DNA of 64,000 nucleotides, taken from contig CAWJTV010000014.1 of NCBI GenBank assembly GCA_963845755.1, positions 1 to 64,000 on the forward strand. Reading direction: 5' to 3'. This document shows positions 1 through 64,000 of this stretch, piece by piece; position 1 is the stretch's first letter, and each line of letters begins with the position of its first letter. The translations under genes and the position numbers were made by a program. The notes below the pieces were generated by a model. The model worked only from the letters and a program-made list of their open reading frames with translations. It was not told the origin of the DNA and ran no database searches. The stretch comes from an uncultured Planctomycetota bacterium (GTDB lineage Bacteria > Planctomycetota > Planctomycetia > Isosphaerales > Isosphaeraceae).

Positions 1-16
1 GAAAGGAGCGACCGCG

Positions 17-1048
17 GTGATTCTCCTGGCCCAAAGCACGTCGATTTTCGACCCGGCCTCCCCGTCGGCCGAGTCGATCCGCAGCCTGTCCGTCCTGGTC
101 CTGGCCATCACCGGGTTCATTTTCATTGCGGTCGAAGGGATTCTCGTCTATTCCATCGTTCGCTTCCGGCGCCGGGCCGCGGCCGGCACCTCGCTTTCCC
201 CCGAGCGAGCGGGAGAGAGTGGTCGGCGCGAGATCGAGCCGCCCCAGGTCTACGGGAGCAAGCCGATCGAGATCGCCTGGACGGCGGCGCCGGCGCTGGT
301 GGTCTTCGTCCTGGTGCTCGTCTCGGCCCGCACCCTCTGGGAGGTGAACGTCCCGCCGCCGCAGCCTCGCGAGGGGGACAATACGCTCTTCGTCACGGTG
401 GTCGGCTGCCAGTGGTGGTGGGAATACACCTACGACCGTTACAACGGCCGGGAGCTGGGCTTCACGACGGCCAACGAACTGCACATCCCGGCCGGCGAGA
501 AGGGCGTACCCCGGCCTGTCTACCTGACCCTGAAGTCCGCGGACGTGTGCCACAGCTTCTGGGTGCCCCGGTTGGGCGGCAAGACCGACCTGATCCCGGG
601 TCGCACCAATAGCATGTGGTTCCAGACCGACAGGCCCGGCCTGTACCTCGGGCAGTGCGCCGAGTATTGCGGCACCCAGCACGCCAACATGCTCATTCGC
701 GTCGTCGTCGATTCTCCGAGCGACTTCGAGGCCTGGCTGGCCAACGAGCACAAGCCGGCCGTGGAGCAACCCGACGTGCGGGCCGGGCGGTCCGCCTTCC
801 TCGGCCAGTCGTGCGTCAACTGTCATCGGGTGCGCGGCACTCCCGCGCGGGGCAGCTACGCGCCGGACCTGACGCACCTGATGAGCCGCAAGACGTTGGC
901 ATCCGGCATGGTCGAGAACACCCCCGAGAACCTCCGCCGCTGGGTGGCCGACCCGCAGCAAATCAAGCCGGGCTGCCTCATGCCGGCGTTCGGCCTGACG
1001 GACCGTGAGCGCGACGACATCGTCCGCTATTTGTTGACGCTCCGCTGA
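17..1048 (+). CDS. coxB: Cytochrome c oxidase subunit II with fused C-terminal cytochrome c (caa3 type)
   Basis: Two TM helices, QWWWEY, CuA ligands HSFWVP...CAEYCGTQHANM, C-terminal heme c motif CVNCH and distal Met (LMPAF); GGAG upstream of GTG. Confidence 0.95.
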   Translation: MILLAQSTSIFDPASPSAESIRSLSVLVLAITGFIFIAVEGILVYSIVRFRRRAAAGTSLSPERAGESGRREIEPPQVYGSKPIEIAWTAAPALVVFVLVLVSARTLWEVNVPPPQPREGDNTLFVTVVGCQWWWEYTYDRYNGRELGFTTANELHIPAGEKGVPRPVYLTLKSADVCHSFWVPRLGGKTDLIPGRTNSMWFQTDRPGLYLGQCAEYCGTQHANMLIRVVVDSPSDFEAWLANEHKPAVEQPDVRAGRSAFLGQSCVNCHRVRGTPARGSYAPDLTHLMSRKTLASGMVENTPENLRRWVADPQQIKPGCLMPAFGLTDRERDDIVRYLLTLR

Positions 1049-1067
1049 TCGCTTGTGAGGGCTGGAC

Positions 1068-2723
1068 ATGGCCATCGCCGAAGCAACACGAGAGCCGATC
1101 ACCCGACCCGCGGCGCCGCCCTGGACGGCCGTGCTCCACGACTGGGCGACCACGGTCGATCACAAGAAGATCGGCATCCTGTACGTCATCATGGCCGTGG
1201 TCTTCCTGGTGGTCGGCGGCGTCGAGGCCCTGCTCGTTCGCTGGCAGTTGGTGCGGCCGCGCTACGACTTCCTCGGGCCGGACACGTTCAACCAGATGTT
1301 CACGATGCACGGCACGACGATGGTCTTCTTCATGGGCATTCCGATCCTGGTCGGCATGGGCAATTACCTGGTGCCGCTCATGATCGGGGCCCGCGACATG
1401 GCCTTCCCGCGCCTCAACGCGCTGGGCTTCTGGGTGACCCTGCTCGGCGGCCTGCTCGTCTATTTCAGCTTCGCGACGGGAGGCGCCCCGGCCATCGGCT
1501 GGTTCGCCTACGCCCCGCTGACCGAGCGCACCTTCGCCCGCTCCGCCGCCACCGACTTCTGGGCGCTGGGCCTGATCGTCAGCGGCGTGGGCACCCTCGC
1601 CGCCGCCGTCAACTTCATCGCCACCATCCTCACGATGCGCGCCCCCGGGATGGCCCTGTGGAAGGTCCCTTTCTTCGTGTGGACGATGCTCTGGACCTCG
1701 GTGCTCATCGTCTTCGCCATCCCGCCGCTGACGGCCGGACTGGCGATGGTCGTACTCGACCGCCAACTGGGGGCGCACTTCTTCGACGCGCAGAACGGCG
1801 GCTCGGCGCTCCTGTGGCAGCACATCTTCTGGTTCTTCGGGCACCCGGAGGTGTACATCTTGATCCTGCCGGTCTTCGGCATGGTCAGCGAGATCATCCC
1901 GGTCTTCTCCCGCAAGGTGCTGTTCGGCTACGAGTTCATGGCGGCCGCCACCGCGGCCATCGCCTTCATCAGCCTCGGCGTGTGGGCCCATCACATGTTC
2001 ACCGTGGGCATGAGCCGGACCGCGGACCTCTTTTTCATCGTGTCCACTTTCATGATCTCCATCCCGACGGGCATCAAGTTCTTCAACTGGCTGGCCACGA
2101 TGTACGGCGGGCGGATCTCGTTCGCCTCGCCGATGCTTTTCTGCGCCGGCTTCCTGTCGATGTTCCTGATCGGCGGCCTGACGGGCATCATGATGGCGGC
2201 GGCCCCGTTCGACTTCCAGTTGCAAGACACCTACTTCTTGATCGGCCACTTCCATTTCGTCCTGATCGGCGGCACGCTGTTCGGCGTCTTCGCGGGCATC
2301 CACTACTGGTTTCCGAAGATGACCGGCCGGATGCTGTCCGAGCGGCTGGCCCGCTGGCAGTTCTGGCTGCTGTACGTCGGCTTCCTCCTCACGTTCGGCA
2401 CGATGCACATCTCCGGAGTGCTCGGCATGCCGCGGCGGATCTACACCTACGACGCCGACCGAGGGTGGGCGCTGTTGAACCAGGTGACCACGCTCGGGGC
2501 GATCATCCAGGTGCCGAGCTTCGTCCTCTTCGTCTGGAACGTGTTCGCGTCGTTGCGCAACGGCCGGCCGGCGGGCGCCGACCCCTGGGACGCCTGGACG
2601 CTGGAGTGGACCACGCCTTCGCCCCCGCCCTCGTATAACTTTGCCGTCATCCCGACCGTACACAGCCGCCGGCCGTTGTGGGACCTCAAACACCCGGATG
2701 ACCCGGACTGGCAGTACGACTAA
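1068..2723 (+). CDS. coxA: Cytochrome c oxidase subunit I (type A1 heme-copper oxidase)
   Basis: DHKKIGILY, MHGTTM, GHPEVY, WAHHM, HFHFV, GMPRR motifs. Confidence 0.97.
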   Translation: MAIAEATREPITRPAAPPWTAVLHDWATTVDHKKIGILYVIMAVVFLVVGGVEALLVRWQLVRPRYDFLGPDTFNQMFTMHGTTMVFFMGIPILVGMGNYLVPLMIGARDMAFPRLNALGFWVTLLGGLLVYFSFATGGAPAIGWFAYAPLTERTFARSAATDFWALGLIVSGVGTLAAAVNFIATILTMRAPGMALWKVPFFVWTMLWTSVLIVFAIPPLTAGLAMVVLDRQLGAHFFDAQNGGSALLWQHIFWFFGHPEVYILILPVFGMVSEIIPVFSRKVLFGYEFMAAATAAIAFISLGVWAHHMFTVGMSRTADLFFIVSTFMISIPTGIKFFNWLATMYGGRISFASPMLFCAGFLSMFLIGGLTGIMMAAAPFDFQLQDTYFLIGHFHFVLIGGTLFGVFAGIHYWFPKMTGRMLSERLARWQFWLLYVGFLLTFGTMHISGVLGMPRRIYTYDADRGWALLNQVTTLGAIIQVPSFVLFVWNVFASLRNGRPAGADPWDAWTLEWTTPSPPPSYNFAVIPTVHSRRPLWDLKHPDDPDWQYD

Positions 2724-2768
2724 CGTGACGGCCGTTTCCAACTCGTCGCCACAAGGGGGAGCAACGAC

Positions 2769-3404
2769 GTGAGCGTCGCAACAACCACTATGGCCGGCCC
2801 GCCGGCGGGGCAGTCGTTACCTGTCCCGCCCGCGATCCGACCCGAGATTACGCTGAGCCCGGGCCAGTGGGGCATGCTCAGCTTCCTCGTCTCGGAGGTC
2901 GCCCTCTTCGGCACGCTGATCGTCACCTACCTCTTCTACGTGGGCAAGGACGTGGTCGGCCCGACGCCGGCCGAGGCGCTGTCGCTGGGCCTGGTCGTGT
3001 GTACCACGGCGTGCCTTCTCGCCAGCAGCGCCACCGTCCATGTGGCGGAGAGGAGGCTGGAGCGGGGGAACCAGGCGGGATTCCTCCGGTGGTGGCTGGC
3101 GACTCTCGTGCTCGGCGCGGTGTTCCTGGGGGGCACGGCCTTCGAGTGGCACGATCTGATCGACCGCCACCATCTGACCATCAGCCGCAACCTGTTCGGG
3201 ACGACCTACTACACCCTCGTCGGCCTCCACGCGTTGCACGTCACCGCCGGGGTGACCATCATGCTGATCGTGCTCGGCCTGGCCCTGGGCCGCCAGGTGA
3301 CGATCGCCAACCGGGGCGGGGTCGGGCTGGTCTCCTGGTACTGGCACTTCGTGGACGGCGTCTGGGTGGTCGTGTTCGCGGTGGTCTACCTGGTGGGACG
3401 GTGA
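2769..3404 (+). CDS. coxC: Cytochrome c oxidase subunit III
   Basis: SEVALF, GLHALHV, YWHFVD motifs; position after subunit I. Confidence 0.93.
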   Translation: MSVATTTMAGPPAGQSLPVPPAIRPEITLSPGQWGMLSFLVSEVALFGTLIVTYLFYVGKDVVGPTPAEALSLGLVVCTTACLLASSATVHVAERRLERGNQAGFLRWWLATLVLGAVFLGGTAFEWHDLIDRHHLTISRNLFGTTYYTLVGLHALHVTAGVTIMLIVLGLALGRQVTIANRGGVGLVSWYWHFVDGVWVVVFAVVYLVGR

Positions 3405-3440
3405 GCCCGGGGTTTGCAACCCGGGTCTGCGGAGAGACGC

Positions 3441-4760
3441 ATGGCAAGCGACGCGCAAATATGGCCACAACCCGAAGCCCCGGCCGCGCCGGATTCCGTC
3501 GAGATGCCCCGGCCGACGGCCGCGCCCCTGGTGCTGGCCCTCGGCATCACCCTCCTGGCCGCCGGCGTGGCCCTGGGCACGGGCTTTCTCGTCGTCGGCG
3601 CCGTGGTCGTCGTTGCGGGCCTGAGCATCTGGATCGTCCAGTTGCTACCAGGTCGCGGGCATGTCCACGAGTCCCTGGTCGAGACGGCACGCCCCCAGCT
3701 CGTGATGGCCGTACCGGGCGGCGTGGAGCATCTGCGGCCGGGCATGCCCGGTTACCGTCTGCGATTGCCGCAGGACGTTCATCCCGTCTCCGCCGGCCTC
3801 AAGGGCGGCCTGGCCGGCGGCGCGGCCATGCCGGTGCCCGCCCTCCTCTGGGGACTGCTGAGCGGCCACGGCCTCTGGTATCCGGTCAACCTCCTGGCCG
3901 GCATCGTCCTGCCGGGGGTGGGGAGGATGACCGTCCCCGAGTTGGAGCGGTTTAACGCCTCGCTGCTGGTGGTGGCGCTGGTTATTCACGTCGTGATGTC
4001 GGGGGTCGTCGGCCTGATCTTCGGCGTGCTGCTGCCGACTCTGCCGGCCGTCCCCCGGCCGATCGCCTGGGGCGGGCTGCTCATGCCCATCCTGTGGACG
4101 GGGGCGAGCTACGTGGCGATGCAGGTCGTCAACCCGGCGCTGCCGGGGAGGATCAACTGGCCGTGGTTCCTGCTCTCGCAATTCGTCTTCGGCATCACGA
4201 TGCCGGCCGTGGTCCTGGGGGCCAAACGTCTTCCAAGGGGACTCGCCGGAATGGCGGGCGGCCTGGTCGGCGGTGCGGCCATGGCCGTGCCGGCCGTCCT
4301 GTGGGCGGCGGCCAGCGGCCGCGGCTTCTGGTACCCGGTGAACGTGCTGGCGGGGATGCTTCTGCCCGGCCCGGGCAACCTGGACGGGGCGGAGTTGGGG
4401 AGATTCCATCCGGACTGGTTCCTGGCGGCCGGCGTCCTGCACGCCGTCCTGTCCTCCTGCTTCGGGGTCCTGTTCGCCCTGATGACGCCCCGGTTGCCGC
4501 CCATGCCGGGGCCGATTGCCTGGGGCGGCCTGGTCCTGCCTCTGGTATGGACCGGGATCACGTACGGGCTCATGGGGGTCGTCAACCCCGTGCTCCAGGA
4601 CCGGGTCGACTGGGCCTGGTTCATCGTCTCGCAGTTCGTGTTCGGCGTGGCCGCCGCGGTGGTGGTGCTCCGTTCGGAGAAGGTCCCCGTCCGGCCCGCC
4701 GGTCTCGGCCCGGATCGGGTGGCAGACTTCATGGCCGGCGAAGGGGGAGGTCGGTCGTGA
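3441..4760 (+). CDS. Polytopic membrane protein with two internal repeats, probable respiratory accessory subunit
   Basis: Very hydrophobic; two homologous halves (GG.AM.VPA.LW...G.WYPVN.LAG...H...PIAWGGL...W.WF..SQFVFG); ATG after GGAGAG. Confidence 0.75.
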   Translation: MASDAQIWPQPEAPAAPDSVEMPRPTAAPLVLALGITLLAAGVALGTGFLVVGAVVVVAGLSIWIVQLLPGRGHVHESLVETARPQLVMAVPGGVEHLRPGMPGYRLRLPQDVHPVSAGLKGGLAGGAAMPVPALLWGLLSGHGLWYPVNLLAGIVLPGVGRMTVPELERFNASLLVVALVIHVVMSGVVGLIFGVLLPTLPAVPRPIAWGGLLMPILWTGASYVAMQVVNPALPGRINWPWFLLSQFVFGITMPAVVLGAKRLPRGLAGMAGGLVGGAAMAVPAVLWAAASGRGFWYPVNVLAGMLLPGPGNLDGAELGRFHPDWFLAAGVLHAVLSSCFGVLFALMTPRLPPMPGPIAWGGLVLPLVWTGITYGLMGVVNPVLQDRVDWAWFIVSQFVFGVAAAVVVLRSEKVPVRPAGLGPDRVADFMAGEGGGRS

Positions 4761-5504
4761 AGAGACTCCGCGAGGGAAGATGGCACCTGCTGACCCTCCT
4801 GGTCGTCCTGACGGGCGGCTGCGACGTCCCCGGCAAGCCCAGGGAAGCGGACCGCCCTGTGCGGGCGGACCAGGTCAAGGGTTTCGACGCCCTCTACGGT
4901 GACGCGCTGCGCCGGCTGCCACGGGGCCGACGGCAAGCTCGGTCCCGCCCCGTCGCTGAACGACCCCGTCTTTCTCGCCATCGTCCCCGACGCGGAGTTG
5001 CGGCACGTCATCTCCGAGGGGCGGACCGTGAGCGCCGGCCAGAGGAGCCCGATGCCGGCTTTCGCCCATGTCCGGGGTGGCCCGCTGACCGATGCCCAGG
5101 TCCAGGTGCTGGCCGAAGGGATCAAGAAGCGATGGGGACCGGCTGCGTCCGGGGAGGCGCCACCGCCGTACCTCAGCCCGGCCGGCGCCAGGAGCGGGAA
5201 CCTGGACGAGGGGGCCCGCGTGTTCGCCCTCGCGTGCGCCGGCTGCCACGGCGGCCAGGGACAGGGCGGCGAGCACGGCGGGCGGCCGGTCGGCGCCATC
5301 AACGAACCGGCGTTCCTGTCGCTGATCAGCGACAAGGTGCTGCGGCGCACCGCGATCACCGGCCGGCCCGATCTCGGGATGCCGGCTTACGACGGCACGG
5401 CCGGTCGGCCGGCCGATTTCCGCCCGCTGACCTCGGCGCAGATCGACGACCTGGTGGCGCTGCTGGCGTCCTGGAGGCAGGGCGGGCCGGCCGGCGACCA
5501 ATGA
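4757..5504 (+). CDS. Diheme c-type cytochrome, probable lipoprotein (indel near 4899)
   Basis: N-terminus MKRLREGRWHLLTLLVVLTGGC in one frame; two CAGCH motifs, each with a downstream MPA, in the 4899..5504 frame. Confidence 0.85.
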
Positions 5505-5533
5505 CGACTTCGGTCTTACGAGAGGAAGAAACG

Positions 5534-6117
5534 ATGGAACCGGTTTCCAACTCGCCGCCCTCGGGGCCCGCACTCGAACCCCGCTCTGCGGCGGCGCTCG
5601 TTCCTGGGCTGGCTGACTTACGGGCTCGGCGCCGTCGCCGCGGCCGCGGTGGGCCTCCCCTTCATCGGCTACCTTTTCGGGGCCCGCAAGGCCCCGGTCA
5701 CGATGGCTGCCCATGGGGCGTGTCACCGATTTTCCGCAGGGCCAGACGCGCCTGGTGACCTTCGACAACCCTATCAGCCAGCCGTGGGACGGTATGGTGG
5801 CTCATACCGGCGTCTTCGTGCGCTACGAGGGCCGCGACGAGCGGGAGGCCGACGAGACGAAGGCACACACGTTCCTGGTCCTGGCCGTCAACTGCGCCCA
5901 CCTGGGCTGCCCGGTCGAGTGGTTCCCGGAGTCGGGGCTGTTCATGTGCCCCTGTCACGGCGGCGTCTATTACGCCAACGGCGAACGCGCCTCCGGCCCG
6001 CCGCCGCGCGGGCTCTACCGCTGCGTCTACCGGGTGAAGCGAGCTGGCGGGGACCTCCAGCTCGAGGTCCGGGCGCCGCACTATCCGACCCTGCAGGACA
6101 CCCTGGAACAAGGATGA
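5534..6117 (+). CDS. qcrA: Rieske 2Fe-2S subunit of a bc-type complex (indels near 5590 and 5700)
   Basis: CAHLGC and CPCHGG boxes, GPPPRGL; twin-arginine RRSFLGWL readable at about 5592 in an alternative frame. Confidence 0.9.
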
Positions 6118-6167
6118 GGGATGAATCCGTCCAATCCCGATTCATACCTCCGAGGAGGGGACTCCCC

Positions 6168-7649
6168 ATGAAGCGCTGGCTGCTTGCCGTAGGCGACTGG
6201 TTTGATGCTCGTTTGCGTCTGCGTTCCACCCTGCTGCCGATGATGCGGCACCCCATCCCCCGAGAGGTGGCCGGGCCGATGGGCTGGTGGTACGTCTTCG
6301 GCAGCGCGTCGCTCACCCTCCTCCTGGTCCAGATCCTCACCGGGATCGGCCTGGCGCTGGTCTACGTGCCGTCCGCCGACAAGGCGTACGACAGCCTGCT
6401 CTCCCTGAACTATGACGTGACGCTGGGCTGGTTCTTGCGGGCGCTGCACTACTACGCCGGGTCGGGCATGGTCGTGCTGGTGCTGGTGCACGCGACCCAG
6501 GTCTTCCTGCACGGGGCCTACAAGTACCCGCGCGAGCTGACCTGGGTCCTGGGTGTGTTCTTGCTCCTCTGCACCCTGGGCATGTTCTTCAGCGGCCAGG
6601 TCCTCCGCTGGGACCCGGATGCTTACTGGGGCCTGGCGGTCGGGGGGTCGATGGCCGGGCGCGTCCCGGTCATCGGGCCCTGGGTGGTCCGCACGCTCCT
6701 GGGCGGCCCCGTGATCGGCGGCGATTCGCTCAGTCGCTTCTTCGCCCTGCACGTCTTCGCCATCCCGGGGGCCTTGCTGGTCTTCCTGGCGGTCCACCTG
6801 TGGCTCGTGCTCACGCGCGGGGTCAGTGCCCCGCCCGTCCCCGGCGAAGCGGTCGATCCGAAGACCTATGACGAGGCTTATGAGAAACAGCTTGAGAGCG
6901 GCGTCCCATTTCTCGGCGATGCCATGATGAAGGACGTCCTGTTCTCGGCGCTGGCCGTGATCGTGGTGGTGGTGCTGGCGGCCGTCCTCGGGCCGAAGGG
7001 GCCGACCGGGCCGCCCGACCCCACGCTGCCCGGCGCCAATCCCCGGCCCGAGTGGCCGTTCCTGTGGCTGTTCGCCTTGCTGTCGCTCAGCCCCCCCGAA
7101 GCGGAAACCTTCATCATCCTCGTCTTCCCACTGCTCCTCATCGCCGCCCTGTTCCTCGTGCCGTTCGTGAGCAACCGCGGCGAACGCGCCCCCAGCCGCC
7201 GGCCGGTGGCCGTGCTCGGCGTGATCGTGATCTACACGGCCCTCGGCGTGCTCACGTACCAGGGAGCCACCTCGCCCTGGTCGCCGAAAATGACCGCCTG
7301 GAGCGGCGACCCGGTCCCCGAGGGCCTCGTACGGAACAGCACGCCGTTGCGGCTCCAGGGCGCCGCGCTGTTCCAGAGCAAGGACTGCCGCAATTGCCAC
7401 GCCCTGGAAGGCACCGGCGGCCAGCGCGGCCCCGATTTGACGACCGTCGGCACGCGCCTGACGCGCGGCCAGTTGATCGACCAGATCAGCAACGGCACTC
7501 CGGGCGGCGGCAACATGCCGGCGTACGGCAAACAAATCAGCCCCGCCGAGATGACCGCCCTGGTCGAGTTCCTGGCGGACCTGCGGCCGGCGGGGCAGCC
7601 GCGGGCCCGGCTGGCCGCCACGCGGGATGACGAGAAGGAATACCCGTGA
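6168..7649 (+). CDS. qcrB: Cytochrome b of a bc-type complex with fused C-terminal cytochrome c
   Basis: QILTG, RALHYY, LVHATQV, YKYPRELTW, FFALHVF, PEWPFL (PEWY-like); C-terminal CRNCH and NMPAY; GAGGAGG before ATG. Confidence 0.93.
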   Translation: MKRWLLAVGDWFDARLRLRSTLLPMMRHPIPREVAGPMGWWYVFGSASLTLLLVQILTGIGLALVYVPSADKAYDSLLSLNYDVTLGWFLRALHYYAGSGMVVLVLVHATQVFLHGAYKYPRELTWVLGVFLLLCTLGMFFSGQVLRWDPDAYWGLAVGGSMAGRVPVIGPWVVRTLLGGPVIGGDSLSRFFALHVFAIPGALLVFLAVHLWLVLTRGVSAPPVPGEAVDPKTYDEAYEKQLESGVPFLGDAMMKDVLFSALAVIVVVVLAAVLGPKGPTGPPDPTLPGANPRPEWPFLWLFALLSLSPPEAETFIILVFPLLLIAALFLVPFVSNRGERAPSRRPVAVLGVIVIYTALGVLTYQGATSPWSPKMTAWSGDPVPEGLVRNSTPLRLQGAALFQSKDCRNCHALEGTGGQRGPDLTTVGTRLTRGQLIDQISNGTPGGGNMPAYGKQISPAEMTALVEFLADLRPAGQPRARLAATRDDEKEYP

Positions 7650-9979
7650 GCCCCACGCTCGACGCCTGCCTGCGCTCCTGGCCGTTCGACCCCTGGCTCC
7701 TGGCCGCGCTGCTGCTCACGGCCGGCGTCTATCTGCGCGGCTGGCTCGTGCTCCGCCGCCGCGACCCCCGGCGCTGGCACGGCGGCCGCCCCGCCGCGTT
7801 CCTCGGCGGGCTGGCGGCCATCGACCTGGCCCTGGCGTCGCCGGTCGAGCCGTTCGCCGACCTGCTGCTCCAGGTCCACATGGTGCAGCACCTGCTGCTC
7901 ATGATGGCGGCGCCGCCGCTCCTCTGGCTGGGCGCGCCCCTGTTCCCCTTGCTCCGGGGCTTGCCGCGGCCAGTGCGCATCTTCTGGGTAGCCCCATGGC
8001 TGTCTGCGCCGCCGCTGCGCCGGATCTTTGGCCGCTTGACCCACCCGCTGACGGCGCTCGTCCTTTTCGTCGCCGCCACCTGGATCTGGCACGCCCCGCC
8101 CGTTTACGACCTGGCCCTCCGCTCGAACGGTTGGCACTACCTGCAGCACGCGTGTTTCCTGGGCACGGCCCTCGTGTTCTGGTATCCCATCGTCCGGCCT
8201 TACCCTGCCCGGCCGCGCTGGTCGCCCTGGCTGCTGCTCCCGTGCCTGTTCCTGGCCGACCTGTCGAACACCGCTTTGGCGGCCCTGCTGACCTTCTCCG
8301 ACCGCCTGCTGTACCCCTACTACGCGGAGGTGCCGCGCCTGGCGGGACTCTCCCCCCTGGACGACCAGTCGGCCGCGGGCGTTGTCATGTGGGTGCCGGG
8401 CTCCGTGGCGTTCCTCGTGCCGCTGTTCGGCATCGGCGTCCAACTCCTGTCCGGCCGGGGGGCAAGCGTCAGGAGTCAGCGGTCGGAGGTCGGAGGTCAG
8501 AGGTCAGGGGCCGGAGGTCAGGGGACAAGGCCGCTCCCGTGGCAGATCTCATTGCCCGTGGTGAATTCTCCTCTGACCTCCGACCTCCGACCTGCAACCT
8601 CTGGCTTTGACCTGCTGCGCCTCCCGCTGCTGGGCCGCTTCCTGAAATGGCGACACGCCCGGCTCTGCTTGCAGGTCCCCCTGTTGCTGTTGGCCGCGGT
8701 GACGATCTACGACGGCCTGCGTGGCCCCCAGGTGGGCGCCATGAACCTGGCCGGCGTCCTGCCGTGGATTCACTGGCGCGGCCTGCTCGTCCTCGGGCTG
8801 CTGGCGGCCGGCAACGTCTTTTGCATGGGCTGTCCTTTCCTGCTGCCTCGTACCCTCGCCCGCCGCTTCCTGCCGGCCGGCTGGAGCTGGCCGCGGCGCC
8901 TGCGGAGCAAGTGGTTGGCGATCCTCCTGGTCGTCGCCTTCCTGTGGGCTTACGAGGCGCTGGCCCTCTGGGACCGGCCGAGGTGGACGGCATGCCTCGC
9001 CCTGGGTTACTTCGCCGCGGCCTTCGTCATCGACGGCCTGTTCCGCGGCGCCTCCTTCTGCAAGTACCTCTGCCCGATCGGTCAGTTCAATTTCGTGCAA
9101 TCGCTGGCCTCGCCGCTGGAGGTCAAGGCGCGGGACCCGGCCGTTTGTGCGTCGTGCCGGACGAAGGATTGCATCCGCGGCCGCGACGGCATCCCCGGTT
9201 GCGAGCTGAACTTGTTCCTGCCGCGCAAGGCGGGCAACATGGACTGCACCGCCTGCCTCGATTGCGTCCACGCCTGCCCACACGACAACGTCGGGCTGAT
9301 CGCCGGTCTCCCCACGGCGGAGCTGTGGAACGACCGCCAGCGGTCCGGCGTCGGGCGATTCGGCCGCCGCCGCGACATCGCCGCCCTGATCGTCGTGCTG
9401 GTGTTCGGTGCCTTCGCCAACGCGGCGGGCATGGTCGGCCCGGTAGCGGAGGGGCAGGAGCGGCTCGCGTTGCTCGTGGGCGTTCGCTCTCCCTTGCTGG
9501 CGACGACCGCGTTCTACCTGCTCGCCCTGGTTGCACTGCCGCTGCTCGCCGTCGGCGGCGCGGCCGCGCTGAGTCGTCGGTGGGGCCGGCTGGAGGCCGG
9601 CACCCTGGAGGTGGCGACGCGCTACGCCTACGCCCTGATGCCGCTCGGGTTCGGCATGTGGCTGGCGCACTACTGCTTCCATTTCCTGACGAGCTACGAC
9701 ACCGCCGTGCCAGTCGCGCAGCGCTTCGCGGCGGACCTCGGGCTGACGTGGCTGGGCATGCCGGCATGGGGCTGTGCGTGTTGTCGCCCCGGAACGGGGT
9801 GGCTGCTCCGCCTGGAGCTCCTATTCCTGGACGTCGGGCTGCTCCTGTCCCTCTATGCCGCCTACCGCCGGGAGCCCTCGCTGAAGGCCCTGGTGCCCTG
9901 GGCACTGCTCCTGGTGTTGTTGTTCGCGGCGGGGGTATGGATTCTCTTCCAGCCGATGCAGATGCGCGGCACTTTTTGA
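7646..9979 (+). CDS. CtaG-like caa3 assembly factor fused to a membrane 4Fe-4S polyferredoxin (NapH/FixG-like) domain
   Basis: HMVQHLLLM, WHAP, LQH and DQ..AG..MWVPG in the N-half; FCMGCP, FCKYLCP, CASC, CTACLDCVHACP in the C-half. Confidence 0.85.
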   Translation: MSPTLDACLRSWPFDPWLLAALLLTAGVYLRGWLVLRRRDPRRWHGGRPAAFLGGLAAIDLALASPVEPFADLLLQVHMVQHLLLMMAAPPLLWLGAPLFPLLRGLPRPVRIFWVAPWLSAPPLRRIFGRLTHPLTALVLFVAATWIWHAPPVYDLALRSNGWHYLQHACFLGTALVFWYPIVRPYPARPRWSPWLLLPCLFLADLSNTALAALLTFSDRLLYPYYAEVPRLAGLSPLDDQSAAGVVMWVPGSVAFLVPLFGIGVQLLSGRGASVRSQRSEVGGQRSGAGGQGTRPLPWQISLPVVNSPLTSDLRPATSGFDLLRLPLLGRFLKWRHARLCLQVPLLLLAAVTIYDGLRGPQVGAMNLAGVLPWIHWRGLLVLGLLAAGNVFCMGCPFLLPRTLARRFLPAGWSWPRRLRSKWLAILLVVAFLWAYEALALWDRPRWTACLALGYFAAAFVIDGLFRGASFCKYLCPIGQFNFVQSLASPLEVKARDPAVCASCRTKDCIRGRDGIPGCELNLFLPRKAGNMDCTACLDCVHACPHDNVGLIAGLPTAELWNDRQRSGVGRFGRRRDIAALIVVLVFGAFANAAGMVGPVAEGQERLALLVGVRSPLLATTAFYLLALVALPLLAVGGAAALSRRWGRLEAGTLEVATRYAYALMPLGFGMWLAHYCFHFLTSYDTAVPVAQRFAADLGLTWLGMPAWGCACCRPGTGWLLRLELLFLDVGLLLSLYAAYRREPSLKALVPWALLLVLLFAAGVWILFQPMQMRGTF
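8468..8605. repeat. Inverted heptamer tandem repeats (GTCRGAG-like / CTCYGAC-like) inside a CDS
   Basis: Nine degenerate heptamers at 8468-8530 and five reverse-complement units at 8571-8605. Confidence 0.85.
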
Positions 9980-9982
9980 GGG

Positions 9983-10546
9983 ATGAGTGATGAATTGACC
10001 ATGAACCACCGCATCCAGTCGATCCTTATGTTGGTGCTCCTTTCATCCTTCATCCTTCATCCCTCATCCCTCGCAAGGGCGGACGGGGGTGCGGTGCGGC
10101 TGCGCCAGAGGGCCGGCGGCTACCAGATCGCGGTCTTCACTTCGCCCACGCCGTTCCGGGCCGGGCCGGTGGACGTCAGCGTGCTCGTACAGGACGCCGC
10201 GACCGAGGAATGCATGCCGGAGGCCCAGGTGACCGTGTGCCTGAAGGCGCCCGGGGCCGGACGCACCCTGGAATGCCCGGCCACTACGGAAGCGGCGACC
10301 AATAGACTCTTCCACGCGGCTGTCTTCGAACTACCGGAACCGGGCTGGTGGGATGTGGAAGTTGCCGTCGAAGGGCCGCACGGGCCGGCCCTTCTCCGGT
10401 TTGGGGTTGAAGCGGACGGACCTGCGCCTCGTTGGCTGGAGTTATGGCCGTGGTTCACGTGGCCGGCCCTCGTGGTCGCTCTCTTCGGCCTTCACCAAGT
10501 ACTGGTTCGGCGGAGGAGTCCTCTGCCAAGCCGCGAAGCCACTTGA
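9983..10546 (+). CDS. Exported FixH/YtkA-like protein with C-terminal TM anchor
   Basis: Signal-like N-terminus ending ARA-DGG, PTPFRAG, PEPGWWDVEV strand pattern, C-terminal hydrophobic helix; start could be 10001. Confidence 0.6.
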   Translation: MSDELTMNHRIQSILMLVLLSSFILHPSSLARADGGAVRLRQRAGGYQIAVFTSPTPFRAGPVDVSVLVQDAATEECMPEAQVTVCLKAPGAGRTLECPATTEAATNRLFHAAVFELPEPGWWDVEVAVEGPHGPALLRFGVEADGPAPRWLELWPWFTWPALVVALFGLHQVLVRRRSPLPSREAT

Positions 10547-10715
10547 GGGGTTGCCTCCCGAGCCCGTCCCGGTTTCCCTGGCGATCGGTGTCCTCGCCCT
10601 GGCGTTGTGCGCCTATCTGGCGGGCGTGAATCTCTATCGGCCGGTACTGCGGGCGGACGGGATGTGGCTGCAGTTCGGGGGCTCCTTTTTCAGTTCCTCC
10701 ATCGATCTTTTATTG

Positions 10716-11187
10716 GGCTCTTCAGCAGAATCTGTGGATGTGTTCTGGCACGGGGAAGCGTCCGAGATTGTGTCGCAGAGCCAGTTTTGCAACCCCGGCG
10801 GTCCGGAAGCCATATGACTTTCTCGTCACCAATTTGACCTTGTTGTTGAGCCCCTCCACGACCCCTGACGAGACTTCGCCGCGGCCGCGAAACCAGTTCA
10901 GGTTCAATGATCGATGAGTCCGAATCGTCCGGGCGATCTTCTTCATCGGCTCCCGCCGCGATGCATCACCCGGCTCGTCCCTTCGTCCAGGGACCTTCCG
11001 GCCCACGCCGGTCTTCGGTACTCCCAGAGCCGCTGGAACTCCTCCCGCAGGAGATACCCGCACCGTTCGGAGGTTGTACTTCAAGAGCTCCTGCAGCTTC
11101 ACCGTCTGCTTCTCCGTCAAGTCCTCCGGGCGCTTCAGAAGGCGATTCCTTTCTCGATTACGCACCCACAGATTCTGCGGGAGAGTC
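10716..11187 (-). mobile_element. Internally deleted ISL3-family element with imperfect 22-bp terminal inverted repeats
   Basis: ggctcttcagcagaatctgtgg (10716-10737) versus reverse complement of 11166-11187 (gactctcccgcagaatctgtgg); encloses only a transposase C-terminus (VEGLNNKVKL..RKSYGFR...HRFC). Confidence 0.8.
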
Positions 11188-11189
11188 TA

Positions 11190-11930
11190 AATTTTAAGGA
11201 TAGACCGCATTATCCTTGACGCTCACCAGCAACCCGGCGATCTCATGGATCTGAAGATAAAGCGCGTGCCAGTGTTCCTTGATCTGCTCGGGCTTGAGTT
11301 CCCCTGCGGCGATCTTCCGCTCGATCTGTTCGCGCGGTCTGGAATGGTGGCTTCTCGTCGGTCTTGGCGTAGCGCAAGCCCTTGTTGGGGTAGCGGCCGG
11401 AAACCAGCTCCCTATGCACTCCCCAGTTCCAGGCGGTGCGCAGGGTGACGATTTCCTTGCGGATGGTCGCCGGGGAGATCCGCCTGCCTTCGGCAGTCTT
11501 ATCCCTCGAACGGCGATCGGCATAGCCCTGGAGGTCAGCCAACTTCAGGTCGCGGATCGGGAAGCCGTTGCCGAGGATGCGAGTCAGATGCTTGAAATGC
11601 AGATTTGTGGTATCGAGCGTCCGTTGTTCCAGCGATTCGCAGTGCGTCTCGAGATACCGGTCGCGGAAAGCGGCCAGGGTCAGGCGAAGCGGGCAGGGAG
11701 CCGCAGCATCGCGCGTGGGCGGTTTGCCGTCGAACTGGACGAACTCGACGATGTCGACGCCAGGCGGCAGCTCGATCAGACGTTGCTTGAGCCGCAGGAG
11801 CAGGTACTCGACATGGGCGGACCTGGCTTCGGCCTCCTGCGGGATACGTGGCCGATGGTGAAAGTGCGTCGCTTTCCCGGTGACGGAAGATGACGCGATA
11901 GCTGCCGTCGCCCTGCTGAAGGCTGGCCAT
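11190..11930 (-). pseudogene. Tyrosine recombinase/phage integrase, N-terminal part only, frameshifted and truncated
   Basis: MASLQQGDGSYRVIFR start and core-binding region (LKLADLQGY...SPATIRKEIVTLRTAWNW); catalytic domain absent where the ISL3 end begins; adjacent to a tRNA 3' end. Confidence 0.75.
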
Positions 11931-12024
11931 GGATGCACTCCGGGGCAACGCCACCGCAATGCGTTGCCAAATTGTTGCAAAATTGCCTAGACCAAGCGTC
12001 GGTTATGCTCATCGTCGTAACTAC

Positions 12025-12111
12025 TGCCGGAGACAGGACTTGAACCTGCACCACCATGGTTAGGTGACCAGCCCCTCAAGCTGGCGCGTCTGCCAATTCC
12101 GCCACTCCGGC
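12025..12111 (-). tRNA. tRNA-Leu (anticodon GAG)
   Basis: Minus strand GCCGGAG acceptor stem, D-loop GGAATTGGCAGAC, anticodon arm CCAGC-TTGAGGG-GCTGG, long variable arm, GGTTCAAGTCC T-loop; CCA not encoded. Confidence 0.96.
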
Positions 12112-12713
12112 TTCCTGTTGCGGCGGCGTTCAAGTCGCGGTGTGGCGTGGGATTTATGCCGTTTTCCGCGACTTTCGCACCGACGGGCTTCATTCTACCA
12201 ACATCGGGGTGGCACCGGCAACCTTAACAGCAGACGATCAGCCGGCCTCCGCAGTCCAGTGCGACCTGATTGAGCCACCGACCTCGCCCACGATCTTCTG
12301 GGCCGCTCGATTGTCAGCGATTCCACCGACTTCCCGTCGCGATCGCAACGGTCGCCCATTCGGGATGCACCACCACGTCGAGGCGGCGGTCGATGGATCG
12401 CGAGCAGGCCGCACGCCGCCGCCTCGGGCCGGCCCCGGCGCGGCTCCGTGTTTCCAGAAAAATATATGAAATAATGAGATTTCGATTGTGCCTGTTCGAC
12501 CGCGATGGCTGGTCCCGGATTCCTGCCGAGATCCGTTACCAATCGCGCGAACGGGGCGGGACGTGCCGGAGGCCGCTACACGAGGCGGTTGTCGATCGGC
12601 TCCGTACAGGGGCTCGCAGGATATGAGGATCTCAATGCCCTCTGCATACTAGCAGGCGGCGTCTTCCCCGACTATAATCCCGAGACTACCAGAACCTTCG
12701 GGAGGCCTTTGCC

Positions 12714-15464
12714 ATGCGACGCTGGATCGTGTTCGGTTGGATCTTCCTGGGCGGGGCCGCCGCGATGGCGGAGCCTCCTGTCAAAGTCGCCTCGATCGAG
12801 GGCGTGACGGAGTATCGGCTCGCCAACGGGGCTCGGGTGTTGCTCTTCCCGGAACTGTCGCGGCCGACCGTGACCGTGAACCTGACCGTGCTCGTCGGCA
12901 GTCGCCACGAAGGTTACGGCGAATCCGGCATGGCCCACCTGCTCGAGCACATGGTCTTCAAGGGGACGTCTCAGCATCCGCTCATCCCCAAGGCGCTCCG
13001 CGATCACGGGGCCAGCTTCAACGGCACCACCAATAGCGACCGCACCAATTACTTCGAGACCATGCCCGCCACCGACGAGAATCTCGAGTTCGGCATCGCC
13101 ATGGAATGCGATCGACTCGTCAACAGCTTCGTCAAGGGCGAGGACCTGTTGTCGGAGATGACCGTCGTCCGCAACGAGTTCGAACGCGGCGAGAACAGCC
13201 CGGCCTCAGTCCTCAGCGAGCGGATCTCGGCCGCGGCCTATGAGTGGCACAACTACGGCAAGTCCACGATCGGCAGCCGTGCCGACATCGAACGCGTGCC
13301 CATCGAGAACCTCCAGGCTTTCTACAAGACCTATTATCAGCCGGATAACGTCGTGCTGATCGTGGCCGGCAAGTTCGAGGAGGCGAAGGCCCTCGCCCTC
13401 GTGGAGAAATACCTCGGCTCGATCCCGAAACCGACGCGGCAGGCTGGATGCCACCTACACCGAGGAGCCGCCGCAGGACGGCGAGCGTACGGTGACGCTG
13501 CGCCGGGTCGGTGCCGTCGGCTCGGTGGGCGTGGCGTATCACGTCCCGTCGGCCTCGCAAGCCGACTGGGCGCCGCTGAGCCTGCTGGGCGGCCTCATCT
13601 CGCAATCGCCGAACGGCCGGCTGTACAAGGCCCTGGTCGAGTCGAAGCTGGCGACCAACGCGACCGCCGGCTCGCAGAATACCCACGATCCCGGCCTGTT
13701 CTTGGCCCGGGCGTCCTGCGATCCGGAGAAGCTCGACGCCGTGCGCGACGCCCTGGTGAAGGCGCTCGAATCCCTCGGCGATGTCCCATTCACCGACGAC
13801 GAGGTGAACAAGGCGAAAGTCCGCAGCAAACGGAACGCCGAGATGCTGCAATCGAATAGCCAGGCGATGTCGCAGGCGCTGAGCTCGGCGTCGAGCCACG
13901 GCGACTGGCGGCTGCTGTTCATCCAGCGCGATCGGGTCGCCGCCGTGACCGCGGCCGACGTCAACCGCGTGGCGAAGACCTATTTCCAGAAGCCCAACCG
14001 TACGGTCGGCGTCTACATCCCGGCCAGGGAATCGATGCGGCTGGCGGTGCCCGGCGCCCCCCCATCGAGCTGGTCGTGAAGGATTACAAGGGCGGCGCCG
14101 TGGGGGCGGCGGGTGAAGCCTTCGACCCCTCGCCCGCCAATCTGGATTCCCGGATCAAGATCGTGAATGACGGTAGCCTGAAGGCCGGGTTGCTGCACAA
14201 GAAGAATCGCGGCGAGACGGTCTCGCTCGTGCTGACCCTGCACTACGGCAACCCCGAATCCCTCAACGGCCAGACGGCCGTGGCCGGGATGCTCGCCGGC
14301 CAGATGATGGCCGGCACGAAGAAGCACGATCGCCAGTCGCTGCGCGAGGAGCTGGATTCGCTGGGCATCCGCATCTCATCGGGTGGCGGTGGGGGCGGTG
14401 GTCGCCGAGGGGGCCGCGGAGGCGGCGGGGGCGGTGGTAACCCGGGGCAACTGACCTTCTCCGTCGAAGCCAAACGCGACACGCTGCCGCGGGCCCTCGA
14501 GCTGCTCGGCGAGATCCTCCGCGAACCGGCATTCCCCGTGGAGGAGTTCGAAACGGCGAAACTCCGCATGGCCTCGATGCTCTCCGCCGGTCGCACCGAG
14601 CCGGGCGCCCTGGCCCGGAACAAGCTCAGCCGCGCCCTGTCGCCGTACGGGAAGGATGACGTGCGTTATGTGCCGACGCTCGAGGAGACGCTCGACCGCG
14701 CCCGGCACGTCACGCTCGAGCAGGTCAAGGCGCTCTACCAGACGCAGCTCGGCGGCTCGCACGCCGAGCTGGGCGTCGTCGGCGACTTCGACCCGGAGAG
14801 CACGCTCCGGCTCGTGAAGCAGATGCTCTCCGGCTGGGAATCGAAGACGCCGTACGAGCGGATCGACCGCAAGGCCGGCGACAATGGGACGGGGATGAAA
14901 GAGGACATCGTCACGCCGGACAAGTCGAACGCGGAATACCTCTCAGGGCTCTCGTTCCCGCTCTCGGACAGCGACCCGGACTACCCGGCGCTCCGGATCG
15001 GTAACTTCATCTTCGGCGGCAGCACGCTCGCCTCGCGGATCGGCGACCGGATCCGCCAGAAGGACGGACTCTCGTACGGCGCCACCTCGTCGTTCGCGGC
15101 CTCGTCCCGCGATCCGGTGGCCTCGCTGACCGTGACCGTCAGCACCAACCCGACGAACATCGGCAAGGTCACCGCCGCAGTCATGGAGGAACTCCAGCGG
15201 TACCTCAAGGACGGCCCGACCGACAAGGAAGTCGCCGACGCGAAGCAGGCGTTCGTCGAAGCCCAGAAAGTGGGCCGCACGGGCGATGCGGCGATCGCCG
15301 CGCAAATCGTCTCGAACCTGAACACGGGCCGGACCTTCGCCTTCGCCGCCGACCAGGAAAAGGCCATCCTGGCCCTCACGCCGGCCAAGGTCGTCAACGC
15401 GTTCCGCAAGTACATCGATCCGCAACGGCTGGTCGTCATCCGCGCGGGGGATTTTCAGAAATAG
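12714..15464 (+). CDS. M16 family (pitrilysin/PqqL-like) zinc protease, exported; indels near 13440 and 14060
   Basis: AHLLEHMVFKG (HxxEH), NGTTNSDRTNY, YYQPDN, IRQKDGLSYG across three consecutive ORFs; signal peptide. Confidence 0.9.
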
Positions 15465-15505
15465 AGTCGTCCTCCGTAGGCTCCCTGCGCCGTGCGCGCA
15501 TCTGG

Positions 15506-15586
15506 GGATTCCGAATTCCGGATTCGCGATTCCCGATTCCCGGATCATTCCCCTTCGGGAATCCGGAATCGCGAATCGGGAATCCC
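15506..15586. repeat. Intergenic inverted heptamer repeats (GATTCC / GGAATC core) forming a long imperfect hairpin
   Basis: Five units such as ggattcc/cgattcc, then four units gggaatc/cggaatc/gcgaatc. Confidence 0.8.
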
Positions 15587-15629
15587 GATGGGGTTGCGGC
15601 CGAAGGCCGCGTTAGGGAGAGCGACACCG

Positions 15630-16616
15630 ATGCGTCCCACAACCCATTCCGCGATCGCGCTCGTTCTACCGCTCGCCGTCCTCGGAGTTCTCAGCATCGC
15701 GACCAAAGCGGAGGCGCAGTCAATCGAATGGGGCCCGATCACCCAGTACGACACCGGTACCTCGAATACCATCGCCCAGAACTTCGGCGACGACTGCGTC
15801 GAGCTCCACGTCGGGTCGGGGAATCTGTACTACCGAGTCGGTACTCTGGATCACGAAAAGCGAACCATCGAATGGGGTCTCAGCGCCCCATACGACACTG
15901 GCACCTCCGGCGCCATCGCCCTCCATGGCGACGGGAAGTATTGTGTCGAGGTCCACGTCGGAGGCGACGGTCTGTACTACCGGGTTGGAAAGTTGGATCG
16001 AATCCAACGAACCATTGACTGGGGCCCGAGCACCCCGTATGACACCGGCAGCTCGAATGCCATCGCCCTCGGCGATCGAGACCAATGTGTCGAGGTCCAC
16101 GTCGGGTCCGGGAAACTGTACTACCGCGTGGGTCGGGTGGATGACCAAAAGAAGACGATCGCCTGGGGCCCGGCCATGGCATACGGCACCGGCAGCTCCA
16201 GCGCCATCGCCCTCCACGGCGACGGAGGATACTGCGTCGAGGTCCACGTCAGGTCCGGGAAACTGTACTACTGCGTCGGTCGGGTGGACTACAGAAAGAA
16301 GTCCATCACCTGGGGCCCGAGCAAGGAATACGGCGACGGCGACGTTAACTCGATTTCCTTCAGTCCCCTGGACAGAGGAAGGCGATGCGTCGAGGCCCAC
16401 GTCACGTCAGGGAAACTGTTCTATCGAATCGGCGCGGTGGATACCGCGAGAAGGACCATCGCCTGGAAAGATCCGAGCCACGAGTCCGGCATCGGCCGTT
16501 CCAGCACCATCGCCAACAGCTCCACGTCGAAAGTGGGCTACTGCATCGAGGTCCATAACAATTCGGGGAACCTCTTCTACCGGACCGGAGTCTACCGAAA
16601 CGCGTCCACCCGATGA
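15630..16616 (+). CDS. Secreted six-repeat protein, probable beta-propeller
   Basis: Signal peptide ending AEA; six ~48-50 aa repeats I.WG....Y.TG...IA....CVEVH..SG.LYYR.G. Confidence 0.8.
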   Translation: MRPTTHSAIALVLPLAVLGVLSIATKAEAQSIEWGPITQYDTGTSNTIAQNFGDDCVELHVGSGNLYYRVGTLDHEKRTIEWGLSAPYDTGTSGAIALHGDGKYCVEVHVGGDGLYYRVGKLDRIQRTIDWGPSTPYDTGSSNAIALGDRDQCVEVHVGSGKLYYRVGRVDDQKKTIAWGPAMAYGTGSSSAIALHGDGGYCVEVHVRSGKLYYCVGRVDYRKKSITWGPSKEYGDGDVNSISFSPLDRGRRCVEAHVTSGKLFYRIGAVDTARRTIAWKDPSHESGIGRSSTIANSSTSKVGYCIEVHNNSGNLFYRTGVYRNASTR

Positions 16617-16649
16617 TACGGGCGTCAACAGCGATGCGGAGTTCCGGGT

Positions 16650-18485
16650 TCACTCGTCCTCCCAGGGCTGGGCCAGGGTCGGCTGCAATGCGTAGCGTCT
16701 CATCGCGATCGTGATCCGGCCGCCGGCTCCCGGGGCCAGCGTCATGCGAAAGGCGCGATTGCCGATGGCCGCCTTGCCGTCTTTCCGCACGACTTGCTCG
16801 CAGAGGTGCGCGCCGTAGGCGCCTCCCTGGACAATCAAGGTTCGCGGCTCGACTTGATTGAGATTGACCAGGGTCAGGGTCGTCGCGTCGCCCGTGAGCG
16901 ATTCGACCAGCGCCGCCACGTCTTCCGGAAGGCCGGGCCGCCGTCGGATCGGATCGAAATAACGGACGCGGGCCTGGAGGACTTCGCCCTGATGCTTGGG
17001 CGGGAGTCCCCCCAGCGTGAGTCGAACCAGGCTGGCCACCGTGGCGGGGTTATAGGCCATGGGATCGTCGGCCAGCCGGGTATCGGGCGTGCTCGTGTCC
17101 CCTCTCATCGCCGCGACCCGCCGGCGAATCCTCTCGAAATCCTCGAGCAGCGCGGTCTCGGGATACGTGGGATTGCGGCCTTCCAGGAACGCGAGCCAGG
17201 CAGGAGTCGGGCACGCGACGGCGGTCTTCCGGCTTCATCGACCAGTAGTAAAGCTCCAGGACGCCGGGCTGATAACGCTCCGGCCGGTAGTCGTACCAGC
17301 CATGATCGCCGTACATGTGCGGGTAGAGCTGGCGGTCGCCCTCCATCCGCGCGTGGGAGTTGACCGCATCGATCTGTTTTCGCCAGGCGTCGAGGAAGCG
17401 GTCGTCACCGGTCAGGAGGAACGCATTCCCGAATCCGTTGATCGCCACATGGTGGTAGTTCCGATTCACGCGACGCTGGGTGACCGGGTCGGTCACGGTG
17501 AATCCCCAGCCGTACACGCCGCCATACCACTTGCCGCCGCAGGCGCCCCGATCCGACCATCCAGGCCGATGTTGGTCGGGATGATTCCCTGGTTGGCCAT
17601 CATCCGCTGCCGCCAGGCCTCGACGTACTCGATCACCCAGTTCTTGTATCGCGGATCCTGGGTGAGCATGTAGGCGTTGACCGCCAGATTGGTCGCGCCG
17701 AGGTTGAGAGGGTTGTCGCCCACGATGTCGTTGTAATCCTGGAAGTGCTCGAGCATCTGCCGGTAGGTATGCTCGCCGTGTCCGAGCCGGAACCGATTCT
17801 CGACCTCGATCGGGTCGCCCGCCCAGTCCAGCGCGGTCGCCGATCGGAGCAAGGGGCCCCGGCTGCCGTTGAAGAGGCTCCGGATGATCTTGACCTTCGG
17901 GTCGTAGTTGGGCGCGGTCGGATCATCATTGAGGTAGAACCCCGCGTACCGGACCACCCGCTGCCGGAACCGCGCATCCCGGGGATCGCACAGGCCCTCC
18001 AGGTTGAAGACCGAGAGCCCCTCGCCATGATGGAACCAGTCGAACATGACGGGGAACTCCTTGTAGTACATCCCATCGCGCGCGAACGGCACGTCGGCCG
18101 TCCGGGCTTCGGTGTACTGTCGGAGATGCCCTTCCCACGCTTTCTTGAATCGGGCCAGGATGGCTTCGTCGCCGCCGATCGCATAAAGCACGGGCCAGTC
18201 GTTGACGTTCTCGATGGCGTCGTCCGGCCCGTCATCGCCGCCCCAGCGCTCGACGCACTCGAGATAACCCCGGTCGTCGAAGTAACGGTCGAAGAACTCC
18301 AGGCAGGCGCGGTGATTGGCCCGCAACAGCTCGCGCTCGAGCAGTGCCCAGCTCGGCGGGGCCATGGGGGTCGTGATCCGGATCGTCGCCTCGGCTGCCT
18401 TCGAAGCCTTTAATGGACTGACTGGATGTGCCAGGACGAGCAGGATAGCCGTGGCTCGAATTGTCCACACACGCGCGCGCTCCAT
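16650..18485 (-). CDS. Exported hypothetical protein, split by indels near 17530 and 17200
   Basis: Three consecutive minus-strand ORFs with protein-like sequence (WGGDDGPDDAIE; GWGF; PGLPEDVAALVE); signal-like N-terminus. Confidence 0.65.
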
Positions 18486-18751
18486 GATCGTCTCCTCTAC
18501 ATGACGACACCAACGGGCCAGGAATTCGACCGACCACGACTCATCATTTCGATCTCGCCGTTCTAACATCCGATTGCCCGTTGTCAAACAAAAATCCATC
18601 TTGTCCGGTTCGCCGCCCCGGATTATCTTGACAGCACGCTTCGACTTCGTCCCGCACTCCCCACTCCCGCTGCCAATGGGTGCTCTCGCCGGAGTCGAGT
18701 TCATCGATCGATGCAGTCGCCGGCAAGTTGACTCAAGGAGGGGGATCCACC

Positions 18752-21028
18752 ATGGGGGCGCTGAGGAGGGAAGCGAGTCGGGCGACCGTGGCGCGGATGG
18801 CTGCTTTGGTCCTGGTGTTGGTGTTGCCAGGAGAAACGCGCGCCGAGCCGAACACGAAGAAGGATTGGCTGGGCAAGGAAGTCGTTCCCAAGAGCCGAGC
18901 CTTCACACTTCGTTCAACCGACGATCGGCCTTCTGGCAAGGGTGCGCTGATCTGCTACCTGGTTGACAAAGTTGACGGTTCATCACTCTTCCTCCGTGGT
19001 TGCGGGATCTCGGGTTGGGCGTCGGCTGATCAGGTCGTACTCGCCGACGAGGCCGTTGCGTTCTTTTCCACCCAGATTCGGCTGAACCCCGGCGACGCAT
19101 CCAGTTACACGATGCGTGCCATGCGTCGTTGAGTGAGAATAGCGGTGCCGACTCCGCGCTGGCGGACACCAACGAAGCGATCCGTCTGAATCCGAAGGAC
19201 TCCCTTGCCTACATGGCTCGCGGCGTGGCCCTGATCGCCGAGCGAGAGGTTGACAAGGCCGTCGCCGATCTTGATCAAGCGATCCGACTCGATCCCGAGA
19301 ACTTCCTCGCGTACACCTCACGCGGCGAACTCTGGAATGACCGGCAGGACTCTGACAGAGCCATCGCCGACTTCTGCGAGGTGATCCGGATCGCTCCCCA
19401 TTTCACGCCCGCCCATCTCGGCCTGGGGAGGGCGTGGGGAAACAAGCGGGACTTCGACAAGGCGTTGGCAGCTTTCGAACAAGCCCTTCAGCTCGATCCC
19501 GAGTCGGCGGATGCCCACGTCGGCCGCGGTGACGTCTGGCAAGCCAAGCACGATTTCGACAAGGCGCTCGCCGAATACGGGGAGACCTTGCGACTCGATC
19601 CTGAGTCGGCGGAAGCCTACTCCCACCGGGGGGCGCTCTGGTGTCAACGAAAAGAGTTTGATAAAGCCATCGCCGACCTCACTGAGGCCATCCGACTCGA
19701 GCCGCGGGATGCGTCAGCCTATATCAACCGTGGCGGCGCCCGAGCGGAGAACAAGGAATACGATAAGGCCATCGCCGACGTTACCGAGGCCATCCGCCTC
19801 GAGCCGAAGATTGCAGGGGCTTATAGCAACCGCGGCAGCGCCTGGGAGTCCAAGAAGGAACATGACAAGGCGCTCGCCAATTTCGCCCAGGCCATCCGCC
19901 TCGATCCACGCTTTGCCCCCGCCTATTGCAACCGCGCCCAGACCTGGATATCCAAGAAGGAATATGACAAGGCGATCGCCGATTGCAACGAGTCGATACG
20001 TCTCGATTCCGGTGCTGTGATGGCCTATAACACCCGTGGCAGCGCCTGGCACAAGAAAAACGACAAAGACAAGGCCATCGCCGATTACACCGAGGCCATC
20101 CGACTCGATCTCGGCTTTGCTGGGGCCTATAACAATCGAGGGCTCGCCTGGGAGTCCAAGGGCAACCTCGACAAGGCCATCGCCGATTATTCCGAGGCCA
20201 TCCGACTCGATCCGCGATACACGTCCCCCTTCCGCGATCGCGGTAGTGCCTGGTTCAAGAAGCACGATTATGACAGGGCCATCGCCGATTATTCCGAGGC
20301 CATCCGACTCGGAGCGAACAGCGCGAGCGAGTTCAACGCGCGGAGCCATGCCTGGTTCGACAAGGGCGATTATGACAAGGCCATCGCCGATCTTGACGAA
20401 GCCATCCGACTCGAGCCGGGAAACGCCTTTTTCTTCGCCGCCCGGGGCAGTTCTCGGTACCGGAAGGGGGACTACGACAAGGCGATCGCCGATTACACCG
20501 AGGCCATCCGACTCGATCCCGCGAATCCGTTCGCCTACATGAACCGTGGTAGTGCTTGGCTCGCAAGGAGAGAGACTGACAAAGCTCTTGCGGACTGGGA
20601 CGAAGCCCTCCGGCTCAACCCCGAACTGGGACCGGTCTACAGCAACCGCGCCGGCGTCTGGTCCGAGAAAGGGGCCTATGACAGGGCCCTCGCCGACTGT
20701 ACGGAGGCCATCCGCCATAATCCGGAGGATTTCGCCGCGTACAACAGTCGCGCCGGGATCTGGGCCACGTGTCCCGACCCGAAGTTCCGAGATGGCGCAA
20801 GGGCGGTCGAATCGGCGACGCGGGCCTGCGAGTTGACGAATTGGGAGGACGCCTTTTGTCTCGGCACTCTCGCCGCGGCCTATGCCGAGTCAGGCGACTT
20901 CCGGGCCGCGGTCAAGTGGCAGACGAAGGCCAATGCCCTCTATCGGAGATCCAGTCAGCAATGCGAACGGCGAGAGCCGACGCGCTCTCTATCAGCAGAA
21001 GCAGCCGTATCGCATGCCAAAGCCGTGA
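18752..21028 (+). CDS. Tetratricopeptide repeat protein (about 16 TPRs), indels near 19125 and 20950
   Basis: 34-aa repeats AY.NRG.AW..K..YDKAIADY.EAIRLDP; C-terminal cap WATCPD.K.RDG..A...ATRACELT and LYQQKQPYR in a shifted frame. Confidence 0.9.
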
Positions 21029-21047
21029 GCATCATCGGAGCGCGAGA

Positions 21048-21968
21048 TCAGTCCGGACGCTTGAGCGAACGAGCGAAGAGATCGAACGCGCCGAGCTTCT
21101 CAGCGAGGGCGGAAAGCTCACCGGTCGAGAGGTTGCGAAGCGGCGGGCGGACGGGGCCGCAGTTGACTCCGATCAGGGCCATGACGGCCTTCGCGGCGGA
21201 GGAGAAGCCGAATTCGCACAGGACCTGAACCATCCGGGCGGACTGGAACTGGGCGGCGCGGGCGGCCGGGAGATCGCCGGCCTCGAACGCGCGGATCAGC
21301 CGTTGATAGTGCGGACCGGCGAAGTTGTACGTACACCCCACGGCGCCCCGGACGCCCAGGCACCAGCCGGCGAGAAGGAATTCGTCCTGTCCGAAGACCA
21401 CCTCGAAGGCACCGTCATCGGCGTGGACGCACTCCTGGAGCTCGACCAGGTCCGAGTGCGAGAATTTCAGGCCGCGGAGGTTGGGGATCCGGAACCGGGC
21501 CTCGTGGAGGAACTCGGCGATCGGCAGCCGGAGGTTGGTCATCCCGGGGATGTGGTAATAGTAGAAGGGCAAGGGATCGGCCTCGGCGGCGATCGGGACG
21601 CAGAAGTCGATCAGGTCGTTCACGGTCGCCGGCTTGAAATAGCTCGGAGCCACGGCCGCGACCGCCGACGCACCCGCTTGCCGCGCGTGGGCTGCCAGCG
21701 CCAGGGCGTCGGCCAGACAGTTGTGACCCACGTGGACGACCACGCGGAAGTCCGTCCCCGCCACCTCGACCCAGCGCTCGCAGAGCGCCATGCGTTCCTC
21801 CTGGGTCAGCGACGAGAATTCACCGGTCGTCCCCGCGACAAACACGCCGCGCATCCCCGATTCCCGGAACAGCTCCGCCTGGCGCGGGACGACCGCGAGG
21901 TCAAGTCGTCCGCGCCGATCGAACGGGGTGTGGCAAGCGGGAATCAATCCGGTCAGCAAGCCTGGCAT
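21048..21968 (-). CDS. Dihydrodipicolinate synthase family aldolase (N-acetylneuraminate lyase-like)
   Basis: GTTGE, VVVHVG, PSYFKP, YYYHIP, GLKFS Schiff-base Lys, GAVGCTYN. Confidence 0.88.
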   Translation of the reverse strand: MPGLLTGLIPACHTPFDRRGRLDLAVVPRQAELFRESGMRGVFVAGTTGEFSSLTQEERMALCERWVEVAGTDFRVVVHVGHNCLADALALAAHARQAGASAVAAVAPSYFKPATVNDLIDFCVPIAAEADPLPFYYYHIPGMTNLRLPIAEFLHEARFRIPNLRGLKFSHSDLVELQECVHADDGAFEVVFGQDEFLLAGWCLGVRGAVGCTYNFAGPHYQRLIRAFEAGDLPAARAAQFQSARMVQVLCEFGFSSAAKAVMALIGVNCGPVRPPLRNLSTGELSALAEKLGAFDLFARSLKRPD

Positions 21969-22187
21969 GAAGTCGCTCCGCTCCAGTGTTCGGTTTTCCG
22001 TGTTCGGTTTTCCGCGAGTCATCAGGCCGTTACGGAAAACGGAAAAAACCGGATATCAATTTAATGGTTGGATGGCCCGAAGGCAAATCCGGAACGGACG
22101 GTTGCCCTGGGCCTGGGGCCGACATACCATCGTGGATGACCGCTGACGACTCATCGATCGGATTCCATCGAAGTAAGGGCTAGCATC

Positions 22188-22931
22188 ATGATGAAGTCGA
22201 TCGTCCGCTCTGTCTTGACCGTGGCCTTGGCCTGCGGGTTGGCCGTCTCCCCCGGCCGGGCATCGGCCGGCGAGGATGGCTGGATCGAGCTCATTGGCGA
22301 CCATGGGCTGGCCGACTGGCGAAAGCCGACCGGCGACTGGGTCGTGGCGGGCGACTCGCGGCCCGACCCCAAGAACCCCAGGCTCCTGGTCCCGCAACTG
22401 GGCGGCGGGGTCATCGTCAACGGTCCGAGCGGCCGGACCCGGAATCTCCTGAGCCAGGAAAAGTACGGCGACCTCGAAGCCCACTTCGAGTTCTTGATCC
22501 CCAAGGGCTCCAATTCCGGCGTGAAGTTCCAGGGCCTGTATGAGATCCAGATCTTCGATAGCTTCGGCGAGGCCAAGCTGACCGCGAACCAGAACGGCGG
22601 CATCTATCCCCGGGCCGAGCTGCTTCCCAGGTACCACTATCTCGACGACGGCGTGCCTCCCCGTGTCAACGCCTCACGGCCGTCCGGCGAGTGGCAGACG
22701 CTCGACGTCATCTTCCGTGCCCCGCGGTTCGATGCCGGCGGCAAGAAGGTCGCCAACGCGCGGTTCGACAAGGTGACCTTGAATGGCCAGGTGATCCACG
22801 AGAACGTGGAGCTCAAGACGCCCACGGGACACGCCTGGCATAACAAGGAAGTCGCGAAGGGACCGATCCTCCTCCAGGCCGATCACGGACCGGTCGCCTT
22901 CCGCAAGATCCGCGTGCGGCGAACGGATTAG
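22188..22931 (+). CDS. DUF1080 (3-keto-disaccharide hydrolase family) exported protein
   Basis: Signal peptide; NSGV, YEIQI.DS, GEWQ, LNGQVIH, LQADHGPVAFR. Confidence 0.9.
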   Translation: MMKSIVRSVLTVALACGLAVSPGRASAGEDGWIELIGDHGLADWRKPTGDWVVAGDSRPDPKNPRLLVPQLGGGVIVNGPSGRTRNLLSQEKYGDLEAHFEFLIPKGSNSGVKFQGLYEIQIFDSFGEAKLTANQNGGIYPRAELLPRYHYLDDGVPPRVNASRPSGEWQTLDVIFRAPRFDAGGKKVANARFDKVTLNGQVIHENVELKTPTGHAWHNKEVAKGPILLQADHGPVAFRKIRVRRTD

Positions 22932-23959
22932 TCCGGCGACCCGACCAGCGGGCTCGATTCGCCGGCACGTTCGGGCGCATCAGCGGACTGCTGTTGTTGC
23001 CCTTGCTGCTGTCGGTAGGCCAACTGGCTGCTGAGCTTGATCCGTTGCTCCTGGCGTTGCGACTGCAACCAAGACGTGGTCGACCAGGGCGCCTCGGTCG
23101 TGGACCATTCGGTCCAGCCGTTCGGCACCCGGTCGATGGGGTCGACCTTGACGCTGACCGAGATGGTCTCGCGAGCACGCCCCTTCCAGACGCCGCGGTT
23201 GGGCGGCACGTCGGAATAATCGCGGCCGAGGGCGATCCTGACATGGTCGTCTCCGGGGAACGTTTCGTGGGTGGGGTCAACGTCCACCCAGCCGCTTCGC
23301 CCCGCCCAGACCTGGCACCAGGCATGAGTGGCGACTTCTCCCGGCTGGTGAATGTAGCCGCTGACATAGCGGGCCGGCAGGCCGATCCCCCGGCATGCTC
23401 CGAGGAAGAGATGGGCGAAGTCCTGGCAGACTCCCCGGCCCAGCCTCAGCGCCTCACCAACCGGCGTCCGCGCCGTGGTGACCTTCTTCTCGTAGGCCAG
23501 GCGCGATCGGACCGCCGCGGCCAGTTGACGGATCACATCCACCAGCAGTCCCTCCGGACGCGGCAGGGCGGCGAGGAATTCCTCCAACTCCGGACAGTGC
23601 TTCACCAGCGGACTGGGCTGGAGATACTCGATCGTCGACGCCGTGCGAAAGTCCTCGTGCTGCAAGTCGCAGGCGACGCCCGCCATCCGCTCCTCCGCGA
23701 CGGCTCCCCGGTGCATTCGAACGATCGAGGTCGCCCGGATCGTCAGCTCCTGGTAACTCGTGAGGATATTGAAGAGGTTGACCCGATTGCCGAAACCGTC
23801 GCGATAGATGGTCACCGGGACCGAGGGGACCGTGCGCAGATGGTAGCCCAGGTTCGTCTGATCCTCGTCCGAGGGCGGAGCCATCCGCACCTCGAAGACC
23901 GTCTCCGAGATCGGGTCGGAATAGGCGAGCTTGGTTTCGTGCTGGACGCGAAGCAACAT
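22928..23959 (-). CDS. Transglutaminase-like protein with N-terminal bacterial transglutaminase domain and Q-rich tail
   Basis: HET.LAY, YRDGFGN, GVCQDFAH, ARYVSGY, THAW, DPT, GRDYSDVPP. Confidence 0.92.
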   Translation of the reverse strand: MLLRVQHETKLAYSDPISETVFEVRMAPPSDEDQTNLGYHLRTVPSVPVTIYRDGFGNRVNLFNILTSYQELTIRATSIVRMHRGAVAEERMAGVACDLQHEDFRTASTIEYLQPSPLVKHCPELEEFLAALPRPEGLLVDVIRQLAAAVRSRLAYEKKVTTARTPVGEALRLGRGVCQDFAHLFLGACRGIGLPARYVSGYIHQPGEVATHAWCQVWAGRSGWVDVDPTHETFPGDDHVRIALGRDYSDVPPNRGVWKGRARETISVSVKVDPIDRVPNGWTEWSTTEAPWSTTSWLQSQRQEQRIKLSSQLAYRQQQGQQQQSADAPERAGESSPLVGSPD

Positions 23960-23969
23960 GGATTCGTCC

Positions 23970-24926
23970 CTAAGCCAGGAAGAACGTGTGCTGGATCTCT
24001 TCGCCGACGCGGCGACACGTGGTCTGGATTCCGTCGAGGAACGGGAGCAATCCGCGCTCGAAGATCTCGCCGACGTCGATATACCGCAGCTCGCTCTCCA
24101 GCCGGCCCAGCAGCCGCTCGGCCTCCTGACGTCCTCATCCTCGTCGCCGCCGGCGATCTCGCGGAGCGACTCCCGACATCGGGCCACGCAGAACCGGATC
24201 GTACGCGGGAAATCGGGGTCGAGCACCAGGAAGCGGATCACGCCGACCGGTTCCACCCGGTCGCGCTCGGTGCGGAGATACGCCCCATACGCCGAGCAGC
24301 TCCTCAGCAGCCCGGTCCAACGGACCAGTTCCAGGCCCACGTCGGGACCGTCCGATCCCGATGGGAGGCTCCGGCACTTGGCGTACAGAATCCGGCCGAT
24401 CACGTCAACCCGTTCCAGGTATCGGCCGAGCCGGAGGAAATGGTAGACCTCGTCGCGCGAAAGGGTGTTCTGGATCAATCCATCGAAGAGGATACACGAC
24501 TGCTTGATCGCCGCATAGAATCCCGATGGGCTGGATTGGAACCGGCGGCGAGCGCGCTGGCTACAGATATAAAGGTAAAGGCGGTTGACCTGGCTCCAGG
24601 CGTCGACTCCGAGGCTCTCCTGAGTGCCGCGGGCGTTCTCGCGGGCCCGGGCGATCATGCCGAGGATCGACTGAGGATTGGCCCGGTCGAAGGTCAAGAA
24701 GTTCAGGACGGCGGTGCGTTCGGCGGCCGGATGTGTGGAATCGAAAGGCCTCGCGGCATGCGAGGATGTTGAGCGCGATCTCGACCGGGGCCGAACCGTC
24801 ATCGACGGAGCTGTTTCCGGCATCGAGCTCGAGGTACAGCCCGATATCGAGCAGCCGCGCGACGTTCTCGGCGCGTTCGAGATAGCGACTCATCCAGAAG
24901 AGGTTCTCGGCCACCCGGCTCAGCAT
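23970..24926 (-). CDS. Alpha-E domain protein (DUF403), indels near 24750 and 24125
   Basis: [42 protein letters not shown]. Confidence 0.88.
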
Positions 24927-24990
24927 GATCGACTCGACTCCCCGAAGCTCGTCTGCGGCTCCTCACAATAATGGGTGACGATTCTCAGTC

Positions 24991-26500
24991 TCAGGTCCCG
25001 CTTGCCGGCAGGGCGGAAACCGGCCGATCGGCCGTTGCGTCGCGGAGCACCCAGGTATCCTTGGTCCCGCCCCCTTGCGAGCTGTTGACCACCAGGCTCC
25101 CCTCCGGCAAGGCGACGCGGGTCAGCCCGCCGGGCATGACGATGACCCGTTCGCCGTAGAGCACGAAGGGACGCAGGTCGATGTGGCGCCCGTCCAGCCG
25201 GCCGTCGACGAAGGTCGGGTGACGGCTGAGGTTGATCGTCGGCTGGGCGATGTAGCCCCGCGGATTGGCCTCGATCTTCCGCGCGAACTCCTCGCGTTGG
25301 TCCGCGGTCGAGGCCGGACCGATCAGCATGCCGTATCCCCCGGAGGCATCGACCGCCTTGACCACCAGCTTGTCGAGGTTGGCGAGGATGTGCTGGCGGT
25401 GCGCGGGGACCAGCGGCCGGAACGTCTCCACATTTTCCAGGATCGGCTCTTCCCCGAGGAAATATCGGATGATCTCGGGCACGAACGGATAGATCCCCTT
25501 GTCGTCGGCCACGCCCGTGCCCACCGAGTTGGCCAGCCCGATGTTCCCGGCGTGGTAGGCGCCGATCGAGCCCGGCGACGCCCAGCATGCTGTCGTGGCG
25601 GAACGTGAGCGGGTCGAGGAAATCGTCATCGATCCGTCGGTAGATCACATCGACTCGACGGAGGCCGCGGGTCGTGCGCCGGAAGACCTGGCCCCGGTCG
25701 AGCAGCAGGTCGCGCCCTTCCACCAGCTCGACGCCCATCTGCCGGGCGAGGAAGCTGTGCTCGTAATAGGCCGAGTTGTAAATGCCGGGGCTCAGGACCA
25801 CGACGGTCGGGTCGTCGCAGGCTTCCGGCGCGATCCATCGGAGCACGGCCAAGAGGTTGTCCGTGTAGTCGTCGACCGGCCGCACGTTGTACCGCTCGAA
25901 CAGGAGCGGGAAGACCTCCTTCATGACCTGCCGGTTCTTGAGGACGTAGCTGACTCCGGAGGGCGTCCGGCAATTGTCCTCCAGGACCAGGAAGCGGCCG
26001 TCGCTGTCGCGGATCAGGTCGATGCCGGAGACATGGATGTAGATGTCGCGAGGGACCCGGAGCCCGACGCACTGCCGGCGATATCCCGAGGCCCCGAAGA
26101 CCAGCTCGGCGGGGAACCACGCGGTCCTTGAGGATCCGACGCTGTTGGTAGACGTCGCCGATGAACAGGTTCAGGGCCCGAACCCTCTGCTCCAACCCGC
26201 GCTCGATGACCGTCCACTCCTCGGCGTCGATCAGCCGCGGGATCGGGTCGAAGGGGATGATCCGCTCGACACCCTGCTCGCGGCCGTAGACCGTGAACGT
26301 GATCCCCTGTTGTCGCATCGTCAAGTCGGCCACCCGATGACGGCGCTCGAGTTCCTCGGGGCTGAGCTTCAGGAGCCGTTCGCAGAGCGCACGATAGTGC
26401 GGTCGCGGGCGACCTGCGCCCCGCGAACATCTCGTCGTAGGGCGTGAGTCGATAGCGATCGAACAGTGTCGGCCTCGTCGGGCGGTTGTGTCGCAAGCAT
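24991..26500 (-). CDS. Circularly permuted type 2 ATP-grasp protein, several indels
   Basis: [64 protein letters not shown] across consecutive frames. Confidence 0.9.
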
Positions 26501-26920
26501 CGTTGGCCCGGAAGATGGAGGGTGCCGTTGGATCGTAAGCCAGGAATCCATTCGCCGGGAGAGAAAGGACGGCGAACGAACCGCGGCCGGGGAGAGGAAG
26601 GAGTCGGCTACGGGCTCGGCTGTCTGACCAAACTCGCGATCGGACAAACCCTCGATTCGTCTGAAGCCTGGGAACGCCGCCGTTCTCAGAATCTTTGTAT
26701 CACGGGTTTCGATTCCAATCCAGAGACAAGTCGATTCTACCGGGAAGGAAGCGGGCCGACGAATCGCATTCCCGCTCGATGGTCGATGGGGTCAAGGCGT
26801 TGGCAATGCGATCACGATCTGGCTAGAATGCCCATCTCCGCCGTTCCCGCGGGGCCCTCTACGCATCGGCGGTCGTCGCCAGCCAACCAACCGAATCTCT
26901 CCCACCGCGGAGCCCATACG

Positions 26921-28531
26921 ATGAATCCCGAGCCGATCGACCGCCGTGCCGCCTTGCGGCGAATCGCCGTGGCCGGCGTCGGTGCAAGCGTCGCGACGGC
27001 CGCGCCGAGCGCCATTCGCGCGCGGGGCCAGGCTGCCGGCGAGATGTCCATCACGGTGTTGCTGGATGAGCCGATCGGCACGATCCGCCCGGCGATCTAC
27101 AGCCAGTTTGCCGAGCACATCGGCGGCGTGATCTACGACGGGATCTGGGTCGGCCCCGATTCCAAGGTCGCCAACATCGACGGCGTTCGCCGGACTCTCC
27201 TCGAGCACGTCAAGCAGCTCGGGCCCGTGGTCGTGCGCTGGCCGGGCGGTTGCTTCGCGGACAGGTACCACTGGCGCGATGGGATCGGGCCGACATCGAA
27301 GCGACCTCGCCGGTTCGGCCGATGGCGCGAGGAGACCGAGTCGAATCAGTTCGGCACCCACGAGTTCATCCGCTTCTGCCAGCTCTGCGGCGTCGAGCCC
27401 TATTTCGCGGCGAACGTCGGCACCGGCTCGCCCGAAGAGTTCCAGCAATGGGTCGAGTATTGCAACGCACCCGCGGGTTCGACGACCCTCGCCGACGAGC
27501 GGTCGGCCAACGGCCGCCGCGAACCGTTCGGCATCCGCTACTGGGGCGTCGGCAACGAGAGCTGGGGATGCGGCGGCAAGTTCATACCCGAAGACTACTG
27601 TCGCGAGTACCGGCGGTTCACCGAGTGGGTGCCGTCCTATGGAGTTGACCTCTACCTGATCGCCGCCGGTCCCAACAGCAACGACCTCGACTGGACCCGC
27701 CGGTTCTTCGCCCGATGGGCCGACGGCGCGCAGGCGCCCATCCACGGCTGGGCCCCTCACTACTACTGCGGGACCACGGGCCACGCCCTCAAGTTCAGCC
27801 GCGACCAGTGGTACGAGCAGCTCTTCAAGGCCAACAAGATGGAGGCCCTCATCAAGGACCAGTGGACTGCCATCGGCGAATTCGACCGCAAGCACACGAT
27901 CAAGCTGATCGTCGACGAGTGGGGGAGCTGGCATCCGGCCGGGACCGAGATCAACCCGCGCCACCTCTTCGAACAGATGGGCACCCTGCGCAATGCGCTC
28001 GTGGCCGCCCTCTCGCTCGACACCTTCAACCGCCATGCCGACAAGGTCAACATGGCGAACGTCGCGCAGCTCGTGAACAACCTCCACTCGCTGTTCCTGG
28101 CCGATGGTGACCAGTTCGTCGCGACCCCGACTTTCCACGTCTACGCCATGTATCGCGCGCATCAGGGTGCCAAGTCCGTGCGGATCGACGTCCAGGCGGA
28201 TGAGCTCACGTTCCAGTCGGCCGGCGGCCAGGCCGAGCGGATCTTCCGCCTCGCCGGCTCGGCCTCGCGCACGGGCCTCAAAGACATTACGTTGACCCTC
28301 GTGCATACTCATGCAACCGAACCCGCGGAGATCGCGATTCGACTCAAAGCCGGCGCGGCGGAAGACGTGCGGCACACGGTCCTCACCGACTCCGAGTTGA
28401 ACGCCCATAACACGTTCCAACGCCCGGATGCCGTGAAGCCCCGGACGCTCCCCAACGCGTCGCGTGGGGCCGAGCTCCGCGGCACGCTCCCACCCGCCTC
28501 GGTCAATCGCTTCGAGATCCGCCTGGCGTGA
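26921..28531 (+). CDS. Alpha-L-arabinofuranosidase (GH51), Tat-exported
   Basis: DRRAAL signal; FAEHIG, RWPGGCFAD.YHW, FGTHEF, GNE, DEWG.W, MAN.AQLVN. Confidence 0.93.
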   Translation: MNPEPIDRRAALRRIAVAGVGASVATAAPSAIRARGQAAGEMSITVLLDEPIGTIRPAIYSQFAEHIGGVIYDGIWVGPDSKVANIDGVRRTLLEHVKQLGPVVVRWPGGCFADRYHWRDGIGPTSKRPRRFGRWREETESNQFGTHEFIRFCQLCGVEPYFAANVGTGSPEEFQQWVEYCNAPAGSTTLADERSANGRREPFGIRYWGVGNESWGCGGKFIPEDYCREYRRFTEWVPSYGVDLYLIAAGPNSNDLDWTRRFFARWADGAQAPIHGWAPHYYCGTTGHALKFSRDQWYEQLFKANKMEALIKDQWTAIGEFDRKHTIKLIVDEWGSWHPAGTEINPRHLFEQMGTLRNALVAALSLDTFNRHADKVNMANVAQLVNNLHSLFLADGDQFVATPTFHVYAMYRAHQGAKSVRIDVQADELTFQSAGGQAERIFRLAGSASRTGLKDITLTLVHTHATEPAEIAIRLKAGAAEDVRHTVLTDSELNAHNTFQRPDAVKPRTLPNASRGAELRGTLPPASVNRFEIRLA

Positions 28532-28948
28532 GAATAACACGGATGGCTGAAGCCGACGGCCGAACCGACCTTTCCACGCCTCGGACGACCGAACGGCGAA
28601 CTCCCGGAATCGGCAGGATGGACGCTTCTGGTCCACAATCGGGCGCAAGCTTTGCTGCGTAATCGTTCTCATCAATCTTGGTGCGTCGCGATCTGCCACC
28701 CTTAGCCAGACTCCCTGCTTTAACATGAAAGTGGACAACAGGAAAAAGGGGGAAGACGGGTTCTGAGTGAGACGGATGAAATGGGAGATCGTCCGTGGTG
28801 GGCCGAGTGTCACTCGGCCTCTGTTCCCGGACGAATGGGAGCGCAACAACCGAGATTGTTGGATCGCATAATCTGGGCCCGTTGGTCTGGTCGCAGATCG
28901 GTGTCCCTGTAAGTGGAGAGGATCACGCAAGTCAGGAGGTAATCACCA

Positions 28949-29710
28949 ATGCGAAACATCGTGAAAACCTGTGCCGTTCTGGCAATTCTCGGCTGGCTTG
29001 GGGGCGCGGAAAGGGCCTTCGGACAAGCCGGCTCATCCGGGCCTGCGGGGCGTGCTGCCGTAGGTCTAGAGGCTGTTGAGCAGGCTGGCTCGGTCACACC
29101 GATGCCGGCCGGGAGTGGGGCGGTCCAAACCCCATCACCGGGCTCGCTCGTGACGAGTCCCAACAACCTCGCGCAGCAGGCCAACCAGAAGGTCCAAGCC
29201 GCCACGACAGCTCCGGGAACCGGGCAGCCATCCTTGGGCAATCCGAATCCGGTGACGACCAATCCGGCAACCATAGTACCGGGGACCGCGACTACCGGGA
29301 CGCCTCCCTCGAACTACGTGCCCGGGACCGTCCCGGGATCCCCGTCTGGAGCCACCATGGTCGCACCGGGGTATGCGGGAACCGGCGAACCCGGGATGAA
29401 CTACACGTCCGTCAATCCCATGGGGGTCACGATGGCTCCGGGGTCGTATTACTCCGGATTGCCGGTGACGACCTACCGTTCGATGTACGTCACACCCGGC
29501 TACGTCCCCGCGAACCAGACCTATTACTACACCAATTCGGGGGGGACCTACGTGCCCCAGCGACGCCGAGGGCTCTTCGGCGGGCTATTCGGGCGTCGCC
29601 GCCAGGTCTATTCGACCGCGCCTTACGGTTACACGTACGGCACAGCGCCGGTCACGTATACCTACGGCACAGCGCCGACCACGTACACCTACGTCCCGGC
29701 TCCCTATTAA
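28949..29710 (+). CDS. Secreted low-complexity P/T/G/Y-rich protein
   Basis: AGGAGGT RBS, signal peptide, RRRGLFGGLFGRRR patch, repeated YGTAP units at the C-terminus. Confidence 0.75.
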   Translation: MRNIVKTCAVLAILGWLGGAERAFGQAGSSGPAGRAAVGLEAVEQAGSVTPMPAGSGAVQTPSPGSLVTSPNNLAQQANQKVQAATTAPGTGQPSLGNPNPVTTNPATIVPGTATTGTPPSNYVPGTVPGSPSGATMVAPGYAGTGEPGMNYTSVNPMGVTMAPGSYYSGLPVTTYRSMYVTPGYVPANQTYYYTNSGGTYVPQRRRGLFGGLFGRRRQVYSTAPYGYTYGTAPVTYTYGTAPTTYTYVPAPY

Positions 29711-30220
29711 TCGGTATCGGGAAAATCGAACTCGGCTCATGAGCCGGGAAGGGTAACCACACTCGACCCCGGCTCCCGGCTAGTGGATGCAACTCACCAT
29801 CCCGCCTCGACTTCTGGTGATTTGCACCCATCCTGCACCCAAGGGTGTTACCCGAATCGGCCCATGAGCCTCCTCTTTCCCAAGTTTCGTTTCCCCTCTG
29901 GATTGTCGTCCTCGCCGAGCCCTCCACACGCCGAGTCCAGCGATCCTCACCGGCTCCCACGCAGTGAGCTTCCAAGGAAGCGCAGGATCCCGCCGATTCA
30001 CCCGAGCCGCCACATCTTGTTGGTTCGGTTCCGGAACCTTATCCTGGAACAACTCTTGCGGTGTGCGAGGGGTCGCCGATCGACCGTGGCTGGACAAGGG
30101 TCTCCCAGCAGTGAGCCGGGCGAGCGGTGCGATTCGCCGATGTGACGAACGACCCACCAGCACCAGTCGCACACTCCCGGAACAGCTTCCACGTTCGACT
30201 CGCGATGGCAGGAGACGGTC

Positions 30221-32303
30221 ATGGACAGCGGTGGCCGACCCATCCACAGATACGGAGTCTTCCATGGCGCCCTGAGACGCATCGGTCTCGCGGAGCTCGT
30301 CGTGCTGCTGGCGGTCCTCACGGGGATCGCGCTCCAGGCGGCGGAACCACCTCGTCGTGCCACGAAGAATCAGGCCGATCTGGCTGCCTATGACGCCCTG
30401 ATCACCGCCGAGGACCGCGACCACTGGGCCTTTGCGGCGCTCAAGGCCCCGAAAGTGCCAGAGGTCCAGAAGACCGCCTGGGTGCAAAATCCGATCGATC
30501 GGTTCGTGCTGGCCGGGCTCGAGCGCCGCGGCTGGGCTCCGGTGCGACCGGCCGAGCCCCGCGCGCTGGTGCGCCGGCTGTTTCTCGACGTGACCGGGTT
30601 GCCCCCCTCGCCCGACGAACAGGCCGACTTCCTGAAGGAGTTCGCACGAGAACCCGACGCGGTCGAGCGATGGGTCAACCGATTGCTAGCCCGTCCCGCC
30701 TACGGCGAGCGATGGGCCCGATACTGGCTCGACCTGGTCCGCTTTGCCGAAACCAACGGTTACGAGCGCGACGCCACCAAACCCTTCGTGTGGCGTTATC
30801 GCGACTATGTCATCCGCGCCTTCAATGCGGACAAGCCCTTCCATCGGTTCGTGATCGAGCAGTTGGCCGGCGATGAGCTGCCGACAGACGAAGTCACAGC
30901 CGAAACCTTGATCGCCACCGGTTATTATCGGCTCGGTCCCTGGGACGACGAGCCGGCCGACCCGAAGCAAGACCGCTACGACCAGCTCGACGACATCGTC
31001 AACACGACGTCCGAGGTCTTCCTCGGGCTGACGATGGGCTGCGCCCGTTGCCACAATCACAAGTTCGAACCGCTGACCATGCATGACTATTACCGGATGG
31101 TCGCGATCTTCGAACCGCTCCAACGACCGGTAAACGGCCGCACCGAGCTGACCCTTCCACTCGGAACCGAGGCGCAGCTTTCGACGGTTCAGAAAAAGGG
31201 GAAGTCGCCCACTCTCTCGCAAGGGTATTTCCTCCACGAACCGTCCGCGAAATCGCCGGTCAGCCACCTCCTGTTCCGGGGCCAGGCGTCAAGCCCGGGT
31301 CCCCTGGTCGGACCGGGCATCCCCACCGTGCTGGTCCCCGCTCAGCCCAGCTTTCCTACGCCCCGACCCGGCATCAACACCTCGCAGCGTCGACTCACTC
31401 TGGCGCGATGGGTGACCAGCAAAGAAAACTCGCTCACGGCCCGCGTGATCGTCAACCGCGTCTGGCAAAACCATTTCGGCGCCGGACTGGTTCGAACTTC
31501 CAGCGACTTCGGCACGATGGGCGAACCCCCGACCCATCCGGAGCTGCTGGACTGGTTGGCCTGCTGGTTCATCGAGCATGGCTGGAGTCTCAAGGCGCTG
31601 AACCGACTGATCTTGACCAGTTCCACGTACCGGCTCAGCACCCAATCCCATCCGCGATACTTCGCTGAGGATCCCGAGGACCGGCTGCTCTGGCGGATGC
31701 CGTACCGACGTCTGGAAGTGGAAGTGATCCGCGACGCGATTCTGACCGCGAGTGGCCGGCTCAACCAGACGATGTACGGACCCAGTGTTTATCCCGCGAT
31801 CTCGCAGTCGGCCCTGGCCGGACACAGTGACCCCGATAAGATCTGGCGTGCGTCTGACGAGGTCTCCGCCTCGCGGCGAACAGTCTATGTGTTCCTGAAG
31901 CGGTCGCTGATCGTCCCGATGCTCGAAGTCCTGGACCTGTGCGACACCGCTCGATCGACGGCCCGCAGGAGTTCCACCAACGTGCCGACCCAGGCCCTGA
32001 CACTTCTCAACAGCGACTTCGTCAACCGGCAGTCTCGATACCTTGCCGACCGATTGGAACAAGAGGCTGGCGCCGATCTCGCATCGCAGATCGAGCGTGC
32101 GTATCTGCTGACCATCGGCCGTCTGCCCAGCCCGGTCGAATGCAAGACTCTGCTCGCATTCCTGGAACACGAATCCCGAGGTCAGCTTGCCGATGCCGCG
32201 CAGCACGGGGACTTCCCTCACGATCCCCGAGGTGCAGCATCGGGCCCTGGCACAGCTCTGCCGCGCGGTCTTCAATATGAGTGAGTTCGTTTATGCAGAC
32301 TGA
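30221..32303 (+). CDS. DUF1549/DUF1553 domain planctomycete protein (indel near 32200)
   Basis: HWAF, NPIDRF, YGERWA..WLD..RFAETNG, CARCH.HKF, ARVIVNRVW..HFG, PTHPELLDWLA, QAL.LLN; FN..EF.Y end in a shifted frame. Confidence 0.92.
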
Positions 32304-32322
32304 TCGGATCGGGAGAAGACCG

Positions 32323-33837
32323 ATGACGCCCACAACCCATTCCTCCCGTTTCCGTCCCAATCCGATGCCGTGCGGCCGCACCCGCCGAGAGTTCCTCTGG
32401 GAGGTCGGCGGTGGGTTTGCCGGCCTGGCGCTGATCGACCTCCTCTCGAGGCAGGGCTTCTTTCCGGGCGTCGCTGCGGCGGAAGCCGCTTACGACAAGA
32501 CCGCGAAGGGGTCGGCGATTCCGGCCGGGTCGCATGTGCTCGCACCCAAACCGAGCCACTTCCCCGCCAAGGCGAAGCATGTCGTTTTCCTCTTCATGAA
32601 TGGCGCCCCGAGTCAGGTTGACACCTTTGATGACAAGCCGGCGCTGGAGAAGTACCACGGGACAGCCTACCAAGGAAAGACGCCCATCGGTTCCAATGGA
32701 CGCCCGGTCGGTCTCCTGATGAAATCGCCGTTCCGTTTCACCAGGCATGGTCAGAGTGGGCTGGAGATCAGCAGTTTGTTCCCGCATACTGCTCGGTTCG
32801 CGGACGACCTGTGCGTGATCCGCTCGATGTATACCGATACGGCCGCGCACGCCTCCGGCTGTCTCCAGATGAACACGGGTAGTGTGGTGATCGGTAAGCC
32901 GAGCCTGGGTTCCTGGCTGAGCTATGGGCTGGGGACCGAGACCGAGGAACTTCCCAGCTTCGTGGTGATGACCGATCCGCGCGGGGGTCCGATCTCGGGC
33001 GCCTCGAACTGGGCGGCGGGGTTCATGCCGGCCGCGTATCAGGGGACCCTGTTCCGCAGCAAGGGTTCGCCGCTGCTGGACCTGGCGACGCCCGAAGGAA
33101 CGAGTTCGCGTTCCCAACGGGATACCCTGGATCTGATCCAGGACCTGAACCGCAATCATCTGAAGGCTCATCGCGACGAAACCGAGTTAGCCGCCCGGAT
33201 TCATTCTTACGAGCTGGCGTTCAAGATGCAGACGGCCGCCGCCGCGGTCGTCGATCTGGACCGAGAGGACGCACGAACCCGGACGCTTTACGGTCTGGAC
33301 GATGAACGGACTCGAGACTTCGGCAGCAAATGCTTGCTGGCCCGACGACTCCTGGAGCGCGGCGTGCGGTTCATCCAGCTCTACTCGGGCGGCGGCCACC
33401 TCGAGGACACCTGGGACGGGCATTCCGACTGCATCAAGAACCACACGCTGCATGCCGGAGAGACCGACCAACCGGTCGCCGCACTCCTCACCGACCTGAA
33501 GCGGACCGGCCTCTGGGACGAGACCCTGATCGTCTGGGGCGGCGAGTTTGGCCGCACGCCCACCAGTGAGGGCCTTAACAAACCCGGCCGCGACCATAAC
33601 CCCTACGGATTCACCATGTGGCTCGCGGGTGGCGGAGTTAAGGGCGGCCAGGCCATCGGCTCGACCGACGAGCTGGGGTTCAACGCGGTGGAAAACCGTT
33701 GCCACGTCTCCGACCTTCACGCCACCATCCTCCACCTCCTGGGCCTGGACCACACGCGCCTGACGTATTTCTACCAGGGGTTCGACCATCGGTTGACCGG
33801 GGTTCGTGGCCAGGTCGTCACCCGATCTCTGGCGTGA
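32323..33837 (+). CDS. DUF1501 domain protein (Tat signal)
   Basis: TRREFL, FLFMNGAPSQVDTFD.KP, ARRL.ERGVRF, WDGH, GEFGRTP, GRDH, DLHATILHLLG. Confidence 0.93.
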   Translation: MTPTTHSSRFRPNPMPCGRTRREFLWEVGGGFAGLALIDLLSRQGFFPGVAAAEAAYDKTAKGSAIPAGSHVLAPKPSHFPAKAKHVVFLFMNGAPSQVDTFDDKPALEKYHGTAYQGKTPIGSNGRPVGLLMKSPFRFTRHGQSGLEISSLFPHTARFADDLCVIRSMYTDTAAHASGCLQMNTGSVVIGKPSLGSWLSYGLGTETEELPSFVVMTDPRGGPISGASNWAAGFMPAAYQGTLFRSKGSPLLDLATPEGTSSRSQRDTLDLIQDLNRNHLKAHRDETELAARIHSYELAFKMQTAAAAVVDLDREDARTRTLYGLDDERTRDFGSKCLLARRLLERGVRFIQLYSGGGHLEDTWDGHSDCIKNHTLHAGETDQPVAALLTDLKRTGLWDETLIVWGGEFGRTPTSEGLNKPGRDHNPYGFTMWLAGGGVKGGQAIGSTDELGFNAVENRCHVSDLHATILHLLGLDHTRLTYFYQGFDHRLTGVRGQVVTRSLA

Positions 33838-34045
33838 GCCGAAGGATCGTCTGCAAGATTCGGGAAACGGCTCGAAATCGCTCCCCGATCTCGAGAGGGA
33901 TTTACCATCGCCGTGCGATGCTGTTCCCATGCTGCCGCGGTCGGGTCCAAGAAAATGGTCAGATTCCGAAAAAAAGAGGAAGGAACGACGGCCGCCAAGG
34001 CATTATGGAATGCGGCTGGGTCTGGCAATTGGTGGGGGCACTCTG

Positions 34046-35935
34046 ATGGGGATTCGACTTCGCGGGCACGCGATCCACGAGATCCAGACCCTGTTTAGCT
34101 CCGGGGCGATGGGTTCCTGGACCGACGGGCAGCTCCTGGCCCAGTATCTGAGCGAGCAGGAAGGAAGCGAGGCCGCGTTACGAGTCCTGATCCACCGTCA
34201 CGGTCCGCTGGTCCTGGGAGCGTGTCGCCGGATCCTGGGTGACGAGCACGCGGCGGAGGATGCGTTCCAGGCCACGTTCCTCGTCCTCGTCAAGAAGGCG
34301 GCGGCGCTCCGCGATTGCAAGTTGCTGACCAACTGGCTCTACGGGGTCGCCCTCCGGGTCGCCAAGAAGGAGCGCGGCGAAGGCCGCACGGCGGCGCGTC
34401 GTCGAACGGCAAGCCGGCAACGCACGGCCGTGGTGGCAGGAGGAGGACCCGGAAAGTGCGGAACTGAGGTTCGTCATCGACGAGGAGATCCACAGGATGC
34501 CGGAGCGGTATCGGCTGCCGTTGATCCTCTGCCATCTGGAGGGCCTCCGTCACGAGGAAGTCGCACGACGGCTGGGCTGCGCCGTGGGGACCGTCGAGAG
34601 TCGCCTGTCGCGGGCCCGGGAGCAATTGCGTTTGCGATTAATCCGTCGCGGTCTCGCGCCGACGGCCTCGGTGCTCGCCTTGGCTCCGAACCCCCTGGAC
34701 TCCTCGGCGGCCGTTACCGTCTCTTCGATGATCGAGCCGACCGTTCAGGCCGCGATCACGCTGTCGAGCCGGCGGCGCCGGCGGCCTATCGGCCATCGTC
34801 CATGGTGTTGTCCACAGCGTCTTGAGGCTCTACCCGACGCTCCAGTCCGGCGTGCTCGTCTCGACGTTTCTGGCCTGCGTCGGCGTGGTCGCGGTGGGAC
34901 TCGCGGTCTTCCGGGCCGACCGAGAACCGCCCCAAGCTCACGCAACCGCCGTCGATCCGCCAGCGAACATGCCCCCGAAGCGCTCCGGGCCGGAAGCGAC
35001 GAAGACGAGCCCGGAATCGCCGCGGGTGTCGGAGGTGGCCTCCGTCGTACAGCCGCCCTCCGAGACCCCTCGAGGCGGCGATGAGCCGCCGAAGCCGCAA
35101 GAAAAAAAGGGGCGACGACCCTCGTTCCAGGCATCGGAAAAGCGTCAAATCCGAGTTGAGCCGGAGAAACCCCCGCGCGCCTCGGTCGTCCACGCACCGT
35201 CACTCACCGGGATCACCATCGACGGCCAACTGGACGACTGGCCCGCCGCAATGCCGCGGTATCCCATCGATAAGTTGTTGGGCGCGGACCCCGCCGGTTG
35301 AACTCGACACGGGAGGGCTCAACGGCGCCGACCTGTCGACCAGCGGGGATCTGAGCGCAGCCTTCTCGGTCGGTTACGACCCGAAGGCGCAACTGGTCTA
35401 CCTGGCCGTGATCGTTCGCGACGACAAACTCGTCATCGGACACACCAGCCCTTTCGATACCGACGCCGCCGAGGTTTACGTCGATGGGCTCCACAGCGAC
35501 CGAACGGTCCCCTACCCCGCTACCGAAAAAGCCTTCGAAACCGGACTCGCCGGCTTCCCGGTCCAGCAATATATCGCCATCGCGGGCAAGGGCCGGATCT
35601 ACGGAGTGCGGCAGGTGACCAACCCGGTCGTGATTGGCGGGGACGTGAGGAAAACCCGGACGAAGATGGCCTACAGCCGCAAGGGCGACGTCACGATCTA
35701 CGAGTGGGCGATCCAGGTCTTTGACCAGTACCCGGACAGACCGACTCGGCTTGAGGCCGGCAAGAAGATCGGGTTCGACATTGCCGTGGTCGACAAGGAC
35801 GTCCCGGCGACCACGGAAAAGGGAATGACCGAGCCGCGATCCGATCGGTCCGCCTGGATCTACTGGGGCCCGCCATGGCACGGCCAGAAGACGTACGACG
35901 CCGGCTCGCTCGGCACGCTGATCCTTGGGAATTGA
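34046..35935 (+). CDS. ECF sigma-70 factor with long C-terminal extension ending in a CBM9-like domain; several indels
   Basis: TDGQLL, RHGPLV.G.CRR, AEDAFQATFLVL, WLYGVA.RVA, PERYR.P..LC.LEG, GTV.SRL.RAR; TM helix; IDGQLDDW...LAVIVRDD...IGFDIAVVDKD. Confidence 0.82.
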
Positions 35936-36019
35936 CGGAAGGCGACAACGAACACCTCGTTCGTAATCGAGCCTCATTTCGATGATCGGGCTTGGCTTTC
36001 ATGCGGGCTGTCGTGAGGC

Positions 36020-39000
36020 TTACTCCCACGTCCGCGCCCGTGCGTAATAGTCGAGCATGGTGCTGACGATCCGCTTCTTCTCGTTGAGCGCCACGAACAT
36101 CACCAGGCCAATCCCCAGCCCCAGCATGATCGCCCACTTGGCGAAGGCGTAATCGAGGCTCACGCGGCCCATCTCGTAGACGAGGTCGAGCACGAAGGTG
36201 GTCAGCCCCAGCCAGAGGAACGTCTGCAATCGCAGGCCGATGCCGGCGACGATGCCCAGCAGCGAGACGAGCAAGAGCGTCAGCCAGGCGCCGAAACTGT
36301 CGAACTGCCAGATGGGCGCGGCAAGTGATGCATAGACGATCATCAGTCCGACCGATCGAATCGCGTTGACCGTGTCCCGGCCCAGCTCGCGGTTGACCTC
36401 GGCGAAGAGGATCGTCGAGAGGCCCACGGGGACGAAGTAGAACTGGGGATGGTCGGCCAGCATCCAGCCCAGCCGGCTCCAGGTGACCCACAGCGCCGCG
36501 TTGCAGAAGACGGCCGCTGCATAGCCTAGCCACTTCCATCGCATCTGGGCACACGCCACGGCATAGAACGTCGCCGCGGCCGACAGGTAGAAGAGACTCA
36601 CCCCATCTCGCACGCCCGTCGCGAGGAATTGAAGCAGGGGCAACAGCGGCAGGATCAGCGAGACATACCGCGTCGGGCGGACGTAGCATTCCGGTCCCTG
36701 GAGCCGCGCCAGGGCCTCGGAGAGGGCCAAGTCGATGTAGCCCAGGAGGGTCAAGATCGCCGCGTCGGCGGCGGTCGACATCGGGAACGCCAGCCGGTAG
36801 TCGATGTAGGCTCCGATCATCAGCCCGTGCGACAGGTAGACCAGCCACTCCGTCCGCCATCGTGGCACGAGCAGGATGTGCAGGACAGCCGCTGCCAGCA
36901 GGACGCCAACGCCCGCGAACGTCCCCCATAGCCCGAGAGCGGGGGCGTGGGTCCCGGCCGCCAGCACGACCGCTCCCGCGAACATCGCGGACACCGACGC
37001 CACGCTCTCCATGGCCTGGGCGAGCTTGCGTCGAAGGGAATGGCCGGAATCGGAATCCTCGAGCACGCCTTTCGCCTTGGGACGCGATCCCTCGATGCGC
37101 AGCAGCCCAGCCAGCCACCAGAGCAGGAATGCGGCCGCGACGGCACCCGAGGCGCCCCAGGTTCCCTCGATCTCGAGCCCGACGAATCCCAGCCATCGGG
37201 ACACGAGCCGGCCGGCGAACCACCAGGCAGCCGCGAGGGCCACGCTGCCCATGGCGGCGACCAGCGGCGAGCCGAGCGTCAGGCCGCCGAATCCCAGCGT
37301 GAGTGCGCCCAGGAACAGGGACGCGACCGTCGTCAATGCGACGGTCCCGCCCGTGAACGCCGCGGCCAGGATCGCCAGGATACAAGCCTGGTACGACATG
37401 GCGCGGCTCGATCGCCCCGACCGGACATCCCCCAGCCAGCTCAGTTCCTGCCAGCTCTCGCCGCGGGTGTACCTTCGCCAGAACAGGACCGCGGCCAGTC
37501 CAGCCATCGCCGTGACCGTGGGATAATAATCGGCTGCCGACGAGAGCTGCCCGGCCAGCGGCGAGGACGCAACACCCAGCCACCACAAAGCCAACACCCC
37601 AATCCAGTGGAGACTGATCAAGAGATTCTCCGGCTCCGCCGAAATCCGACCCTCGGGATCCGCCCCCTCGATCACCAGGAAGAACGAGGCCAGGCCGAGC
37701 GTCGCCAGCAGGATCCACCAGTCCGCGGTCGTGGAATTCACCCCGAACGGCCCCTGCCCCATCATCGCCGCACCCATCCCGCCGAGGACGATGCCGATCG
37801 CCAGGACGGCCGCCACTCCGAAGAGCACCAGGGCCCAGTTTCGTACGACCGGGACATATCCCGCATCGACCACACCGAGCCGGGCGCAGACCCTGGCTTC
37901 GTGCGATCGGGCCACGCGCTCGAGCATCGAAAGCCCCAGCGCCAGGACCATGCCGGCCATCGCCAACGCACTCCCTGACGTCAACGACGGCGCGATCACC
38001 GCAACCACGCTCCAGACCAGGAAGGTGAGCCCCACATGGACGCATTCGCGTCGCGGGTACGCCCGAAGCATCGCGATCGAGAGCAGGGACAGCGCCAGCG
38101 GCAACCAGGGATGCGCCGTCCAGGCGATCGCCCGATCCACGCTCAGGCCGATTCGCAGCGCCAGGGCGATCAGCCCGGCAACGATCGACGCATGGAACAA
38201 AGGAGATTCGTAGGCGAGCGGGCGCAGCCCTAGCCGGGCGCAAAGGGCGGCTTTCGATCGCTGGATCAAGACGCCGACCGCCCAGAGTACGAAGGCCGAC
38301 GACATCGCGAAGCCCACCACTCCGATCACCGGCATCGTGGCCAGCCATCGGAAATAACAGGCCGCGCCCAGTGCGGCCACAACCCCATAGAGCCACTCGG
38401 CACGCGCCAAGCTCTTGACCGTAAGGAGGAACGCCAGCGCCGCCATCGCCAACGTCACGGATGAGCGATCCGCCAGCAGGATGCCCAGGATCGCCAGTGC
38501 CACGGTCCAGTGGTAGAGCGGTCGCGCACACGACCGGACCCAATCGCCCCCCAGCGTTTCGCAACCGAACGCGATCGCCCAGAAGACGATCGCCTCGACC
38601 ACCGCACAGAGGCCGAGCACGAAGGCCATCCTGGGGTCGTTGTTCCCCACGCTGAACAGGACCAGGTACGTCGCCGTCACGACGTGGAACACGGCCGCGT
38701 AGGTCAACTCGACCTGCCGTAGGGTCCGCGCCAGCAGCATCGTCGCCGTCGCGGTCAAGGCCAGGGCGATCGCGCCGAGACGGTATGTGGACACGGTCAT
38801 GAAGCGGGATCCGACGGACGAGGCCGAGGCCGACGGCCGTCAGGAACAGGCTCATGTTCAAGCAGGGCCCGGCGTAGAAGTCCAACCCGCCGCGCCGGCG
38901 TGTGAGAGACCCCGCCATCCACAGCGAAATGGCCAACAGCCCCGTCACCACAGCGAGCCATCCGGTCGCCAACCCGGGATGACCCCAGGTGATCGGCCAG

Positions 39001-41883
39001 TACGAGAGATCGAGCACGCCCGCGACGAGCTGAGCCAGTCCCAGGTAGACCAGGCCCGACCGTTTCATGAACCGTGTGGTCCCGACGAGCGCGGGTGCCC
39101 CGAGCAGCCAGACCAGTCCCGTAATCCAGGCGACTCCAAGATCACGGAAAGCCATCCAGTCGGCAACCAGCGTCAGCATGACGACGGACTGCGGCAGAAT
39201 GCTCACGAACACTTCGGAGGCACCGGGAGCCGGCCGCATGCCGATCGGTGTCGGCGCGGCCGGCGTCGCGACCGCACGCAGCCTGTTGCGGAGCACCTCG
39301 GCAACGGCCAGGAACGCCAGTGCGTCGCCGACGAGGAGGAGGCCGTAATCCGCGGAGGAGAGGGATGCGCCGCCCATCGCGAGGGATAAGCCGCAGATCG
39401 TCAGCTCGACGAGGCTGACGAGCGTCACGCCGGCCCGGAGGATCCACGGCCGTTCGCGATTCAACACGAGTGCGAGGCTCGCCACCAGTCCGAACGTGCC
39501 CGCGGCGCCGATCGAGCTCGGCCCCTTCGCGGCGAGGAAGAGCGTGGCCACCACCAGGGCCAGCGTGGAAAGTCCGCGAGCGGCCATCGTCCAGGGGAGC
39601 GCGTACACGTCGTCAACGTCGAGGCGTCGCAAGCTCTTGCGGATGATCCAGCAGAACCAGGCGAGCGCGGCGCAGAGCAGCGCCTGGTCGGCGATAGTCA
39701 CACCGGGAATGAAGGTCGAACCCGAAATAGGCGGTCCCGACGAGCGTGCCGATGGTCAAGAACGTCAAAGAGGGTGCCGCGAAGAGCCAGACGGCCAGGG
39801 CGAACCAGATCGTGTAACCCGCGAGGACGATCGCGCCGGCCAGCGGCTCGAATCCGCTGTAAAGACAGGCGGCGATCGCCAGGGGCAGGCCGATGTAGTG
39901 GCAATGCCGCGCAAGCCGCTCGTCGTTCCAGGCTTGGGAGAACCACACCGAGAGGAGGGCCAGCACGGGATTGGCGACCAGTCCCAGCACTGTTAGGAAG
40001 GGCCAGGGAAGGAACTCCGGGTAGCCGAGGGCCACTCGGATCGCATCGATGATGATCTGGATCCGATCGGCCAGGAAATAATGGGCGCCGATACGGGCCG
40101 CGACCAGTGCGCCGATGGCCAGGTAGAGGAAGACGGGTTGACGTTTCTTCGACAGCGACACCGCATAGAGTGCAAATCCCAGGAGGCTGACGGCGAGTGT
40201 GTTCCCGCTGAAGAACGCCGAATGGATGGGTGGCGAGGACAACGCCAGCGCGAAGGCCAGCCCGGAGAGCGCATAGCCGCCGAGCTCGATCAGGGCCAGT
40301 CGTTGGGTATCCGGCTCGATGGGGGCCAGCCGCCGTACACCATGGACGAGGGCGATGGCGGCCAGCATGACCGGCCCCGCATAACAAGCCGGCTCCAGGC
40401 GGAGGACATGGACTCCGATGCGGATCAGGCAGGCCAGGCCGGCGAATCCGAGCAAGCCCAGCACGAGCGTGGCGAACCGGCGATGTTCTTCCGGCGACGC
40501 CCCCCAGCGCCGGGCTCCCAGGGCCCAGACCGAGACCAGGAACACGACGGCGGGCGCCTGGAACGCGGCGAACTGCCAGCCCCAGGGCACCGGCGCCCCG
40601 GAGCCGTCGCCGCGCTGCCGGCGCTCAGCATCAGCAACGCGATGGTCAGAAAACGCGCCTCGCCATGCGGCACCAGCATCCCGGTGACGATCCGCACCAA
40701 TCCCACCAGCACCAGACCGTCGACGGCCAGGAGGCCCAGTCGAAAGGTGGAGGGTTCCGCCAGCAACTTGAGCTCGCCCGCGAGCATGAAATGGATCGGC
40801 ACGATGATCAAGGTCGCGACGAGCATCATCTGGCCGGCACGTTCGGCCCCCCATCGCACGAGCCCCGCTCCCAGGCCGGCGAACATCATCGTCCCCACGA
40901 GGGCCAGCGCGGCACTTGCCGGCCGGCGACCAGAGCAAGGGGCCCAGCAGGAGGTGCGCGGCGACGGTCGAGCTCACCACGATCAGGAGCACCGCCAGAC
41001 AGAGGATCAACTTCTGCCAGTGCTCCTGGAGGAACTCTCCGGCGAAGGCCGCCCATGAGAACGATGGTGGCTCGATGATCCCGACCGCCGTACCACTCGT
41101 CGCCCCATGACCGGATGGCGCCGGCTCGGGAGCAATCCCCGTGAGGCGCTCGACGCGCAGGCGCGTCCGGATATTCTGGACCCAGCGCGACCAAACCGCG
41201 ATCGAGGGCTGCAAGTTCTGGAGGACCTCGTACAACGTCAGGGCCTCGTCGAGCTGGCCCGTTCGGTAAAGGGCGAACGCGGCGATCGTCAGGGCTTCGA
41301 CCTGGCTGGGCCGCAGGACGAGGATCTCACGGCACAGCGCGACCGCCTCGGCATCGCGGTGGTCGTCCATGGCGATCCGCGCCCGATCGAGCTGTTCGGC
41401 CACCTTGCGGTCCTGCTGGACCTGTTCGGCCTTGCGGCGCCGGACCTCCTCACGCTCCGCCTTCAGACCGAGGAGTCGGTCCAGCTTCTGCCGGAGCTGA
41501 GGGAATCGCTCCAGGGCCTCGGTGCAGACCGCGACGGCTCGCTCGTCTTGCTCGACCTCCCAGCTCAGGTCGATCGTCATCACCGTCGCTTCGAGCTGAG
41601 ACGGATCGATCTGTCGTGCCCGGTCGGCCCATTCCAGGGCTTCCCCCGGCCGGCTCCTGGCGAGGGTCCGGGCACGGGTCATCGTGGCCTGATAGTGGCC
41701 TTGCTGCTCGATGGTCTCGCGCCTTCGCTGACCCTCGGCCACGACCGTCGCGTACGAATCCGCGGCGATCATGCCGCGTTCGAGCAAGTTCTTCATTTGC
41801 TCGATGAGGTAATCCAGGTGCCCCAGCTCGTCGCGCTCGCCGGCCGACAGCAGGGGCTCGATCGTCGGACTCACAGCGGACAT
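36020..41883 (-). CDS. Very large polytopic membrane protein (roughly 1950 aa) with N-terminal TPR-like region, split by about four indels
   Basis: Continuous hydrophobic coding sequence over ORFs 39613..42198, 40425..40898, 35691..39701 and 36020..38800; likely start MSAVSPT at 41883. Confidence 0.7.
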
Positions 41884-41921
41884 GGTCTCGAAGCTCCGTT
41901 CCCACGGGACATCGGGAATCG

Positions 41922-42959
41922 TCAAGGTGCTCGCAGTAGTTTGACGGACTCCTGGCGCAACTCCTGGTCGAGTTGCTCCAAATCGCCGAAATGAGATTTG
42001 GCATCGTCCAGTCGGTGGAGCTGGTCCTTCCGGCCTCGGAGCGTTTGCAGATACGCCCGCAATTGCGGCAGCCGGACCGGGTCCGTCATCAGGTGGTAGA
42101 CGAGCAGCCAGCTCTCCGCGTAACCCAAGGTGCGTTGAGCCGGTAATCCCCCATACCAATTCGGCTTCTCCGTGACGAGGTTCGTCACGGGGATCCACTC
42201 CACGCGTCGCCGGGAATGGGCCAGCTCGATCAGCCGCCGCTGGTTGATCTGGCCGGGTTCACTGGGTCCCCGAAGCTTGCGCCGCTCTCCGTACATGGCT
42301 AGCCCCTCGGAGATCCAGTGGGGAGCATCGCCCGATCGTTCGAGGACTCCCGAGTTGAAATTCAGTTGATGAGTTGCCTCGTGGGTGACGGTTTCCCGGT
42401 TATCCTGGCCGGCCGCGACGGTCATCATCGGGGTGTTCCGAAAATCGAATAAAGCCAGCCAGTTCGTGCGTTGACTGTAGAATCCGGCCAGTCCCGGCGG
42501 GACACGGCCGGCATACTTCAGGAACGGGCGTTCGTCTTCGAACACGATCAAGATCAGACGACGGTCGGGCAGCTTGATATCAAATCCCTTGTCGCGGTAA
42601 TGCTTCAGATAATCGAGAGCGACCTGCTCGCAATCGGCCAGGGTCAGCTTGATGAAGGTCTCCGAGGCGTCACCCAGGGCCTGGTAGTGGGCGGATTGGA
42701 ACGTGTGGATCTCATGATTGGTGACTTTCTGCACGATGGCTTCGGCGCGGCGAATCTCCTGAGCGGCGGTTTCGCCGGCCCCCGACTTCGGGTCGTCCGC
42801 GCCGATGGCGAAATTGTTGCAGCGCTCGAGGATGCCGAATCCGACCGCCGCACGGCCCGCCAGGCGCAGCCAGTCCCGGCGATTGACGGTTCGCCAGGCG
42901 TGAGCGATCCCGAGCCGACGCGAATGATTCCTCGGTTCTCCGATGCATGGCCGCGTCAT
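41922..42959 (-). CDS. DUF1570 domain protein (HExxH zinc-peptidase-like), Tat-like signal
   Basis: NRRDWL, THEATHQL.FNSG, W.SEGLA.Y.E, YAESW; start uncertain. Confidence 0.85.
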   Translation of the reverse strand: MTRPCIGEPRNHSRRLGIAHAWRTVNRRDWLRLAGRAAVGFGILERCNNFAIGADDPKSGAGETAAQEIRRAEAIVQKVTNHEIHTFQSAHYQALGDASETFIKLTLADCEQVALDYLKHYRDKGFDIKLPDRRLILIVFEDERPFLKYAGRVPPGLAGFYSQRTNWLALFDFRNTPMMTVAAGQDNRETVTHEATHQLNFNSGVLERSGDAPHWISEGLAMYGERRKLRGPSEPGQINQRRLIELAHSRRRVEWIPVTNLVTEKPNWYGGLPAQRTLGYAESWLLVYHLMTDPVRLPQLRAYLQTLRGRKDQLHRLDDAKSHFGDLEQLDQELRQESVKLLRAP

Positions 42960-43515
42960 GTCCGCGCCTCCCGATGATTCCCGACACGTTGGATCGCCCT
43001 TTCCCACCAAGTCCTATTATTTCGAGAAGCCGGGCAGAATCACGAGAGCAGCCGTCCAAGAAAGTGGCGGGTGCGAACCACGCCGCGGTATCATCGGAGA
43101 GCAACGTGGGGGCCAGTTCCCTTTCCTTCTCCTATGACCAACTCGTCCGATCGTGTGACACTGTGGTTGGGAAATGACGAGAGCGTGGTTGCCGCAGGAC
43201 GTCTCGGACACGCGGATTGCCAACTCCTGCAATTGGCTCCCGCCTTGGGTGTGTAAGGCTTGATCGGTGTTGTTGCTGGAAGCTCCGCGGCAACGCTCGC
43301 GTTTCTGATCTGGCCCCAGCTTGACGGAACGGCAACGCGTCCTCCCTCACCGTCACCTCAACGGATCCCCGGGGACCGCCCACTCGGTACTACAATCAGA
43401 TGCGGGCCCAGGACGTCCGAATGGCCAACTTGCCATCCAACCTGAACCGATCCAGAACTTTCCCACTCATCGGCATTCCCTATGAAATGCCAGGTATTCA
43501 TGTCGACTGCACCGT

Positions 43516-44805
43516 CTACCTTCCGGCGATCGGTATCGGCGCGACGGCCGTGCTGATTGGTTCGATGATGGCCAACGCGGAGAATAGTGCACTGGCGAGT
43601 GTGAGATCCAGTATTTCAGCGTCCAAGAGCCCAAGCGCAGAGATCTTGCTGATCTCTTCATCGGTAATCGTGTAGGCCGCGTTCGCCACCTGCCACGCAT
43701 ATCGGCGACACGCCGACACGAGACCCGAATCGGAGGCGGCACCTGGCGGAGCAGCCCACGAGAGGAGTGTATTCGAATCGGGCAACGACCCCTGGGACAG
43801 CCACTGATCGACCGCCCGACTCAGGCTGGAACCCGACATCGCCCGGGATGCCACGGCAATCGCCGCCGCCTCTTTCAAGAGGTCGAAACGGACCCCGGTA
43901 TGCGTGACGTTGACTTCGATCAGCTCAAGTACCCCCTCGAGTACCGCTGGCGATCGACTCAACCAGTGGAAGACGTCGGGCACAGCCGGTGCACCCAGAC
44001 GCTCGAACAGGACACCGAGCCGATCCAGCAGTTCTGCCGGCGAGTGACGGGGCCGATGCTTGTAAGACAAGTCGTAGACCAGACCGATCAGCGACGCCAT
44101 CCGACGCTCGACCCAGCCCCGAATCGGCTTCAACTCGCGGAGGAAACGGTATTCCAGCCGCACCCGGCGCGCGTCGGCGACGCGATTGATGAAGTTGAAC
44201 GCGAACACGACGCCGGCCGTCTCGAGCAGGAGATCCTCGTCCCCGACACGGGCCGCGGCCGAGGCGATCCAATCGACATCCACGTCTGCTACCGGCGAGG
44301 CGAGCGTCGCGTGCGCCGCGATCGCCACGAGCAGGCTCTCGGGACCCTTGCAACCGGCACGCTCGACACGCTCCGCGATCCGGTCCGGATCCAGTACCGG
44401 GCGTCTGGGGGCGATCCCATTATTTATAATTGAGTTATGATGTCCAAATAAACGGCCATCTCCGGGTGCCTGTTCGTCGTGCGGGGCCCGGATGGCCTCG
44501 ACGACGGCGTCGACCAGGTCGTGTGCCCTATCGAAATCGGATCCTGCAGCCTGCAGGAAGAGCAGATGCTCTGACGTTCAGTAGAAGCACTGATTCGCCG
44601 CCGAGATTGCCACGGCGATCGACTCCCGCAAGCGCCGGGTACCGGCTTCGCCGCCCCACATGAGAGACAGCCAGGTCTTCTTGAACGAAGCCTGATACGT
44701 CGGCCGACACCGGAACGTCCGGGCGATGCTGGGATTCGTCCAGATCGAACGCCCTGCGAGTTGCCTGGTCGCGCCAACGAGTGCATTCGTGATCAAACTG
44801 GACAT
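43516..44805 (-). CDS. AhpD/carboxymuconolactone decarboxylase-like oxidoreductase with in-frame TGA at codon 76 (candidate selenocysteine, CxxU)
   Basis: ORFs 44578..44844 and 43516..44328 are in the same frame with no other stop between; reads RESIAVAISAANQCFY-TGA-TSEH; GGAGG RBS before ATG 44805; later FNFINRVADA and KEAAAIAVA motifs. Confidence 0.75.
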
Positions 44806-45120
44806 CGTCGGATAAACCTCCATCTTCGGAATCGGAAGTCCCACTTTGCCGCCGGAGCCGCGACGTCCATCGAGCCTCTGTCACGGCAATCGATTATGAC
44901 GCAAAGTCTGAGCGCCGCTTCAATCTCATGACATGCAAACCACGGTCATCGACGAGCCGATTGGGGGCACAACCCCCCGGTTATGGATCGGAGCTGGTTT
45001 CGATGATCCATTGAATCTGCCTTGCACGCCATTGAACAGAATCCAGGGCTCATGCGCGGAATGTGCATTGCGATCCGCGCAATCGTTCGATTGGCCTCCC
45101 CGGCCGCGCCGCCGCGGGCG

Positions 45121-46110
45121 TCAACTCGCCGACGTTCCGCTCGCGGCACCGACCATCGCCGGCTGAAGCATGAGGGGTCCTCGTGGACTTGCGCGAATGG
45201 ACCGCCAGGCCGCCCAGGCGTACAAACCCACAGCCCGCATGGCGGAGACGATCGCCAATGCGATGAACAAACCGTACACCATATGCTCGACCAGGAGCAC
45301 GCCGTAGACCGCTGCGATGGCCATGGCGAATAAAGCCTGGCGTAGTGGCTTGACGGGCGTCGTTGCCGGGTCGGGGATCATGTACAGGGTAAAGACCATG
45401 AACGCCGCACTCGTCATCGGCGTCAGAGGCACGATCCATGACGTTCCGGAGTACCAGCTCCGCACTTGACCCTGGATGACAAAGGCGACCAGCCAGGTCA
45501 GAACCATCGTAAGTCGGCCCGTGAACAACCCATGAACGACGAGGCCCGTCGCCAGCACCAGGCCGGGCAGCGCCCAGTGCCACATCCCGGTCAGGTTCTC
45601 CGTGAAGTGATATGGGGGTGCCACCCCGATCGACGGGAACAAGAGCAGCGTGGCGACGATTCCCAGGTTCGACGGGTTGAAGATGTGCTGTGTTTTGCCC
45701 TCACCCACGGGTGCGCGGAACATCACCTTCGAGCAGATGGAGAGGCCGGCGGCGAACATCACCGGGATCAGCCGATCGCTGGGATACAGGATCATCGTGA
45801 CAGCCAGACCCGGGATGATGGCAGGCGGCAGAAAGTTGAGAAGGTCCGCCCACGAGCCGGCGTACCGCGGCTTGCGGCCGCTGGCTCGCGCGTCGATCCA
45901 CTCCAGCAGGAACTGGAGGCTGATGGCCGTCGCTAGCCCGACTATCGGCTGGATGTGTGACTGCTCGAAGCCGAGGAACATATGGCCGAGGATGTTCCAG
46001 ACGATGAGTAAAATGGTGAAGTACCACAGGGCGAAATATCGACGCAGGGCGCTGCGCCTGGGGTAAAACTGCAGGGTCGTGATCGCGTCGGCTGTCGTTG
46101 CTGTCGTCAT
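45121..46110 (-). CDS. UnbU-like (enediyne E5-like, RnfD-related) membrane protein
   Basis: WNILGH..LGFEQ, HIFNPSNLG, APPYHFTE, FTLYMIPDPATTP; TGATG overlap with the upstream gene. Confidence 0.85.
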   Translation of the reverse strand: MTTATTADAITTLQFYPRRSALRRYFALWYFTILLIVWNILGHMFLGFEQSHIQPIVGLATAISLQFLLEWIDARASGRKPRYAGSWADLLNFLPPAIIPGLAVTMILYPSDRLIPVMFAAGLSICSKVMFRAPVGEGKTQHIFNPSNLGIVATLLLFPSIGVAPPYHFTENLTGMWHWALPGLVLATGLVVHGLFTGRLTMVLTWLVAFVIQGQVRSWYSGTSWIVPLTPMTSAAFMVFTLYMIPDPATTPVKPLRQALFAMAIAAVYGVLLVEHMVYGLFIALAIVSAMRAVGLYAWAAWRSIRASPRGPLMLQPAMVGAASGTSAS

Positions 46111-48107
46111 CAAAGCGCTCCCTTCCGCTCCGTCGGCCAACCGAGTCGGATGGTGTGCCAACCCGCCTTCAATGGAAACGTTTCCTCATGCGGATTGCCG
46201 TCCGGGTCCCGCCAACGAATCTCGACGGGCGCTTCGGTGATTGTACCGAGACCCAGGTGAACATCCGGGGCACGTTTTCCGGCGTTGCCGGTTCCGCCGT
46301 CGATCTGGGCCACCCGCTTACGCCCGTCCGGCAACCGGATGGCCACCGCGGCGCCGATGGCCGGCCGGCTGGGATTTTCCGCGACGGGATGACCGATACC
46401 GGGCTCGACGATCGTTGCCTTTCCCTTTTCCAGAGGGAGCAACAGGCGCAGCCCCATGAAGTTGCCGGGCTTGGGGCACTCATTGTGGTAAAAGTAAGAC
46501 GGCTGCCATTGATTCGCGAGGGCGAAATCGAGCCGGCCGTCGCCGTCCACGTCGGCCAGGGAGATGCCGCGCGTTAGCATCGCCTCGGACATGGACTGAC
46601 CGTCCTGCAACATCAGTTTGGGGGCCACGTCGTAATAGCGGCCATCCCTGGCCCTGGCGAAGAAGGCGAAGGTTTCATGGCCGCTGAGGTCGTCGCCAGG
46701 CTGGAGGCTCGGCCAGAACTTCGGGTTGTGCAAGAGTTGGTTGTTGCTGGTGCCGAGGCTTTGTAATTCGGGCCACTTGTTGATTTGCCCCTTGATGAAG
46801 CCATTCGCCTGGAGCGTCTCCAGGACGCCGTCGTTGTTCAAATCCGCCAGCCGGCAGTCCCACGACCAGCCACTGCGTGACAGGCCCAGTTCTTCGCTGG
46901 CTTGCCGGAACGGAGCAATCCCGTCCTTCATGCGTTCGGTCTGGCCGGTGTTCAGCCACAAGAAATGGCTCTCGGTCAGGGCCCAACTGGAAGTGAGGTT
47001 GCTCACGTAGATATCCAGCAACCCATCGCCGTTGATGTCGCCGAAGTCCACGCCCATGCCTTTGAAGGAGTCCTGGTTAATTACGCACGAGGCCGGCGTG
47101 TCCATCGTGCGCTCTCCGTGCAAGGCCGCGAACTGAAAGCGGCCGGAGGTCGAGCGATTGTGCAGCAGGCGGTCGGGGCCGAAGTCGTTGGAAACGTAGA
47201 TTTCCGGCAGCAAGTCACCGTCGAGGTCGGCGGGCCCGATGGCAAAGCTCCAGCCGTGGGTCAGGTCCTCGGCGATCGCATCCGTCTGCTGGTCGAATCG
47301 GACCGTCGGATGCGGGCCCGAGGTCGCGCCCACAAACCGGAAGAATCGGAGTCCACCGCCGTTGCCGGACCTCGCCAGCGAGTCATGCAAGCTTTGGAAT
47401 CCCTGGGCATTCTCGTCCAACATTCGGGAGCCGTCGGGGAAGTAATTGCCGATGATCAGATCGAGGTGTCCGTTGCCGTCCAGGTCGGCCACAGCCGCCG
47501 TCGAGGAGTACCAGCGGTCGTCGCCCTTGAGCAATTCCTGCGCTTGGAACTCGGCGGCCGAGGGCGCGGTCTTCGGGTCAGCCGGCGTTCTGCGCAGATA
47601 AACGATCGGGGTACGGCCCCAGTGGACGATGAGCACGTCCATCAGACCATCCTCATTCAAGTCGGCGATCAGGGGGCCCTGAGGGCACATCGTCGCGAGG
47701 TTCCAGTTGGGGAACGACGATCCGGGGTCGAGTGCGAATGTTTCGTAACGCGCCCCGGTCTCGGGGACAGGACCGCAATTAACCTGGTCGGTGCGTGGAT
47801 CGATCCAGACGACGTCGTTTTGCAGCCCGTCGCCGTCCAGATCGCCCAGCGCCACGCTGGCCCCGAGTGTGGACAGGTAGGCTCGGATGTGCCGCATGCT
47901 GGGGTGGACCTTGCGGACATACTTGTACGGCGGGTGGTTGGCCACTTCGGGCAGCGGCGTCCGGCTAAACCGGAAGTTGTTGACGACCTCTTCCGACTCG
48001 GCCCTGGAGAGTGGCCGCTCGCGAGTCATGACGTACAGGCTGATGACAATGGCCGCAGACACGAGCAAGGTGGCTCGGCGCCGGAACCATCCAGGCGGTC
48101 GGTTCAT
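46110..48107 (-). CDS. CRTAC1/ASPIC-UnbV family FG-GAP repeat protein (enediyne E4-like)
   Basis: Multiple DxDGDG motifs, NDFGPDRLL.N, DSFKGMG, WPELQ, LANQW, C-terminal PAIGA.V...DGGTG..GKR..D.HLGLG. Confidence 0.88.
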   Translation of the reverse strand: MNRPPGWFRRRATLLVSAAIVISLYVMTRERPLSRAESEEVVNNFRFSRTPLPEVANHPPYKYVRKVHPSMRHIRAYLSTLGASVALGDLDGDGLQNDVVWIDPRTDQVNCGPVPETGARYETFALDPGSSFPNWNLATMCPQGPLIADLNEDGLMDVLIVHWGRTPIVYLRRTPADPKTAPSAAEFQAQELLKGDDRWYSSTAAVADLDGNGHLDLIIGNYFPDGSRMLDENAQGFQSLHDSLARSGNGGGLRFFRFVGATSGPHPTVRFDQQTDAIAEDLTHGWSFAIGPADLDGDLLPEIYVSNDFGPDRLLHNRSTSGRFQFAALHGERTMDTPASCVINQDSFKGMGVDFGDINGDGLLDIYVSNLTSSWALTESHFLWLNTGQTERMKDGIAPFRQASEELGLSRSGWSWDCRLADLNNDGVLETLQANGFIKGQINKWPELQSLGTSNNQLLHNPKFWPSLQPGDDLSGHETFAFFARARDGRYYDVAPKLMLQDGQSMSEAMLTRGISLADVDGDGRLDFALANQWQPSYFYHNECPKPGNFMGLRLLLPLEKGKATIVEPGIGHPVAENPSRPAIGAAVAIRLPDGRKRVAQIDGGTGNAGKRAPDVHLGLGTITEAPVEIRWRDPDGNPHEETFPLKAGWHTIRLGWPTERKGAL

Positions 48108-48357
48108 ACTGCACGTTCCTCTCTCAATGCCAATCGGACCTGAACTTGACTGCGCACAATCTCATCAGCGGGCTGTGACCCGTCGGACGGCAGGCCAAGG
48201 AAGTCACAAGCAATAGGATGCCGTCGCGCCATGGCGCCTTGCCCGTCGCGGGATGCGCGAGGCGGCGCGGGTGGGAACTGTCGCGCTCGCGGCGCAGACG
48301 GCGCCCGGCCGACAAGGGCCGAGACGCGTCGCGAGTCCGGGTCGCCCGATCACATGG

Positions 48358-48808
48358 TCAGGTCGTGGGGCGAGGGCCAGGGCGGCGAGGGGGATGGAAG
48401 ATTGAGGAAGGATGGTCAACGGGAACGAGGCGCGTGTCCACGGCTGGGCGGGCGATCGATCCGGGATCGGCGAGGACGGGGGGACGAAGGGAGATGGCCC
48501 AGTTGCCATCACCATCGGTCATGACGGGCGGCACGGTCGAAAGCGGGACAGCCGGGTTTCCGGAGCAGAGCCCCGGAGCAGGGAGTCGGCCGCGACGGTG
48601 GTGTCTCGTCGTGGGGTGGGAGCACCGCCCCGCTCAGGATCAGTGGCTCGAGGGCGAATGTCTTCGCGGCTGCTTGCGTCCGCGAACTGAGGTAGTTTGC
48701 CGAACAGCCGGCTCGGGCCGCGGGGGCTGGGACGCAGAGGAGCATGAGGAGCGACAGGATCGCCCCGAGCCTCAGAGGCACCGCGGTTCCTTGGGCCGAG
48801 GATTGCAT
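48358..48808 (-). CDS. Small exported Cys/Pro-rich protein ending IFHPPR (DUF2946-like), indel near 48568
   Basis: Signal peptide ending ARA-GC; PCSGAL then CSGNPAVP in a shifted frame; ends SSIFHPPRRPGPRPTT-stop. Confidence 0.6.
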
Positions 48809-49577
48809 TACGACACCGGAGTCGGGCAGACGAAACGCAACGGATGGGGAACGAGAGATCCGACGACGGCGGCCGACATCGGTCTGCTCGATCGACTAAC
48901 AAGGCTAATCGAAAGGATCGCCGCGATCAAGGACCTTCAATGCGGAAAAAGTCGTTCGGCCCGGCGGCGCGGTCGGCCCGCTACCGACGATGGCGTTTCC
49001 TGAAGTCGAACCAGCCGCTGGAAACAGTGGCCTCCCCTCCTGACCGAGAGAAGCCCGACGCTACTCGGCTCGACTTCCGGGAATCTCTCGGATGATGCCC
49101 AGCGCCCGTTTCGATCCGGGGCTGATTCCACGAGAAAATGGATCGACGCGGCATTATTCAGGATTCAGCATTATGCGATGAAAGGTTTCCGAGTTCGAGT
49201 CACTTTCTCCTTTCTCGACCTTACCTGACACTATGACATGATTCTTTTCCAGGAAAAATGAACTGACGATATATTTCTTTATGAAACCGATTTTCCGGCC
49301 ACACCGATTCTCCTCCGGGAATCGGCGGTAATGCCTTGTATGTATTGATATTACGCCAAATCCAAGACCATTCAGTCATCTCCCCTTCGGTGGCTGTCCC
49401 CGTTGATCTCTGGAAGATTTTCCTTGACTCGATGCTCGTGCGTGTCAAGAATAGGAGTGGCGCAGGTGGTACAATAGAGTAATCTTATGTGCCGAAAATC
49501 ATGGGTTTCTCGGCCCCGATTCTTGCTCTGAACACCGACTGCGTAACACCTGTCTAACTCGATGGCGAGGCGATTCA

Positions 49578-49688
49578 TTCTTCCGGCACCCGGTCTGGGT
49601 GCGGGGTCTGTTGTCGATGTGCGCCTTGGACCTTCTTCCGGGCACCCGGTCTGGGTGCGGGGTCTGTTGTCGATGTGCGCCTTGGACC
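49578..49688 (+). repeat. Tandem duplication (55 + 56 bp) covering the protease translation start
   Basis: ttcttccg(g)gcacccggtctgggtgcggggtctgttgtcgatgtgcgccttggacc occurs twice, differing by one G. Confidence 0.92.
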
Positions 49689-50542
49689 TTGTCAAACTCA
49701 CGGATTTAATGGAACGCAGTCGCGGCAACGCGGGAACGACAGTCGGTCTCATTGATGGACCAGTCGCCGTGGACCATCCCGACCTCGCAGCGGCGATTGT
49801 CCGAGAGATCCCCGGGCGCCTGAGTGGACGCTGCGTCCGCTCCGACAGCGTCGCCTGCGGGCACGGGACCTTCGTGGCCGGGGTCTTATCTGGCAAGAGG
49901 GGGGCGCGGCGCCCGCCATCTGTCCCGGTTGCACCCTGCTGGTTCGCCCGATCTTTGCGGAGACCGGTTCCGGGGACGGGTCACTGCCCAATGCGACATC
50001 CCAGGAACTCGCGGCGGCGATCATCGACTGCGTCGAACGCGGGGGTCCATGTGGTCAACCTGAGCCTCGCCTTGGCCCGACCCTCGGCCCCGGGGATTCG
50101 GGAACTGGACGAGGCGATTGATTACGCCCTTCGTCGTGGTGTACTCGTCGTGGCGGCGGCGGGGAATCAGGGTGCCGTGGGCAGTTCGACCATCACGCGG
50201 CACCCGTGGGTGATCCCCGTGGCGGCTTGCGACCTCCGTGGGCGGCCGACTCCGGAATCGAACCTGGGGAGTTCCATCGGGACTCGCGGGCTGAGAGCAC
50301 CGGGCGAGGACATTACCAGTCTCGGGGCGGCCGGTCCGCCGTTCCGATCAGGGGGGACCAGCGTCGCGGCAGCGTTCGTGACCGGTGCCGTCGCTCTCTT
50401 GTGGTCGGAATACCCCGCCGCAACCGCGGCCCAAATCAAGCTCGCCGTCACCGGGTCCGGGGCGCCCAGGCGGGCGACGGTCGTCCCGAGCCTTCTGAAC
50501 GCCTGGGCGGCGTATCAAGCCATGTCGGAGCTTTCCCTCTAA
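49673..50542 (+). CDS. Stand-alone S8 subtilisin-like protease resembling the PatA/PatG protease domain (compensating indels near 49905 and 50036)
   Basis: Triad LIDGP, HGTFVAG, GGTSVAA; oxyanion AAAGN; an alternative frame at 49906-50036 restores AICPGCTLLVRPIF...ELAAAIIDC; no signal peptide. Confidence 0.88.
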   Translation: MCALDLVKLTDLMERSRGNAGTTVGLIDGPVAVDHPDLAAAIVREIPGRLSGRCVRSDSVACGHGTFVAGVLSGKRGARRPPSVPVAPCWFARSLRRPVPGTGHCPMRHPRNSRRRSSTASNAGVHVVNLSLALARPSAPGIRELDEAIDYALRRGVLVVAAAGNQGAVGSSTITRHPWVIPVAACDLRGRPTPESNLGSSIGTRGLRAPGEDITSLGAAGPPFRSGGTSVAAAFVTGAVALLWSEYPAATAAQIKLAVTGSGAPRRATVVPSLLNAWAAYQAMSELSL

Positions 50543-50557
50543 CGTAGGAGGACTGCG

Positions 50558-51508
50558 ATGGAGCAGACAGATGTCGTTGGAGCAGGGCGCGATCATCCCA
50601 TACACGATGGCGATGCGTCAGCACTTGGACCTGTCTTGCCCGCGGGCACCGGGGCAACGGCCGTCCCTCAGTCGGCGGGCGGCAAGTGCGGCTGCGGATG
50701 CACGGGGGGTGCCAAATCCGAGGGCGAAGCCGCGGTGAATTATTCTTTTGTCTATGCGTTGGGTCGGGTCGATCCGCGGTTCCCGTCACCGGGTGTGGAG
50801 AAGGAGTTCACTCAGGCCACAGGTCGGTCCGGGACAGCCGGACTGTCCGACCGCCAGGCTCTTCATGCGGTACTCTCAAAGCGGGAGAACCTCTACCTGG
50901 CCCGGCAACTCTGCTGGGTGCTCTCCATCGGGAGCGTGGAGACGTACATCCTCCGGCCGGGCCATCCGGGCGACTTCCACCTGTTGATCGAGGCGGTCCG
51001 CCCGTCGCCACGCCCCACCGACATTGACGTCGTCATCGGCGTGCGCGGGCCGATCGCCCCGCCACAGGCATGCAACGGGCTGATGGTCCCTGTCGTCGCG
51101 TTCGACCAGATATACTCTTTCGACGTGGACTCTCTGATCGGGTCGATCCCCCCGCCGCAGGGACAAGACGCGCAGAAATTCCGGCCGATGGCGGAAGAGG
51201 TCTTCTGGAGGATCATGCAACTGGCCGACAACGCCGGCGCGATGGACGAACACCGCGCGCTGAATTACCTGGCCGTCCGCTACGACGCCATTTACGCCAA
51301 GGCAGCCGAGTACTATGGACAGAACTACGCCTTGACGGCCGTGGACGTGCTGCCGTCGCGCCTGAGCGGCACGCGCAATCTGGTCAACGTGATCTTCTCA
51401 TTCGCCAACCGCGCGACCGACTTCACCGAGAAGGTCTTCGTCCGGGTGGACGTGACAGAGCCGTTCCCGTTCTTGGTCACCAAGCTGTCTCCGTATTACG
51501 ACCATTGA
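50558..51508 (+). CDS. PatA/PatG C-terminal-domain (cyanobactin protease DUF) protein
   Basis: VYALG, N.YLARQLCWVL.I...ETYIL.P, CNGL.VP.V.FDQIYSF, DNAG..DEHRALNYLAVRY..IY, SRLSG.R, F.RVDVTE.FPFLVTKLSPYYD; AGGAGG RBS. Confidence 0.88.
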   Translation: MEQTDVVGAGRDHPIHDGDASALGPVLPAGTGATAVPQSAGGKCGCGCTGGAKSEGEAAVNYSFVYALGRVDPRFPSPGVEKEFTQATGRSGTAGLSDRQALHAVLSKRENLYLARQLCWVLSIGSVETYILRPGHPGDFHLLIEAVRPSPRPTDIDVVIGVRGPIAPPQACNGLMVPVVAFDQIYSFDVDSLIGSIPPPQGQDAQKFRPMAEEVFWRIMQLADNAGAMDEHRALNYLAVRYDAIYAKAAEYYGQNYALTAVDVLPSRLSGTRNLVNVIFSFANRATDFTEKVFVRVDVTEPFPFLVTKLSPYYDH

Positions 51509-51665
51509 ACGATCTCCCGTTTCGCATGGTTGCCCGTTCGCATCGGGACTTCTCGTTCGGGTTTCGGATCGAGGGCCAGGAAAACGTCGGGCGTCGGAAC
51601 GAATACCCTTCCACGGGAACTTTGCGCCGAGCCTCAAGTTCCGCAATACTACTAAGGATTACGAG

Positions 51666-51893
51666 ATGAACATGCCTGGGTTTTCTGCGGATGCATCGTT
51701 GTTCAGAGCACGCACGGACTTCCGTGCGAGCGACGCCATGCAGGGCGCGGGCGGCTCCCACCGCAGTTCCGACGCAGTGGTTCCGTCCTTCGGCATCAAT
51801 CCGTTATGTCGTGCCTGGGAGGCGTGTTGTCTCCGCACAGGTAGTGCCTACTGCTGCAATCACTATTACGGCCTCTGCGTCAGCCCGGTTTGA
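51666..51893 (+). CDS. Putative precursor peptide 1 (75 aa, 6-Cys core)
   Basis: Leader MNMPGFSADASL...F19, AVVPS junction, core FGINPLCRAWEACCLRTGSAYCCNHYYGLCVSPV; AAGGA upstream. Confidence 0.8.
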   Translation: MNMPGFSADASLFRARTDFRASDAMQGAGGSHRSSDAVVPSFGINPLCRAWEACCLRTGSAYCCNHYYGLCVSPV

Positions 51894-51941
51894 ACTTCCG
51901 TGAAACCGGACGCGGTCGGTCGGCCATTGGAGGTGAGTACC

Positions 51942-52157
51942 ATGAGACTGCCAGGGTTCACCGCGGTCACAGCGCTCGAGAGGACCGGAACGTCTTACCG
52001 GGAGGAATTAAACCTCGTCCAAGCCGGGGGGGCCGTGCTGCCCGCCACCCTCCCTGGCTGCTACGCCCGTTGCCTGGCGTCTGCCGGAGACGATCCTTTC
52101 GCCAACTACAACTGCCGGTGCATCTGTTACGGGCCGCCCCACTGCCATCTCATGTGA
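51942..52157 (+). CDS. Putative precursor peptide 2 (71 aa, 6-Cys core)
   Basis: GGAGGTG RBS; leader MRLPGFTAVTAL...Y19, AVLPA junction, core TLPGCYARCLASAGDDPFANYNCRCICYGPPHCHLM. Confidence 0.82.
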   Translation: MRLPGFTAVTALERTGTSYREELNLVQAGGAVLPATLPGCYARCLASAGDDPFANYNCRCICYGPPHCHLM

Positions 52158-52186
52158 GGGTCGGTGGGAGCAACGTCGGTTCATCG

Positions 52187-52217
52187 TGACTCCGACGCCG
52201 AGGGGGCGTCGGAGTCA
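52187..52217. other. Perfect 13-bp intergenic stem-loop between peptide genes 2 and 3
   Basis: tgactccgacgcc-gaggg-ggcgtcggagtca; no U-tract. Confidence 0.7.
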
Positions 52218-52256
52218 TCACACTGACAGATCATTGTGAGAAAAGGATCGTGAACG

Positions 52257-52520
52257 ATGAGAATGCCGGGACTGACCGCACGGGCCTCGCTCGACACGCC
52301 AGGCGATCGCTACCAAAGCGGCGGGGGTCACAACCCCCTCTTACGAATCCTCGACCCGCATTCGATTCAGCCCGCATTCTCATGCGGCCCGTGTACATGC
52401 AACCGGTTTTGCAGTACACGACCTCCTTACGCTTGCTACTATACCAATTGTCAGCAGCTCTGTTTCGTCCCTCCCGCCAACCTCATTACCGTGCCTTGCT
52501 CGCCTCCCTGGATGCGGTGA
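52257..52520 (+). CDS. Putative precursor peptide 3 (87 aa, 8-Cys core)
   Basis: AAAGGA upstream; leader MRMPGLTARASL...Y19, SIQPA junction, core FSCGPCTCNRFC...VPCSPPWMR. Confidence 0.8.
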   Translation: MRMPGLTARASLDTPGDRYQSGGGHNPLLRILDPHSIQPAFSCGPCTCNRFCSTRPPYACYYTNCQQLCFVPPANLITVPCSPPWMR

Positions 52521-52621
52521 AAGGAGGCGGAACGGAATGCCGCGACGTTAGTGCACAAACCCCGTCATCTGAACACGCTGTAGCATCGACTCATGGTCCC
52601 AGATTGGTAATGCTCTCTGGT

Positions 52622-52680
52622 GGAGGGTGGGTGCAACCCACCATAACCCCAGACCGGATAGTGGGTTGCACCCACCTTAC
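52622..52680. repeat. REP-like palindromic doublet
   Basis: ggagggtgggtgcaacccac ... gtgggttgcacccaccttac; each arm is itself a short palindrome. Confidence 0.65.
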
Positions 52681-53083
52681 AGATCGACTGAAAACGAGCC
52701 TCACCAATCTCGGCCCATGACCATGAGCCACCCCTTTTTCCCCCTCTCGCCACGGCCAACGGCAAGCCCTGGCCGCGACACTTCGGGAACATCCCGGCCG
52801 GTTGCCGTAATCCGAGCTCCCGGCCCTGTCCGCAGTCTCCCGACATAAATTTTTTTCGTTTTTTTTCATGTCGTGGTTGTGGCAAGAGTTGCGACGAAGA
52901 AAACGCCCAGCCACGCCGTAGGTGCATTAACGAAATCCCCAAGTTGAGGCATCCTGATAGATAGGTGACGTTGGGCGAAGCCATCCGCGACTTTCAGTCG
53001 GCCAAATGGCACCGCCCCCGTCCGAAGCCCAGTCCTCGCCATCGGAGTTCCCTCGGTCGATCCCTGTCACTTCCTCGCTCTTC

Positions 53084-53272
53084 GAAATCGCGCGAACGAA
53101 CCCACCAACCTCCCGATTGAAAAGCCGCGCCAACGAAGCCACGATTGTAGCGAATATATCGATTATGCGGGTCAGCCTCGACCTCGGCACCGGAATCGCG
53201 CGAACGAAGCCAAGTTGACGCGGCGGGAAGCCGCGAACGAAGCCACGATTGTAGGGAATATACCGATTGTGC
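53084..53272 (+). repeat. Degenerate direct repeat with four aacgaa(g/c)cca cores
   Basis: Two ~82-bp units (53084-53168, 53192-53272), each with atcgcgcgaacgaa and aacgaagccacgattgtag.gaatata.cgatt.tgc. Confidence 0.75.
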
Positions 53273-53581
53273 CGACTGAGCCGCCGGCGGACGCTGTCCC
53301 CTCGTCGACAAGGTTACGAGATCACGAGATCGCGATCAGGCCGGGAATTACGGTATCGCGGGTCAAGCCAATCCTGCCGTTTGCCCAGGGCGATCCGAGC
53401 GGTCAACGGTACTCCATGCAGTTTGCACAGACCCTTGAGACGTCCAGCCCTGCCGGAAGTCCTCTCGAAGATCGTGGTTGGGGATTCCCTCCCGGGGCGT
53501 TACAATGCGTCTCGATCCGGAAGCGATATCAAAACCAGGTCATGAGGACTCGCCCGGGGTCGTCAACGAATGAGGTCAGGA

Positions 53582-54214
53582 ATGAGCGGCGAGGAAGACG
53601 GTTCGGTCACGTGCTGGCTTGGGAATCTCCGGGAAGGCGATCTCGCGGCGGCCCAGCCGCTGTGGGAGCGTTATTTTTCCCGGCTGGTCGTCGTGGCACG
53701 CGGGAAGTTGAAGCGCCTGCGGCGGACGACGGCCGGCGAGGATGAGGAAGACGCCGCACTCAGCGCGTTCAACAGCTTCTGCGACGGAGCGGCGCGAGGG
53801 CGGTTCCCCCAGTTGGCCGACCGCGATGACCTGTGGCGCTTGCTGGTCGTGATCACGGCGCGGAAGGCCATGGCGCAGGCGCAACGAGAAGGGCGGAAGA
53901 AACGCGGGGGCGGTCGCGTCGTGGACGAGGCGGCCCTCTTCGGTCCGGGCGCCGGCGACGACGGGTCGATGGCGGGCCTGGAGCGGATCGCCGGCGATGG
54001 GCCGACACCCGAGTTCGCCGCCATGATGGCCGAGGAGTGCCAGCGGCTTCTCGACTCGCTCGATGACGATGCCCTCCGGCAGGTCGCCCTCAGCCGGATG
54101 GAGGGCTATACCAACGACGAGATCGCCGACCAGCTCGGCTGCGCCCGCCGGACGATCGCACGCCGTCTGGACCTGATCCGCAAGACCTGGATGTCGGTCG
54201 TCGAGGTGAATTGA
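53582..54214 (+). CDS. Planctomycete ECF-type sigma factor
   Basis: GSVT.WL..L..GD..AA..LWERYF.RL, DEEDAALSAF.SF, DLWRLL..IT.RK, EGYTN.EIA..LGC..RTI.RRL. Confidence 0.92.
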   Translation: MSGEEDGSVTCWLGNLREGDLAAAQPLWERYFSRLVVVARGKLKRLRRTTAGEDEEDAALSAFNSFCDGAARGRFPQLADRDDLWRLLVVITARKAMAQAQREGRKKRGGGRVVDEAALFGPGAGDDGSMAGLERIAGDGPTPEFAAMMAEECQRLLDSLDDDALRQVALSRMEGYTNDEIADQLGCARRTIARRLDLIRKTWMSVVEVN

Positions 54215-56091
54215 TGTCCCCCGAGCGCCTGGAAGCGAATCCCGACGACTCGCTGGCCCGCGCCCGATCCGTCAACCGGGCCTGCGAGCAATTCGAAGCC
54301 GACTGGCGCGGCGGCGGCCGACCGCGGATCGCCGTCTTCCTCGAATCCTCGGCTCCGGCCGACCGCGACACGATGTTCCACGAGCTGCTCGCGCTCGAGC
54401 TGGAGCTCCGGCGGGAACGGGGGGACAATCCCCCTCGGGACGAGTACGACGCGGAGTTTCCCGACCGGGCCGAGGTGGTCGCAACGGTCTTCTCCGAGCT
54501 CGAGAAGGAACGGGATCCTCAGGACGGGACGCGAGCAAATCCCCGGCCGGCGGACCGACCTCCCAACGGCTATGGTCATGAGTCGGGAGATACCACGGTC
54601 CCTTATGTTCAGCATGATGCGACGCCGGACAGCCGGCCTCAGCCGAGCATTGGCGGCTACGAGTTGATCGAGGAGATCGCTCGGGGTGGGATGGGGGTCG
54701 TCTATCGCGCCCGGCATCAGGGATTGAAGCGACTGGTCGCGCTCAAGATGATCAAGTCGGGCTCGATGGCCAGCTTCGAGGAGCGCGAGCGGTTCCTGCG
54801 GGAGGCCGAGCTGGCGGCGAACCTCGACCACGCGAACATCGTGCCGATCTACGAGGTCGGCGAACACGACGACCGCCCGTACTTCAGCATGAAGCTGATC
54901 GAAGGGACGAGCCTGACAAAGCAAGCCAGCCGGTTCCGTGACGACCCCCGGGCCACGGCCTGGCTGGCCTTGACCTTGGCCCACGCGGTCGATTATGCCC
55001 ATGGACGCGGGTTCCTTCACTGCGACCTGAAGCCATCCAATGTCCTGCTCGACGGCCGGGGGAAGCCGTACTTGACCGACTTCGGCCTGGCCCGTCGGAC
55101 CGGCGTGGACAGCTCGCTGTCGATCAGTGGGGCCATCCTGGGAACCCCGAGCTACATGGCTCCCGAACAGGCCACCGGCTCTCGCGCGCGGCTCGGGCCG
55201 GCCACCGACGTTTATGGCCTGGGCGCCATCCTCTACGAGGTCCTGACCGGCCGTCCTCCGTTTCGGGCCCCCACGATCATGGAGACCGTGGTTCAGGTCC
55301 TCGAGCGCGATCCCGCGGCTCCCCGCGTCCTGCGCCCGGAGATTCCTCGAGAGCTGGAAGCGATCTGCCTGAAGTGCCTGGAGAAAGCCCCCAAGGACCG
55401 TTATGCCTCGGCCAAGGCGCTCGCCGACGAGCTGGAGAACTACCTCCACGGTGATGGAATCGCCGCGACCGGGATCGTCTCGCGCTTCCGCCGCTGGAAC
55501 CGTCGCGAGCCGGAGCTGGTCGCACGGTTGGGCGGGCTGGGTCTCATGGCCATCATCACTCAGATCAACTTCCACCTGTCTTCGCACCCCGACTGGCGAC
55601 TGCACTGGACGATCGAGGTGGTCCTCGCGCTCTGGGCGATGCTCGCCCTGCTCTTCCAGGTGCTCATGCGCTCGGGATTCCGGTCGGATCGGGTCCGCGT
55701 CCTCTGGTCGGCCGCGGACATCATCTGCCTCACGATCGTGACCAAATTGCTCGAAAAGGTCGAGATCGGCCCGATCGACGGGGAGAGGTTGGTGCGGATC
55801 GAGACGACCCTTCTCGTGGGTTACCCGCTGTTGATCGCGGCTTCCGGGCTCTGGTGGCGAGTCCCTCTCGTCTGGATCACCACCGTGATGGCGACGGTGG
55901 CCTTCGGTTGGCTCTACCTCGATTCCGCCCTGTGGTGGCACGAAGGACAATTCTTCTGGCGTCCTAGCCCGGAGCTAGTCCACCCGAATATCTTCATCGC
56001 GGGGCTCGTATTGACCGGCTTCGTCGTCGTTAGACAGATCAAGCGGATCATGGCGCTGAGCCGTTACTATGAGCATCGCCCCGATATCTGA
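54214..56091 (+). CDS. Membrane-anchored Hanks-type Ser/Thr protein kinase
   Basis: GGMGVVY, VALKMI, HCDLKPSN, DFGLA, GTPSYMAPEQ, DVYGLG; C-terminal TM helices; overlaps the sigma factor stop. Confidence 0.93.
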   Translation: MSPERLEANPDDSLARARSVNRACEQFEADWRGGGRPRIAVFLESSAPADRDTMFHELLALELELRRERGDNPPRDEYDAEFPDRAEVVATVFSELEKERDPQDGTRANPRPADRPPNGYGHESGDTTVPYVQHDATPDSRPQPSIGGYELIEEIARGGMGVVYRARHQGLKRLVALKMIKSGSMASFEERERFLREAELAANLDHANIVPIYEVGEHDDRPYFSMKLIEGTSLTKQASRFRDDPRATAWLALTLAHAVDYAHGRGFLHCDLKPSNVLLDGRGKPYLTDFGLARRTGVDSSLSISGAILGTPSYMAPEQATGSRARLGPATDVYGLGAILYEVLTGRPPFRAPTIMETVVQVLERDPAAPRVLRPEIPRELEAICLKCLEKAPKDRYASAKALADELENYLHGDGIAATGIVSRFRRWNRREPELVARLGGLGLMAIITQINFHLSSHPDWRLHWTIEVVLALWAMLALLFQVLMRSGFRSDRVRVLWSAADIICLTIVTKLLEKVEIGPIDGERLVRIETTLLVGYPLLIAASGLWWRVPLVWITTVMATVAFGWLYLDSALWWHEGQFFWRPSPELVHPNIFIAGLVLTGFVVVRQIKRIMALSRYYEHRPDI

Positions 56092-56134
56092 ATCCTTGTT
56101 TCGTGCGGTAGACGACTCCCGGATTCGAGTCGAG

Positions 56135-57448
56135 TCATTGAACCCCGATCGCACCGATGAGCCGAGCATGGGCGACGCGATAAGCGATCTCCGCCTGGAT
56201 CGATTCCAGTTCGGATTTGGCCGTCGCAGCCTTCGCCGTCGCGAGGCCGGCGGCGTCCTTGTGTCCGCGTTCCGCGTCCTTCCGAGCCTCTACCATTTCG
56301 TTGGCGAGACCGAACGCCTGCCGGGCCTGTTCATAACCGACGTAGGCTTGGACGGTTTCCAGACGCACCTTCTCGATGGTCGCCCGCACGTTCCAAGAGG
56401 CCTGGGCGATCTGCGTTTCCCGCTGGTCCTTCACGCGCCTCCGCTTGCCCCAATCGAAGAACGTATAGGAAGCCGAGACGCCGAAAGCCCCGAAGTTCGG
56501 CTGGATGTAACTGGCCGATGTCTGATTGAAATAGGATCCGAAGATGTTGACATCAGGAATAAAATCGGCCTTGGCGACCTTGAGGGCTGCCCGTGCTTTT
56601 TCAACCGTGGCCTCGGCTTCCTGCACCAGTGGATTGCACCTCAGCGCGAGCTCGACGGCCTCCTCCGCGTCGCTGACCGGAACGGCAGGCGGTAGGGGCT
56701 GGACGAGCTCGAAGCGGGTGGAGGAAGGCATACCGAGCAGGCTGTTGAGCTGTTCGGTCAGCTCGGTGAGCTGCGATCGCACCTGAAGCAAGGCTTGCTG
56801 AGCCTCGATCATGGCCACCCGGATCTCGGGGTTCGAGCTGGTCTGGACAAACCGCTGCGCGACTTGCACCTGGAGGGAGAGAGCCGCCTCGATGCGCTGG
56901 GCACCGTACATGGCGTGGAAGGCTTGCGCAACCCCGGATAGGAGATCTCTCGTCCCCTTGTCGAGCTGGGCCTGTGCGATCTGCGCATCGGCGCGGGCGA
57001 GCTGGACGGCCGCATTGACCGCGATGAGTTTCGTGATGGGCTGAGCCAGCGTGAGCATCGTCAGGGAACTGTCTTGATTCACGACCGTGGCTGCGATCGT
57101 CTGGCTCCCCGGCGGCAATAAGCCGAGCTGGCCGGTACGGAAGGTCGCGACTTTCCCCAGGTTGTCACTGAAATGGAAGTAGTAGAAGTTGCCGAGGAGC
57201 TTCGGGAAATAATCCCTTTTCGCGGCATCGATCGCGATCGACTTCTCCTCCACGCCCAGTCGCCCCAAGGTGAGGCCGGTATTGTTGGCCAGGGCAATCC
57301 GCTGAGCGTCTTCCAGGGCAATCCGCAAAGGAGCCGAACTTGGCGGAAGGGCGGTCGTCGGTATGCGAGCGTCTTGGGCCATGACCCAGACACCAAGCAC
57401 CTGAAGACTGGTCAAGACGCCGAGAAACCACGCGCTCGATCGTGCCAC
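56135..57448 (-). CDS. TolC family outer membrane efflux protein
   Basis: Signal peptide, LEDAQRIALANN, YFPKL, FIPDVN, FFDWGKR, helical repeats. Confidence 0.85.
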   Translation of the reverse strand: MARSSAWFLGVLTSLQVLGVWVMAQDARIPTTALPPSSAPLRIALEDAQRIALANNTGLTLGRLGVEEKSIAIDAAKRDYFPKLLGNFYYFHFSDNLGKVATFRTGQLGLLPPGSQTIAATVVNQDSSLTMLTLAQPITKLIAVNAAVQLARADAQIAQAQLDKGTRDLLSGVAQAFHAMYGAQRIEAALSLQVQVAQRFVQTSSNPEIRVAMIEAQQALLQVRSQLTELTEQLNSLLGMPSSTRFELVQPLPPAVPVSDAEEAVELALRCNPLVQEAEATVEKARAALKVAKADFIPDVNIFGSYFNQTSASYIQPNFGAFGVSASYTFFDWGKRRRVKDQRETQIAQASWNVRATIEKVRLETVQAYVGYEQARQAFGLANEMVEARKDAERGHKDAAGLATAKAATAKSELESIQAEIAYRVAHARLIGAIGVQ

Positions 57449-57454
57449 CTTAGA

Positions 57455-58374
57455 TCATTTCGGTGTGATCTCTTCCGTCTGACATTCAGTGAAGTCCACC
57501 CCGGGCTCGCCCTGATCCAATGCCTCGTCGAACGCCCGCGCGATGTCCTCGTAGAGGTGCGGCTGGTTCTCCTTGACCGCGAGCGCGTAATGGCCACCCC
57601 CGTCGATGATCTTGGCGGCGATGTCTTTCTGACAACCCATGGCGTCGATGGTCACCACGGCCCCGTTGAGGTCCAGCATCGCGAGCAAGTCGGGAATGGC
57701 CGTAATTTCGTTGGATTTGGCGTCGGTGGCCACTTGCCCCAAGGTCAAATGGTTCACGACCGCCCAGGCGCTGACGACATGCAGGGCCGAGCGGCCGACG
57801 GTGCGCCGCGCCGCGCCGCGTTGGGCCTTACCGTCGATGGCGATCGGCGTCAGCTCGGGCGAATCGGTGGCGACGGGGGTCAATCCCGTTCGCTCCATCA
57901 GCGCCGTCATCCAGGAGGAGAAGCCCTTCTGAAAGGCCAGCGGGTCGAGCAGGCAGAAGACCCGTCGAAAGGTGTCGTGCGAGGGGATGCCGCCGGGCAA
58001 TTCGAGGAAGGTCTCGAGCCAGTCGCTCTTGGAGTGGGCATAATCGGCGATCTGCACCCAGTTGTCGGCGCCGCAGAACACGGCGAGGGTGGCGATGAAA
58101 ATGATCTCATCGAGTCGGTGGATTCGCCCCTGTTCGCGGCGGGGATCGGGCAAGTCGGCGAAATGATCGAGGAGTGAGATCGGGTCTTGGGCGGGAGTAG
58201 CGGAGGCCGAATCCGAGCTGACGGTCATGGTGTGGACGTCCCTGAAAAGATCGAGTTATCCTGGCGATCGATGGTACAAAAGACGTCCGTTTCCCGACCA
58301 GCCGGACTGTAGGATCGAGGCGAGATGCTCTTTCCCAGAACACTCAGATATCCCAGGCTGGTGCGTAAGCCCTG
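57455..58374 (-). mobile_element. ISAs1-family element, 3'-truncated (transposase 57455..58228)
   Basis: HF..LPDPR, GIPSHDTF.RVF, IAIDGK, KSNEITAIP, VTIDAMGCQK, VKENQ; CAGGGCTTACGCACC candidate left end at 58374; C-terminal third and right end missing. Confidence 0.88.
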
Positions 58375-58972
58375 TCGCTCACTCCTCCTGCGGACCGCGT
58401 GGTCTGCCTGGCCGAGGGTCCGGGAAGGTACGCCGGCAGCTCATTCTCCTCTTGGGTGTCGTGACCTGATGGATTCGTTCCGGTCGACGGATCGGCATGA
58501 TCCGGTTCGACGAATCATGCAAATTGTAGGAACTAGCACGTCACGGGTGCGGTTGTAACGCTCCGGCGGATAGGCGCAAAGCGTCCGGCTCCGATCCTTC
58601 GTTCGCGTCATTGAGTGAATACCCTGCAGAGCATGTCCGTTAAAGTCGATAAAACCCATAAGGTCGTCTCGAGTCCGGCCTGCCATGAACTTTGTCTCGA
58701 TGGAACGCCGTAATCGCATTGCGAGGGGTCGGAAGCCCGGCCCTCGGCGAACAAGGATCGCCTGTACCAGTCAGGCCCTCGTCCCAGGGCGTCATGCCTC
58801 TGCCTCAACAGCCAACCCGCCAGACTTCGGAACCAAGGGCGGGATTCCGGTAGTCGTCACCGAACCGGGGAGCCGTGAGTCGGGGCGCGGCAGGGCCTTG
58901 GCGGGCCCAAGGATCCGCTCGTAGAACGTGAACCTGTCCGACACGGACTCGGTGCGATGGCTCGATGAACGA

Positions 58973-60269
58973 ATGCGTGAATTCAAGGAGACGAAGGTGC
59001 GGTGGCGACGACCGGCCAAAATCACCATCGTTCTCGCATGGTGGCTCGGCCTCGCGTTCACCGGGAGCGGATGCGCCTTCGGCCCCAAGGTGCTGGAACG
59101 GACCCACTCGCGGTACAATGACTCGATCCGCCGAGTTTACGAGGAGCAGTTGCTGCAGAACCTCGTTCGCATGAGATACGACGAGGCGCCGTTCCGGTTG
59201 AATGTCTCGTCCATTGCCGCACAGTACGAGCTGGCCGGAGGCGCCGAGGCCCGGCCCTTCTTCCTGGCCCCGAACCCAGGTAACAATCCCTACCGCACAT
59301 TCACTTCGGTCCTGCCGGATGTCAACCTGAGTGGCGCCAACCGACCGACCATCTCGTTCATCCCGTCCAGCAGTGAGGGGCTCCGTCGGTTCCTGACCCC
59401 GATCTCGGCCGACACCTTGGTCTTTCTGGCCTCGACGAGCTGGCCGGCCTCGACCATTTTAAGGCTCTATGCGGAGCGATTAAATGGGGTGCCCAACGCC
59501 CCGTCGGCCAGCGGCCCTCAACGCGAATTCGCGCCGGATTTCGCTCGATTTCAGCGGATCGCGCACCTGCTCCAGGTCGCCCAGGACCTGGAGCTGGTCG
59601 TCGTCTCTCCGCAGGAACGTGACACCGAGGTTAGCGGGCCGCTGCCGGCGGCGGCCGTCACAGCGTCGGCGGCCCTAGAGGCTGCGAAGGACACCATGGA
59701 GTATCGCCCGCGTGGAGATGGGTCCTCCTGGGTTTTGGTCCGGAAGGAGCATAAGCTCGTGCTGGTGGTGAACCCGGCCGCGATCGGCCACCCCATCATG
59801 GTCGAACTGGAGCAATTGCTCAATCTGGAACCGGGCCAGTCGCGTTATGATCTCATCGTGGCGAGCGATGTCTTCGACCCGCTCCGAGCCCCGACCTCGC
59901 CATCGAGCGTCTTGCGCCTGACTCCTCGCTCCACCGTTCAGGTCTACTACTACCTCGCCAACGGGGTTGAGGTGCCGCCCGAGCATCTTGCCGCCGGGCT
60001 GATCCGTCACCTCCGTGGCTCCCGACGGCGTGCCGGTCAACTTGCGGGCCGTCACGGCGGGACTCTTCGCGGTCCACACCTGCCAGGGACACAAGCCACC
60101 GCCTCAGGCTTATGTCGCGGTCAAGTACCGTGGGTATTGGTATTACATCGACGACCGCGACCAGCCGAGCAAGACGACATTCGCGCTGGTCCTTCAGGTC
60201 AGTCGGTTGGACTTCGGCCTCCAGGAGGGTGCGAGCGGCCCCTTCCTGACGCTGCCGGTCGGGAGGTAA
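58973..60269 (+). CDS. Hypothetical lipoprotein (indel near 60010)
   Basis: Lipobox-like GSGC, EQLLQNLVRMRY, PTISF.P, L.PRS, C-terminal VAVKYRGYWYYIDDRD..SK.TF in the next frame. Confidence 0.7.
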
Positions 60270-60396
60270 GGTTCTCTCGCTCATTCCCACCGACCCATGA
60301 AACACGTCATCGCCCGGGGCTACCTTCCAGGACCCTCGTGCTTTAACATCGGTGGAGGTTTCGCACTTCCGAACCACTCCTATCGAGGAGCCATCC

Positions 60397-60918
60397 ATGT
60401 CGGTCTATCTTCAGCGGGTCCGGCTCACCGTCCACACGAAGAATCAGTTCCTGGCGGGGACCAATTCCAAGGTCCAGCTCTGCTACCAGGTCGAGGAGAA
60501 GCACCTCCATCCGAAGATGGGCCCCGGCGTGTACAGCGCCGACCTGGACCAGCCCTACCATGACGACTTTCAGAGCGGCAAGGCCGACTCGTACGAGGTC
60601 AGCTTCGGGACCGGTAGCCTCGGCGAAGCCATGGGCCGGCCCGTGCCGAACGGGTTGCAATTCGACAGCCTGGACGACGCCCGGACCTTGCAGCTCCACT
60701 TGCGGATCGAGGGCAACGACCAGTGGATCTTCGACCGATTCGCACTGGCCGGCTATTTCGTCGAAGTGCGGCCAGTGGCCCAGGATGCCGACAAATACGA
60801 GGAAGTCGAGCTGGGCTGGCTGGAAATGGCCCGCCACGGCGGCGACGTCGAGATGAGCAGCGACGAGGACGAGGGATGCGAGGAATACCCGATCGATCTC
60901 AATGGCTCGTTCCAGTGA
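60397..60918 (+). CDS. Hypothetical protein with PLAT/LH2-like motifs
   Basis: GAGGAG RBS; TVHT....AGTNSKV, DFQSGKADSY, D.W pattern. Confidence 0.55.
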   Translation: MSVYLQRVRLTVHTKNQFLAGTNSKVQLCYQVEEKHLHPKMGPGVYSADLDQPYHDDFQSGKADSYEVSFGTGSLGEAMGRPVPNGLQFDSLDDARTLQLHLRIEGNDQWIFDRFALAGYFVEVRPVAQDADKYEEVELGWLEMARHGGDVEMSSDEDEGCEEYPIDLNGSFQ

Positions 60919-61029
60919 CGAGGACCGAGCCCCGAACTTAAGAGTCCGACGGTATCGCACGACGGCTGGGAGAGTCTGCCACCAGGTGTGTCCGGTAGCA
61001 GCTCTCCCGCTTCGCCTGACGGTAGCCGG

Positions 61030-62790
61030 TCAATTTCGCCCCGGCGGTGTGAAGTTCTCCAATTGTTGGAGCCGCTTGAGCGCCTCCGAAGCGCGGAGTG
61101 TATTGTAGTTGATCCCGCCAGCATTCAGGCTACTTCCGGCCTGATATGGGTACTGCTCGAAGTCCGCGAAGAACTCCTTGATCTTCTGCTGGACCGGCAC
61201 GAACAGCCAGAGGAGGTCCCCTTACCATCGGATATACATCCCCGACTCATGGGGCGCCCGCTCGTAGGGGTCGGCACGCAGGTGGATGATGACCGGCCAG
61301 CCGGGAGTATTGCGGGTCCCTGTTGCGATATTCCCGTCCAGGGTCGCGAAGTGGATCTTCCAGTCGTTCCAGCGGACGGCGTTCAGGTCGCCCCCCTGGC
61401 CGAAATAATAGTACTCCTCTCGCGGCGGCTTCTTGGCCTCCCCCTTGAAAAATGGCAGGTAGTTGTAGCCATCGAGGTGGACCTTGAAGGTCTTGCCGTT
61501 GGCCTGATAGCCGTGCTTGAGCTTCTCGCGGACGTCGGGCTCGCCGGCGGCGGCTGCGAACGTCGGCATCCAGTCGTTGTGGGCGATCATGTCGTTGATG
61601 ATCGTCCCCGGCTTGATCACGCCCGGCCAGCGGACCAGGAGCGGCACGCGATGCCCACCTTCCCAGGTCGTTCCCTTCTCGCCGTGGAACGGCGTCGTGC
61701 CGCCATCCGGCCACGAAACGATCTCGGCGCCATTATCGGTTGAATACATGACGATCGTGTTGTCGGCGATGCCGAGGTCGTCGACCTTCCGGAGGAGCCG
61801 GCCGACCATCCCGTCGTGCTCGACCATGCCGTCGGGATAGAGGCCGATGCCGGTCTTGCCTTCCGACTCTTTCTTGAGGTGGGTCCAGACGTGCATCCGG
61901 GTTGTGTTGAACCACATGAAGAACGGCTTATCCGACCGCTTGGCGCGATCGAGGAAGTCGAACCCCGCCGCCAGGAACTCCTCGTCGATCGTCTCCATTC
62001 GCTTGCGCGTCAATGGGCCGGTGTCCTCGATAGGTCCGTCGGCATTCACCTTGAGCACCCCGCGTGGCCCGTACTTCTTGCGAAACTCCGGATCCTTCGG
62101 GTAGTAGTACCCCTCCGGCTCCTCCTCGGCGTTCAGGTGGTACAGGTTGCCGAAGAACTCGTCGAAGCCGTGGGCCGTCGGCAAATGATTGTCGCGATCG
62201 CCGAGGTGATTCTTGCCGAACTGGGCCGTTGTATAGCCCTGGGCCTTGAGCAAGTCGGCAATCGTCGGAGTCCAGTCGGGGATGCCGTGGGGCGAGCCTG
62301 GCATGCCGATCGTCAACAGCCCGGTGCGAAACGGATGCTGGCCGAGGATGAAGGCTGCACGGCCCGCGGTGCAAGACTGCTCGCCGTAGGCATCGGTGAA
62401 GAGTGCTCCTTCCCTGGCGAGCCGGTCGATGTTGGGCGTGCGATAACCCATAACACCGTGACTGTAGGCGCTGATGTTGTGGACGCCGATGTCATCGCCC
62501 CAGATCACCAGGATGTTCGGCTTCTTGCCGGCGACCTGAGCTCCCGCGAGGGCCGAACCACCACTCGGCGTGGCCAGGGCCAGGAGCGTCCCTTTGCCGA
62601 TGTCGTCCGAGCAACACGCAGGTCCGTCGTCGGAGGGCTTGGCGGACATGGCTCGGCCCGGATCGGCCGTGGGCCGCTGCGCCGCCTGCGCGCTCGGGAA
62701 GGGGTTCAACTTGTCGGATGCCGCCAGGTAGCCCAGCAAGGCACCCGTGGCAAGAATCGCCAGGGATTGAAGTCGTGTGCCTCGAATCAT
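61030..62790 (-). CDS. Arylsulfatase (Cys-type formylglycine sulfatase); in-frame TAA at 61222-61224
   Basis: KPNILVIWGDDIG, SCTAGRAAF, GKNHLGD, STDNG, GEKGTTWEGG.RVP; the frame continues past the TAA (W*GDLLWLFVPVQ...) to TGA at 61030. Confidence 0.9.
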
Positions 62791-62800
62791 GCTGTAACTT

Positions 62801-64000
62801 TCACCGGGTAAACGTGAGAGCGGGGGCGTTGTTGCCTCCGCCCATGAGGTGGAATACGAATTTGCTCGCGTCCTTCGATTCGATCTTTCCGGCCAGCGGC
62901 GGACCCTCCTCCTGGGTCAAACTGAGCACGTCGTTGACGTAGACCGCGCGGCCGGTGATGGTCTCTTGCTTCTGTCCCTTGTTCGCAACATCCCAGGTGT
63001 AGGCGCCATCGGCCTGGAGCGCAAGCGTGATGGCGGTGTCGGGGGACGGAGCGGCCTTCCAGGTACCGGTCAGCTCCGCGGGAGGTGGTGGCGGAGCAGG
63101 CGCCTCGGCCGGCTCGGTCGCGGAAGAAGAAGCTGGCGCCACGGCAGGAGCCGCTCCCGGAATGGACGGGGCCGGCGGGGCCGCGGTAGCGGGTGCTCCC
63201 GCAAGGACCGGCCCCGTCGCCGTCGCGGGGGCTGTCGCAGGTTCGTTGGCTTTGGTCAAGGCTTTGGCGAACGAAGCCGAGAGCCGGTCCTTCGGCTCGA
63301 GGTTCACGACATTCGTAAACTCGGCTCCAGCCGCTTCGGTGTTGCCTTCAACGAGGTAGTGGTAGGCGAGCAGAAACCTCGTCGACGTCGCGTTAGGATT
63401 GCTCCGGGCCGCCGCCTCGAGACCGCGGAGCTGGTTGGTGTAGGTGTTGACGTCGGGATAAAGACCGACCAGCGTCGCCCAGCTCCAGCAGGGGCCGGCC
63501 GAGAGCACGGCATAGGCGACCGAGGCTGCTTCGTCATAGCGCCTCAAGGCAAACAAGCACAATGATCGAAACTCATGGACGACCGGAGCATTGGGGGTCG
63601 CCTTGATGACCTGGTCGATCAGATCGAGCGCCCGCTGGTAGTCACCCGCCTTGAAAGAGTCGCGCGCGGCGGAAAACACCTGTTCGCTGCTGTCTGCGGC
63701 GCTCGGGTCAGGCGGGGCGGTCGTGACGTTGATCGGCTGCGAGTAATCGTAGACGGCCGTTGTGGCAGCCGGCTGGGCCCCTACGGCGGTCGAGTAGTAA
63801 GGGTTGATATAGTTGCTGCTCAGCCAGGTACTCGCCATCGAGCCCAGCCCCCATCCGCCGATGCTGCTCACTCCCCAGGTCGGGAAGTAGTCATACACGC
63901 CGTAGCCGGTTCCATAACCGTAGCCTCCATAGACCGGATAGCCATAACCCCCATAACCGTACCCGCCCAGAGCCGAGTAATAGCTCGAAGCGCCAAACGC
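62801..64000 (-). CDS. TPR-containing planctomycete protein, 5' end outside the window
   Basis: YG-rich region, Y.NPY, YDYSQPI, AR..FK.GDY..AL, HEFR.LCLFAL, FLLAYHY, Pro/Ala linker, C-terminal beta domain. Confidence 0.8.
   Translation of the reverse strand, partial: AFGASSYYSALGGYGYGGYGYPVYGGYGYGTGYGVYDYFPTWGVSSIGGWGLGSMASTWLSSNYINPYYSTAVGAQPAATTAVYDYSQPINVTTAPPDPSAADSSEQVFSAARDSFKAGDYQRALDLIDQVIKATPNAPVVHEFRSLCLFALRRYDEAASVAYAVLSAGPCWSWATLVGLYPDVNTYTNQLRGLEAAARSNPNATSTRFLLAYHYLVEGNTEAAGAEFTNVVNLEPKDRLSASFAKALTKANEPATAPATATGPVLAGAPATAAPPAPSIPGAAPAVAPASSSATEPAEAPAPPPPPAELTGTWKAAPSPDTAITLALQADGAYTWDVANKGQKQETITGRAVYVNDVLSLTQEEGPPLAGKIESKDASKFVFHLMGGGNNAPALTFTR

Follow-up and report, generated by a model that had tools for sequence, protein, structure and literature searches.

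The window, a 64,000-nt stretch from the genome assembly of an uncultured planctomycete of the family Isosphaeraceae, carries a cassette of five open reading frames (ORFs), all on the forward strand and all present in the ORF list of the window. The first gene (49673..50542, +) encodes a stand-alone PatA-type S8 serine protease of about 289 aa (Pfam Peptidase_S8, 5e-21), and the second (50558..51508, +) a stand-alone DUF protein of 316 aa, which contains both PatG_D (1.6e-28) and PatG_C (1.4e-30) above the Pfam cut-offs. The S8 gene stops at 50542 and the DUF gene begins at 50558; the two are separate genes with a 15-nt gap between them. Three small genes follow. Precursor 1 (51666..51893, +; 75 aa) has a 41-aa leader ending in V-V-P-S and a 34-aa core with 6 Cys, precursor 2 (51942..52157, +; 71 aa) a 35-aa leader ending in V-L-P-A and a 36-aa core with 6 Cys, and precursor 3 (52257..52520, +; 87 aa) a 40-aa leader ending in I-Q-P-A and a 47-aa core with 8 Cys. 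A sequence-only reading of the locus had described an S8 protease, a separate PatG C-terminal-domain protein and three co-oriented small genes, and the ORF and Pfam analyses recovered all of these elements, with core lengths and Cys counts as claimed. As it had also proposed, each peptide gene has its own ribosome-binding site (an SD-like site 6–9 nt upstream), the peptides align at their N-termini (MNMPGF, MRLPGF and MRMPGL) and position 19 is aromatic (F/Y) in all three. Between precursor genes 2 and 3 lies a perfect 14-bp hairpin (52186..52218, +; z -3.36, with 0 of 200 shuffles folding equally well), which has no T-run 3' of it and occurs only once in the genome. At the upstream end, a repeat search identified a perfect 50-nt direct repeat (100% identity, no strand assigned) in two copies spaced by 56 nt (49585-49634 and 49641-49690). 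The repeat spans the likely S8 start, with ATG 49673 duplicated as ATG 49617; genome-wide it exists in these two copies only, and either a genuine duplication or an error of assembly may account for it. A DDE transposase gene (57455..58228) is located 5 kb from the cassette.

The small genes belong to a large precursor family. A leader HMM of 24 positions, built from other genomes only, was searched against the six-frame translation of the 14.27-Mb assembly and detected all three window precursors (E 1.8e-6, 9.1e-3 and 7.5e-3 for precursors 1, 2 and 3, respectively). Only four other matches in the assembly reached E<0.05, two of them adjoining PatG_C genes, and the top own-genome matches adjoin PatG_C genes on C14, C31 and C36. 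The recovery of the three window peptides is far beyond chance. Across the family, the leader is about 37 aa long and follows the pattern M-x-x-P-G-F-T-A-E-A-S-L-Y ... Y ... V-x-P-Q/A/S. The initial estimate of a leader of about 20 aa thus has to be corrected, the shared leader of the window peptides really being 35–41 aa long and ending in V/I-x-P-(S/A). Coding conservation of the small ORFs is evident from at least 3,240 representative clusters (50% identity) that match the precursor family at E<=1e-3. Spurious ORFs are plentiful in high-GC DNA, and on this ground the three small ORFs might be taken for chance products of GC-rich sequence; the probability of this is negligible, and we rejected the idea on the basis of the independent leader HMM matches, the SD-like sites, the even Cys numbers and the 3,240-cluster family.

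The distribution of Cys residues along the precursors is highly uneven. Cys and parity statistics were calculated for the 104 of 151 precursors carrying a junction motif, the remaining 47 having no recognisable junction. In these 104 proteins, Cys occupies 8 of 3,796 leader residues vs 683 of 5,612 core residues, and the core Cys count is even in 98 cases, odd in five and zero in one, six being the commonest number. All Cys residues of the window peptides (6, 6 and 8) are likewise inside the cores. Even core Cys numbers together with nearly Cys-free leaders support disulfides, and the pattern fits a pairing of the core Cys residues. The spacing of Cys in the cores is hypervariable, and conservation drops from up to 4.3 bits at the N-terminus to 0.2–0.4 bits at the C-terminal positions. 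The last eight positions fall in this low range, in agreement with the earlier remark that no follower is visible. The window cores had no significant relative among the 151 precursors; the core of precursor 2 is weakly similar (E 0.063) to a precursor from locus L015 of a Gemmataceae MAG, and one 198-aa core of the family matches Stig1/MXAN_6577-like Cys-rich repeats. Pfam and NCBIfam (5 + 10 proteins) contained no model for the precursors, and the ESM Atlas returned only clusters called 'hypothetical protein'. Judging from their architecture, the peptides are putative RiPP-like leader-core precursors handled by dedicated enzymes. Cys-rich cores of this kind might instead serve as intracellular metal-binding peptides (metallothionein- or metallophore-like) with unpaired Cys, in keeping with processing proteins that look cytoplasmic and with the lack of a conserved exporter. 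Such a function would leave the even Cys number in 98 of 104 cores unexplained, and is also disfavoured by the hypervariable Cys spacing and the prevalence of six Cys, making it a quite improbable account of the family.

The same set of genes recurs in many genomes. In a DUF-anchored set of 79 genome loci, from many phyla plus one archaeon, a PatA-like S8 gene (about 285 aa) is present on the same strand in 70 loci, and shared-leader precursors, one to eight per locus, in 76. A conserved 48–52-aa protein with a C-G-G-C motif is encoded between the S8 and DUF genes in 54 of the 79. Leader ORFs number three per locus in the median and lie on the DUF strand in 215 of 220 cases. The window matches this pattern, in that its S8 gene immediately precedes a stand-alone DUF gene and is read in the same direction. 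The split of the two domains had been viewed as a peculiarity of the locus; separate S8 and DUF genes turned out to be the norm for the subfamily. A leader-anchored metagenome scan, performed with a narrower precursor alignment, found the DUF gene in 44 of 46 loci with at least 1.2 kb of upstream sequence and the S8 gene in 22 of 23 loci with at least 3 kb. Leaders are therefore not independent of the protease-DUF pair, whether loci are anchored on the DUF (76/79) or on the leader (44/46). No further ORF cluster was common to six or more of the 79 loci, and a conserved exporter, immunity gene or thiol oxidase was detected neither in the cassette across these loci nor among the 17 ORFs neighbouring the window copy. 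The carriers are soil, freshwater, nitrifying or methanotrophic organisms and include cultivable Nitrosospira, Methylobacter and Edaphobacter strains. No description of the cassette was found in the full-text literature searched, which left out most subscription journals, and the leader string PGFTAE was likewise absent from it. We consider it likely that the cassette represents a large, horizontally spread and unnamed family related to the cyanobactin machinery.

The host genome itself contains several cassette parts: C31 carries a complete paralogous cassette, C33 has orphan precursors and C36 a truncated DUF gene. The C31 cassette includes the 50-aa gene (E 1e-28). In the window, the S8 and DUF genes are separated by only 15 nt, and no HMM match to the 50-aa protein was found on C14. 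The closest relative, the Gemmataceae locus L015, is also devoid of this gene. Pfam and NCBIfam had no model for the 50-aa protein either, and ESM Atlas look-alikes at 0.90–0.91, some of them from phages, are leads only.

The S8 gene of the window shows irregularities of its own. Its Asp, His and Ser motifs are in frame, and about 48 codons (roughly 49899..50045) were readable only in another frame in a three-frame reading. The shifts occur at a G6 run (49899-49904) and a G5 run (50041-50045) and compensate exactly; the gene has the same length as three intact homologues, whose start aligns with 49673. The rpoB and rpoC genes of the same assembly change frame too, rpoC in an A-B-A pattern like that of S8, and because of this the out-of-frame S8 codons are probably an assembly error. 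The more specific idea that frame errors of this assembly are tied to homopolymers was dropped, since the junctions in rpoB and rpoC do not coincide with long runs. Four soil-metagenome contig sets contained short pieces identical to the locus (e.g. 50329-50593, 51434-51687 and 51721-51885). At the first shift site, X1 contig 1 matched at the edge only, with a 25-base piece containing 2 mismatches, and its diverged, same-length interior indicates that it comes from another organism; no piece spanning the second site was present in the four sets. Public sequencing runs containing the window stretch were not found, and none were listed for RNA.

Given the S8 frame shifts, the missing 50-aa gene and the transposase 5 kb away, the window copy could be decaying. 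Taken to its end, this would make the locus a non-functional remnant with an S8 pseudogene and a lost 50-aa gene, its peptides being matured at most in trans via C31. The 56-nt-spaced duplication over the S8 start, the presence of the 50-aa gene in C31, the truncated DUF gene at C36 and the orphan precursors at C33 are in line with such a history. However, assembly indel errors are the simpler explanation given that rpoB and rpoC are also frame-shifted, and the S8 shifts, apart from sitting at G runs, cancel each other exactly. Moreover, neither the DUF gene nor any of the three precursors is damaged, and L015 lacks the 50-aa gene as well. We therefore regard a dead remnant as unlikely.

With respect to its ancestry, the protease is of PatA type. 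Among proteins of solved structure, the intact own-genome S8 paralogue matches the PatA/PagA proteases best (4h6v, 3zxx, 3zxy and 4h6w; ~1e-30), vs 1e-14 for subtilisin BPN' and 2.6e-11 for the PatG macrocyclase. The window S8 protein scored 78 bits against the TIGR03895 cut-off of 421, a low value because this model covers protease plus DUF. Among the PADLOC defence models, the S8 protein had only generic subtilase/IetS similarity, and the DUF protein, the 50-aa protein and the precursors had no match. In the cyanobactin pathway, the leader protease PatA and the macrocyclase PatG, both with a C-terminal DUF, process PatE precursors with short cores. The cassette resembles this system in that its S8 type is nearest to PatA/PagA (as judged via the intact paralogue), its second protein is distantly homologous to the PatG DUF, and its precursors consist of a leader followed by a hypervariable core; neither system encodes an exporter. 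In contrast to cyanobactin loci, protease and DUF are separate genes in most members, macrocyclase (the window cassette has one S8), YcaO and follower are lacking, the cores are 25–100+ aa long, Cys-rich and of even Cys number, the leaders belong to another family, a 50-aa protein comes in addition, and the cassettes are spread over many phyla plus one archaeon. No YcaO domain occurs among the 17 ORFs around the cassette, and the absence of YcaO noted from sequence held for the whole assembly (87.9% complete), where PF02624 had no match. The PatA-like protease and the PatG_D/PatG_C domains would be expected of a canonical cyanobactin pathway making small N-to-C macrocycles. Yet a locus without YcaO in the assembly, with a single S8 nearer to PatA than to the macrocyclase, with cores of 34–47 aa and with no conserved follower can hardly be one.

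No part of the cassette is better conserved than the DUF, which has about 60% identity between phyla, many invariant polar residues and conserved Cys. At least 7,576 relatives of about 315 aa were obtained at E<=1e-5 (8,000 candidates scored), the 119 other proteins listed being 59–81% identical to the query, and a scan of genome contigs yielded 363 relatives from many phyla and one archaeon. In viral contigs (IMG/VR), no DUF relative was found. The DUF profile A1 matches PatG-DUF (4uvq, E 1.2e-4), and the AF2 model of the DUF aligns with 4uvq_A at Z 14.7 over 232 residues and 16% identity; after 4uvq, the model gives only OB-like matches at Z ~5. Direct reading indicated no signal peptide in the window DUF or the S8 protein. 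The DUF starts with a disordered N-terminal stretch of 58 aa harbouring an A-V-P-Q and then a C-G-C-G-C motif. In the family, (I/L/V)-x-P-Q followed by C-x(1,2)-C occurs in 51 of 66 DUF N-termini, and plain [VIL]-x-P-Q in 54 of 66 vs a mean of 2.6 in shuffles. This V-x-P-Q motif type is the same as that of the precursor junction, and it is also found in the linker of fused S8-DUF forms. An AF2 model of one natural fusion (P0319, alignment A4) has both domains confidently modelled, with pLDDT <50 in the linker (290-348). Further fusions join the DUF body to catalytic domains of other kinds, namely Fido, DUF676 esterase and glycosyltransferase, and these domain combinations fit a role of the DUF as an adaptor. 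When precursor 1 (alignment A2) and the window DUF (alignment A1) were submitted together to complex prediction, run without controls, the score was 0.00 (mark 0.32). In the sections of PMC4259220 considered here, neither ITC nor NMR detected any binding of the cyanobactin PatG-DUF to linear PatE.

The strong conservation of the DUF, with its invariant polar residues, conserved Cys and N-terminal C-x-C, would also be expected of a modifying enzyme that acts alone or with the 50-aa C-G-G-C protein to yield further modified products, and the cassette has no other enzyme that could do so. On the other hand, no similarity to an enzyme fold stands out, the only matches after 4uvq being OB-like, and the hypervariable cores offer no conserved target residue besides Cys. 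We thus rate a modifying activity of the DUF as rather improbable.

Overall, the sequence-only reading of the locus is supported, and the window locus is one copy of a widespread, unnamed cassette that is probably a factory of disulfide-bonded mini-proteins. The analysis establishes gene content and order, co-occurrence, leader/core architecture and Cys parity, while the cleavage site, the disulfides, the role of the DUF, export and biological activity are inferred. In the likely scenario, a split cassette makes the mini-proteins via shared-leader processing, its canonical set comprising a cytoplasmic PatA-type S8 of about 285 aa, the 48–52-aa C-G-G-C protein, a DUF of about 315 aa and one to eight precursors. 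The S8 protease would recognise the shared leader and cut at or just after V-x-P-(Q/A/S), and the released linear cores (34, 36 and 47 aa in the window) should each adopt a mini-protein fold, held by 3, 3 and 4 disulfides, respectively. The DUF would be an obligatory non-catalytic partner, either as docking/recognition module or as folding helper, and one processing set would serve many unrelated cores. Against this scenario stand the lack of signal peptides in S8 and DUF, the lack of a conserved exporter, immunity gene or thiol oxidase, the failure of PatG-DUF to bind linear PatE, the out-of-frame S8 codons and missing 50-aa gene of the window copy, and the 47 of 151 precursors without junction motif. 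A bolder version, which we put forward only tentatively and consider doubtful, is that the cassette is a general launcher of bacterial and archaeal disulfide-rich mini-proteins in conotoxin or defensin style. The cyanobactin DUF might then be a substrate-docking or oxidative-folding module working with the 50-aa C-G-G-C protein, and tethered to or trimmed by the protease via the substrate-like (I/L/V)-x-P-Q ... C-x-C segment.

If the mini-protein scenario holds, a single simple processing set of two or three proteins serves thousands of distinct, genetically encoded Cys-framework peptides, and this would provide a new source of stable mini-protein scaffolds and a portable leader-plus-protease system to make them. 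With the cassette, the function of the PatA/PatG DUF would also become tractable to study; this domain is conserved in characterised cyanobactin pathways, and the considered sections of PMC4259220 report no detected ligand for it. The overall design is reminiscent of other peptide families. Animal conopeptides and defensins, as well as systems in which one enzyme acts on many substrates, such as the prochlorosins, combine a conserved pro- or leader region with hypervariable cores in several paralogues. By analogy, the cassette would likewise place Cys-framework cores behind a conserved leader, with several paralogues per locus, although the proteins are unrelated and processing here would take place in the prokaryotic cytoplasm.

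Closer comparisons are offered by proteins in which the two domains form one chain. Within the subfamily, S8-DUF fusions such as P0319 and P0321 (about 600 aa) have a DUF part 45–70% identical to the window DUF and carry the V-x-P-Q ... C-x-C motif in their linker. Unlike the split form, they are single chains and much rarer, with at least 92 longer forms vs at least 7,500 stand-alone DUF proteins among the matches listed. Fused PatA homologues also occur in the same bacterial family, on C38 of the host genome and at locus L012 of genome G015 (655 aa). In both, a small Cys-rich ORF comes after the S8-DUF protein, again with V-Q-P-Q at its junction, whereas the DUF is of cyanobactin type and the leader is different. 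Copies of the fused PatA homologue in G000, G001 and G012 change frame.

The window locus comprises five ORFs, all on the + strand, in an assembly of 14.27 Mb (49 contigs, ~64% GC, 87.9% complete). An S8 protease ORF (49562/49673..50542; Pfam Peptidase_S8, 5e-21) is followed by the gene of a stand-alone homologue of the cyanobactin PatG C-terminal DUF, hereafter the DUF protein (50558..51508; PatG_D 1.6e-28, PatG_C 1.4e-30), and by three precursor genes, each with an SD-like sequence 6-9 nt 5' of its start. Precursor 1 (51666..51893) starts MNMPGF and has 6 Cys, a predicted leader of 41 aa and a predicted core of 34 aa; precursor 2 (51942..52157) starts MRLPGF, with 6 Cys and a predicted 35-aa leader and 36-aa core; and precursor 3 (52257..52520) starts MRMPGL, with 8 Cys and a predicted 40-aa leader and 47-aa core. 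Position 19 is aromatic in all three, and none matched a Pfam or NCBIfam model. The sequence-only reading had described this arrangement of an S8 gene, a separate PatG-domain gene and three co-oriented small genes, each with its own RBS, a shared N-terminus, the aromatic position 19 and 6, 6 or 8 Cys; every element was recovered, Pfam agreed on the domains, and an alignment with 47 family members, whose landmarks the window precursors show, predicted the same core lengths. Neighbouring genes encode DUF1570, TPR and FG-GAP/ASPIC proteins, an ECF sigma factor, a Ser/Thr kinase, an outer-membrane efflux protein, a DDE transposase and a sulfatase, a set typical for a planctomycete-like genome that includes neither a modifying enzyme nor a dedicated transporter. 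YcaO, not visible to the earlier reading either, was not found in the whole 87.9%-complete assembly.

The S8 gene, the DUF gene and the leader-sharing precursors form a linked cassette that recurs in many genomes. Our locus statistics cover the best 79 of 363 DUF relatives obtained in a one-genome-per-species scan. An S8 gene ~55% identical to that of the window lies on the same strand as the DUF gene in 70 of the 79 loci, in most of them directly upstream, and at least one leader-bearing small ORF is present in 76, the other three being short contigs. Leader hits number 220 (median 3, maximum 8 per locus), with 215 on the DUF strand. Between the S8 and DUF genes, 54/79 loci encode a conserved 48-52-aa protein with an M-R-L-P-G-F start and a C-G-G-C motif; its gene is missing from the window copy. 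Because no other ORF cluster (>=70 aa) was common to at least 6 of the 79 loci, the cassette is self-contained, with surroundings that differ from genome to genome. For a reverse test, metagenome contigs were scanned for the leader word [MIL]-P-G-F-T-A-E-A-S, giving at least 617 pattern matches, of which 359 were confirmed and the best 80 analysed. Where at least 1,200 nt preceded the first leader, a DUF homologue was found in 44/46 loci; with at least 3,000 nt, the DUF gene and the S8 gene were each found in 22/23; and with less than 1,200 nt, the DUF gene was found in 18/34. In these loci the distance from the DUF gene to the start of the first precursor is commonly 34-59 nt. The independence of leaders from S8/PatG_C genes that the sequence-only reading had set against its own proposal was thus not seen in these metagenome loci. 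One locus of a Candidatus Brocadia MAG (L057, 2504-6948) carries the 50-aa gene and the DUF gene twice each, in tandem. The ESM-Atlas clusters nearest to the 50-aa protein (e.g. L057:5758-5904) score 0.90-0.91 and include, as a lead only, 48-49-aa hypothetical proteins of tailed phages.

Across 151 precursors, conservation is strong at the N-terminus (up to 4.3 bits at positions 1-12) and position 19 is Tyr or Phe in 115. The last eight positions hold 0.2-0.4 bits, so the precursors lack a follower, as had been read from the window peptides. A V/I-x-P-(Q/A/S) junction motif lies 24-40 residues past P-G-F in 104/151 precursors, delimiting leaders and cores with median lengths of 37 and 45 aa, and in these 104 Cys accounts for 8 of 3,796 leader residues and 683 of 5,612 core residues. 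Of these cores, 98 have an even number of Cys, 5 an odd number and 1 none; for whole precursors (n=151) the respective numbers are 119, 24 and 8. Pairwise bonding, in its simplest form by disulfides, draws its main support from this parity. A profile of 50 precursors matched 3,240 representative clusters (50% identity level) among 1.84 billion at E<=1e-3, which provides the coding conservation of the small ORFs on which the earlier proposal had been made to depend. Certain core types are shared between phyla, one of them occurring, for example, in a leader-bearing orphan elsewhere in the same genome (contig C33), in a Methylococcaceae locus and in Methylobacter luteus; the window's own cores had no significant relatives among the 151 precursors. 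At another locus (L036:6649-7245), a family precursor has a 198-aa, 34-Cys core matching Stig1 (2.1e-10) and MXAN_6577-like Cys-rich repeats, so the leader can be joined to Cys-rich domains that already existed.

In the window S8 gene, the Asp, His and Ser motifs all lie in frame 0, and the segment from the His motif to the N-L-S motif can be recognised as S8 solely in another frame. One of the two shifts lies at a G6 run (49899-49904), the other at a G5 run (50041-50045), and neither site is covered by public reads. Three intact homologues align with the window S8 over an equal total length, and the closest begins at the position of the ATG at 49673, the start originally assigned. In the same assembly, rpoB is split over two frames and rpoC follows the order frame A, frame B, frame A (rpoB/rpoC sites at C34:79366-83015 and C34:567489-571586). 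Because these essential genes also change frame, the assembly carries indel errors, which are the simplest explanation for the S8 shifts too and may account for the 87.9% completeness as well. A homopolymer-specific error is not claimed as the cause, the rpoB/rpoC frame junctions not lying at long homopolymers. A perfect 50-nt direct repeat (49585-49690, 56-nt spacing), with just these two copies in the genome, overlaps the S8 start codon and could be either a real duplication or an assembly artefact. Positions 52621-52681, 3' of precursor 3, hold an 18-24-bp inverted repeat (RNA fold z -2.89) that looks like a REP-like palindromic element, since the genome has 14 occurrences of its 16-nt core. 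Two direct-repeat families at 53083-53272 (four copies of 22 nt; two copies of 41 nt with 90% identity and a spacing of 104 nt) closely precede the ECF sigma factor gene (53570..54214) and could represent a regulatory element.

The best solved matches of an intact S8 paralogue are the PatA/PagA N-terminal cyanobactin proteases (~1e-30), with subtilisins (1e-14) and the PatG macrocyclase (2.6e-11) well behind. By sequence, the DUF protein is only a distant relative of the solved PatG DUF, which single-sequence phmmer did not find and a DUF profile matched at E 1.2e-4. An AF2 model of the DUF protein, with a mean pLDDT of 70 and disorder in residues 1-58, matches 4uvq_A with Z 14.7 across 232 residues (16% identity); OB-like folds come next at Z ~5, within the tool's stated noise. 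For the PatG DUF, PMC4259220 reports a novel fold, with no binding of linear PatE by ITC or NMR. Longer DUF relatives (at least 92 proteins, 554-2000 aa) are mostly ~600-aa S8-DUF fusions; in a few, the DUF body stands behind a Fido/Fic, DUF676 serine-esterase or glycosyltransferase domain in place of S8 (P0353, P0385, P0382), a pattern that, from few sequences, would suit a docking module better than an enzyme. The motif (I/L/V)-x-P-Q, with C-x(1,2)-C within the next 1-6 residues, occurs in 51/66 disordered N-termini of split DUF proteins and in the linker of fused S8-DUF proteins; plain [VIL]-x-P-Q is present in 54/66 DUF N-termini, as compared to 2.6 on average and 7 at most across 200 shuffles. 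That the DUF N-terminus shares this P-Q motif with the precursor junction suggests that the S8 protease may also engage or trim the DUF protein. Beyond the architecture and linkage shown here, we infer a mechanism in which the PatA-like protease would cut the precursors at the junction, the DUF protein would act as a partner, and the released window cores would form 3, 3 and 4 disulfides. The processing proteins look cytoplasmic, and the cassette contains no exporter, immunity gene or oxidase.

At E<=1e-5, the DUF protein has at least 7,576 relatives (8,000 candidates scored). Among the matches listed, almost all are stand-alone PatG_D+PatG_C proteins of 257-332 aa, 59-81% identical to the query, from Gemmataceae, Methylobacter, Desulfobaccales, Thermodesulfobacteriota and Candidatus Methanoperedens; no relative was found in viral contigs. 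Hosts among the best 79 loci include Nitrosospira, Nitrosomonas, Nitrotoga, Methylobacter luteus, Edaphobacter modestus, many Acidobacteriota, several cyanobacteria, Brocadia, Chloroflexota, Verrucomicrobiae, Flavobacteriaceae, Spirochaetia, Actinomycetota, Nitrospirales, Entotheonellaceae and Methanoperedens. PatG_C is present in 3 of 40 related genomes, each time as the fused type, and the cassette was not found in the sole other genome of the same genus. Precursor-family members of cultured strains bear no annotation beyond hypothetical or uncharacterised protein, no Pfam, NCBIfam or PADLOC model was found for either the precursors or the 50-aa protein, and a full-text literature search, with most subscription journals outside its scope, found no description of the cassette.

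Within the window's genome, a leader HMM built from other genomes gave seven matches at E<0.05 and no more: the three window peptides, one each on contigs C31 and C36, both adjoining a PatG_C gene, and two adjacent ones on C33. The C31 match belongs to a complete paralogous cassette (C31:174992-177430; L009:6993-9431) encoding an S8 protein of 302 aa, the 50-aa protein (HMM E 1e-28, C-G-D-C motif), a 324-aa DUF protein and a precursor of 103 aa that contains 14 Cys and a poly-Pro stretch and is similar to cores of two acidobacterial loci (L027, L030). On C36 (419812-420554), a truncated DUF gene (195-aa open frame) precedes an 82-aa precursor with 8 Cys, and on C33 (209616-210030) neither an S8 nor a DUF gene lies near the two adjacent ORFs with a leader, one of which is a fragment; the leader-bearing ORFs of both contigs are orphans or remnants. 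The same bacterial family also has a second, cyanobactin-like fused S8-DUF gene (C38:57000-59600, equal to L008; L012:8272-10510; L013; L014), which is intact, with 655 aa, in one related genome (G015) and frame-shifted in the window's genome and two others (G001, G012). The small 6-Cys ORF that follows this fused gene has a different leader, yet a V-Q-P-Q junction.
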